From Anolis carolinensis (lineage: Eukaryota), in contig NC_085846.1 of the NCBI RefSeq assembly GCF_035594765.1, forward strand, positions 6,993,190-7,057,189: 64,000 nucleotides of DNA, given 5' to 3'. The position numbers were made by a program, and so were the translations under genes. Shown piece after piece: positions 1-64,000 of the stretch. The notes below the pieces were generated by a model. The model ran no database searches, was not told where the DNA came from, and saw only the letters and a program-made list of their open reading frames with translations. Position 1 is the first letter of the stretch. Each line of letters begins with the position of its first letter.

Positions 1-235
1 CCCGCACTCGGTGAGCCAGCCTGAGCGGCCCGAGTCACCCCTCTTTGAGTCGCGCTGCAGCTCCCCTTTGCAGCTGAACCTGTTGCAGATGGAAGAGATG
101 CCCAAGGTGGGCGACCGCCCGGAAGCAGCCGCCAGCAGCCAGACAGGGCCGATGGGAGCCCCCACGGACTGGGCCGGCGTGAGCAGCGGGCAGGGACTGA
201 CCAATGAACTCAGCACCCAGAAAGAAGCATGTATG
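1..235 (+). CDS. PER1: Period circadian protein 1, internal exon (5'-truncated by window)
   Basis: Frame 2 reads SPLFESRCSSPLQLNLLQMEEMP, a PER C-terminal motif; donor ATG|GTGAG at 236, phase 0. Confidence 0.9.
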
Positions 236-685
236 GTGAGTCCTGCTGGCCTGTCTTACACTAAAGAATCCTGCCCTTTGATTTTGAGTTGCGTTTCCTT
301 GATGAGGACTATAAACTTGTGCAGGATGTGGTTGAGTTCCAATAGGAACTACAGCTTTACATTCTCCCTGGCCAGTATTTGTTACTGGCTGGAGGATTGT
401 GGGAACTGTTAACAGGCATGGCAGTAGCTGCTTTTAGCAGGTGTATATCTTGCTATATTTTGTCACAATGAAGGCAGTTATCATGAAATCATATCAATCA
501 TAGAATTATAGAGTTGGACCCCAGGGGCTATCCAGTTCAGGCATCTTCTGCCATGCAGGGATACGCAATCAAAGCACGCCCAAGATTTTTGTGATGGCTT
601 AAGTGAGAGAAGTCCAGATGGTTTTAGCGAGAGGGACTTTTCTCACTCTTTCCTCCTTTTCCTCCTCCTGCCCACCCCCTTACAG

Positions 686-866
686 GTGGAAACACATGAT
701 TCCTCCAACAACGATGCTCTGTCCAGCTCCAGTGACCTCCTGGACCTGCTCCTTCAGGAAGATTCACGCTCTGGCACGGGGTCAGCCGCTTCGGGCAGTG
801 GCTCCGCTGCCTCTGGCTCCATGGGTTCTGGCTCCAATGGCGGTAGCACTTCTGCCAGTGGCACAA
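686..866 (+). CDS. PER1: PER1 exon
   Basis: tacAG acceptor; DALSSSSDLLDLLLQEDSRSGTGSAASGS matches PER1; GTAAG donor at 867. Confidence 0.92.
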
Positions 867-1926
867 GTAAGTCACTTTCTTCAACCTGTATTCTTTTGCT
901 GTGGAGCTTCCAATGACACTCTTTGGGCTTGTGTTTCAGAAGTTCCCTCTAGCAAAATGGTTGAGAGCTTTACATAAAAGGTGTAGCATAAATAAATTAA
1001 AACAACACAATTCAAAACAAGTGGAGTTGCATTGGAGGCAGAACTCCTGCAACTGAGTGACAGATGTGGGCTGGCCTCTCCCATTGCTCTTTCAGGGTGC
1101 ATTGATGTAAGGAACAAGGTCAGGGAGTCACAGTTTCAAGTTATGATAGAGAAAACATATCCTAGTCATGATGTCATGCTGCTACTCTCAACTATCCACC
1201 TAAAAGGCATAAACAGAGCTTCCTGAGACAATATTCTTAGTGACTTGTTCATTGAAGAGGGTTTGAGAACCTAAACTGGCATTGTAGATCTGTTTCCAGG
1301 CTGCTGTGGGTCCTGGGATGTTGTTGAAAATGCCTAAAAGCATAATGTAAGAGAGTGGCTTCTATCGAGTCAGTACAGTCTAATCCAGAGACTGAGCAAG
1401 GAGGGCTGAACATCCGGGCAAGCAGAAAGGGTTTTCCTTCAGTGCTTATATGAGGTCAGTTGACTCAGCACCAGTTGAGCCCTGCTGTGTTCTGCAGATA
1501 TTTCTTCACCAACAAAAAGATAGCAAGAGCCACAGATGCCTGAGGGAAGCCAGTTGAGGCTTTTAAAGACTTGAAACTTCATTCCCTCGTGAACTAATGT
1601 CCTGAAAATATGATAATTGGCAAGAGCTAAAAATTCAGGAGTAGCCGTGTTGACCTAGACAAAAAGCCACAAAAATCCTTGTGTAAAGGTTTCACAGCAA
1701 GTGTTTCTTTATCAGAGAGAGGTGTGGGCCTTGCAGCTACATTTTGAGCCTGCTTATACTATCTTCAGGGGCTGCCCCTCAAACAGAAAGGTCTACACTG
1801 AGTCTTATCTGTACATAGACAATGATACTTCAGTGGCACTCTTTCCTGGCCCCTGCATCTGTTTTGGAGCTTGCTCCTTGTATCCTCAAGTGTCTTGACA
1901 AGCTTCTTTCCATTCCTCCCATTCAG

Positions 1927-2119
1927 CCAGCAGCAAGAGCAGCAACACCAGCAAATACTTTGGCAGCATCGACTCCTCGGAGAACGACCTACGAGGCAAG
2001 AAGCGCACAGAGGTGGAAGACAATGAACATTTCATCAAGTACGTCCTGCAAGATCCCATTTGGCTGCTGATGGCCAACACTGATGACAAGGTCATGATGA
2101 CCTACCAGCTCCCTACCAG
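1927..2119 (+). CDS. PER1: PER1 exon
   Basis: SNTSKYFGSIDSSE...YVLQDPIWLLMANTDDKVMMTYQLP; phases agree with neighbouring exons; GTGAG donor. Confidence 0.92.
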
Positions 2120-2369
2120 GTGAGAAGACCCAAATGCCATCACATGACCAGGTGGCCCCAGCCCTTACTCCTGTAGTAGCCTTGGGGCTCATCATGCACT
2201 ATGCAATGCCCTTTTTGCTTTGCATCTTTGAATCCTAGCTATGGGTTCCCAATGGAGAGTGTTCCTATCACAGTGAAATGGTTGCAGGCTTGCTTTGCTG
2301 CTGCTCTCTTGTCACAAAGGATTGTATAATTGTATATATTGTTATATATGTGTTGTATATATTGTTAGC

Positions 2370-2660
2370 TTCCAGGCACAATTCAAAGTGCTGACTTTGA
2401 CCTACAAAACCTTAAAGGGCTCTGGTCCAACTTACCTCTCAAAACTTATCTCTCCCCACTGGCCGTTCCGCAAGTTAAGATCTTCGAGGGAGGCCCTGCT
2501 CTCAGTTCCGCCACCGTGACAGGTGTGGTTGGCGGGGACGAGAGACAGGGCTTTTTCGGTGGTGGCTCTGCGGCTGTGGAACTCCTTGTCGAGGGAGATT
2601 AGGGAAGCCCCCTCACTCATGTCTTTTAGGAAACAGCTGAAGACCTGGATGTGGGACCAA
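2370..2660 (+). mobile_element. L2/CR1-group LINE 3' fragment
   Basis: Degenerate FKVLTLTYKTL.GSGPTYL...RAFSVVA.RLWNSL, typical of the L2 ORF2 C-terminus; boundaries approximate. Confidence 0.6.
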
Positions 2661-3193
2661 GCTTTTGGCCCATCCTAGGATATGGGCTGATATGACCTGA
2701 TGGATTCTGTGAATTAATATTAAGTTGAACACGGACTGGCTCTGACTTTGGCTCAGTTCTACCCTCCCTATTCTCACTAGCACTACTATCTTTAAAATAC
2801 ACACAGCCCAGGGTGAAGCATTTTCCCTGTCAGGTTATCAGGGAGACAGGATTATTTGTTTTATTGTATCTATATGTTTCAATCTGTTTTATAATTTGAA
2901 ATGTTATATTTGTGTATCTGTATGTACAACATGGCATTACATTTTGTCATAAGCCGCTCTGAGTCCCCTTCGGGGTATAAATATAGTAAATAAATAAATA
3001 TAATTTGGTAAAGGAGGGGGTTTGAAATGTAGAGGGGCAGGCTTTGATTCTCTTATTGTTTTGCTTTCCTCCCCCAAATAGTCAGTGGGACCATTTATTT
3101 GGCTCTTCGCCCAACACACAGGAGGTTCGTCCTCCATTTGAACCCATGCCTTTGCAACCATTCCAAACCCATTTGCTCACCTCTACTCTGCAG

Positions 3194-3344
3194 GGACATG
3201 GAGGCAGTGTTGAAGGAGGATCGGGAGAAGCTGAAGCAAATGCAGAAGCGGCAGCCCCGGTTCACGGAAGAACAGAAGAAGGAATTGGGCGAAGTGCATT
3301 CCTGGGTCCAAAAGGGGATCCTGCCCAAAGCGATCAACATCACG
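3194..3344 (+). CDS. PER1: PER1 exon (CRY-binding region)
   Basis: DMEAVLKEDREKLKQMQKRQPRFTEEQKKELGEVHSWV; ctgcAG acceptor, GTAAG donor. Confidence 0.92.
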
Positions 3345-3697
3345 GTAAGCACCACGCTGGTGGGTTCTGGGTGAGGGAGGGAGCACAGCATAGGAAAGGG
3401 AGCCATGCGTGAATCATTACGCAGATGTGGATGTTCTCCAGAGACTTCTATTCTTCTTGGATGCCTCAGGCATAAAATAAAGTGCGGCTTGACCTCCATA
3501 TCCGTGGGACTTTATTCATATTTGACAAAGTATGTCCTCTCTAAGCATTTTCTAGGTCTTCCAGTACAACTCTATTGCAGTCCTGGGCTGGAGGTTCTTC
3601 ATATCAGTAGGGTTGACTATTATCTGAAGCCATGGTAGTTAAAATGAAATCAAAATGAGATAGTTATGCAGTGCAGAGATGAAAGAATGCCCTAGAT

Positions 3698-3831
3698 CAG
3701 GCATGGGCAAACTTTGGTCCTCCAGGTGTTTTGGACTTCAACTTCCACAATTCCTAACAGCCTACCGGCTGTTAGGAATTGTGGAAGTTGAAGTCCAAAA
3801 CACCTGGAGGACCAAAGTTTGCCCATTACTG
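3698..3831. mobile_element. Palindromic hAT-type MITE (CAGGCATGGGCAAACT termini)
   Basis: Near-perfect hairpin. Same family at ~9432-9614, 14915-15102, 22098-22260, 27416-27592, 35472-35606, 36165-36288, 36693-36835, 44064-44147, 45417-45532, 58394-58527, 61473-61666. Confidence 0.8.
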
Positions 3832-3900
3832 GGCAGAGAAGCAGGTTTAAACTCACTCACCTTGTCTCTTTCCTCCCTGCTTCTCTTTCTTGTGCCACAG

Positions 3901-4137
3901 GCTTGTGTGGATTGTGGAAGCAACCCATCCTCCAAGGTCTCCCCTTTGTACGACATCGAGGTCCAAGACATGGACGTGAACGGCATGCTGGAGCCAATGG
4001 AGGAAGGCAATGGGGGCCAGACCTGCCACCCATCCTTGCCCCCGGAAATGGCCATGGAAGAGGAGGAGGCCGGAGGAGGAGAAAGAGGGGAGCAGCCGCT
4101 TCAGGCAGCAGAAGCGCAGAGGGAGAGCTTGGGCTAA
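3901..4137 (+). CDS. PER1: PER1 terminal coding exon
   Basis: cacAG acceptor; ACVDCGS start is characteristic of PER1; TAA at 4135-4137. Confidence 0.88.
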   Translation, partial: ACVDCGSNPSSKVSPLYDIEVQDMDVNGMLEPMEEGNGGQTCHPSLPPEMAMEEEEAGGGERGEQPLQAAEAQRESLG

Positions 4138-5055
4138 CCCTGAAGGGGCCAAACTATGGACCCGTTTCCCAAAGCTAGGCGTGCTTCGGCTTGTCCTGCA
4201 CAGGGGCGCTTCTGAGCCCTGAAGCCCAAAGGCAGAAACCTGCTGCGGTTCCCCGAAGCATCTTCTCTGCTCTTACTGCAGCTCTGCCTCCGGTGGCCAT
4301 GGAACGGCTATGAAGAGACGTGGTTTGACTCGTTGGGTTTTTTGTGGGCCTGGTTGGCCATCTGCTCCATGGAGAGAGAACAGTTTGGAACCAGGAGCCG
4401 GGGACCAGCTTTTCCAGCCTGGAACTCTGGACCAGAACGTCCCGTCCGACCTTCGATCCCTTCCCCTGTCCTTGCTGCCTTATTGAGGGTTTGGACCCAG
4501 ATGGCCCATGACTTTGGGCAGGAGGGAACCTGGATTTTTGTGTATTTATTGTTTTGATGCTGTGTACTTTATTGTATTGTTTCTTTTCTTTTTTTACCGA
4601 TCTGCATCCATGCTCTCGGGAAGGGAGCTGCTTGCAGCACTGATTATAATAAAAGAAAGAAATGGAGTCTGGCCTGTGGACATTCATGTCAACCTCTAAC
4701 CTAAGCTTTCTTCTCCCTTTCGCCTTTTCCTTGCCAGAGAGAGACTTCACAGTTGTGGAAAGGGAATCAGCAAGAATCTGAGAGAGGGAGTTTGAATGCT
4801 ATTTCCTTTCCTAAGAGAAACCACTATGATCCCATTGTGCTGTGGACTTTCCTGTCTTCGTCTCATTTTTAAATAAGGCTGGTTCTTTCCATGCCATGCA
4901 GCAGTTGTCTCCTGGAAGAAAAGCACATGCTCTGAAATATTGTGTTTTCACATCCATATCTTTCCTGATACCTCAATAACCCTTCAACCATCAGCCTCAG
5001 GACCCTTCCACACACCTATATAATCCAGGATATCAAGGCAGATAATCCACAATAT

Positions 5056-5365
5056 CAGTGGCTCAACGGGTTAAAACTTGCTGATCGAAAGGTCGGCAAT
5101 TGGAATACAGAGAGTAGAGTGAGCTCCCGCTGTAGCCTCAGCTTCTGACAACCTAGCAGTTCGAAACCATGCAAGTGTGAGTAGATCAATAGGTACCGCT
5201 TCAGCGGGAAGGTAACTGCGCTCTGTGCAGCCATGCTGGCCACATGACCGTGGAGGTGTCTACAGACAACGCCAGCTCTTCAGCTTAGAAATGGAGATGA
5301 ACACCAACCCCCAGACTTGGACATGACTAGACTTAATGTCATGGGAAAACCTTTATCTTTACCTT
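5056..5365 (+). mobile_element. Sauria SINE
   Basis: tRNA-like head (gtggctcaacgggttaa), GGAGATGA-CACC core and ACCTTT-type tail. Further copies at ~8703-9006(-), 18915-19040, 28240-28410(-), 28595-28910, 51132-51287(-), 60257-60580(-). Confidence 0.75.
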
Positions 5366-5664
5366 AAACCACAATATTTGCTTTGAACTGGATTGTTTTG
5401 AGTTCACGTTGCCATATAATCCAGTTCAAGGTGGACTTTATACTGAAATTCCAACAATTCTCACTTCAGAGTCCTCAACCTCCCTTTTTTATTGTTATTT
5501 TCATAGCTGGCTGGGGATGGTGGGAGATGCTGTGCTACGTGAGTCTACAGCAGACATGAGCAAACATGGGCTCTCCGGGTGTTTTCGACTTCAACTCCCA
5601 CCATTCCTAACAGCCTCAGGCCCCTTCCTTCCCCCCCCCCCCCCCGCCCTTATTATTATTATTG

Positions 5665-6790
5665 TATGACACAGCAAACAAGATAGATATGCTGGATTTC
5701 GTATCACAAAATCACAAGTCGAACACTTCCCAAGTGTCTAGGACTGTGTGATGTATTTTCGGATGATGCGCGCAGATCCTATTAGGGTGGCCTTTTGCAG
5801 TTGGCAGATCGTAATTTTGTCAATGTCTATTGTTTCCAAATGCCGGCTGAGATCTTTTGGCACGGCACCCAGTGTGCCCACCACCACCGGGACGACCTGC
5901 ACTGGTTTCTGCCAGAGTCTTTGAAGTTCAACCTTGAGGTCCTGAGTTTTTCCTGTTGTTTTTCGTCAATGCGACTGTCACCTGGGATGGCGACATCAAT
6001 GATCCAAACCTTTTTCTTTTTCACAACTGTGATGTCTGGTGTGTTGTGTTCCAGAACTTTGTCAGTCTGGATTGAGAAGTCCCACAGTATCTTTGCGTGC
6101 TCATTTTCCAATACTTTTGCAGGTTTGTGATCCCACCAGTTCTTTACTGCTAGGAGGTGGGACTTGAGGCATAAGTTCCAATGAATCATTTGGGCCACAT
6201 AGTTGTGCCTCTGTTTGTAGTCAATCTGTGTGATTTTCTTACAGCAGCTGAGGATATGATCAATGGTTTCGTCGTTTCCTTGTCCAGTCTGCATTTTGGG
6301 TCATCAGCTGATTTTTCGATCTTGGCCTTAATTGCATTTGTTGTTGTTGTTGTTGTTATTATTATTTACACAACAAGATTAGTACACAGCAAACAAGATC
6401 ACTATGCTGGCTGTTGTATTCGATCACATGTCGGACATTACCCAAGTGTCTAGAACTACGCAATGTATCGGCGGATAATGCGTGCAGATCAGAGTAGGGT
6501 GGCCTTTTGCAGCTGACAGGTGGTAATTTTGTCAGCGCCGATTGTTTTTAAGTGCTGGCCAAGGTTTTTAAGCACTGTACCCAGTGTGCCCATCACCACT
6601 TTGCCCACCTTGACTGGCTTGTGCCAGAGTCTTTGTAGCTCGATCTTTAAGCAATTGTCATATCGTAAAAGCTTTTCCAGTTGCTTCTCAGCAATTTTGC
6701 AGTCACCTGGGATTGCAACATCAACGATCCATACTTCGTTTTATTCCACGATCGTGAGATCAGGGGTGTTGTGCTCCAAAACTCTGTTAT
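5665..6790 (-). mobile_element. Two 3' fragments of R4/Dong-clade non-LTR retrotransposons (zinc-knuckle end + RLE endonuclease)
   Basis: ETIDHILSCCKK...RHN...WDF.IQTDKVLEHNTPDITVV..KVWIIDVAIPGDSRI is the PD..D RLE motif; frameshifted; flanked by (TTA)n. Confidence 0.8.
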
Positions 6791-7589
6791 TATAATTAAG
6801 CTCTTGAAGCCAAAAGCAACTGGCCACCCCTTTTGCTCCCTACCTTCATTCCCAAATAAGCCCAACAATTGTGCAGGCAAAGGAGACAAAAAAAATTGTT
6901 TACTAGGTGTTTGTTTCCTTGTCGATAGAGATTTTATTTTTGCACAAAACCAGAGGTCCTTCTTCTCCTCCCTCCAGTGTTGCTGTTTGTGTGTGCGTAT
7001 GTGTGTGAATGAATCTCAATGCTGTGCCTGCGTTTGTGTGCCACGTCTGTGAATCCGACTCTGTACCCAAAAATAAAGACACTTTTGTCTTTTTGTTCAA
7101 GTCTTTGGTGCGAAGGGAGAACATGGTGCAAAAGAGGAGCCAGAGATGGATGGGAGTGGGTGGCTTTTCACAGCACACTTCAGCGGCTGGATTGATGAAT
7201 TTGAGGAATGTTTATTTATTTATTTAAAACATTTATATTCTGCCATTCTCACCCCGAAGGGCAAACATTAAATGCTGGAACCTAAAATAAACCATAAATA
7301 CATTATTAGAAGCAGAAGTGGGGTTCCATAGCGCAATCTAAAGGGAGTGGGATAATAAGGGGTAAATGCCAACAGACAATGAGGGTGACATTCGTAGAAT
7401 AGGTGAACGTTTAAGTGTGCTTCTATTAGGGCAGGTACGTGTTAGGTTAATGTGTTTTAGGCCCCTTCTACACTGCCATATAATCCAGATTGCCAAAGCA
7501 GATAATCCACACTATCTGCTTTGAACTGGATTATATGAGTCAATGCTGCCATATAATCCAGTTCAAATCTGGAGCTAGAAGATGGATTA

Positions 7590-7881
7590 CTGTATATACT
7601 CGAGTATAAGCCTAGTTTTTAAGCCTTTTTTAAGACTGAAAAAGCCCCCCTCGGCTTATACTCGGGTGAGGGTCCTGGTTGGCTTATATTTGGGTCAGCT
7701 TATACTCAAGAATATATGGTACATTTATTATTTTTCTCTATTATTGTTGCTACTATTACATTTATTTTACTCTATTTTTATTTTTATTATTAATACATTT
7801 ATTATTTCACTCTGATCTTATTATTATTATTATTGGATTTATTATTTTACTCTATTTACTATTACATGTATTATTTTCCTG

Positions 7882-7930
<49 letters not shown>

Positions 7931-8227
7931 ATGTATTATTTTACTCTATTATTAAAAGGATACATAAGCACATTTTCATTGAAGAAGATGAGAATAATGA
8001 TTTGATCAGAGTTGGACAATCTTATCTTAAATTTGAGCTGTATGTAAATATTCAAAAACATTTAACCTACTGATGCCTCAATTAATGTAATTTTAGTGGT
8101 ATCTATTTTTATTTCTGAAATTTACCACCCTCGGCTTATACTGGAGTCAATGTTTTCCCAGTTTTTTAATGGTAAAATTAGGTGCCTTGGCTTATATTCG
8201 GGTCGGCTTATATTTGAGTATATACGG
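7590..8227. mobile_element. Non-autonomous Tc1/mariner-type DNA transposon
   Basis: TIRs CTGTATATACTCGAGTATAAGCC ... GGCTTATATTTGAGTATATACGG, TA flanks, AT-rich interior with (TTA)n. Confidence 0.7.
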
Positions 8228-9649
8228 TATATGGCAATGTAGATGTGGCCTGAGATTTAGTCTTGTAATATGTACATAATAGTTTTAATTATCTATACAA
8301 TTGACATAATGAAGGATATCTCTGCCAATATTGGTCTAGAATAGATCCATCAAGCCACAAAGGAGCTTGTGTGTGTGTGTGTATATACACACGTATACAC
8401 ATATACACACATACACATATATTTATTTTTATTTATTTATTTACAGCATTTATATTCCGCCCTTCTCACCCCAAAGGGGACTCAGGGCAGATCACATTAC
8501 ACATATAGGCAAACATTCAATGCCTTTTAACATAGAACAAAGACAAGACAAACATAGGCTCCGAGCGGGCCTCAAACTAATGACCTCCTGGTCAGAGTGA
8601 TTCATTGCAGTGATTCATTGCAGCTGCTCTCCAGCCTGTGCCACAGCCCGAGCCCTGTATATATATATACTGTATATGTGTGTGTGTGTGTGTGTATGGC
8701 AAAGGTAAAGGTTTTCCCCTGACATTAAGTCCAGTCATGTCCGACTCTGGGGATTGGTGCTCATCTCCAAGCCGAAGAACCAGCGTTGTCCGTAGACACC
8801 TCCAAGGTCATGTGACTGGCATAACTGCATGGAACCGGAGCAGTACCTGTTAATCTACTCACATTTGCATGTTTTTGAACTGCTAGGTTGGCAGAAGCTG
8901 GGGCTAACAGCGGAAGCTCACTCCACTCCCCGGATTCCAACCTGCGGCCTTTCGGTCTGCAAGTTCAGCAGCTCAGTGCTTTAACACGCTGCACCACCCA
9001 GGGCTCTAATATATGTATATACACACACACATATATTGACTTATATATAGAAAGATAAAAACCTGTCTTTGTATTGCCTTTGGTTTTCTTTCTCCTTCTG
9101 AATTAAAACTAATAGTAGTAGTAGTAATAATGATAAAGAGATGGGAGGAAGATGGGAATGGCAACATTTCCTAATGTTTTCCATTCAGTGGCTTGCACAA
9201 CAACAGCCAATCGCTGATACGGTGTTTGCGTTTGCGTAAGGTTGTCATTCTACCTATCATTGCGCATGCAGGTATTTATGGTATGTTGAGGAGACGCCTT
9301 TGGCTGCCATTCAAGTCCCTTTCTGCATATCATAAATATCCAAACACGAAGACGCAATATGGCAATGCAATGTGATGCTTGTTATTGCAAAACAGCAATG
9401 TAGCTATCAATGGACAGGTGTCAACACAGAAGGTATGGGCAAACTTGGGTTGTCCAGGTGTTTTGGACTCCAACTCCCACCATTCCTAACAGCCTCAGGC
9501 CCTTTCCTTTTGCCCCTCAGCCGCTTAAGTGGCAAAAGGAAAGGGCCCAAGGCTGTTAGGAATGGTGGGAGTTGGAGTCCAAAACACCTGGACAACCCAA
9601 GTTTGCCCATACCTGTCCTAAATGTTTAGATCTCACAGGGTCACAATGC

Positions 9650-9860
9650 AAACCCCCACACCAGTATTAAAAAAAACTCTAAAATCAGGACAGTAAATAA
9701 AGAAGAACACTCAGAAAACAGAGGGATTCCAGACAGGAAACAATCAGGGCCAGCTAACACCTCCCAACAAAGGATTCCATCCAGGCAGGAATCAGCCAGG
9801 CTTTGAAGCTGAAAGACTATACAGTGCTAATTGTAACATTCACATTTGCCTCAAACAGAC

Positions 9861-9907
<47 letters not shown>

Positions 9908-9984
9908 CGTTATTTATACCCCGCCACCATCTCCCCGCAGGGACCCGGGGCGGCTCACATTGTTACAAGAGTAACAACACAAAT

Positions 9985-10042
<58 letters not shown>

Positions 10043-10575
10043 CAACTTTATTCTTATACCCCGCCCCATCTCCCCGAAGGGACTCGGGGCGGCTTACATG
10101 GGGCTATGCCCAGACACAACAATATAAAAGCAAGCAAAGCAATAAAACAAATCAATCAACAATAAAACAACAGTAATTGATAAAAACAATCATAAAAGGT
10201 CAACATATTAGTCAGGTGTTAAAAACATGAGTTGAGTTCACATTAGCACAATATACACAGGTTAAAAGACAATAAGGCAATAAAACAAAAGTTAAAACAA
10301 AAGTTAATACAACAGTAATAATATCAAATAACCACCAATACAATTTAGTCAGACTTCATAGGTGAGGGGACTGCAGCAGCAATATAAAGATAGAATCTTT
10401 ATACAAGAGTTCTTTCTCCCAACCTGGACATCATTCCACAGGTATATAAACCCCATGTGTCTAGTTTCCAACAGACTACACAACCTCTGAGGATGCCTGC
10501 CATAGATGCAGGCAAAATGTCAGGAGAGAATGCTTCTGGGACATAGACAGACAACCTGGAAAACTCACAGCAATC
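9650..10575 (+). mobile_element. Penelope-like element 3'/pLTR fragment interrupted by (AAT)n tracts and another insertion
   Basis: Recurrent sequence ...aatcagggccagctaacacctcccaacaaaggattc...ctctgaggatgcctgccatagatg...caggagagaatgcttctgg. Similar fragments at 13855-14585, 19235-19575, 21300-21815, 25145-26335, 29085-31240, 39100-39705, 41355-41650. Confidence 0.7.
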
Positions 10576-11189
10576 AGCCACACACATATTTGGATTAATC
10601 TTATGTTTTCCTTATGGGTAGTGCACATTATTATTATCATTATTATTATCATTATTATTATTATTGGTTTTGCAGTCTCCCAGTTGTTACTTACTGGTCA
10701 GAATTTGGGACTTTTACCAATATTATTTCTTACTCGCCTCTCCTCATGGTACAAGGCAGGGTATAATATAGCCCAAAACCCAGCAACCCGGTGATTCTGG
10801 TCATGAAAGCCTTCAACAACACATTGCTTCATTGGTTTTTTTTTAATATAAATTTTTATTTTTTTAAAACACAAAAAATACATACCGTAGACATACAAAA
10901 CATTTATAATTCCCACCACCAACACGAGGATTGTTTTCTTTTTACATGTTCGTTTCTTTATGAGACAATTTTTATATATCTTTATCCATTTCCAACCTAT
11001 ATACTATATAACATTTCTATCTTATTTCTTATGGCTTGATCTCCAGATTGATTCTTATTGCTTGATCTCCAGATTGATTCATGATATAGTTCTTTACCAT
11101 TATCCATCTTTCGTCCATTTCTCTTGTTCTATTTTCATTAGTTTTTACAACATTTAGTTTCACATTCATAATTTCAAATTCCATTGCTT

Positions 11190-11222
<33 letters not shown>

Positions 11223-12315
11223 GGTGTGTCTTCAAGTTAATTCCTACTTATGGCAGCCTTCAGGTGCAATTTTCATGACAAAAATTATTTCTTCCCTTGA
11301 AGATGAGAGATTGTGACTCACCCAAAGCCACCCTGTGGGTTTCATTCCCATAAAGGGAAACTGAACTGTCTTGAGGTTTATCCACACTGTAGAATTAATG
11401 CAGTTTGGCACCACTTTAACCCCCATGGCTTAATGCTATGGAATCCTGGCATTTGTAGGTTGAAGAAATATTTCACTCTTTGGCAGAGAAGGTTAAAAAC
11501 TCTTTTAAAAACTATGTCTCTTATGATATCATAGCATTGAGCCATGGCAGTTCAAGTGGTGTTGAAGTGCATTAATTCTACAGTGTGGATTCACTGTAAA
11601 CCCACACTTAAACTACTTACAATTTTCAGAATTTCCCTGTTGGATGATACCTTAAGTTCAATTTTTGCAGAAAGTGGTGGTTTAAATAGGTTTAACTGGA
11701 GAAATCCCATCCCTGGGAATCTCCAATGGATTGCATAAGGACACACTGAGAGAAAAGCAAGTGTTGCCTATTATTAAATGACTTCCAGAAAAAGTGTAAA
11801 CAAGACCGGATTTCGAGGTTTCTATTAATTTTCGGCGCCGATGTGGGGAGCGGGCTCTTCGCAAGGACCCAGACCCCCCGAATATGACATTTCCCCTTCT
11901 TTTCTGGGGCCCAACTCGTCGGGATGCCATAGATCAATTTAGACCAAAGCCCTTTGTCAGATGTGTTACTTGACTCGGTTAAAGCCGCGATTGCAGCAAA
12001 ATTATGGGTGGAAAACCCTCTCTTTCTTCACTGTCAGGCAGAAGACCCCTCTGGCTTCCCGCCCGGAGACCCTTCGCAGCCTTTGATTTAAAAGATTATT
12101 TGCTATTTTCACCGAAAAGCAGAACTTTGCGATTTTGCCCGCCGAAAGAACAGGCAGTGGCTGAGTTCCCCTTCGTTTGCCGGGCTGGTTTCGCCACCCA
12201 CAGGGGGGTCCCGGGTATCGTTGGAAAGCTCATAATCTCCTCTTTCGATCCGTACCGGAACCGAAGCGATCGGTGGCCCGGCGGCCGATTGACGGCCCGT
12301 TTTGTGCCGGTGAAG

Positions 12316-12416
12316 AAACACAAAAAGTTGCAAAGAGCTGGGAACACCATCTGGCTGTCAGCGCGAGAAACCCTGCCCGAAACGGACCAATCAGCGCGCA
12401 GCTCCTCCCCTATAAA
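12316..12416 (+). promoter_or_regulatory. Histone H1 promoter: H1/AC box, CCAAT, TATA
   Basis: AAACACA at 12316-12322, CCAAT at 12387-12391, TATAAA at 12411-12416. Confidence 0.8.
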
Positions 12417-12533
12417 TAGCCGGCGGCGCCTGGGCTCGCGTCAGTTCAGTTTCAGCTTCGGCGACGCGAGCTTCGAAGGAAGAAGAAGAAGAAAGAAGGT
12501 GTTTTGTAAACTTTTCGGCGCTGAAGTGACAAG

Positions 12534-13223
12534 ATGACTGAAGAGGTTCCAGCCGCGCCGGTAGCCGCGCTCCCAGCCGTCAAGGCCCCCGCGAAGAAGG
12601 CGAAGAAAGCGGCAGGAGGCGCTGCCAAGGCTCGGAAGCCTGCTGGCCCCAGCGTGACGGAGCTGCTGACCCAGGCCGTGTCGGCCTCCAAGGAGCGCGG
12701 CGGGGTCTCCCTAGCCGCCCTCAAGAAGTCCTTGGCGGCCGCCGGTTACGATGTGGAGAAGAACAACAGCCGCATCAAGCTGGGCCTCAAGAGCCTGGTG
12801 ACGAAGGGGACCCTGGTCCAGACCAAAGGCACCGGCGCTTCAGGCTCCTTCAAGCTCAACAAGAAGCAGGCCTCCGAGGGCAAGGAGAAGAAGGCTGCCC
12901 CCAAGAAGAAGCCCGCCTCCGCCGCTTCCAAAGCCAAAAAGCCCGCCGCCAAGAAGCCCGCCAGCGCGGCCAAGAAGGTGAAGAAGGCGGTGGGCGCCGC
13001 GGCCGGGGCCAAGAAGAGCGTCAAGAAGGTGACCAAGAAGGCGGTCTCCGGAGCCAAGAAAGCGGCCGCCAAGAGCCCCAAGAAGCCCAAGGCGGCCGCC
13101 GCCAAAGCCCGGAAGCCGGCCAAGAGCCCCGCCAAGGCCAAGGCGGCCAAGCCCAAAGCCAAGCCCAAGACCCCCAAAGCCAAGGTGGGCAAGGCCAAGA
13201 AGGCGGCGCCCAGGAAGAAGTAA
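12534..13223 (+). CDS. Linker histone H1 (replication-dependent), 229 aa
   Basis: Globular domain [28 protein letters not shown]...[15 protein letters not shown] and Lys/Ala/Pro tail; intronless. Confidence 0.97.
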
Positions 13224-13281
13224 AGAGCGGAGGCGGCGGCGGCGGCGAAGAAGCGGAGCGGTTCGTCCTTTACACCCCAAA

Positions 13282-13322
13282 GGCTCTTTTAAGAGCCACC
13301 CACCACTTCCAGAAAAGAGCTG
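13282..13322 (+). terminator. Histone 3' stem-loop + HDE (H1)
   Basis: GGCTCT-TTTA-AGAGCC at 13282-13297, then ACCCA; purine-rich AAAAGAGCTG downstream element. Confidence 0.95.
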
Positions 13323-13347
13323 AATCTCACTCATAAGTAACTTTAAC

Positions 13348-13745
13348 GGAGCCGCGGTGGCGCAATGGGTTAAATACCTTGTGCCGGTTGAAGTGCTAAC
13401 TTGAAGGTTGGGTTGCTGACCTGAAGGTTGCCGGTTCGAATCCGCGAGGCGGGGTGAGCTCCCGTCTGTCAGCTCTAGCTTGCTGGGGGCATGATAGAAG
13501 CCTCTCAGCAGGACAATAACATCCGGGCGTCCCCTGGGCAATGACTCTAGATCAATGGTTCTCAACCAGATGTTTTGGCCTGCAACTCCCAGAAATCCTA
13601 ACAGCTGGTAAACTGGATGGGATTTCTGGAAGTTGTAGCCCAAAACACCTGGGGACCCACAGGTTAAGAACTACTGCTCTTAGATGGCCAATTCTCTCAC
13701 ACCAGAAATGGCTTGCAGTACATTCTCAAGTTGCTTTTGGCATAA
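13348..13745 (+). mobile_element. Anolis SINE2-like tRNA SINE with a nested hAT-type MITE (~13550-13680)
   Basis: GGAGCCGCGGTGGCGCAATGGGTTAA A-box, GGTTCGAATCC B-box, and ...CATCCGGGCGTCCCCTGGGCAA...GGCCAATTCTCTCACACCAGAA body. Confidence 0.65.
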
Positions 13746-15841
13746 ATTAAATCAAAATAATCAAAAATGGGGAAAGATTAATACTTTCTTCTGGCGGCCT
13801 AAGAAAGGATCAACGCCACTATTTAAAACTTAATTTGGAGCAATGAGAAAATGGGTTTGTGGGCTGTCTGGCCATGTTCTGGAAGCATTCTCTCCTGACG
13901 TTTCTCCCACATCTATGGTAGGCATCTTCAGAGGTTGTGAGGTCTGTTGGAAACTAGGCAGAGGGGTTTATATGTCTGGAAAGTCCAGGGTGGGAGAAAG
14001 CTTGCCTGCTTGAGGCAAGTGTGAATGTTGCAATTGATCACCTTGATTAGCACTGAATGGCCTTGCAGCTTCAAAGCCTGGGGTAATTCTTTGTTGTGAG
14101 GTGTTAGCTGATCCTGATTGTTTCTTGGCTGCAATTCCCCCGTTCTTGAGTGTTGATCTTTATTTACTGTCCTGATTTTAGAGTTTTTAAATAGTGGTCA
14201 CCAGATTTTGTTCATTTTCATGGTTTTCTCCTTTCTGTTGAAATTGTCCACCTGCTTGTGGATTTCAATGGCTTCTCTGTTTAGTCTGACATGATGCTTG
14301 ACAGAATGGTCCAGCTAACACCTCCCAACAAAGGATTCCCTCAGGTAGAAATCAGCTAGGCTTTGAAGCTGCAAGGCTTTTCAATGGGAACATTCACAAT
14401 CGCCTCCAACAGACAAGATTTCTTTCCCCCACGCTGGACATCATTCCACAGATATATAAACTCCACTTGCCTAGTTTCCAACAGACTTCACAACCTTTGA
14501 GGATGCCTGCCATAGATGTGGGCAAAACATCAGGAGAGAATGCTTCTGGAACATGTCCAGAAAGCCTGTAAAACTCAAAGCAACCTAATGAGAAATTGCC
14601 TGCTTGACTGGGGACCCTGGGACAGTTGATTCAATCAAACCCACGCTTGTGACCAGAAGCAGTGAGAGGAAGAAAGAATTAGAGTTGCCATTTAGTGTCT
14701 TCAATTGAAAGCTTCACTGTTACAACATTTAAATATTAACTATTTAAGTAGAGTCATGATTAATTTTGAGAGCCAGGTTGGTATTGTTGGACGGAGAGGG
14801 AAAAAATGTTCAAATTCCTGGTTTTTAAGGAATACAGTGATGAAAAGCATTGAAGGAAGGGGTTAAATTTGAACTCGTGATCTATATGTTAGGTTTCTCA
14901 AAGCTGTTAAACCGTGGATGGGCAAACTTGGGCCTTCATGTGTTTTGGACTGCAACTCCCAGCATTCCTAACAGCCTCAGGCCCTTTCCTTTTGCCCCTC
15001 AGCCGCTTAAGCGGCTGAGGGGCAAAAGGAAGGGGCCTGAGGCTGTTAGGAATGCTGGGAGTTGCAGTCCAAAACACATGAAGGCCCAAGTTTGCCCATG
15101 CCTTTGTCCAACATGGAACTCTATCTGGGAGGCTGGATGGCCATCTGCCAGGGGTGCTTTGATCAGGCGTTTCCTGCCTGGCGAACTGAATGGTCCATGT
15201 TCTCAAAATGAAGCTAAGAGTTCCAACTTTATACAAATGTTTCAATGCAGTTTTCAGCACTTTTGGTACTATAATACTTTAGTTTCCCACTCTTGTATTA
15301 AAGTGTCTGCATGGGTTAAGAACTATCTAAAAACCAAGAAATTTGGGGATTATTGATGGACAACACCAAAATGTAGATTGACACTTAAATCTCTGAGGAT
15401 GCTTGCCATAGATGTGGACGAAACATCAGGAGAGAATGCTTCCGGAACATGGTCATACAGCCTGGAAAACCGTGATTCCGGCCATGAAAGCCTTCGACAA
15501 TACATTGACACTTTGTGGCTCAATGCTATAGAATCTTGGAAGTTGTAGTTTGGTGAGGCCCAGGCCCCAACACCCTTGAGAAGAATGTCAAAGCCTTTGT
15601 CAAACTGCAAATCCCCAAGGTAATACGGGCTCCTGGGATTTCCTGTTTGGTTTTACAACTAAAAACCTTGTAAAACTACAATTCCCAGGATAATTATATA
15701 GGATCATGGGACTTTTGCAAGGCATCAGCACTCGGGTGGAGGGCCAAACCTCTTATAAAACTACAACTAGCATGGAATTGTGAAAGTGAGGCCAAACCGC
15801 ATTGAATCCCAGTATGTATGCACCAAATTCATTCACAATAT

Positions 15842-15880
15842 CAGCTCTTTTGGGATCAAGTGGTGGCTCTGAAAAGAGCC
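15842..15880 (-). terminator. Histone 3' stem-loop + HDE (H3)
   Basis: Minus strand GGCTCT-TTTC-AGAGCC (15865-15880), then AAAAGAGCTG. Confidence 0.95.
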
Positions 15881-15916
15881 TTTGGGTCTGATCGGTGTGT
15901 GTGGGAATGAAGCGCC

Positions 15917-16991
<1,075 letters not shown>

Positions 16992-17901
16992 TTTTCAGGC
17001 TTAGATCAAAGCAGATTTTTAAAAAGGTCCTTTTCAGGGCCACCCATGTTTTCATGAATAGGGCTGTTGTCACAAAGTCAATGATTTTGGAATCATAAGT
17101 TGGAAGAGACCCCAAGGGCCATTTAGTCCGATCCCCTTCTGTCTTCATGCAGGAAAAGCGCAACCAAAGCACTCCTGACAGATGGCCATCCAACCCCTGC
17201 TTAGAAGCTTTCAAAGAAAGAACTTTCAGACCCTAGGCAGAGTTCCACTGTTGAAGCACTCTTATATGAAATCTGTGGGCTTGTCAAATGGCTTTTATAT
17301 TAGACCTGGTCAAACTTGGTCCCTCCAGGAGTTTTGGACTTCAACTCCCACAATTCCTACCAGGCCCACTACCCTAACTCATGAATATCCAGATAGAGCA
17401 ATATATTCATTTAAGTAGCTCCCAAAGTATATAATCTTGGATAGTACCAAACAAAAGTACAGTTTGGGAAATAGACGGATGATAGTGATTATCAATATGG
17501 TGTTGAGTCTTCATCATTTATTAATTTCCAGAATGGCAATCTTATTTTGTGTACATACATGGACCTCCTTTTTGGTTTAGCATCCCAAAGCAGGTTTAAA
17601 TTTAAAGAACCAATTAAAAATTTTCCTGTGTTGTCAAGGCTTTGGCTGGAATCACTGGATTACTATTTTCCATGCTGTATGGCCATGTTCTAAAACAGCC
17701 CAGAAAGCTCACAGCAATCCAAAAACTTTCCTGTTTAGACAGGCCTTTAGTGAAGGAAACTAATCTGGAGTGATGAGAAACACCATGTTTATGGACTGGA
17801 ACAAAGTGTAATATAATCTGACACAATGCCACAACAATGTGAATATATATTATTGTTGTTTTACACTGTTTATTTTATGTTTTATATTTATTATCGATGT
17901 A

Positions 17902-18224
17902 CAGTAGAGTCTCACTTATCCAACATAAACGGGCTGGCAGAATGTTGGATAAGCGAATATCTTGGATAATAAGGAGGCATTAAGGAAAAGCCTATTAAAC
18001 ATCAAATTAGGTTATGATTTTACAAATGAAGCACCAAAACATCATGTTAGACAACAAATTTGGCAGAAAAAGTAGTTCAATATGCAGTAATGCTATGTAG
18101 TAATTACTGTATTTATGAATTTAGCACCAAAATCTCACGATATATTGAACACATTGACTACAAAAATGCGTTGGATAATCCAGAACGTTGGATAAGCGAG
18201 TGTTGGATAAGTGAGACTCTACTG
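17902..18224. mobile_element. Tc1/mariner (pogo/Tigger-like) MITE
   Basis: TIR CAGTAGAGTCTCACTTATCCAA with TA TSD. Other copies at 19836-20110, 37336-37795 (extra internal TIR at 37473), 53479-53900, 56107-56429, 62215-62637. Confidence 0.8.
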
Positions 18225-20267
18225 TATTTGGATTGTTGTTTACATTATTTTAATATGTTGTAAGCCATTTTGGGTTCTGTGAGGGAGAAAAGCAAGATAT
18301 AAATAAAGATGATGTATTGTTGTTGTTATTATTATGAAATATGAATACTGTTTTGGTTTGGAGCAATGTACACTTGTGACATTGCCAGTGGTCAGATTAA
18401 AGTGAACCTGTATTAACTACTTTAGGGTGGCAATAGATTACAAACTGGATTTAGTTTCTGATTACAGGAAGTTCCCAAGGTACGAACATCCGATTTACAA
18501 ACACCTAGTTAAGAAGAGAGGTAAGAGGTAAGTTGTCTATATTATGGAAAATTTTAATTATTTTTAAAAAAAAGAGTGGTAAGACAACAGGAAGTGAGAA
18601 GAGCCTACCCCTCTGAAGGGACATCAGCTCCTGAAAGAGTTATCTTGAGGAAAAGGGGTCTCCACTGAATATTTACCCCCAAGCTTTGTTTCCATAACAG
18701 TGACAAGACAGACAACAAATAAGGGTTTTATATAGGCTTTTCCCCAGCTTTCAGCATTTTTGGAGGCTGTGCTTGGTTATGGCCTAAAGTGGGGTGCTGT
18801 CGCTTTATCTCCTTGCAGAAGAGCTTTCTTTGTTCGTAAACCTTCCTTTTTTTTGGCCGCGCCTAAAATACCTCCCAGCTTTTAATGTGGTTCCTATTTA
18901 TATATATATATTCACATGCCAGCCCACATGACCTTGGAGGTGTCTACAGACAACGATGGCTCTTTGGCTTAGAAATGGAGATGAGCACCAACTCCCAGAG
19001 TCAGACACGACTTGACTTAACATCAGAGGAAACCTTTACCTATTCACATTACTGCTTTTGATCCTCTATGATCACAGGGACAGAAAGTGAAGTGGGATCT
19101 TCCGAACAGAGGCACAGACAAGACAAGCACAATAGGAGTATTAACCCATCTCTATACAATCCAATGTGTGTATGTATATTTATATAAATGCATGTGGATA
19201 ATTTCAACAGAACTGAGGAAACAATTAAAATGAACAGTCTGGCTCCCAGCATTTAAAAAACTCTAAAATTAGGACAGTAAATAAAGAACAGCATCCAGAA
19301 AAGAAAGGAATTCCTGACAGGAAACAATCAGGGCCAGCCAACACCTCCCAACAAAGGATTCCCCCAGGCAGGACGCAGCCAGGCTTTCAAGCTGCAAGGC
19401 CATTCAATGTGAATCAGGGTGATCAATTGCAACATTCACACTTGCCTCAAAGTGCTTTCTCCCACCCTGCATATCAGTCCAGATATATAAACCCCTTTGC
19501 CTAGTTTCCAACAGACTTCACAACCTGAGAATGCCTGCCATAGATGTAGGTGAAACGTCGAGAGAATAGCAACCCAGTTTATACTTAGAAAATATCCCTG
19601 CTCAGACTCACAAATTTAGCTTAACAAACCTATGGAACCTTTTTTTTTTGGGGGGGGGGGGGGGGTAACTTGGGGCCTGCCTGTACCTGGCCCTTATACT
19701 GATGATCTATTTGATATATTTTGTTACACAATTTACAGGGAAACAGTACTACTGTATTGAGCTTTGGATAGCATAGGGAAGGGTCAACAACGCATTGAGT
19801 CTCCTTTGGGAGATAAAACAGGGTATAAATAAATACAGTAGTCTCACTTATCCAAGGTTCTGGATTATCCAAGGCATTTTTGTAGTCAATGTTTTGTGAT
19901 ATTTTGGTGCTAAATTTGTAAATACAGTAATTACTACATAGCATTAATGTGTAATGCACTTTTTCTGTCAAATTTGTTGTATAACACTAATTTGTAAAAT
20001 CATAACAATTTGATGTTTAATAGGCTTTTCCTCAATCTCTCCTTATCATCCAAGATATTCACTTATCCAAGGTTCTGCTGGCCTGCTTACGTTGGATAAG
20101 TGACTCTACTATATAATAAACATAACATTGGGATGTTCTGTCCATCCAGTAATTTCAGAGGGTGATGTTTGAAACGGCCATTAAGGAAATCAGCACTTTT
20201 GTGACAGAGTGGGTGGCTCTGAAAAGAGCCTTTGGGGCTTTGCTGAATCCGAAGGGAACTGGCGTGT

Positions 20268-20720
<453 letters not shown>

Positions 20721-20729
20721 TTAAGCACG

Positions 20730-20927
20730 AGCCTCGCCTTTTATTTAGTCTCGAGGATCGTAGTTCCTCGTTCTGATTGGTCAAAACGTCACATCGCCCC
20801 CTCTTGGCCAATAAGAAGATGGCTCCTTCCAGCCAATCGGAGCGTGACATTCGAATGGACCAATCGCGTGCTTGTGTTCATATCATCCAATAGAATTGAG
20901 ACGACTTTGAAGACTTCTTATTTGCAT
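20730..20927. promoter_or_regulatory. H2A promoter with multiple CCAAT boxes and an H2B-type octamer (CTTATTTGCAT)
   Basis: Five CCAAT/ATTGG motifs between 20775 and 20892; ATTTGCAT at 20920-20927. Confidence 0.7.
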
Positions 20928-21073
20928 GTTTTGCTTAGGGGGAAAAGCATTACGTCATTGCTTCAGGGGTTGAAGGAAACAGTCATGGGTTTTGTCAGCC
21001 TGCTTTTCTTTGTCTCCGAAAGAGTCATTGGGCTGCGTTTTTCTTAATGCAACTCTATCTGTCTCTCTATATC

Positions 21074-21203
21074 NNNNNNNNNNNNNNNNNNNNNNNNNNN
21101 NNNNNNNNNNNNNNNNNNNNNNNNNNNNNNNNNNNNNNNNNNNNNNNNNNNNNNNNNNNNNNNNNNNNNNNNNNNNNNNNNNNNNNNNNNNNNNNNNNNN
21201 NNN
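21074..21203. other. Assembly gap (130 N)
   Basis: Run of n characters. Confidence 1.
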
Positions 21204-21443
21204 TTTTAAAATGAAATATAATAAAACTGAGTAACATTTTCCCCAAAAGTCAGCATAGATTATAATTATTTCATAACCTTCCTAGCTTTCTTGTTTCTGG
21301 GTTGCTGTGAGTTTTCCAGGTGGTATTGCCATGTTCCAGAAGCATTATCTCCTGATGTTTCGCCCACATCTATGCCAGACATCCTCACAGGTTGTGAGGT
21401 TTGTTGGACACTAGGTAAGTGAGGTTCATATATCTCGAAGGTC

Positions 21444-21491
21444 ATCTATCTATCTATCTATCTATCTATCATCTATCTCTCTATCTATCTC

Positions 21492-21522
<31 letters not shown>
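21444..21522. repeat. (TCTA)n microsatellite
   Basis: Seen directly. Other SSRs: (TTA)n ~7885-7928, (AAT)n ~9861-9903 and 9990-10038, (TTG)n ~11192-11222, (GT)n ~39239-39262. Confidence 0.9.
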
Positions 21523-22920
21523 GTAGGATGTCCAGGGTGGGAGAAAGAACTCTTGCCTGCTTGAGGCAAGTGTGAATGTTGCCATTGGCCACCTTGATTA
21601 GCATTGAATGGCCTTGCAGCTTCAAATCCTGGCTGCTTCCTTCCTTGGGTAATCCTTTGTTGGAAGGTGATAGCTGGCCCTGATTGTTTCTTGTCTGGAA
21701 TTCCCCTGTCTTCTGAGTGTTGTTCTTTATTTGAACAGTAAGGAAGAAACCATGAAAATGAACAAAATCTGGCTACCAGTATTAAAAAAAACCTCTAAAA
21801 TCAGGACAGTAAATAGTTTCCAAACAATTAACCAATATTCTGTTTTAAAACATATAGTAATCTAGGATATAGTCTACTTTTAATGTTGCATGCTGTGAAT
21901 TGAACTGAAGGTGAGCCTGTGAGGGTGGTTTCCACAGAATCATAGAATCATAGGGTTGGAGGAGACCTTGTGGGCCATCCAGTCCAATCTCCTGCCAAGA
22001 AGCAGGAAAATTGCATTCAAAGCACTCAATATTGCATTCAAATAATATTGCATTCAAACATTGCATTCAAATAATATTCCACACATCATTTATATGAGGT
22101 ATGGGCAAACTTGGACCCTCTGGCTGTCTTGGACTTCAACTCCCAGCATTCCTAACAGCCTCAGGTGCCTTCCTTTTCCCCGTCTGCCGCTTAAGATGAG
22201 GCTGTTAGGAATGCTGGGAGTTGAAGTCCAAGACAGCTGGAGGGCCCAAGTTTGCCCAGGCTTGATTTATATTATGAAGGGCTTTCCATGTCTGTTTGGC
22301 CTTCTTATAAAGATACATTGATGATCATTGCCTTTCCCTGTTCCTACATTGCAGGGTCGTGTAATGGTTTGAGGCTTATATTGGGAAACAGCAGACCAAG
22401 TGGAGTGCCCTTGGGCAAGTCACACACTCTCTCAGCCTCAGAGATAGGCAAGCATAGCATATCAGCTCTGAAGAAATCTATCGAGAACGTAAGAGAAGAT
22501 TTTTGTCATAAGCTTAAGTCAGTTGAAGAGCATTTAACAGCAACAACGGGATGTTAGGGAATTAAACCTTCAGGAACAAAGGGCATGACTTCCTTTTCCC
22601 TCCCTGTGCTGCTCCTTTCCCTTCTCCGTGGTATCAAGATCCCTTTGGCTCCTTCAGATCATCCAATCCAACCCTCTTCTGCTGTCAAAGGAACTTTGAA
22701 CCTTTTGTCTGAGGCTACGGTTAGGTAACAATTCGATTGTTTATGAAAAAGCCCGCCTGAAACCTGATTGGTCAGAAGGAGAGCCTATGGCGTATTAGGC
22801 TTGGGGAAAGTGGGCGGTGCTTATGAATATTTATTACAGGAAAGGTTTTAGTTTTCGCTCTGGTCCGACAACGAGCTATAAAAAACCCTGCGACGGCTGC
22901 CGAGCTCTCTTTCCGTTTGA

Positions 22921-23259
<339 letters not shown>

Positions 23260-24791
23260 TTTTCCAGCCCTAATCTCTTCAACAAAACCCCAAAGGCCCT
23301 TTTAAGGGCCACCCACGTTTTCCTCAAAAGAGCTGTGTTAACCCCAGTCTCCATTAATTTAAAAGTTACTATTTTCAATCCAGACAGCATGCCTGCTCCA
23401 ATTTAAGGGTTTTCTATTCCCATTGTTTTATTCATTCAATAGTCAAATGTATTTTTTATTTCACCCTTAAGTATTGCAATTATTATATGTTGCTTTTTTC
23501 CACATTCTAAAGCAGTGACATGTAATTAAGGCAATCTGACCCACTGAAAAAAATTATAACTTGTTTAAATCTGGCCAATTCAGGGTTTTTTGTTTTTGTT
23601 TTTTGGGGTTTTTTTGCATGCAACTTTATGCCCATTGGGTTATTCATCCAATATTTATTTACTACATCTATATCCCGCTCTTCTTTATCCCGAAGGGAAC
23701 TCAGCGGCTTACAAATCAAATGAACATACAATATATTATTAGCATAGCACAATATAAACATTAAATTAGTATATTGTACTATATCATTATATGGAAATAT
23801 TAGTAATATTACATTTAATATATAATATATAATTAATATATTGTATTATTAGTATAATACTGTATTCCAATAGTCAATGTGTTTTATTTAGCCCTTAAAT
23901 ATTATTATTTGCTTTTTTCTTTTGAAAGAGACTCATAATAAAAACAAGCTGACACACTGAAAAAAATTACAACTTGTTTAGATCTGGCCAGTTTAGTTTT
24001 TTTTTTAATTCAAAAACATGGTTACATAGATTACACATTTAGTTTTTTTATGTGCAAATTCTAATTACTACAATACTACAGCTACATACCTACTACAGAT
24101 AACAAAACTTAATACACAGGAGTAAAAGACTTGACAGATTTAAGCTACAAACCTCTTGCTCACTAACTATCCTATTTCCTTTAAATCAGGCATGGGACAA
24201 CTTTGTCTCTCCAGATGTTTTGGATTCCCAACTCCCACCATTCCTAACAGCCTTAGGCTCTTTCCTTTTCCCCCTTAGCATTAGCAATACCTCACAACTT
24301 CTGAAGGATGCCTGCCATAGATGTGGGCAAAATATCAGGAGAGAATGCTTCTGGAACATGGCCAGACAACCCAGAAAACATACAACCCTGTGATCCTGGC
24401 CATGAAAGCCTTCAACAACACATAAGCAATAATAGTCAATGGTTGCAGATCGCCAAGGATTGTGTTAATACTGATTTATTTATAAATAAAAATATAATTT
24501 TAAAATAATTATAAGTATTTTTATAAAATAATTATAACATTTAGGGGTTATAATCCCCCTTTGTCTGATGGATCTGGTAACAAGCAAAAGGTCCCTCCAC
24601 TAACCTGAGAAACATAACAAGAAAGGAGCTTTGCAAGTTTGCAGCATTTGGAACAGATGATGCCTGCAAGCTAATGCAAGCATTAGCAGCCAAAATGCTA
24701 TGTTTGAAACCTCAGGGGCTATATTTATCATGTCAGAAGCAAATTGAAGATACGGTTATAATTTATTTAAAACCACAAACTTTGCATTATA

Positions 24792-25100
24792 TTAGATTTT
24801 CTTTGAACAGAAGCTGGCCACTTGGAGTGCCTCTGGTGTTGCTGTGAGAAGGTCCTCCATTGTGCATGTGGCAAGGCTCAGGTTGCATTGTAGTTGGTGG
24901 TCTGTGGTTTGCTCTTTTCCGCACTTACATGCTGTGGGCTCCACTTTGCAGCCCCATTTTTTAAGATTGGCTCTACATCTCGTGGTGCCACAGTGCAGCC
25001 TGTTCAGCACCTTCCAAGCTGCCCAGTCTTCCGTGTGCCCAAAAGGGAGTCTCTCATCCGGTCTCAGCCACGTATTCAGGTTCCGGGTTTTAGCCTGCCA
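24792..25100 (-). mobile_element. Non-LTR retrotransposon 3' fragment (Vingi/ingi- or RTE-like)
   Basis: W..LNRL..GTTRCRANLKKWG....CKCG.EQTTDH.LQC, a C-terminal CCHC knuckle; clade assignment uncertain. Confidence 0.6.
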
Positions 25101-26822
25101 CTGGAGGACCAAAGTTTGCCCATGCCTGCCTTTTAAATTAGTGGGGTTGTTGTGTGTTTTCCAGGCTGTATGGCCATATTCCAGAAGAATTCTCTCCTGA
25201 CATTTCACCCACATCTATAGCAGGCATCCTCAGAGGTTGTGAGGTATATAGGAAAACTAAGAAAGGAAGGTTTATATATCTATGGAAAGTCCAGGATGGG
25301 AGGAAGAACTCTTGTCAGTTGGAGGCCAGTGTGAATGTTGTAACTAATCACCTTAATTAGCATTGAATAGCTTCATCTCCTGGCTTCTTCCTGTCTGGGG
25401 GCATCCTTTGTTCAGAGTCGTTAGCTGCCCCTGATTGATTCATGTCTGGAACTCTTCCTTTTTTTGAGTGTTGTTCCTTATTTACTGTTCTGATTTTGGA
25501 GTTTTTTTTATACTCAAAAGCTTAATAGCCAGATTTTGTTCCTTTTCATGGTTTCTTCCTTTCTGTTGAAATTGTCCACATGCTTGTGGATTTCAATGGC
25601 TTCTCTGTGTAGTCTGACATGATGGCTGTTGGAGTGTTCCAGCATTTCTGTCTTCTCAACTGTGTCCAGGCTGGTTCCTCAAGGGCCCTGCTATGGCTGA
25701 CTTCTCTGGTTGAGTGAGTCTTCAGTGTCTTTCATGTTATTTGATTTGTGTTTGGGTGATGCTGTGCTTTGTTGTCCCTCTGTAGACTTGTCCACAGCTG
25801 CATGGTATATGGTGGACTTTCTGCAGAGGTGAGAGGATCCATGCAGCTGTGGACAAGTCTACATGAAAATGAACACAATGTGGATCTGCGATTTCCTGCT
25901 TCTTGGCAGGGGGTTGGACTGGATGGCCCATGAGGTTTCTTCCAACTCTACTATTCTATGATTCTACCAGTATTAAAAACACTAAAATCAGGACACTAAA
26001 TAAAGGACAACACCCAGAAAAAGGGGAATTTCAGACAGGAAACAATCAGGGCCAGCTAACATTTCCCAACAAAGAATTCCCCCAGGCAGGAAGCAGCCAG
26101 GCTTTGAAACTGCAAGGCCATTCAATGCTAATCAAGCTGGCCAATTGCAATTTTCGCACTTGCCTCAAGCAGACAAGAGTTCTTTCTCCCACCCTGGACA
26201 TTATTCCACAGATATATAAACCCCACTTGCCTAGTTTCCAACAGACCTCACATCCTCTGAGGATGCCTGCCATGGATGTGGGTGAAACGTCAGGAAGGAA
26301 CGCTTCTGGAACCCCCGAAACCCCACAGCAATCCATTCGTAATATATATTTTATGTTTTGATTCACAAATTATTAAAAATTGTTCATTTATACCTTTAAT
26401 TTGCTCTTTTTAAAAATAGCGTGTATTGTTTTCAACATGCCTTGAATCCGGTTAACAAGGGCGGGATATAAACGGAGAGAACAATGGAGGCCGAATTTCC
26501 TTCTCTTCCTTTCTCTTCCTTTCTCTTCCCGAGGCATTCTACGAGCCCTGTTCCGATTGGCCAATTTCAGAATCCATCTCCTGATTGGCCGACAATCCCG
26601 CGCCCGCGTCTGATTGGAGGAGATGCATGAATACAATAACGAATGCTGACTGTCTTTCTCTTCCTTTCGCCCAAGGAATGCTTCGAGCCGTGTCCTGATT
26701 GGTTAATTTCAGAAACCGTCCCCTGATAGGCAGCAGTAGCGTGCCGGCGTCTGATTGGAGGAGGCGTTTCACCTTCCTCCAATCGGAATCGCGGTCCAGG
26801 ATCCGACGGCGGAAATAAATAG

Positions 26823-27278
<456 letters not shown>

Positions 27279-27882
27279 AGCCCAGAAGTCTGCTTCAAAC
27301 ACTTGCTGGACTTGGAATCTGATTCAAAACCCCAAAAGGCTCTTTTCAGAGCCAACCACAAAGTCATGAAAGAGTTGCTTAACACTGCTTCTCACAATTT
27401 GTGATTATAGTTACCAGGCATGGGCAGGTGTTTTGGACTCCAACTCCCAGCATTCCTAGCAGCCTCAGGCCCTTTCCTTTTGCCCCTCAGCCGCTTAAGC
27501 GGCTGAGGGGCAAAAGGAAGGGGCCTGAGGCTGCTAGGAATGCTGGGAGTTGGAGTCCAAAACACTTGCAGGGTCCAAGTTTGCCCATGGCTGAATTCTG
27601 TCAAATTACAACTGGGAGACTGCAAAGCCAACAATGATGGAATAATAATGGTCATCCAAAATAGTAGATAATTAATATGGACTAATTAATCTAATGATAC
27701 TATATACCAAGGGGAATTAAGGAAAACAACAGATTGAACCGGAGTTTAAAAAATACTTAAAATCAAAACACGAAAATATAAAGGAGTGACCAACAAGAGC
27801 AAACTAGAAAAAAGACTCTCTTTACACAGAAGGATAAATTGGAAGTTATAAAGAAAGCCCTCTTACCCTAAACCCTTTAAGG

Positions 27883-28230
27883 CAGGGGTCCCCAAACTTT
27901 TAAAATGGGGCCAGTTCACAATCCTTCAGACTGTTGGAGGGCCGGACTATAGTTGGCCACCAAGCAATAATAATAACAACAAAGAGGGTTGGAAGAGACC
28001 CTTTGGGCCATTTAGTCCAATCCCCTTCTGCCTCTCTGCACCAAAAGCACAAGCAAAGCACCCCTGACAGATGGCCACCCAGCCTCAATGTTAATAATAA
28101 GGGTTGTAAGAGAAGAAGAGACCCCTTGGGTCATTTAGCCCAACCCACTTCTGCCCTTGTGCCATGGGGGCCGGATAAATAGCTTCGATGGGCCGCATCC
28201 GGCCCCCGGGCCTTAGTTTGGGGACCCCTG
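27883..28230. mobile_element. Non-autonomous hAT (Charlie-like) element
   Basis: 16-bp TIR CAGGGGTCCCCAAACT and perfect 8-bp TSD CTTTAAGG (27875-27882 / 28231-28238). Confidence 0.9.
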
Positions 28231-29851
28231 CTTTAAGGTAGAGGTTTTCCCCTGACATTAAGTCCAGTCAAGTCTGACTCAGGGTTGGTGCTCATCTCTA
28301 TTTCTAAGCCGAAGAACCGGCGTTGGCCATAGACACCTCAGTCCACTGGCATGACTGCATGGAGTACTGTTACCTTCCCGCCAAAGCAGTACCTATTGAT
28401 CTACTCACATCCCCTTTAACCCCCCCCTTTTCCCCTTCTACCTCCCCCAACCCATCCGCCTGCATATTACCATAAACCTTTTTCCACTCCTTTTTTATCT
28501 CACTAAAAAAAAGGGATAATAAAGATATTTTAAAATAATAATGTTTTAATTTGATTGTTTATGTTATTACGTTTTTAATTGTGACTTAGCTTGTGGCACA
28601 GTGGGTTAAATCGCTCAGCTGTTGAACTTGCTGACCAAAAGGTCGGCAGTTCAAATTCAGGGGGAGCTCTTGCTGTTAGCCCCAGCTTCTGCCAACCTAG
28701 CAGTTCGAAAACATGCAAAACGTGAGTAGATCAATAGGTACCTCTCTGGCAAGAAGGTAACGGCGCTCTGTGCAGTCATGCCAGCCACAAAACCTTGGAG
28801 GTGTCTATGGACAATGCCGGCTCTTCAGCTTAGAAATGGAAATGAGCACCAACCCCCAGAGGCAGATACAACTAGTCTTAAGGTCAGGGGAAAATCTTTA
28901 CCTTTACCTAGCTTGTTAATTTTTTTATGCTGAGCTTGGTCCCCATGTAAGCTGCCTTGAGTCCTTTCAGGGAGATGGTGCCAGGATACAAAAATAAATT
29001 TATTATTATTGTTATTATTATTATTTTATGTTACATGACGCATAAGGGAAATATAAGAGTAATGCAAATATACTTGTGGTTGGGTTGCTGTGAGTTTTCC
29101 AGGCTGCCTGGCCATGTCCCAGAAGCATTCTCTTCTGACATTTCGCCCACATCTATGGCAGGCATCCTCAGAGGTCTGTTGGAAACCAGGCAAGTGGGGT
29201 TTATATATCTGTGGAATGATGTCCAGGGTGGGAGAGAAAATGCTTGTTCATTTGAGGCAAGTGAAGGTTGCAACCAGCCACCTTGATTAGCATTGAATAG
29301 CCTTGCAGCTGCAAACCCTGACTGTTTCCTGCCTGTGTCTGATATCTTTTCTTGAATCTCCCCATGCCAGGGACACGAAAGAAGCCTCCCACAGGACAGT
29401 AAAATATCAAAAATCACAACCTGGGGGATGCCTCAAACACAAGAATTTTTGCTCCCACCCTGGACATCATTCCATAGATATATAAACCCCACTTGCCCAG
29501 TTTCCAACAGACCTCACAACCTTTGACGATGCCTTCCATAAATGTGGGAGAAACATCAGGAGGGAATGCTTCTGGAACATCAACATACAGCCCAGGAAAC
29601 TCACAACAACCCAGTGATTCCGGCCATGAAAGCATTCGCCAACACAACAACAACAAAGACAATAAATATGTTTCCCTCCTTTAACCCAGGGAAACCCAAG
29701 TTATATTTTAAAGCAAGACACAGCTTTAAAAACCTGATTTTATTGAAAATGGAAATGACCTTTAAAAAAGGATGCCTGCCATAGATGTGGGCGAAACGTC
29801 AGGAGACGATTCTTCTGGAACATGGCCACACAGCCCAAAAGACATACAACT

Positions 29852-30520
29852 ATTGGGGACCCCCAGCTTGGGGTCTCCTTGTGGTCCGTGGCAGGAGGCA
29901 GCAAATGACGAGAGACCAGTCTCCAGAGGTAAAGCAGAATCTCGTTTATTTTCCTTGCACAGCTGTGAAGTGGCAGAGCAGTCAGAACTCCGGAGAGTTT
30001 TATTCAAAGGACTGCTGCCCGGAATGAGTCGAGGGCCAATCCTTTTATAGCCGGTAATAAACATCTTTCTTCAGCAATTTTATTTCCCTTATGTATGCAT
30101 TTCTTAATTTTTCTATGCTATTTTTAATTATGCTTATGGTTAGGGTTTCGCAAAACAAAGACCAAAAGGAAGTGGGTGAGGGTATATCTGGATGGGAGGG
30201 GGACTTTTCTTCCTATACATCTCACTGGGTCATCTTGACCTAGTAGACTTGACCTAACTCTTTTCCTCCGGCCTGGGGTTTCATTCTGCTGACAACTTGT
30301 TTCTTTGTCTCTCCCCTGCACCATCTTGACCATCTTTTTGTTTCCACTTGCAACATTTGTCCTAGCTTGCTAACCACAAATGCATCACAGAATAACAGAA
30401 AAAGGTTAACTTCTCTATTGCTGTCTCCTCAATCTTACAGAAAGGAAAAAGGTTGAGGGGTTCTCTTTAGTTCAAGTTGTCAGCAAAGCTTCTTAATCAC
30501 TTTAATCAATGGCCTCTATC
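29852..30520 (-). mobile_element. Possible LTR fragment inserted into Penelope-derived repeats
   Basis: Interrupts a PLE copy; minus-strand AATAAA (~29945) and TATA-like (~30045) in LTR-like order; termini and TSD not resolved. Confidence 0.35.
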
Positions 30521-31342
30521 CATTCCATAGATATATAAACCCCACTTGCCCAGTTTCCAACAGACCTCACAACCTTTGACGATGCCTTCCATAAATGTGA
30601 GAGAAACATCAGGAGGGAATGCTTCTGGAACATCACCATACAGCCCAGGAAACTCACAACAACACAGTGATTCCGGCTATGAAAGCATTCGCCAACACAA
30701 CAACAACAAAGACAATAAATACGTTTCCCACCTTTAACCCAGGGAAACCCAAGTTATATTATAAAGCAAGACACAGCTTTAAAAACCTCGGGGGATGCCT
30801 CAAACACAAGAATTTTTTCTCCCACCCTGGACATCATTCCATAGATATATAAACCCTACTTGCCCTGTTTCCAAGGGACCTCACAACCTCTGAGGAAGCC
30901 TGCCCTAGATGTGGGCGAAACGTCAGGAGAGAATGCTTCTGGAACATGGCCATAGTGCCTGGGAAACACAGCAACCGGCCATGAAAGCATTCGCCAACAC
31001 ATCAACAACAAGCATAATAAATATATTTCCCACCATTAACCCAGGGAAACTCAAGTTATATTTTAAAGCAAGACACAGTTTAAAAAACCCGATTTTATTG
31101 AAAATGGAAATGAACTTTAAAAAAGGATGCCTGCCATAGATGTGGGCGAAACGTCAGGAGAGAATACTTCTGGAACATGGCCACACAGCCCAAAAGACAT
31201 ACAACAACCCTGTGATCCCGGCCATGAAAGCCTTCGACAACACAGAGTTTGAATTGCAAACACCAATAAAATAAACTTTAAAATAAACACACACAAGGAA
31301 GCACACGATTGCAATGGAGAGACAAAGAGGAAACTATTTCAA

Positions 31343-31493
31343 GGGACTTCCCCTCCTCGCAGACACCGGAAATGGCCGTTTGGTCGCCTTTGCCCTCCAT
31401 TTCCGCCCATTTCCAGCCTCTTATTTGCATAGAGCATCCCTCATTAGCATGGCATCGCTCCCATTGGCTGAGAGGCGCTCTGTGTGGGCGGGG
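31343..31493 (+). promoter_or_regulatory. Putative Pol II promoter of the RT ORF
   Basis: GGGACTTCCC (NF-kB-like) 31343-31352; ACCGGAAAT (ETS-like) 31365-31373; CCGCCC 31403-31408; CTTATTTGCAT octamer (ATTTGCAT 31423-31430); ATTAGCAT 31443-31450; ATTGG 31463-31467; GGGCGGGG 31486-31493. Confidence 0.55.
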
Positions 31494-31619
31494 CCTGTGC
31501 GACTGCTCTGCTAGGCGCCCATGTGTAGTTTCAAAACTTCTTTCTTCCTGTTGCAAAAGAGAAAGAGGGGAGTTTTGGAATCCCTGCCTTGATTTAAATT
31601 GGGATAAATTTGAATTACT

Positions 31620-33953
31620 GTGAAGATCTCTCCTGCTTGGGACCATCTCCCTGGAAGAAGAAGAGAAAGCAAGCCCAATTTTGGGGAAAAGGGCGGCTCA
31701 GCTCCTTGCCTGAGACTTGGCTCCATCCACTTCCTCTCTTTCTTGGGAGGGGATTTCCAAGAGAGAAGGACTGCATTTGCTCAGTGGCTTTCGCTTCGGC
31801 CACCAGCCTTTTCAATGACCTTTCCTGCAGCCGGGGGGAGAAGGCAGTCACCGGGCAAAATCCGCACCCAGCACCCGCCTTTTCCACGGAGCGGAGGAGC
31901 CATGCAGCCCGGCAAAAGCAGCCTCACGCAGTGGCAAAGGATACGCATCAAGGAGATCCAGGAGGCCGCCACTTTCAAAGGGTTCGAGAAGGTGCTCCAA
32001 AAAGTGACCAGGGAACTGTCTGCCGACGACAAAGCGTCCCCTCGGAAGCCCAGGCGCAGGAGGAAGGTTTCCATAACGGCGGACAAGAAGGCCCGCCAGT
32101 TCCAGCACATGTACCGCACCTCCAAACCCAAGGCCTTGCTGACGATCCAGAAAAAGCTCTCCCCGCATTGCAAGATCCCTTTGGAGGAGCTCGAGCGTCA
32201 CTTCACCAGAGTCTTTGCCGCGAGGGATGCCGAGGCGACCCCCCGACGTCCTGATGGCATGCCTCCGTTGCCGAAGATTGGTTCTCCCAAAGCCCTCGAG
32301 CGCCTGAGACGTGACTTCACCCCGAAAGAGGTTGCGGAGAAGCTCCTCAAAGTCCCCAACAAAGTCAACGGGAAGGACAAGATCTCTCGCGAGAAGCTGA
32401 AGCAGCGGGACCCCGGGTGCCACGTCCTGACCGCCGTCTTCAACAGATGCAAGCAGTTCCGCCGCATCCCTGCCGCCTGGAAGGAAGTGCCGGTCATCCT
32501 CAATTTCAAGAGCGGGGAGCCCTCCGACCCGGCCAACTGGCGGCCACTCTTCCTTTGCGACACGCTTTACAAGACGTACGCCCGCTGCCTTGCCCGCCGC
32601 GTCACCGACTGGGCCGTGGCAGGTGGGGCCGTGAGCCCTCAACAGACGGCCTACGTCCCCTTGCGCAAGGGCACCGACGAGCAGCATTTCCTCCTGCAGT
32701 CCACCATCGATGTCGCCCGGCACAAGCGACAAGAGCTAGCCTTGGCCAAACTGGACCTTTGCAATGCTTTCGGCTCCATCCCACACAGACATGTCTTCGA
32801 CATGCTGTCAAGGTTCGGCGTACCGGAAGATTTCCTCGACGTGCTACGCTCGCCCTACGTCGGCCTCTCCATCGTCGTGATGGCGGCCAACAGGAAGACC
32901 CAACCGATACCTATGAAGAGGGGCTTGATGCAAGGGTGTCCTCTGAGTCCTATCGTTTTCAACCTCAGCATAGAACCTTTGATCCGCTACATCGTGGAGG
33001 GACCAGAAGGCTTTGTTCTGTATGACCAGAAGGTCAGCGTTCTCGCTCACGCCGACGATATAGTGTTCATTGCCAGCGATGGGAGAGGACTACAACGCAT
33101 GCTGGACAAGGCCTCTGAAACTGCCGATTGGATAGGCCTAAACTTCAATGCCAAGAAGTGTGAATCCCTTCACATCCGCCAAAGCAAACTGTGCTCCTCA
33201 AGATTCACCCTCCAGGGAAAGTCCATCGGGTCCATCGAAAGGGACCAAGCTTTTGAGTATCTAGGGATGCCTTTGATTTTGCCCAACCAGCCCCTTACGA
33301 TCTTGAAGGAGCCTTTCCGAAAGTTGCTCGGAGAAGCCCAACGTATCAATGTGTCCCCGTTGACTCCTCAGCAGAAGATGGATGCGCTCAAGACCTCTGT
33401 CCTTCGCAAATGTTCCTACCTCCTGAAAAAGTTGCCAGTTGTGTGGAAAGAACTCAAAACCGCTGATTACACGATCACCAACATGATGATGAAATGGTTG
33501 GGTATTTCCGAGGAGGATGAAATACGTCTTTGGATCCCTTGGAAAGATGGCGGCTATGGACTCCTGCCATTGACAGACATGGCCAACGTGGCCACCATCT
33601 CCTACGGCTTCCAGCTGCTGAACTGTTTGGATGACACAGTGAGGAATGTGGCACGTGGTGCCCTTCGCAGCACCGTCCAGAGGAAACTGGGCTGGCACCC
33701 TCGGAAAGAAGAACTGGCCTACTACCTGAATGGAGAGTTTGGCCGTGACAGGGGAGACTTTACCAATCTCTGGTGTCGTGTCAAAACTGCCACGTGGCAC
33801 TCCAGTCAACTCATTTCTTGTACCTGGACGTACCATCAAGGTAGCTTTTGCATGGATGTAGATGACACCCTGTTTTCAGAAGAAGGCAGGAGCCTGGAGA
33901 ATTCTCTGAATAAGGCCTTGTTGAGACCCACGTTGCTTGCCTCACTTTTTTAA
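31620..33953 (+). CDS. Utopia/NeSL-like (R2-group) reverse transcriptase ORF lacking the endonuclease; candidate domesticated RT gene
   Basis: 777 stop-free codons. First ATG 31815; Kozak-like GCCATG at 31902 gives 683 aa. Motifs: RDPGC.VL, NWRPL.LCDTLYK.YA, LDLCNAFGSIPH (D at 32754), QGCPLSPIVFNL, HADD (33048-33059), GLNFNAKKC, FEYLG, thumb/linker GEFGRD. No CCHC or PD..D RLE before the stop. Confidence 0.85.
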   Translation: MKISPAWDHLPGRRRESKPNFGEKGGSAPCLRLGSIHFLSFLGGDFQERRTAFAQWLSLRPPAFSMTFPAAGGRRQSPGKIRTQHPPFPRSGGAMQPGKSSLTQWQRIRIKEIQEAATFKGFEKVLQKVTRELSADDKASPRKPRRRRKVSITADKKARQFQHMYRTSKPKALLTIQKKLSPHCKIPLEELERHFTRVFAARDAEATPRRPDGMPPLPKIGSPKALERLRRDFTPKEVAEKLLKVPNKVNGKDKISREKLKQRDPGCHVLTAVFNRCKQFRRIPAAWKEVPVILNFKSGEPSDPANWRPLFLCDTLYKTYARCLARRVTDWAVAGGAVSPQQTAYVPLRKGTDEQHFLLQSTIDVARHKRQELALAKLDLCNAFGSIPHRHVFDMLSRFGVPEDFLDVLRSPYVGLSIVVMAANRKTQPIPMKRGLMQGCPLSPIVFNLSIEPLIRYIVEGPEGFVLYDQKVSVLAHADDIVFIASDGRGLQRMLDKASETADWIGLNFNAKKCESLHIRQSKLCSSRFTLQGKSIGSIERDQAFEYLGMPLILPNQPLTILKEPFRKLLGEAQRINVSPLTPQQKMDALKTSVLRKCSYLLKKLPVVWKELKTADYTITNMMMKWLGISEEDEIRLWIPWKDGGYGLLPLTDMANVATISYGFQLLNCLDDTVRNVARGALRSTVQRKLGWHPRKEELAYYLNGEFGRDRGDFTNLWCRVKTATWHSSQLISCTWTYHQGSFCMDVDDTLFSEEGRSLENSLNKALLRPTLLASLF

Positions 33954-34053
33954 ATTGTAGTTGGATCCTAAAGATTGTGGAATCACAGTGGCTTTGCCCA
34001 TCCTGATTAAACCTTCATACCTTTTTGCTGCCTACCTCCTCTCCATTCTAGGA

Positions 34054-35007
34054 AAGACAGTTCTGGCCCGGAACCCATCCTGTGCCTTTATGGATACAAT
34101 CCTGGCCTGGAACCTATCCTCTCTCTTTGCAAATAGAGAAGCCATCTTGTGCCTTTGTGGATACAGTCCTCATCTGGAACCCATCCTGTGCCTTTTGCAG
34201 ATACAATCCTGACCTGGACCCACCCTGTATCTTTTGCAGATACAACCCTCATCTGGAACCCATCCTGTACCTTTGCAAATACAATCCTGACCTGGAGCCC
34301 ATCTGGTGCCTTTTGCAGATACAATCCTGACCTGGAACCCATCCTGTACCTTTGCAAATACAATCCTGACCTGGAGCCCATCCAGTGCCTTTTGAAGATA
34401 CAGTCCTGATCTGGAACCCATTCTTTGCCTTTTGCAGATACAGTCCTGATCTGGAACCCATTCTTTGCCTTTTGAAGATACAGTCCTGATCTGGAACCCA
34501 TTATTTGCCTTTTGCAGATACAGTTCTCATCTGGAACCCATCCTGTTCTATTTGCGGATACAATCCTGACCTGGAACCCATCCTGTTCCTTTTGCAGATA
34601 CAGTTCTCATTTGGAACCCATCTTGTGCCTTTTGCAGATACAGTCCTGATCTGGAACCCATTCTCTCTCTTTGCAAATAGAGTCCTAACCTTGAACCCAT
34701 CCTGTGCCTTTGTGGATTCAACCCAGATCTGGAACTCATCCTGTGCTTTTTACAGATATAGTCCTCATCTGGAACCCATCCTGTGCCTTTGTGGATACAA
34801 TCCTGACCTGGAACCCACCCCATGCCTTTTGCAGATACAGTCCTGATCTGGAACCCATTCTTTGCCTTTTTCAGATACAGCCCTGACCTGGAACCCATCC
34901 GGTGCCTTTTGCAGATCAATCCTGACCTGGAACCCACCATGAGTCTTTTGCAGATACAATCCTCATCTGGAACCCATCCTGTGCCTTTTGTAGATACAAT
35001 CCTGACC
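34054..35007. repeat. Minisatellite, about 24 units of 39-40 bp
   Basis: Consensus GATACAATCCTGACCTGGAACCCATCCTGTGCCTTTTGCA; units counted by the GAACCCA anchor from 34071 to 34970. Confidence 0.95.
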
Positions 35008-37295
35008 CTTCGCCGCCCTAAAACCACCTAACGTATTACTTCAATATCCATAAGGGCTGAATCCCTTTTCTCCCCTCTTCCAAAGGATGTCTCCAAAACT
35101 CGGACTAAAAGCCAGAGTGGATTTGCTAGCCTATTGCCACAGAAGACAATCAAGAGAAGGTACTGGGATCCCAACTAAGTTATGGAAGATTATCTTCCAC
35201 AGTATTGTAGCAAATGTTTCTGAGAACTTGGTGGGGCACTTCACTCTGGCGGATGGCCAGAGACTAGGGTCCTGTCTGCACTACCATATAATGCAGTTTG
35301 AAACTGCATTATATGGGTGTGGGGCCTTAGAAGTGGTGACAACAAAATGTAACTTTGCGCTGGATGCTCAGGACAGCTGTCACCCCAATCTCTTTTAAAA
35401 GGGTTGTTTTGTGATGTCTGTCATTAGAAACTGGAAGGGCTAAATTTGTGGTCCTAGATTGTGTTTACACTAGGCATGCATGGGTGAACTTGGGTTCTCC
35501 AGGTGTTTTGGACTCCAACTCCCATCATTCCTAACAGCCTCAGGCCCTTTCCTTTTGCCCCTCAGCCGCTTAAAACACCTGCAGGGCCCGAGTTCACCCA
35601 TGCCTGGTCTATACTGCAGAATTAATACAGTTCGATGCCACTTGAACAGCCATGCCTATACAATATTGGGAGGTGCAGTTTGACAAGACTTCTCTGCCAA
35701 AGGGAGCGATGCCTCCCCAAACTACAACTCCCATAATTCCGCAGCATTGAGCCGTTGGCAGTTAAAGCGGTCCTGAACTGCATTCATTCCGAAGTGTAGA
35801 CACACCCTTTGTCACAAGATGCAGAGACAACAGACAGCTGAGTATATGCCTCTCGTGTCAACCTCACACTGGATAGAACTGAAATATTATATATTTTTGA
35901 AACATATGCATATTTTTCAATTCTGCCTTCTCTTGGGGGTAACTCAGATTTTTGGGGGGAGAAGGGCAAGGGAATTGGGGAGGGGGCATTGTATTTGACT
36001 GCCGTTTGCCTTAATTGATTGTCATCTGAGCCGTTTTTTTAAATAAAATCTTGATGAATAAAACTCTGAGAATGCCTGAACCTATTGCATTTATTCCTGG
36101 GGAGAAAAGGAACTAAAAGTAAGTTAAATTCATCAATGAGCAATGTCATTCTGAATCCATATAGCAGGCATGGGCAAACTTGGGTCCTCCAGGTGTTTTG
36201 GACTCCAACTCCCACAATTCCTAACTTGTTAGGAATTGTGGGAGTTGGAGTCCAAAACACCTGGAGGGCCCAAATTTGCCCATGCCTGCTATATAGCTTT
36301 TGCCATGGGTGCATCCATACTGCCAAATTAATGCAGTTTGATCCCACTTTCACTGCCATGGCTCAATGCTATGCAGCGCTAGGAGTTGTAGTTTTATAAG
36401 GTCTTTCTAGGCGTTGCATTTGCAATCTCTCCCATCTTATTTTCCTCCCTACTAGACTGTGCAAAGTCTGTCCGTTGCCCACACAAAGAAACCTAAACTG
36501 TGCTGAATAAACAGATCTTTTTCGATATGAGTCACCCTGCAACTTCCCTTCTGCTATTCTTTCTGCCACATTTCAGAGAATGTTTGTCAAAAACCGCTGG
36601 AGATGGAGGATGGGCGGCTGGCAAGAAGTGCTTTTGCAGATAGGAAGGACAGGAATGTGCAATTTGTTTACAGATGAATTCTACAATATAGAGCAGGCAT
36701 GGGCCAACTTTGGCCCTCCCTCCAGGTGTTTTGGACTCCAACTCCCACAATTCCTAACAGCCTACCGGCTGTTAGGAATTGTGGGAGTTGGAGTCCAAAA
36801 CACCTGGAGGGAGGGCCAAAGTTGGCCCATGCCAGGTGTAGATTGACTCATAAACTGGATGCAGGATTTACAGTAAAATAGTGCATAGCCCTATCTCTGG
36901 GATTATACTTTGGCTGCTCACACACAGATCCACCCATTCCCCACCTTTCTGCAAAAATCCCTGGGCTGCAATGTGTTTATTTGGAAAAAATTCCAAAACT
37001 GGAAGAGAAATGTTGAAATGCCGGTAAGTCAAGGTCAGTGTCTACTACATTCTTCCTCCAGTCCTGCTCTCTTTATCTTTCAGATAACTGGAAATTCTTT
37101 TGCTCTCACCAATACATTCTGCAGCTGCTGCAAAGTGAGAAACGTTGCAGCACTGGAGAACCCATAACGAAACCACTCTTTGAAACTCACAAATGTTTGC
37201 AGTGTTCAAGTTGTTGTATGATATTTTTGGCAATTGACTGTTTTGTACACATGTTGGAAACCACCCTGAGTCCTCTCAAAGAGATAGGAAATAAA

Positions 37296-37336
<41 letters not shown>

Positions 37337-38124
37337 AGTAGAGTCTCACTTATCCAACATTCGCTTATCCAACATTCTGGATTATCCAACGCAGTCTGCC
37401 TTTTAGTAGTCAGTGTTTTTGTAGTCAATGTTTTCAATACATTGTAATATTTTGGTGCTAAATTTGTAAATACAGTAGAGTCTCACTTATCCAAGCCTCG
37501 CTTATCCAAGCCTCTGGATAATCCAAGCCATTTTTGTAGTCAATGTTTTCACTATATTGTGATATTTTGGTGCTAAATTTGTAAATACAGTAATTACTAC
37601 ATAGCATTACTGTGTATTGAACTACTTTTTCTGTCAAATTTGTTGTATAACATGATGTTTTGGTGCTTAATTTGTAAAATCATAACTTAATTTGATGTTT
37701 AATAGGCTTTTCCTTAATTCCTTCTTATTGTCCAACATATTCGCTTATCCAACATTCTGCTGGCCCATTTATGTTGGATAAGTGAGACTCTACTGTATTA
37801 TTATTATTAACCTATCCCTACTATGATAATTTGTTTTTTAGAATAGCTTTATGGGTATATTAAAATAATATACACCTTATTTTTTTATTTGTTTATTTAT
37901 TTCGTGTCAAAGGCATTGCATAAAAAATAAATTTAAAAAGTGATGAAATAAAGGAAATCAAAAGCAGCTAAATAGTTTTAGACCAAAAGCGGGCAACAGC
38001 AACCGCATTGTCCGTAGCTTTGAACAACTCCTCCTCCGTACATGAAGCAGGACAGTGTGGGCAAGCATACACCTAATATACACCTAAAAGACATAGACGT
38101 ATTATTATTATTATTATTATTATT

Positions 38125-38375
38125 TCGTGTCAGGAGCGACTTGTGAAACTGCAAGTCGCTTCTGGTGTGGGAGAATTGGCCGTCTGCAAGGACGTTGCCC
38201 AGGGAACATTGCCCAGATGTTTCGATTTTTTTTTTTTACCATCCTTGTGGGAGGCTTCTCTCATGTCCCCACATGGAGCTGGAGCTGATAGAGGGAGCTC
38301 ATCCGCGCTCTCCCCAGGTGGGATTCGAACCTGGCAGCCTTCAGGTCAGCAACCCAACCTTCAAGTCATGAGGCT
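38125..38375 (-). mobile_element. Anolis SINE2-like element split by a solo LTR
   Basis: Reverse complement of the 13348 family; its 5' head resumes at ~38890 (ttaacccactac). Confidence 0.7.
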
Positions 38376-38884
38376 TGTCATGCCACGAGCAGGCAAAACA
38401 TTACCTGCTGCCCTGTCTCTTTAAGGTTCCAAAGGGGCGGAGCTTAGCCTTGGCTCCTGCCAGCCTGAAATGGCAATTATATTTTGTCAGTTAGATTTTG
38501 TCAGTTGGTCAGGCACTGGAAGGAAGTGTAGGAAATAAAAGGATCACAGAAATTCACGTCACGTTGGAACTGTATTCAAATTAGATTAAAAAGCCACAGA
38601 CTACAGCAATAGAGAAAGCCATGTCAACAACACTGCATTGAAGTCATCTCAAAGATACAAAGAATCCAGTCATAACAAGACTTTATACTCTGTGGCAATA
38701 TCTACCCAGAACTGCATAGACTCAAAGATTTCTTTCCTCACAAGAGACTTCATAGTGGCAACAAGAGGAAAAGAGATCAATTTTGTCTATTAATAAAATA
38801 TTTTGTTTCACAACTACAGTCTCCAATCTGTCCTTCGTGCTATGAGTCCTTCCAGTTCATTTAATTAAGCATGGAGGCAGAACA
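38376..38884 (+). mobile_element. Solo LTR (509 bp)
   Basis: TGT...ACA termini, 5-bp TSD AGGCT (38371-38375 / 38885-38889), AATAAA at 38792-38797. Confidence 0.8.
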
Positions 38885-51491: not shown

Positions 51492-52375
51492 CTAAGAGAG
51501 GAGAGCAAAGGAGGCGTGTTGGCCCCAAGACCAGTGCACCTCCCCAGAATAAAGTCAGAAGTCCCTAAGCGGTTGAGTATTTCCCCCCCGGATGCTGCGC
51601 AAGGAGGTATTTTGTACCCCTTTGCCAGGCCTTTCCTCCAGTTGCACAACAGAACACAGATCCTCTCCTTCCCTGGTCGGAACAATCAACAGATTGGTCA
51701 TGAAATGGTCTCTGGGTACCATCCAGATGCCACTGGATGGGAAAAAGCAGCCTTTGCCCTTCTGGACCACAGTGTACATAAATACACAGTGGACTTCTAT
51801 CTACGTTTCCCATATCAACCGGAAAAAAGAATGGATTGTGCCACAGAATGATGTAGATCCAACTAACTGGCACAGAATGCGGTAAGACACTGAAACCCAA
51901 CGGATGGAATAAAATATGAAATGAAATAAAAGCAATGATGCTGGTATCTAAAGGGGGCTGCATTCTGTAGGAAAGGCAAAGGCTAATCTGAGTTTTAGGC
52001 AAACCGAACCACAGAATTTCCTTACTCTTTCCACAGGGAAAGCAAGATCTTGAAATGAACTCAAGTCCCTTCTTCAGTCTCTGCATCAGTTTTGCTACTG
52101 TGCCATCTAATTTGGAGTTTTACAACAAAAAAAGGGGAGAGGACTAACTAGCAGAAATGGTTTCGACAAGGGCGGGTGAGTAGCATTCAAGGCACAGCCA
52201 TGTCCGCAAAACTGCCTTGATTCTATTTTTGAGGATTCTTTTTTTCCAACTGCAACTCCTAGAATTCCCAACTAGCAAAGGGGGGGAGGGGAATCTGGGA
52301 ATGGCTTCTGACCTAATTCCAGGGGTAGGGAAAAGCTTACAAAACAACCACTTTCTTCCTGCATCAGAGTCATAC

Positions 52376-52519
52376 CCCCAAAGCAGTCTTCTTGGCAAGT
52401 TTGGCTGGGACCCACTCATCATCTTCAGTGTCTCCTCCCAAATCCTCCGAATTGGATGTTGAGTCTTCCTCTGGCATCGCAAATGTAGACCTTGCGGTAG
52501 TTCGCCTGCGGGGCTTGGG
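52376..52519 (-). CDS. KIF4A: KIF4 exon
   Basis: PKPRRR...EDDEWVPAKLAKK. Confidence 0.85.
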
Positions 52520-54028
52520 CTGATCCAAACAAAATACATGAAAAAATGTATCTTCATGCAAACTACAAAACATTTTAAAAGTCCACGAAACTGGGCAGGA
52601 TGAATGTATTCCAAGACTATTGGCTTGGTCCAGGAAATTGGAATGTTTTGGGAGAGAGACGTGAAGGGAGAACCTAGCTGAAAATGTTCATAGTAAGAAT
52701 CAAGCTGAACCTTGCTGAACAGTGCAAAGCTTTCCTAAATAAGTTATGTAATTTGTGATCAGGGATGACATTTTAAAATAGGGATGGGGATGTGTAGTCT
52801 TCCTGATGTAGTACTGCAAGTTCCATCAACCTTTAGTAGCGTAATTATTGCTACAATATCCTGTCCTTTGCATGCCCTATGAGGATCAGCTTGAAGGTAT
52901 GTTTAGCTTGCAGAAGGGAAGGTTGAGAAGGAACATGATAGCCATGTTTAAATATTTTGAAAAACTGTCATAAGGAAGAGGGAGAAGGCCTTGTTTTCTG
53001 CTGCTCTGGAGACTAGGATGCAGAACAATGGGCTCAAATTACAGAAAAAGAGATTCCACCGGAACATTAGGAAGAACTTCCTGACCGTAAAAGCTATTCA
53101 GCAGTGGAACTCTCTGCCTTGGGAGTGTAAAGGAGGCTTTTAAACAGTCGTTAGGTGGCCATCAGTCGAGAGTGCTTTGATTATGCTTTTTCTGCATGGC
53201 AGAAGGAGGTTGGACTGGATGGCCCATGTGGTCTCTCCCTACTCTATGATATTGGGGCCCAGTAACACACACAAAAGCCAGTGTGGTTTAGTGGTTTGGG
53301 TGCTGGACTAGGATTCTAAGAACAGAGTTTGAATTCGCACTCAACCGTGAAAACACAGCAGGTGACTGGGCAAGAAGTCACACTCTCTCAGTCTCAGAGG
53401 AAAACTCCTCTGAACAGTCTGGCCAAGAAAACCCTGTGTCAGTTCTTCCTGCTATAAATCAGAAACGCCTTGAAGGTACAGTAGTCTCTCACTTATCCAA
53501 CGTTCTGAATTATCCAACGCAGTCTGCCTCCCATCTGGATCCACAGCTGTTTTTCTAAGCAGCAAGGACTGAACTTTTTATGGATTTAACTTCTGACAAT
53601 GTTGTTACTGTAAGTTCATCTTATGCAATTCTGTCTTTATTTGTAGTCCATGTTTTCAATACACTGCGATGTTTTTGGTGCTAAATTCGTAAATACAGTT
53701 ATTACTACATAATGTTACCATGTACTGAACTGTTTTTTTTCTGTCGATTTGTTGTCAAACATGATGTTTTGGTGCTTAATTTGTAAAATAACGTAATTTG
53801 ACATGTAATAGGCTTTTCCTTGATCCCTCATATTATTCAACATTTTCGCTTATCCAATGTTCTGCCGGCCTGTTTATGTTGGATAAGCAAGACTCTACTG
53901 AACACAATAGCAGATACACACATACATATATAACATTCATATATATATGAATGAGTTAAAAGTAAGACACCCTAAGTGAACAAGAGGGAAGGGCCTACTA
54001 TGTGCTCCAGCCCACAATGAATACACAC

Positions 54029-54130
54029 CTTGGGTGGGATGAAGTCGAAGGGGGAGTCCGGTTCATCTGCCAGAGCGGGATGCATGCTCCGGATCTTCTG
54101 CCCACTGGCCACTTGAAGCAGCAGCAGTTT
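54029..54130 (-). CDS. KIF4A: KIF4 exon
   Basis: KLLLLQVASGQK...PDSPFDFIPPK. Confidence 0.88.
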
Positions 54131-54224
54131 CTGTTGGGAAGGCAGACGCAGGAATGAGCCTCGGTGGCCAGGAAGGACCAAGGCCATTTCTCTTGACCGC
54201 AAGAGCACCACCCTCTGACCATAC

Positions 54225-54302
54225 CTGTTTGGCAACATCAAGCTCTTCAGAGAGCGCTTGGTTCTTCTCAAAGACTTCTCTCATCCTTGACAGTTCTTGA
54301 TT
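54225..54302 (-). CDS. KIF4A: KIF4 exon
   Basis: NQELSRMREVFEKNQALSEELDVAKQ. Confidence 0.85.
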
Positions 54303-54564
54303 CTATACACAGAAGAGTGGTCTAACATTATTAAGGAGTTTTTTTCAGAAGAAAATGCCCAACAAGGGCAGATTACACATCACTTTGAAAGATTGAACTG
54401 GGTGGGTTCCTAAAATTGCAGGGTCTTTTGTTCAAGCACCAATATTCCTTTGATTTTATTGGTTTCCAAGATTGCTAGGTTCTAGACCACTAAAGGCACT
54501 GGGTCGATTTGATTTGTAGGGGGACTGTTTTGGAAGAAAAGCCATGAAAATGTGGAATAATTGA

Positions 54565-54796
54565 GGTTGTTGTATGTTTTCTGGGCTGCCTGGCCATGTT
54601 CCAGAAGTATTTTCTCCTGATGTTTCACCCATATCTATGGTAGGCATCCTCAGAGGTTGTGAGGTACCTCACAACCTCTGAGGATGCCTGCCATAGATAT
54701 GGGCGAATGTCAGGAGAGAATACTTCTGGAACATGGCCAGACAGCCCAGAAAACATACAACTCTGTGATCCCGGCCATAAAAGCCTTTGACAACAC
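54565..54796. mobile_element. Short inverted (hairpin) Penelope-derived insertion with 15-bp TSD
   Basis: Arms 54570-54760 centred on GAGGTACCTC; TSD ATGTGGAATAATTGA at 54550-54564 and 54797-54811. Confidence 0.8.
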
Positions 54797-55374
54797 ATGT
54801 GGAATAATTGATTTTTCATAATATTTCCCCCTGCAATTTATTTCCTTGGAAAATGAGAACAAAATATTAAGGAGCATCTTTTTTTAGAATTATGGGTAAA
54901 ACGTTTCAGACAAGGCATTCATATATTTACTCTCCCAAAATGGTTTCTAAAAGTAATGTCACTTTTGGATCATGATGAATTCCTGATCTTAGCTTCCTTT
55001 TCACAGTTCTTCTTATGAGGAGAACATTATGACAGCTTCAGATTCTGTAGAACTAGGAATAACCTATCTTTTTATTCTGCTAATTCAGGTTCCCTCTCTC
55101 CGCTTCTTCCAGAGGGCATTTTTTGTTTGTTTTGGATACCCTTAAAAACTAGTAAAATGCACAGTGTTCCATGTAATTCTGGTGTTCTTTACCATTCAGG
55201 TCTATGCAATTTCCATCATAACAAAAAAGTTAAAATGCTACACAATCAATTCAATTGGCACAATGAACCTCCTTTCCTCGGCATATGCCCTCCTTGGGTC
55301 TAAATAGCAAATGGGGCCACTTCCATGGCTCCATCTTAAGGAGAGCAAGAGGTGCCACACCGAGCTGCTTTTAC

Positions 55375-55482
55375 CTGGAATTGGAGCTGTTTGAGGAGCT
55401 GCTTCTCTGGTTCTGAAATGGAAATCTCCAGCCGTTTCTCTGTTTCTTCTTTATGGTTGATCTGGCTGAGCAGGTACAGCAC
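55375..55482 (-). CDS. KIF4A: KIF4 exon
   Basis: VLYLLSQINHKEETEKRLEISISEPEKQLL. Confidence 0.88.
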
Positions 55483-57113
55483 CTGGAGAATGGGCAGGCA
55501 GGTGGGGCAAAAGAGAAAACAGACAGAATTGGAAAACTTTGGATATAGAGGGAAGTTCTATTTGTCGGCAACACTGCAGACCTTTCGCCCACAACATTGC
55601 ATTTCTCTTCATCCTCTGCATAGTTGGCTGGGTTCTTTTTAGCAACATCAACAAAGGGAAGATGGAGAAAGAAGCTATGAAAAGGAGATTCACTGTCAGA
55701 GGCCTTGAGAACTACTGAACCATGCCATATACCCATTATCTGTCTAAACACATCTCCCTCTATGAGCCTACAACAGCTTTAAGATCAGTTGGGGAGACCC
55801 TGCTCTCTGTCCCAACCTCTTTGTAAGTGCGACTGGTTGGGACGAGACACCCAGAGAGACCCTCGGTTGTGAAACTCGCTCCCCAGTGACATCAGGAAAG
55901 CCCCATCCTTCCTGATTTGTAGAAAAAAACTTAAGACCTGGCTTTTTATGCAATCGTTTGGTGAACAGGAAACTACGGAATGAGATTCTAACAGCTTGAA
56001 TAATGGACTATGGATTTTGGAAAACAATTTGGCCATGAGATCATGACTCGGCATTTTATATGGTTTTAACCTGTTAATTGATTTATATGTGTTTTAATTG
56101 CTTATACAGTAGAGTCTCACTTATCCAACTTTTGCTTATCCAATGTTCTGGATTATCCAACACATTTTTGTAGTCAATGTTTTCAATATAACGTGATATT
56201 TTGGTGCTAATTTTGTAAATACAGTAATTACAACATAACATTACTGCGTATTGAACTACTTTTTCTGTCAAATTTGTTATATAACATGATGTTTTGGTGC
56301 TTAATTTTTAAAATCATAACCTATTTTGATGTTTAATAGGCTTTTTCTTAATCTCTCCTTATTATCCAACATATTCGCTTATCCAACGTTCTGCCGGCCT
56401 GTTTATGTTGGATAAGTGAGACTCTACTGTATATATAGATTGTTTACATTTTGTTTACTTGTGCGGAATTGAATTTTTATCAGATCTGTAAACCGCCTTG
56501 AGTCCCCTCCGGGGTTGTGAAAGGCTGGATAAAAATGAAGGGACTGTCAGATGTTCTGCTTGCTTTTGGGGTCATGGTTAGTACAGCAGATTAAATCGCC
56601 AGCTACAGAAAATCTTGCCAACCGAAAGGTCAGCAGTTCAAGCCACAAGTCGGGATGAGCTCCCGCCATCAGCCCCAGCTTCTGCTTACCTAGCAGTTCA
56701 AAAACAGCAATGTAAGTAGATAAATAGGTACCACTTTGGTGGGGAGGTAAAAAGGCGCCCTGAAGACATGCCAGCAATTTGATCAGGAAGGCATTAATGA
56801 ACAAGATTCTTGGCATGGAAAAATGGAACAACAGCACCTCCCCATGGCAGAGTCAAGCACAACCTCCAGATGCTGGAGATGAAAAAAGAGGGACGCCTTG
56901 CCTCTGTCTATGTACTGTCTGTCTTTGTTGTTAATTGTATAACAGCATTGAATGTTTGTTGTATATGTATTCTGTAATCCACTCTGAGTCTCCTTGGGGA
57001 AATAGAGGGGAATATAAATAAAGTATTGTAAGAATAGTAATAATAATAATATCAATGATGGGAAAAGCTAAACAGTTTTTAAAATTACCTCCATTTATGA
57101 TAGCAGCCCATAC

Positions 57114-57284
57114 CTTCTCTTGGTGCTCCTGCTCCATCTTGACTAGCTGGCTTTCGTACTCTGCTTCCATTTCGGTGGCTACTTTCTGTTTCTCTGCCAG
57201 CATTTTGTGCAGGTTGGCGCATGAGGTTTTGCTCTGCTGGAGGCGGTTCTCCAGTTTGCTATACTCTACTTTGGAGGAGGTAAG
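57114..57284 (-). CDS. KIF4A: KIF4 exon
   Basis: LTSSKVEYSKLENRLQQSKTSCANLHKML...KMEQEHQEK. Confidence 0.88.
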
Positions 57285-57979
57285 CTTTGGAAATAGGGGA
57301 AAGGTGATATATTAAAATAACTTCCTCTGAATAATTTGCATCCACATAAGGTTTCCAATGAAAGGTATTGGGCTGGGGAATATAACTTTGTCAAGATCTC
57401 CCAAAGGGTTTCCATAAATGTTCTGAATATGCCTGTTCTATCCTCCCTCACAACAGAAAACTTAACACAATATCTCTCTTATACATGCAATATGTTTACC
57501 ATTTTCACTGTTATATAAATGCAATAACCTCCATCCAAGTTCAGATCATCACACATTCCTCATCTTCACCCCATCCTTCCTTGGATGTGTCAGCTTGCAT
57601 TTGAGAATGCCTAGTCCTTAGTTATACTGTCTCGAGGTTCCCTAATATTATTTGACTCCCTGCATTTCATCCAATACCCAGCCCTATCACATGCTATTTG
57701 CAAGATCCCATGTCCAGCCCTTTTTATAGCCTGGTCAGGCCCATTGTACTACTGGCAATTGGTTTGTTGAGTATTGTTTTGATTGAGCTTTTGCTGCTGT
57801 TTTATATTCTGCTATTGTATCTAATTGTGTTTTATTTTGATTGTTATATTTATCATGCTCTTATTTTAATTGTTTTTGCTTTAATTGATTGTTTGTATTG
57901 TCTTTAGTGTTTTGTGGGTATTTTGCACCATATGTAAGCCACTTTGAGTCTCTTCATGGTGGCGGGTATAAAAATAAAG

Positions 57980-58027
<48 letters not shown>

Positions 58028-58051
58028 CTCTCTGTTGCCAGTTAATCTTAC

Positions 58052-58181
58052 CTCGCCAATCAGGTACTTGATCGCACAATTGGCTTCTGGGAGGGTGTGG
58101 ATGCTCCCCCAGCGATGCTTGGTGCGGTCTCCTGCGTCGGCATCCAGCAGTTTCTGTTGGAGATCAGCAATTTGGGCACTC
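58052..58181 (-). CDS. KIF4A: KIF4 exon
   Basis: [14 protein letters not shown]...[12 protein letters not shown]. Confidence 0.9.
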
Positions 58182-58584
58182 CTTTGGAGGAAGTGAAGAA
58201 TGTAAGTGCTAGGAATGCAGGTCATCAATACAGCTAACACCCAACTTATTTAATGGGCTATAGCCCAATCCTTTTCTTTGGGGAGTTCGGATTTACTACG
58301 GAAGAAAATGATAAGGACCTCTGCCCCAACCAGGCAAAGCTAAAAACTTGAATTCCCCCAGCCCATCTAAGATGCCTGCTGCATGGTTTAAACCAGGCAT
58401 TGGCAAACTCCGATCCTCCAGATGTTTTGGACTTCAACACCTTCAATTCCTAACAGCCTATTGGCTGTTAGAAAATGTGGAAATTGAAATCCAAAACACC
58501 CGTAGAACTGAAGTTTGCCCATGCTTGTCTTATGGTATCCCAGCCTGTGTATCTGCACATCTGGAAATTAAAGCAACCCTGTAC

Positions 58585-58670
58585 CTGAGCTCCATCTCTG
58601 TTTCCAGGCTCTGAATTTGGTTGGCGAGGGAATAGTTCATATCTGCATCATTGCGCGAGAAGGTGCGCCT
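58585..58670 (-). CDS. KIF4A: KIF4 exon
   Basis: RRTFSRND...QIQSLETEMEL. Confidence 0.88.
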
Positions 58671-59860
58671 CTGGGAGGAAAGGGGTGAGAAAAGATACCA
58701 GGTTAATAGTAACCTCTTAAATCCAGTAGTAGGGGAAATGTTGGATGAATGTCACACGCAACACGTCAACCCCCTTTTTATGGCCCTTTGAGGCACCCTC
58801 ATTTTAAAAAGAGGTCATTCTTGGCCCTCAAATCATGAAATAGAACATAGTGAACTTGATCTCTCCAAACAGGAAAATTGTAATTTTGCTCTTTCGATCG
58901 CCATGCCATTGACAAAAAAGTGAATGAAAATGAAAACTTCCAGTTTTGGTTCAACTCACTGGAATGGATGGGGTCCAAGCGGCCCCTGTCCCACCGCAGC
59001 TGCATATCTGTCTTAAACAAAGGAGACTATTGAAATTAGTCTCTAGCAAAGACAAGACTTTAGATATAAAAAACCTCTTATTTTTAAAAATTCTAATATA
59101 CCCTTATAATGTTAATATACATATGCCTAACGTAGTTTTAGCATTCTTCTTACATCTGCTTGTACCATTGTTTTGACACTCAACATATGCCATTATTTCC
59201 CCAAGGAATGTGCTGTGTGAAAATAAAATGAAGGAAACACTATGGGATGAATAAAATGAAATGCAAAATCAAATTCACAATGAGATATGGCAACCAACAT
59301 GGGACCGAGCACTGAAACCCTTTTGGCTGAAATGATTATGAAGTATGAGTTCAATAGATCTAAGCAGTTCAAAAGTGGGCTTACACAGGGCTTTGAACAT
59401 TTTGTGAAAGTCCCAAGAGGACAGCCCCTCTGAGAAATCTAATGTGAGAGTGAGATGAAAGCGAATGTGTATTGGAAGAGGATAAAATGGATGCTGGTGC
59501 TGGTATCTGATGGCAAGAAGTGTTTGGCTTAAGCCTCATGCCCTGACTATAGGTATCCTTAACTTTTCCTGTTTGAGAAGAAGTAGATTTTCTATGAGGC
59601 CAGTGCAGAAAAATCTTCCAAGGTTTAAATAACTGGATGTCTCCTTGGCCTGCGACAGGAGTTAACCCATTCCTGGATGGCTCCCTCTCTGCCAGCTGAA
59701 AAAGCGACACCGATTCCAGTAAGCACTGGCTTCAGGAAAGAGGAGGAATCTCCCATCATAGGACATCCTTCACAAAGCATGGGAAGTCCAGCCCTAGAAA
59801 AATAAAGAGCCTCATTCTCCTCATGGTTCATTATTGTGTAAACCAGCAACTAATCCTCAC

Positions 59861-60016
59861 CTTGTTTTTTGCGGGAAGGTTCTCCCCTGCCTCCTGCTTT
59901 TCTTTAAGTGATGTGATTTCCTTGGCCAAATTTTTACGGTCTTCTAGAAGGTCGTTGAGGTGGCGCTGAGCTTCTTCAATACTAACAAGGACCTCAATTT
60001 CATTCGCAAGATCGTT
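59861..60016 (-). CDS. KIF4A: KIF4 exon
   Basis: [28 protein letters not shown]. Confidence 0.9.
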
Positions 60017-60758
60017 CTGGATAAGAAAGAAATCAGGTACAACCAAGGCCTATGGTAAGGTAGGGACACATACCTTGTGTTCTAATGCAGAGGAAAGAAA
60101 ACATCCCACAAAGGTCTGCACCCAGAGCTGCCCAATCCTCCACCTGGCCTCATTTTACACCCAAAAGTTCTTAAAATGAACATGGAATTGTTTGTAATGT
60201 GGTGTTCACCGAGATACAAACTAGGGTATATATCAACATAAGATATATCATTTTAAAGGTAACGGTAGAGGTTTCCCCTGATGTTAAGTCCAGTCATGTC
60301 TGACTCTGGGGGTTGGTGCTCATCTCCATTTCTGAGCCGAAGAGCCGGAGTTGTCCATAGACACCTCCAAGTCATGTCGCCACTGGCATGACTTCATGGA
60401 GCACCGTTACCTTCCCACTGGTACCTATTGATCAAATTTCCATGTTTTCGAACTGCTAGGTTGACAGAAGCTGGAGGTAACAGCGGGTGCTCACTCCGCT
60501 CCCCGGATTCGAACCTGCGACCTTTCAGTCTGCAAATTCAGCAGCTCAGCATTTAACACACTGCACCACAGGGGGCTCCTAAAATATCATTTTAGGCCTC
60601 TTTTTTTTAAATGAACATGAAGGCTTCATTAAAAAGTATTTTGAATGAACCAGCTAAGCCTCATCTTCCCCTTCTGCTTTTGCTCCCCTTTCTGAACAAG
60701 TCAGCTATATAAGTATCTATTTGTTATCAATGGGAGCAATTGAGTCACTAAGCCTCAC

Positions 60759-60872
60759 CTTCACACGGGCAGCAAGTCCCTCGACTCCGCGGTTCGAGGT
60801 CTCTTTCCGTTTGCTGGCAGCTTCTTGCTGTTTCTGCAGAGCAATCTTCAAGCGTTTGTTAGCAGTGGCTGC
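60759..60872 (-). CDS. KIF4A: KIF4 exon
   Basis: [16 protein letters not shown]...GLAARVK. Confidence 0.88.
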
Positions 60873-61472
60873 CTAGAGAGGGACAGAGGCAAGAATCAGA
60901 ATCAGTCATGGGTTGAAATCCCTCCCTAAACCATGCAGCGATTATGTTGGGACCACTTACTTTGCCTTGCCTCAAAGCATTTTGAAGAGGATTGAAAAAA
61001 AGGGAGCTAGAAGGAATTTATCTATTTACATCATTTATATCCCACCCTTCTCGCCCCGAAGGAGACTCAGAGCCTTTCAAAATAGGCAGCAATTCAAAGC
61101 CAAAACATTAAAACCCGAAAACATTAAACACAATTTAAAACAAAAGAAAGGAGCTTCTCAGAATAGTTCCTTGATATTATTAACTCCTCAAAATAGTTTT
61201 CTATAACAATATTAACTGGATGCTAGGTTTAAGTTCCCTTCAAATCTGCAGCGCAATACATAAAGATTATTCCCAAAGTTCTAACAAAGTCCTCAAATTC
61301 ATATGGCTTTTGTTTTGCACTTATTGTGAGTATGCTCACAGATGTCTTGAAGACAACCCATAAGAGGTACATTCACCACATTCCTACCTGTTTTGCTTCT
61401 ATCTTAAAAAAATAGGAATATGTTGAGCAATGCAGCAAAACATTGCATTTTTGTAATGATATCCCTTTAGAG

Positions 61473-61666
61473 CAGGTATGGGCAAACCTGGACCATCCAG
61501 GTGTTTTGGACTCCAACTCCCACCATTCCTAACAGCCTCAGGCCCCTTCCTTTTGCCCCTCAGCCGCTTAAGCGGTTGAGGGGCAAAAGGAAAGGGCCTG
61601 AGGCTGTTAGGAATGCTGGGAGTTGGAGTCCAAAACACCTGCAGGACCCAAGTTTGCCCATGCCTG
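61473..61666. mobile_element. hAT-type palindromic MITE with 8-bp TSD
   Basis: CAGG(T/C)ATGGGCAAAC TIRs; TSD CTTTAGAG on both sides. Confidence 0.88.
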
Positions 61667-61936
61667 CTTTAGAGACTGGTATTCCAGATGAATGCAACAG
61701 CGATGGGAGCCTATGTAGCTTTCCTGGTCTTATACAACTGCAACTGCCAGTAGCCCCTACCAGTATGTCCAAAGTGAGGATCCAACATAATCTGGAAGGT
61801 TCTCCTTTGCATCCTTAAGTAGTCCTGATTTTATCATCTACTTCCCACCTCAGCCTGTGAAAAACTTAAAGATCATTTTTAGATAATGAGGGTTTGGGAG
61901 GGGGAAAGGAGAGAAAGGTGTTTCTGGCTCCCTCAC

Positions 61937-62020
61937 CTCTTCTGCCTTCCGCCTGAGAACACTGGCTTGCTTCTGGAAGTCCTGCTCCATTTTGACCAAT
62001 TCATACTGCCGCTTACGATC
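61937..62020 (-). CDS. KIF4A: KIF4 exon
   Basis: DRKRQYELVKMEQDFQKQASVLRRKAEE. Confidence 0.9.
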
Positions 62021-62903
62021 CTGTAAACGAGACAAGCATTACAGACAAGAGTTTGTCCCTTCCAACTTTGGCTGTCAACAAGCAAGTTATAACATGGAGC
62101 GCCTATATGCGATGCACTTTCACAAACGAGAAATAAAATGCAGATTACTGCAACTCTGATGAGCAAATAGGAAATGCTTGGAAATCAAAACCTTCTGAAA
62201 TCTCAATTGAAGTACAGTAGAGTCTTTGCTTATCCAATGTTCTGGATTATCCAACGAAGTCTGCCACCCGCTTAGATACACAGCTCTTTCTCTAGGCAGC
62301 AAGGACTGAACTTTTACGGATTTAATTTTTGACAATGTTGTTACTGTAAGTTCATTTAATGCAATTCTATCTTTATTTGTAGTCAATGTTTTTGTAGTCA
62401 ATGTTTTCAATACATTGCGATGTTTTGTTGCTAAATTCGTAAATACAGTTAATAACGTTACCGTGTACTGAACGGCTTTTTCTGTCGATATGTTGTAAAA
62501 CATGATGTTTTGGTGCTTAATTTGTAAAGTCATAAGGTAATTTGACGTTTAATAGGGTTTTCCTTAATCCCTCCTTATTATCCAACATTTTCACTTATCC
62601 AACATTCTGCCGACCCGTTGGATAAGTGAGACTACTGTAGTAATAAAGATGACAATTCGTGTTCAAACCAAACTCAAACACAATATAGATTTCCTGTATC
62701 ATTTCTTATGCAATTAAACAAAAAGAAAACAGCTGACAAAAGCAGAGGTAAGACAAGGCTCCATCTCCTGTGAGAGTGTTTCCCCAAACTTAACTGAGGA
62801 CATTTCTTTTGCAAAACTTCTCTTTACAGGGAGTGGGCTACTGATGAGTATGGATTGATGAATAGGCCAGTTCCTTTCCAAGGACAATGTTTTTACAACT
62901 CAC

Positions 62904-63014
62904 CCGCTCCTTCAGCTGGATAACTTCCCTATCCTTCTGCTGCTTCCACTGTCTGAATTTTTCACCATCTTCTTTCATCTGCCGGATGAGCTGAACACGC
63001 TGGACTTTCATTGT
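62904..63014 (-). CDS. KIF4A: KIF4 exon (gene continues beyond window)
   Basis: [37 protein letters not shown]. Confidence 0.9.
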
Positions 63015-64000
63015 CTAGAAGAGAAGTAAAAGCTGGGGGGTCAGTGAACATCAAACAATGGGAACAAACACTGAAATGTTCCATGTCTTCAAGGTTTTAC
63101 TGATGAAAATGCAACCCATGTGCCAGGGCAACAATGCTCTTCTAATAGCTAACCCAGTTAAACAAGTCTTCAAAGGTACAAGGACAGCAAAGGGTGTCCT
63201 ACTGCTAATAATCCTGTACATCACCTTGTCCTGTTTCCTAGAGCAGGACTTCATAAACTGTGAGTTTAAACTAACACCAAATGGGGCCTCCTTAGCTCAG
63301 TGGTTCTCAACCTGTGGGTCCCCAGATGTTTAGTCCTTCAATTCCCAGAAATCCTAACAGCTGGTGAACTGGCTGGGATTTCTGGGAGTTGGTAAGTCAA
63401 AACACCTGGGGACCCACAGGGTGAGAACCACTGCCTTAACTCAATGTTGTCTCACAAAAAATAGCAACAATAAAATTATTATAATAGTTAACCCGCCTTT
63501 TCTCTCTAAAGAGACTAAAATCGGCTTACAACAAAACCAATACAATGCAATTTAAAACCTAAAATATACAAATATCAAAATAGAATTAAATATTAATGGT
63601 ATTAGAACTGAATAGTTAAAACCCTGATTAAAAACCTATTCATAGCTAAAACCACAGCATCCCGACTTGCTTAAAAACCTCCTTTAAGTCTGCCTAAATA
63701 AGTAAAAATAAATGTTTTGTGGTGACATTTGCACGAATCCGTTGTGCAGGGCTTACACTGGATTCTGCAGAAGATGCTTCAGCTGTACTTCATGAAAAGG
63801 AAAATCTGTCTGCACATTAAGCCTTGCATATGCTGGTTTATTATCAGAAAATTTTGATATATTTAATGTTCCTATATATATTCTGGGTCACGTAATAAAA
63901 TTTTCAGGCCAAATGGAGTCGCAAGTGGAAATGTTTAAGAAGCTCTATCCTAGAGAACAAGGTAAGGAGATGAAACCTCCCGAGTACCAGCAGTCTATCA

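What the first reader, a model, noticed from the sequence alone, without database searches (positions are those of the whole stretch)
31620..33953. Candidate domesticated reverse transcriptase: intact, endonuclease-less Utopia/NeSL-type RT ORF beside a histone cluster
Seen: a 777-codon ORF with no stop or frameshift, while every other retroelement in the window is a broken fragment. It contains the RT domains plus thumb/linker, then stops (LENSLNKALLRPTLLASLF*) where R2-group elements continue into the CCHC knuckle and RLE nuclease. No poly(A) tail or TSD is evident, and an ATTAAA lies 53 nt past the stop. Knowledge: motifs such as RDPGC.VL, W...GGA.S, DL.NAFGSIPH and GEFGRD resemble reptile Utopia (NeSL-related, U2-snRNA-targeting) elements as I recall them. 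Retrotransposed copies normally lose the 5' end, not the 3' nuclease. Inference: many substitutions in normally conserved motifs, together with a long open frame and loss of the nuclease, fit a host-maintained RT-only gene better than a young or dead insertion.
Basis: partly seen in the sequence, partly recalled or inferred. Interest (0 to 1): 0.9.

Follow-up and report, generated by a model that had tools for sequence, protein, structure and literature searches.

The report
Host-kept reverse transcriptase gene in lizards
The green anole has a single-copy, transcribed gene that is the polymerase core of an old jumping gene without its DNA-binding and DNA-cutting ends, and the same cut-down gene lies near the histone genes of a distantly related wall lizard, so lizards appear to have kept it for their own use, which has not been described for this kind of enzyme in vertebrates.

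Summary
Window 31620-33953 (+) is an unbroken 777-codon frame in Anolis carolinensis. It encodes an R2/NeSL/Utopia-type reverse transcriptase (RT) with no N-terminal zinc fingers and no C-terminal CCHC knuckle or restriction-like endonuclease (RLE).

- A DNA run shows one copy at 90% likeness or more.
- Three RNA-like runs from three studies each give one unspliced contig. It starts at 31532-31608, just after an octamer/CCAAT/GC-box region that has no RNA cover.
- Podarcis lilfordi has an intact 672-aa protein that is collinear from start to stop (41% identity). It has the same ATG position and nearly the same stop, and it lies 86 kb from an H1/H3/H4/H2B histone cluster. The anole gene lies 4 kb from one.
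- A third RT-only protein, from an unknown organism, joins the two lizard proteins in a clade (support 100/99) that is sister to full-length turtle elements.
- The catalytic residues are kept in all three, and the AlphaFold model (pLDDT 90.6) matches R2 from NTE-1 through the linker.

Neutral decay cannot keep 2 kb open in both lineages. What the gene does is unknown. I infer an endonuclease-independent polymerase that extends 3' ends made by other factors.

The same window's array and promoter notes (s1-558064, s1-558074) came from this scan.

The parts
31343..31531 (+). Promoter-like, non-transcribed upstream region. Motifs: ETS-like CCGGAA at 31366 and TTCCG at 31401, octamer ATTTGCAT at 31423, inverted CCAAT at 31463, GC box at 31486.
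   Evidence: There is no cover at 31290-31489 in three RNA-like runs, while the DNA run covers it. Similarity to lacertid H2B promoters is at motif level only: an 11-mer, E 0.08.
31532..31901 (+). 5' untranslated region. RNA contigs begin at 31532, 31593 and 31608. It holds one in-frame ATG at 31815 in a weak context (this start gives the 712-aa form) and no out-of-frame ATG.
   Evidence: table 8 (records 16, 24 and 32).
31902..33953 (+). Coding sequence of the RT-only protein (683 aa plus stop). The ATG lies 8 codons before the 'TQWQ' motif, as in Podarcis. GC3 is 70%, against about 43% GC in the flanks.
31902..32528 (+). N-terminal extension, matching NTE-1 and NTE0 of R2 (RNA-binding and template-handling parts). 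There is no zinc finger or Myb domain before it.
   Evidence: Structural alignment: model residues 16-677 match R2 9nl2_A 223-875, and model 57-676 match R2Bm 305-868. Domain names follow PMC10499050. The turtle relative P0020 has zinc fingers upstream of this point; the lizard proteins do not.
32529..33272 (+). RT fingers and palm (Pfam RVT_1). Motif A Asp, motif B QG, motif C HADD, motif D Lys and motif E LG are all present.
33273..33881 (+). Thumb and alpha-helical linker. Homology with full-length elements ends here, just before their CCHC knuckle.
33882..33953 (+). Low-confidence C-terminal tail (residues 661-683) and the stop codon. The 'L.K.L' motif lies 9 codons before the stop (11 in Podarcis).
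33954..34194 (+). Transcribed 3' region, a minimum extent. It includes ATTAAA at 34006, which is read through, and the first degenerate units of a 40-bp tandem array (34138-35007). All contigs stop at about 34194, probably because the repeat breaks the assembly. The next AATAAA signals are at 36042 and 36057.

Best explanation
This is a host gene of squamate reptiles derived from a Utopia/NeSL-type (R2-superfamily) non-LTR retrotransposon. An ancestor of iguanian and lacertid lizards fixed a copy cut at both ends. That copy kept the RNA-handling N-terminal extension (NTE-1/NTE0), the RT fingers and palm, the thumb and the linker. It lost the N-terminal zinc-finger DNA-binding part and the C-terminal CCHC knuckle and restriction-like endonuclease.

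In the anole the gene is single-copy. It is transcribed without splicing from a start region at about 31530-31610, behind a flanking promoter with octamer, CCAAT and GC-box motifs, and it most likely makes a 683-aa protein from the ATG at 31902.

Shown: the architecture, the copy number, the transcription, the conservation of the reading frame and catalytic residues in two lizard lineages, and the position near a histone cluster in both.

Inferred: the protein is still a polymerase. Because it cannot bind or nick a target site, it would copy RNA into DNA from 3'-OH ends supplied by something else, such as DNA breaks or ends, or RNA or cDNA ends reached by template jumping as R2 RT does. It would act as a cellular enzyme and not as a transposition machine. 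Which cellular process it serves (repair or chromosome ends, control of retroelements or viruses, or other) is open.
For: Copy number: the genomic run X1 gives depth 10.6-11.5 across the ORF, the same as the unique flank at 31290-31589. No extra contigs were laid at 90% likeness or more.

Transcription: runs X4, X7 and X9, from three studies, each give one contig covering 31532/31593/31608 to beyond 34060. None covers 31290-31489, and none shows a joint. Sixteen RNA-like runs in four studies hold 92% or more of the sampled words. The 370-nt leader has no out-of-frame ATG.

Conservation: Podarcis lilfordi CAI5791446.1 (672 aa, intact, single exon) aligns with 41% identity over residues 9-661 of 672. 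Its ATG is also 8 codons before 'TQWQ', and its stop is 11 codons after the shared 'L.K.L' motif, against 9 in the anole. A third RT-only ORF, P0017, has the same limits to within about 20 codons. All three match the turtle full-length protein P0164 only over its residues about 133-840, and the flanks hold no zinc-finger or RLE remnant.

Position: the Podarcis gene is on OX395138.1 at 48,320,051-48,322,069. That is 86 kb from H1 CAI5791442.1 and its H2B/H4/H3 and tRNA cluster, with three annotated proteins between. The anole gene starts 4.2 kb after an H2A of an H1/H3/H4/H2A cluster, with tRNA-Gly(GCC) genes 6 kb downstream.

Phylogeny: the RT-only clade has support 100/99, Anolis plus Podarcis 96/96, and the clade is sister to turtle elements at 100/99.

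Selection: synonymous sites are saturated (pS 0.61) while pN is 0.38, so omega is at most 0.42. In a substitution-only simulation the frame stays open in 0.2% of replicates at K=0.1 and in none at K=0.25. GC3 is 70-76% against about 44% GC in the flanks, in both lizards. Coding SNPs among individuals split 4 synonymous to 3 non-synonymous.

Fold and active site: pLDDT 90.6 and pTM 0.90. The R2Bm match has Z 36.1 and rmsd 2.7 A over 533 residues, covering R2Bm 305-868. Motif A Asp, the F/Y five residues after it, motif B QG, motif C DD, motif D K and motif E LG are kept in all three proteins.
Against: - Orthologs are known from only two named species plus one run of unknown origin. No other squamate protein of this clade is in the databases searched.
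- Synteny is regional, not gene-for-gene: 86 kb against 4 kb, opposite relative orientation, and no alignable flanking DNA.
- The proteins evolve fast: tips of 0.8-1.1 changes per site, and they are less like turtle elements than many unnamed database relatives (two of them named arthropods) are. Conserved motifs are degraded in Anolis and Podarcis: 'QKGF/EGC.EH', the 'APGPD' motif, and several thumb positions. The polymerase or its RNA binding may therefore be altered.
- dN/dS below 1 is also expected for a living transposon lineage.
- 'RNA' is the tool's guess for the runs. No strand, tissue, poly(A) site, ribosome or peptide evidence is available.
- Paralogs below 90% likeness were not looked for.
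Confidence: 0.6

Rival explanations
1. The gene is domesticated but no longer works as a polymerase. It would act by binding RNA or proteins, for example as a decoy or repressor that sequesters RNAs of related retroelements, or as a scaffold, as Prp8 does with its inert RT-like core.
For: Anolis and Podarcis have lost or changed residues that are conserved at 85% or more across the family (the three-way changes by 85-89%) in the NTE0 'APGPD' motif, the 'QKGF...EGC.EH' segment (partly deleted in Podarcis), the Trp before the motif A Asp, and several thumb positions. Some changes are shared by all three RT-only proteins. Evolution is fast.
Against: The residues needed for catalysis and dNTP binding are kept in all three proteins after very long divergence: motif A Asp, the aromatic five residues later, the K and R of the fingers, motif B QG, motif C DD, and motif D K. 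An inert scaffold would not need them. P0017 keeps the 'QKGF/EGC.EH' motifs. The fold is predicted with very high confidence in an R2-like form.
Confidence: 0.25
2. It is a member of a still-mobile or recently mobile, non-autonomous RT-only retroelement family. Copies landed independently in the anole and the wall lizard and use an endonuclease supplied in trans.
For: RT lineages of transposons also show dN/dS below 1, high GC3 and long branches. Kojima and Jurka list a low-copy Utopia family in Anolis whose ends could not be found.
Against: There is one copy at 90% likeness or more in a genomic run. Both lizard copies lie by a histone cluster; by my own rough estimate, chance for a random site is below 1e-3 if there are a few such clusters in a 1.5-Gb genome. 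There is no poly(A) tail, no U2 snRNA flank, and no full-length partner at either locus. The promoter motifs lie outside the transcribed part, so a retrocopy would not carry them.
Confidence: 0.08
3. It is a dead, doubly truncated Utopia insertion that is drifting neutrally, and its frame is open by chance.
For: It lacks both ends of the element, and some conserved motifs are degraded.
Against: In simulation, substitutions alone close the frame in 99.8% of replicates at 0.1 changes per site, and indels would add to this. Yet the frame is open in two lizards whose synonymous sites are saturated. The start and stop positions are shared, the catalytic residues are kept, and GC3 is far above the flank composition. 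The locus is transcribed.
Confidence: 0.03

Closest known systems
Utopia (NeSL-related) U2-snRNA-targeting non-LTR retrotransposons of reptiles, including Repbase Utopia-1_ACar (formerly NeSL-1_ACar) and the turtle Utopia families (Kojima and Jurka 2015, PMC4640811)
   Same: The RT sequence lineage is the same. The nearest full-length relatives are turtle proteins with a CCHC knuckle and RLE (P0164 Natator, P0069 Chelonia, P0020 Gopherus). They are 37-44% identical and form the sister clade. The paper lists Utopia in Anolis as low-copy, with ends not found.
   Different: This gene has no N-terminal zinc fingers, no CCHC knuckle, no RLE and no U2 flank. It is single-copy, has a flanking promoter, and sits in a conserved position with an intact frame in a distant lizard. 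It therefore behaves as a gene, not as an element. I could not check whether the Repbase consensus was built from this locus.
R2 retrotransposon protein (R2Bm 8gh6; vertebrate R2 9nl2, 9nl3, 9dou)
   Same: The fold is the same from NTE-1 through NTE0, RT, thumb and linker: Z 34-40, rmsd 2.7-4.0 A over 533-592 residues. The catalytic motifs are the same.
   Different: It lacks the N-ZnF and Myb domains that read the target, and the CCHC ZnF and RLE that open and nick it (PMC10499050). It therefore cannot carry out target-primed reverse transcription on its own. Sequence identity is about 20%.
rvt genes: single-copy domesticated RT-like genes of fungi, rotifers, some plants and bacteria (Gladyshev and Arkhipova; summarised in PMC10680173)
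   Same: The idea is the same: a single-copy RT-related host gene under purifying selection, with the catalytic residues kept.
   Different: The RT lineage is different and is not LINE-derived, and rvt genes are not reported from vertebrates. rvt proteins carry out non-templated polymerisation. I did not test relatedness to rvt here.
Telomerase TERT, and endonuclease-deficient retroelements that use free DNA ends (Penelope-like Athena; endonuclease-independent LINE-1 insertion)
   Same: Each is a reverse transcriptase without its own nuclease that extends existing DNA 3' ends. This is the working model proposed here, from my own knowledge.
   Different: No telomeric repeat, template RNA or end association was seen here. 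The structural match to TERT is much weaker than to R2.
Bacterial domesticated group II intron-like RTs (G2L4 in double-strand-break repair; defence RTs DRT2 and DRT9)
   Same: These are RT cores cut free from their mobile element and reused by the host. They appear as lower structural matches, Z 18-21.
   Different: They are prokaryotic and lack the NTE-1 and linker. The homology is remote.

Membership tests
Utopia/NeSL-type RLE non-LTR retrotransposon (as a mobile element) | The RT groups with Utopia/NeSL-lineage elements. | tested here: met
   It is sister to full-length turtle elements carrying CCHC and RLE, with support 100/99. The turtles and Anolis are listed as Utopia hosts.
Utopia/NeSL-type RLE non-LTR retrotransposon (as a mobile element) | One to three N-terminal zinc fingers. 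| tested here: not met
   Homology starts at the ATG. The turtle zinc-finger part has no match in any frame of the window or of the Podarcis locus plus or minus 10 kb.
Utopia/NeSL-type RLE non-LTR retrotransposon (as a mobile element) | C-terminal CCHC zinc finger and restriction-like endonuclease. | tested here: not met
   The protein ends before the 'KPDQGK' and CCHC part. No remnant lies downstream.
Utopia/NeSL-type RLE non-LTR retrotransposon (as a mobile element) | Insertion in or next to a U2 snRNA gene or U2-like site. | tested here: not met
   The Rfam gathering scan of the window finds no U2, only tRNAs and histone stem-loops.
Utopia/NeSL-type RLE non-LTR retrotransposon (as a mobile element) | Repeated copies in the genome. 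| tested here: not met
   One copy at 90% likeness or more in genomic run X1. Older paralogs below 90% were not searched.
R2-superfamily reverse transcriptase fold | NTE-1, NTE0, fingers and palm, thumb and linker in an R2-like arrangement. | tested here: met
   AlphaFold model with pLDDT 90.6. VIA-align Z 36.1 and rmsd 2.7 A over 533 residues to R2Bm 305-868.
R2-superfamily reverse transcriptase fold | Catalytic Asp of motif A and the two Asp of motif C. | tested here: met
   D285 and D385/D386 (683-aa numbering) are kept in Anolis, Podarcis and P0017.
Domesticated (host-maintained) transposon-derived gene | Single copy in the genome. | tested here: met
   (Anolis only; threshold 90% likeness).
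Domesticated (host-maintained) transposon-derived gene | Ortholog at the corresponding chromosomal position in distant species. | tested here: met
   The Podarcis gene is 86 kb from the H1/H2B/H3/H4 and tRNA cluster. The Anolis gene is 4 kb from an H1/H3/H4/H2A cluster with tRNA-Gly nearby. This is regional synteny only. The orientation differs, and only two species were compared.
Domesticated (host-maintained) transposon-derived gene | Reading frame intact over a time in which neutral DNA decays. | tested here: met
   Frames of 683 and 672 codons are open while synonymous sites are saturated. Simulation.
Domesticated (host-maintained) transposon-derived gene | dN/dS well below 1 among orthologs. 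| tested here: inconclusive
   NG86 omega is 0.42 to 0.67, an upper bound because dS is saturated. No close species pairs were available. The value does not separate a gene from a living element.
Domesticated (host-maintained) transposon-derived gene | Expression from a host promoter. | tested here: met
   RNA-like contigs in three studies start after the octamer/CCAAT/GC-box region, which is itself uncovered. The runs' RNA status is the tool's guess, supported by this silent stretch.
Domesticated (host-maintained) transposon-derived gene | The protein is made and has a function. | not testable with these tools
   No Ribo-seq, proteomic or genetic data were within reach.
rvt-type domesticated RT genes | Membership in the rvt RT clade. 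| not tested
   All of the top sequence hits I looked up, and the top structural hits, are LINE or R2 type. No rvt sequence was compared.

The most novel reading that the evidence does not exclude
Squamates carry an ancient domesticated LINE reverse transcriptase, older than the Iguania-Lacertoidea split (on the order of 150-200 million years by published time trees). It would be an endonuclease-less Utopia/R2-type RT embedded in the major histone/tRNA gene region that is still catalytically active and serves a cellular role. That role could be RNA-templated synthesis at DNA ends or breaks, or cDNA-based control of retroelements or viruses. Apart from telomerase, it would be the first host RT gene of retrotransposon origin known in vertebrates.
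Probability: 0.45. Interest if true: 0.9.

Novelty: new variant of a known kind. Interest (0 to 1): 0.8.

Why it matters
Host genes built from transposon gag, envelope, transposase or integrase parts are well known in vertebrates. To my knowledge, a retained retrotransposon polymerase is not, apart from telomerase, and two literature searches here found no report.

A conserved, expressed, nuclease-free R2-type RT would give a natural test of what a cell can do with reverse transcription that is uncoupled from integration. It would show which parts of an R2-type protein are enough for a cellular role, and R2 proteins are now being engineered for gene insertion.

It also corrects how this sequence is filed. 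It is currently recorded as a low-copy Utopia/NeSL repeat and as an uncharacterised 'RT domain-containing protein'.

The model is testable in anoles, where I understand genome editing and embryo work are established.

Tried and rejected
- Remnants of the missing domains: tblastn with nine full-length relatives found no zinc-finger, CCHC or RLE piece of this family in the window or at the Podarcis locus. The only RLE-like hits (5.9-6.8 kb, minus strand) belong to a different, more distant element.
- Splicing at the GT at 33832: no joint appears in any run.
- Flank homology between Anolis and Podarcis: nothing beyond common lizard repeats.
- H2B-promoter origin of the upstream region: only an 11-nt octamer-centred match (E 0.08), and no H2B coding remnant. 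This stays a motif-level resemblance.
- U2 snRNA or a histone stem-loop after the ORF: none.
- The 40-bp array as part of a conserved system: it is absent at the Podarcis locus.
- More orthologs: the word-index search with the three-protein alignment found none and did not even return two of its own query sequences, so it is weak evidence. The exhaustive representative search shows no further clade member among the best 150.
- Organism of run SRR13336341 (P0017): not found in the paper library.
- The H1 search did not list Podarcis lilfordi among its best 120. The cluster look-up of the Podarcis muralis H1 gave the P. lilfordi accession instead.
- dN/dS: synonymous sites are saturated, so only an upper bound could be given.
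- The N run at 21074-21203 was left as it is.
Full report
**Observation.** The window comes from Anolis carolinensis. The ORF translation from the ATG at 31815 is UniProt A0A803TJC4, 'Reverse transcriptase domain-containing protein', apart from 2 residues. The frame at 31620-33953 (+) is open for 777 codons and is the longest ORF in the window by far. It carries Pfam RVT_1 at 9e-29. Its best matches among solved structures are R2 retrotransposon proteins at 2e-41, aligned to R2 residues 271-810 of 1121. The window also holds a replication-dependent histone cluster: H1 at 12534-13223 (+), H3 at 15917-16363 (-), H4 at 16656-16991 (+), H2A at 20268-20657 (-), a second H4 at about 22946-23292 (+), and H2A at 26838-27278 (+). 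Five histone 3' stem-loops are present.

**Limits of the coding region.** In alignments with full-length relatives, homology begins a few residues after the ATG at 31902. It ends about 20-35 codons before the stop, just ahead of the relatives' 'KPDQGK' motif, CCHC knuckle and PD-(D/E)xK nuclease. The turtle relative P0020 carries zinc fingers upstream of the point where the lizard protein starts. tblastn with nine full-length proteins found no trace of these missing parts in any frame of the window. The AlphaFold model built on 52 homologs is very confident: mean pLDDT 90.6 and pTM 0.90, with only residues 661-683 disordered. It superposes on R2Bm residues 305-868 (Z 36.1, rmsd 2.7 A over 533 residues) and on vertebrate R2 proteins (Z 34-40). 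In the R2Bm nomenclature this span covers NTE-1, NTE0, RT, thumb and linker. The N-ZnF and Myb domains, the CCHC ZnF (R922/R924) and the RLE (D996, D1009, K1026) lie outside it (PMC10499050).

**Copy number and transcription in the anole.**
- Twenty public runs in seven studies hold the ORF. Sixteen of them are small, RNA-like contig sets from four studies.
- I laid four runs on 31090-34060. The genomic run X1 covers everything. Its depth is 10.6-11.5 on the ORF, equal to the unique flank at 31290-31589, and no additional contigs appear at 90% likeness or more. The neighbouring repeat at 31090-31290 reaches depths in the millions. The ORF is therefore single-copy at that threshold.
- Each of the three RNA-like runs, from three studies, yields one contig. 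The contigs start at 31532, 31593 or 31608 and run 134 nt past 34060 to about 34194.
- None of the three covers 31290-31489, and none shows a joint.
- The uncovered stretch serves as a silent control. It shows these runs are not genomic DNA.
- The uncovered stretch holds an octamer at 31423, an inverted CCAAT at 31463, a GC box at 31486 and ETS-like sites.
- The leader between 31532 and 31901 has no out-of-frame ATG.
- The ATTAAA at 34006 is read through. The contigs all stop inside a 40-bp tandem array, which probably breaks the assembly. AATAAA signals follow at 36042 and 36057.

**Relatives.** An exhaustive HMMER search of 1.84 billion representatives gave three relevant groups of hits:
- Podarcis lilfordi CAI5791446.1 (P0014), 672 aa, 43% identity. 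This is the best non-self hit.
- Full-length or partial turtle proteins (Natator, Chelonia, Gopherus) at 39-47% identity.
- A 663-aa ORF (P0017) on a 2.3-kb Logan contig of run SRR13336341, organism unknown.

The Podarcis protein is a single open exon and is collinear with the anole protein from end to end. Both have their ATG exactly 8 codons before a shared 'TQWQ' motif, and both stop 9-11 codons after a shared 'L.K.L' motif. P0017 has the same limits within about 20 codons. All three match the turtle protein P0164 only over its residues about 133-840. The Podarcis flanks (10 kb each side) also lack zinc-finger and RLE remnants.

In maximum-likelihood trees the three RT-only proteins form a clade with support 100/99. 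Anolis plus Podarcis has 96/96. The clade is sister to the turtle elements at 100/99. Their branches are long, so attraction between long branches cannot be fully excluded. The shared truncation points and shared derived residues (V342L and others) support the same grouping independently.

**Synteny.** Flanking DNA does not align between the two lizards, which is expected at this distance. Position does agree.
- A cluster look-up of a Podarcis H1 returned P. lilfordi H1 CAI5791442.1. It is on the same 53.85-Mb chromosome and only four accession numbers before the RT protein.
- Its locus, OX395138.1 at 48,233,303-48,233,905, holds H2B, H4, H2B, H3 and H1, eight tRNA genes including tRNA-Gly(GCC), and a PDZ-domain gene.
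- The RT gene is at 48,320,051-48,322,069, which is 86 kb away.
- In the anole the RT gene starts 4.2 kb after an H2A of the cluster, and two tRNA-Gly(GCC) genes lie 6 kb downstream.
- By my own rough estimate, with a few such clusters in a genome of about 1.5 Gb, a random site falls this close with a probability below 1e-3.
- The relative orientation differs, and three annotated genes intervene in Podarcis. This is regional synteny, not gene-for-gene synteny.

**Selection.**
- Between Anolis and Podarcis the synonymous sites are saturated (pS 0.61) while pN is 0.38. Omega is therefore at most about 0.42.
- Substitutions alone close the anole frame in 99.8% of simulated replicates at 0.1 changes per site, and in all replicates at 0.25. 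Indels would add to this.
- GC3 is 70-76% in all three genes, against about 44% GC in the flanks. CpG observed/expected is 0.6-0.76.
- Among four individuals plus the reference, the coding SNPs split 4 synonymous to 3 non-synonymous. That is too few to test.
- Of about 96 columns conserved at 85% or more in 49 relatives within the covered region, Anolis keeps about 82%, Podarcis about 74% and P0017 about 79%. The other relatives in the alignment keep 86-100% of the 116 columns of the wider set (one keeps 79%).
- Every catalytic or nucleotide-binding position is kept in all three proteins: motif A Asp and the aromatic residue five positions later, the finger Lys and Arg, motif B QG, motif C DD, motif D Lys and motif E LG.
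- The losses are in the NTE0 'APGPD' motif, the 'QKGF...EGC.EH' segment (degenerate in Anolis, partly deleted in Podarcis, intact in P0017), the Trp before motif A, and several thumb positions.
- The lizard proteins are less similar to turtle elements (37-41%) than many other database relatives are (43-47%; two are named arthropods, the rest unnamed). The rate therefore rose after the truncation.

**Interpretation.** A copy truncated at both ends cannot transpose by itself. The same truncated form, with the same start and nearly the same stop, lies near the histone cluster in an iguanian and a lacertid. It is open in both and single-copy and transcribed in the anole. The simplest account is one ancestral fixation followed by maintenance by the host. 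I put that at about 0.85.

The split of Iguania and Lacertoidea is on the order of 150-200 million years in published time trees. That figure is from my own knowledge and was not tested here.

Conservation of the active site makes a working polymerase the more likely mechanism, about 0.6-0.7 given domestication. Without DNA-binding fingers, CCHC knuckle or nuclease, the enzyme must use 3' ends made by something else. R2 RT is known for template jumping and for extending unrelated 3' ends (my knowledge). That makes end- or break-primed cDNA synthesis a reasonable model, but nothing here shows it. An inert RNA-binding or repressor role is the main rival, at 0.25. A mobile RT-only family (0.08) and neutral decay (0.03) are poorly supported.

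**Known or new.** Repbase holds Utopia-1_ACar (formerly NeSL-1_ACar). Kojima and Jurka (2015) list Utopia in Anolis as low-copy with undetected ends. UniProt and ENA hold the two lizard proteins as uncharacterised predictions. Two full-text searches found no paper describing a domesticated Utopia, NeSL or R2-type RT gene in squamates or other vertebrates. The closest concepts are the rvt genes, telomerase, and bacterial domesticated RTs. I class the finding as a new variant of a known kind, the domesticated reverse transcriptases.

**Limits.**
- There are two named species and one unknown.
- The RNA status of the runs is inferred.
- No strand, tissue, translation or activity data are available.
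- Paralogs below 90% likeness were not searched.

Noticed in passing
window 34138-35007 (degenerate units from about 34070): A 40-bp tandem array of 22 copies at about 80% match starts about 120-185 nt after the RT stop. The RNA contigs run into its first units and all end at about 34194.
   Followed up: partly
window 31343-31500: The octamer, inverted CCAAT and GC box lie upstream of the RNA start. The octamer with its flanks matches lacertid H2B promoters over 11 nt only (E 0.08). The rest does not align, and there is no H2B coding remnant.
   Followed up: partly
window 40116-40189 (-) and 40324-40394 (+); L003 and L004: Two tRNA-Gly(GCC) genes lie in inverted orientation 6 kb after the RT gene. 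The Lacerta and Podarcis histone loci carry 7-8 tRNA genes, including Gly-GCC, within 3 kb of H1. This histone-tRNA linkage resembles that of the mammalian major histone cluster.
   Followed up: partly
window 5830-6800 (-): A fragment encodes a CCHC-like motif and an RLE-like domain of a different, more distant RLE-type LINE (best hit to P0009, E 3e-13). It is not the missing end of the RT gene.
   Followed up: partly
window 31090-31290 (and the 314-bp repeat at 30521-31089): This is a very high-copy dispersed repeat. Summed contig depth is in the millions in the DNA run and in the tens of thousands in the RNA-like runs. It ends about 240 nt before the RT transcript start.
   Followed up: no
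window 32892: The window has A (Arg) where all four runs and the older assembly's protein have G (Gly). This is a private allele of the sequenced animal or an assembly error.
   Followed up: partly
window 22946-23335 and 21074-21203: A second H4 gene with its stem-loop lies at 23290-23335. A 130-N gap lies between it and the H2A at 20268-20657.
   Followed up: no
proteins P0069, P0014, P0020: Public names look wrong. The Chelonia mydas 'renalase isoform X1' (545 aa) is 81% identical to the turtle element P0164 over essentially its whole length. UniRef calls the Podarcis and Gopherus proteins 'ribonuclease H', although Pfam finds only RVT_1 in them.
   Followed up: partly
I did not verify it.
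   Followed up: no
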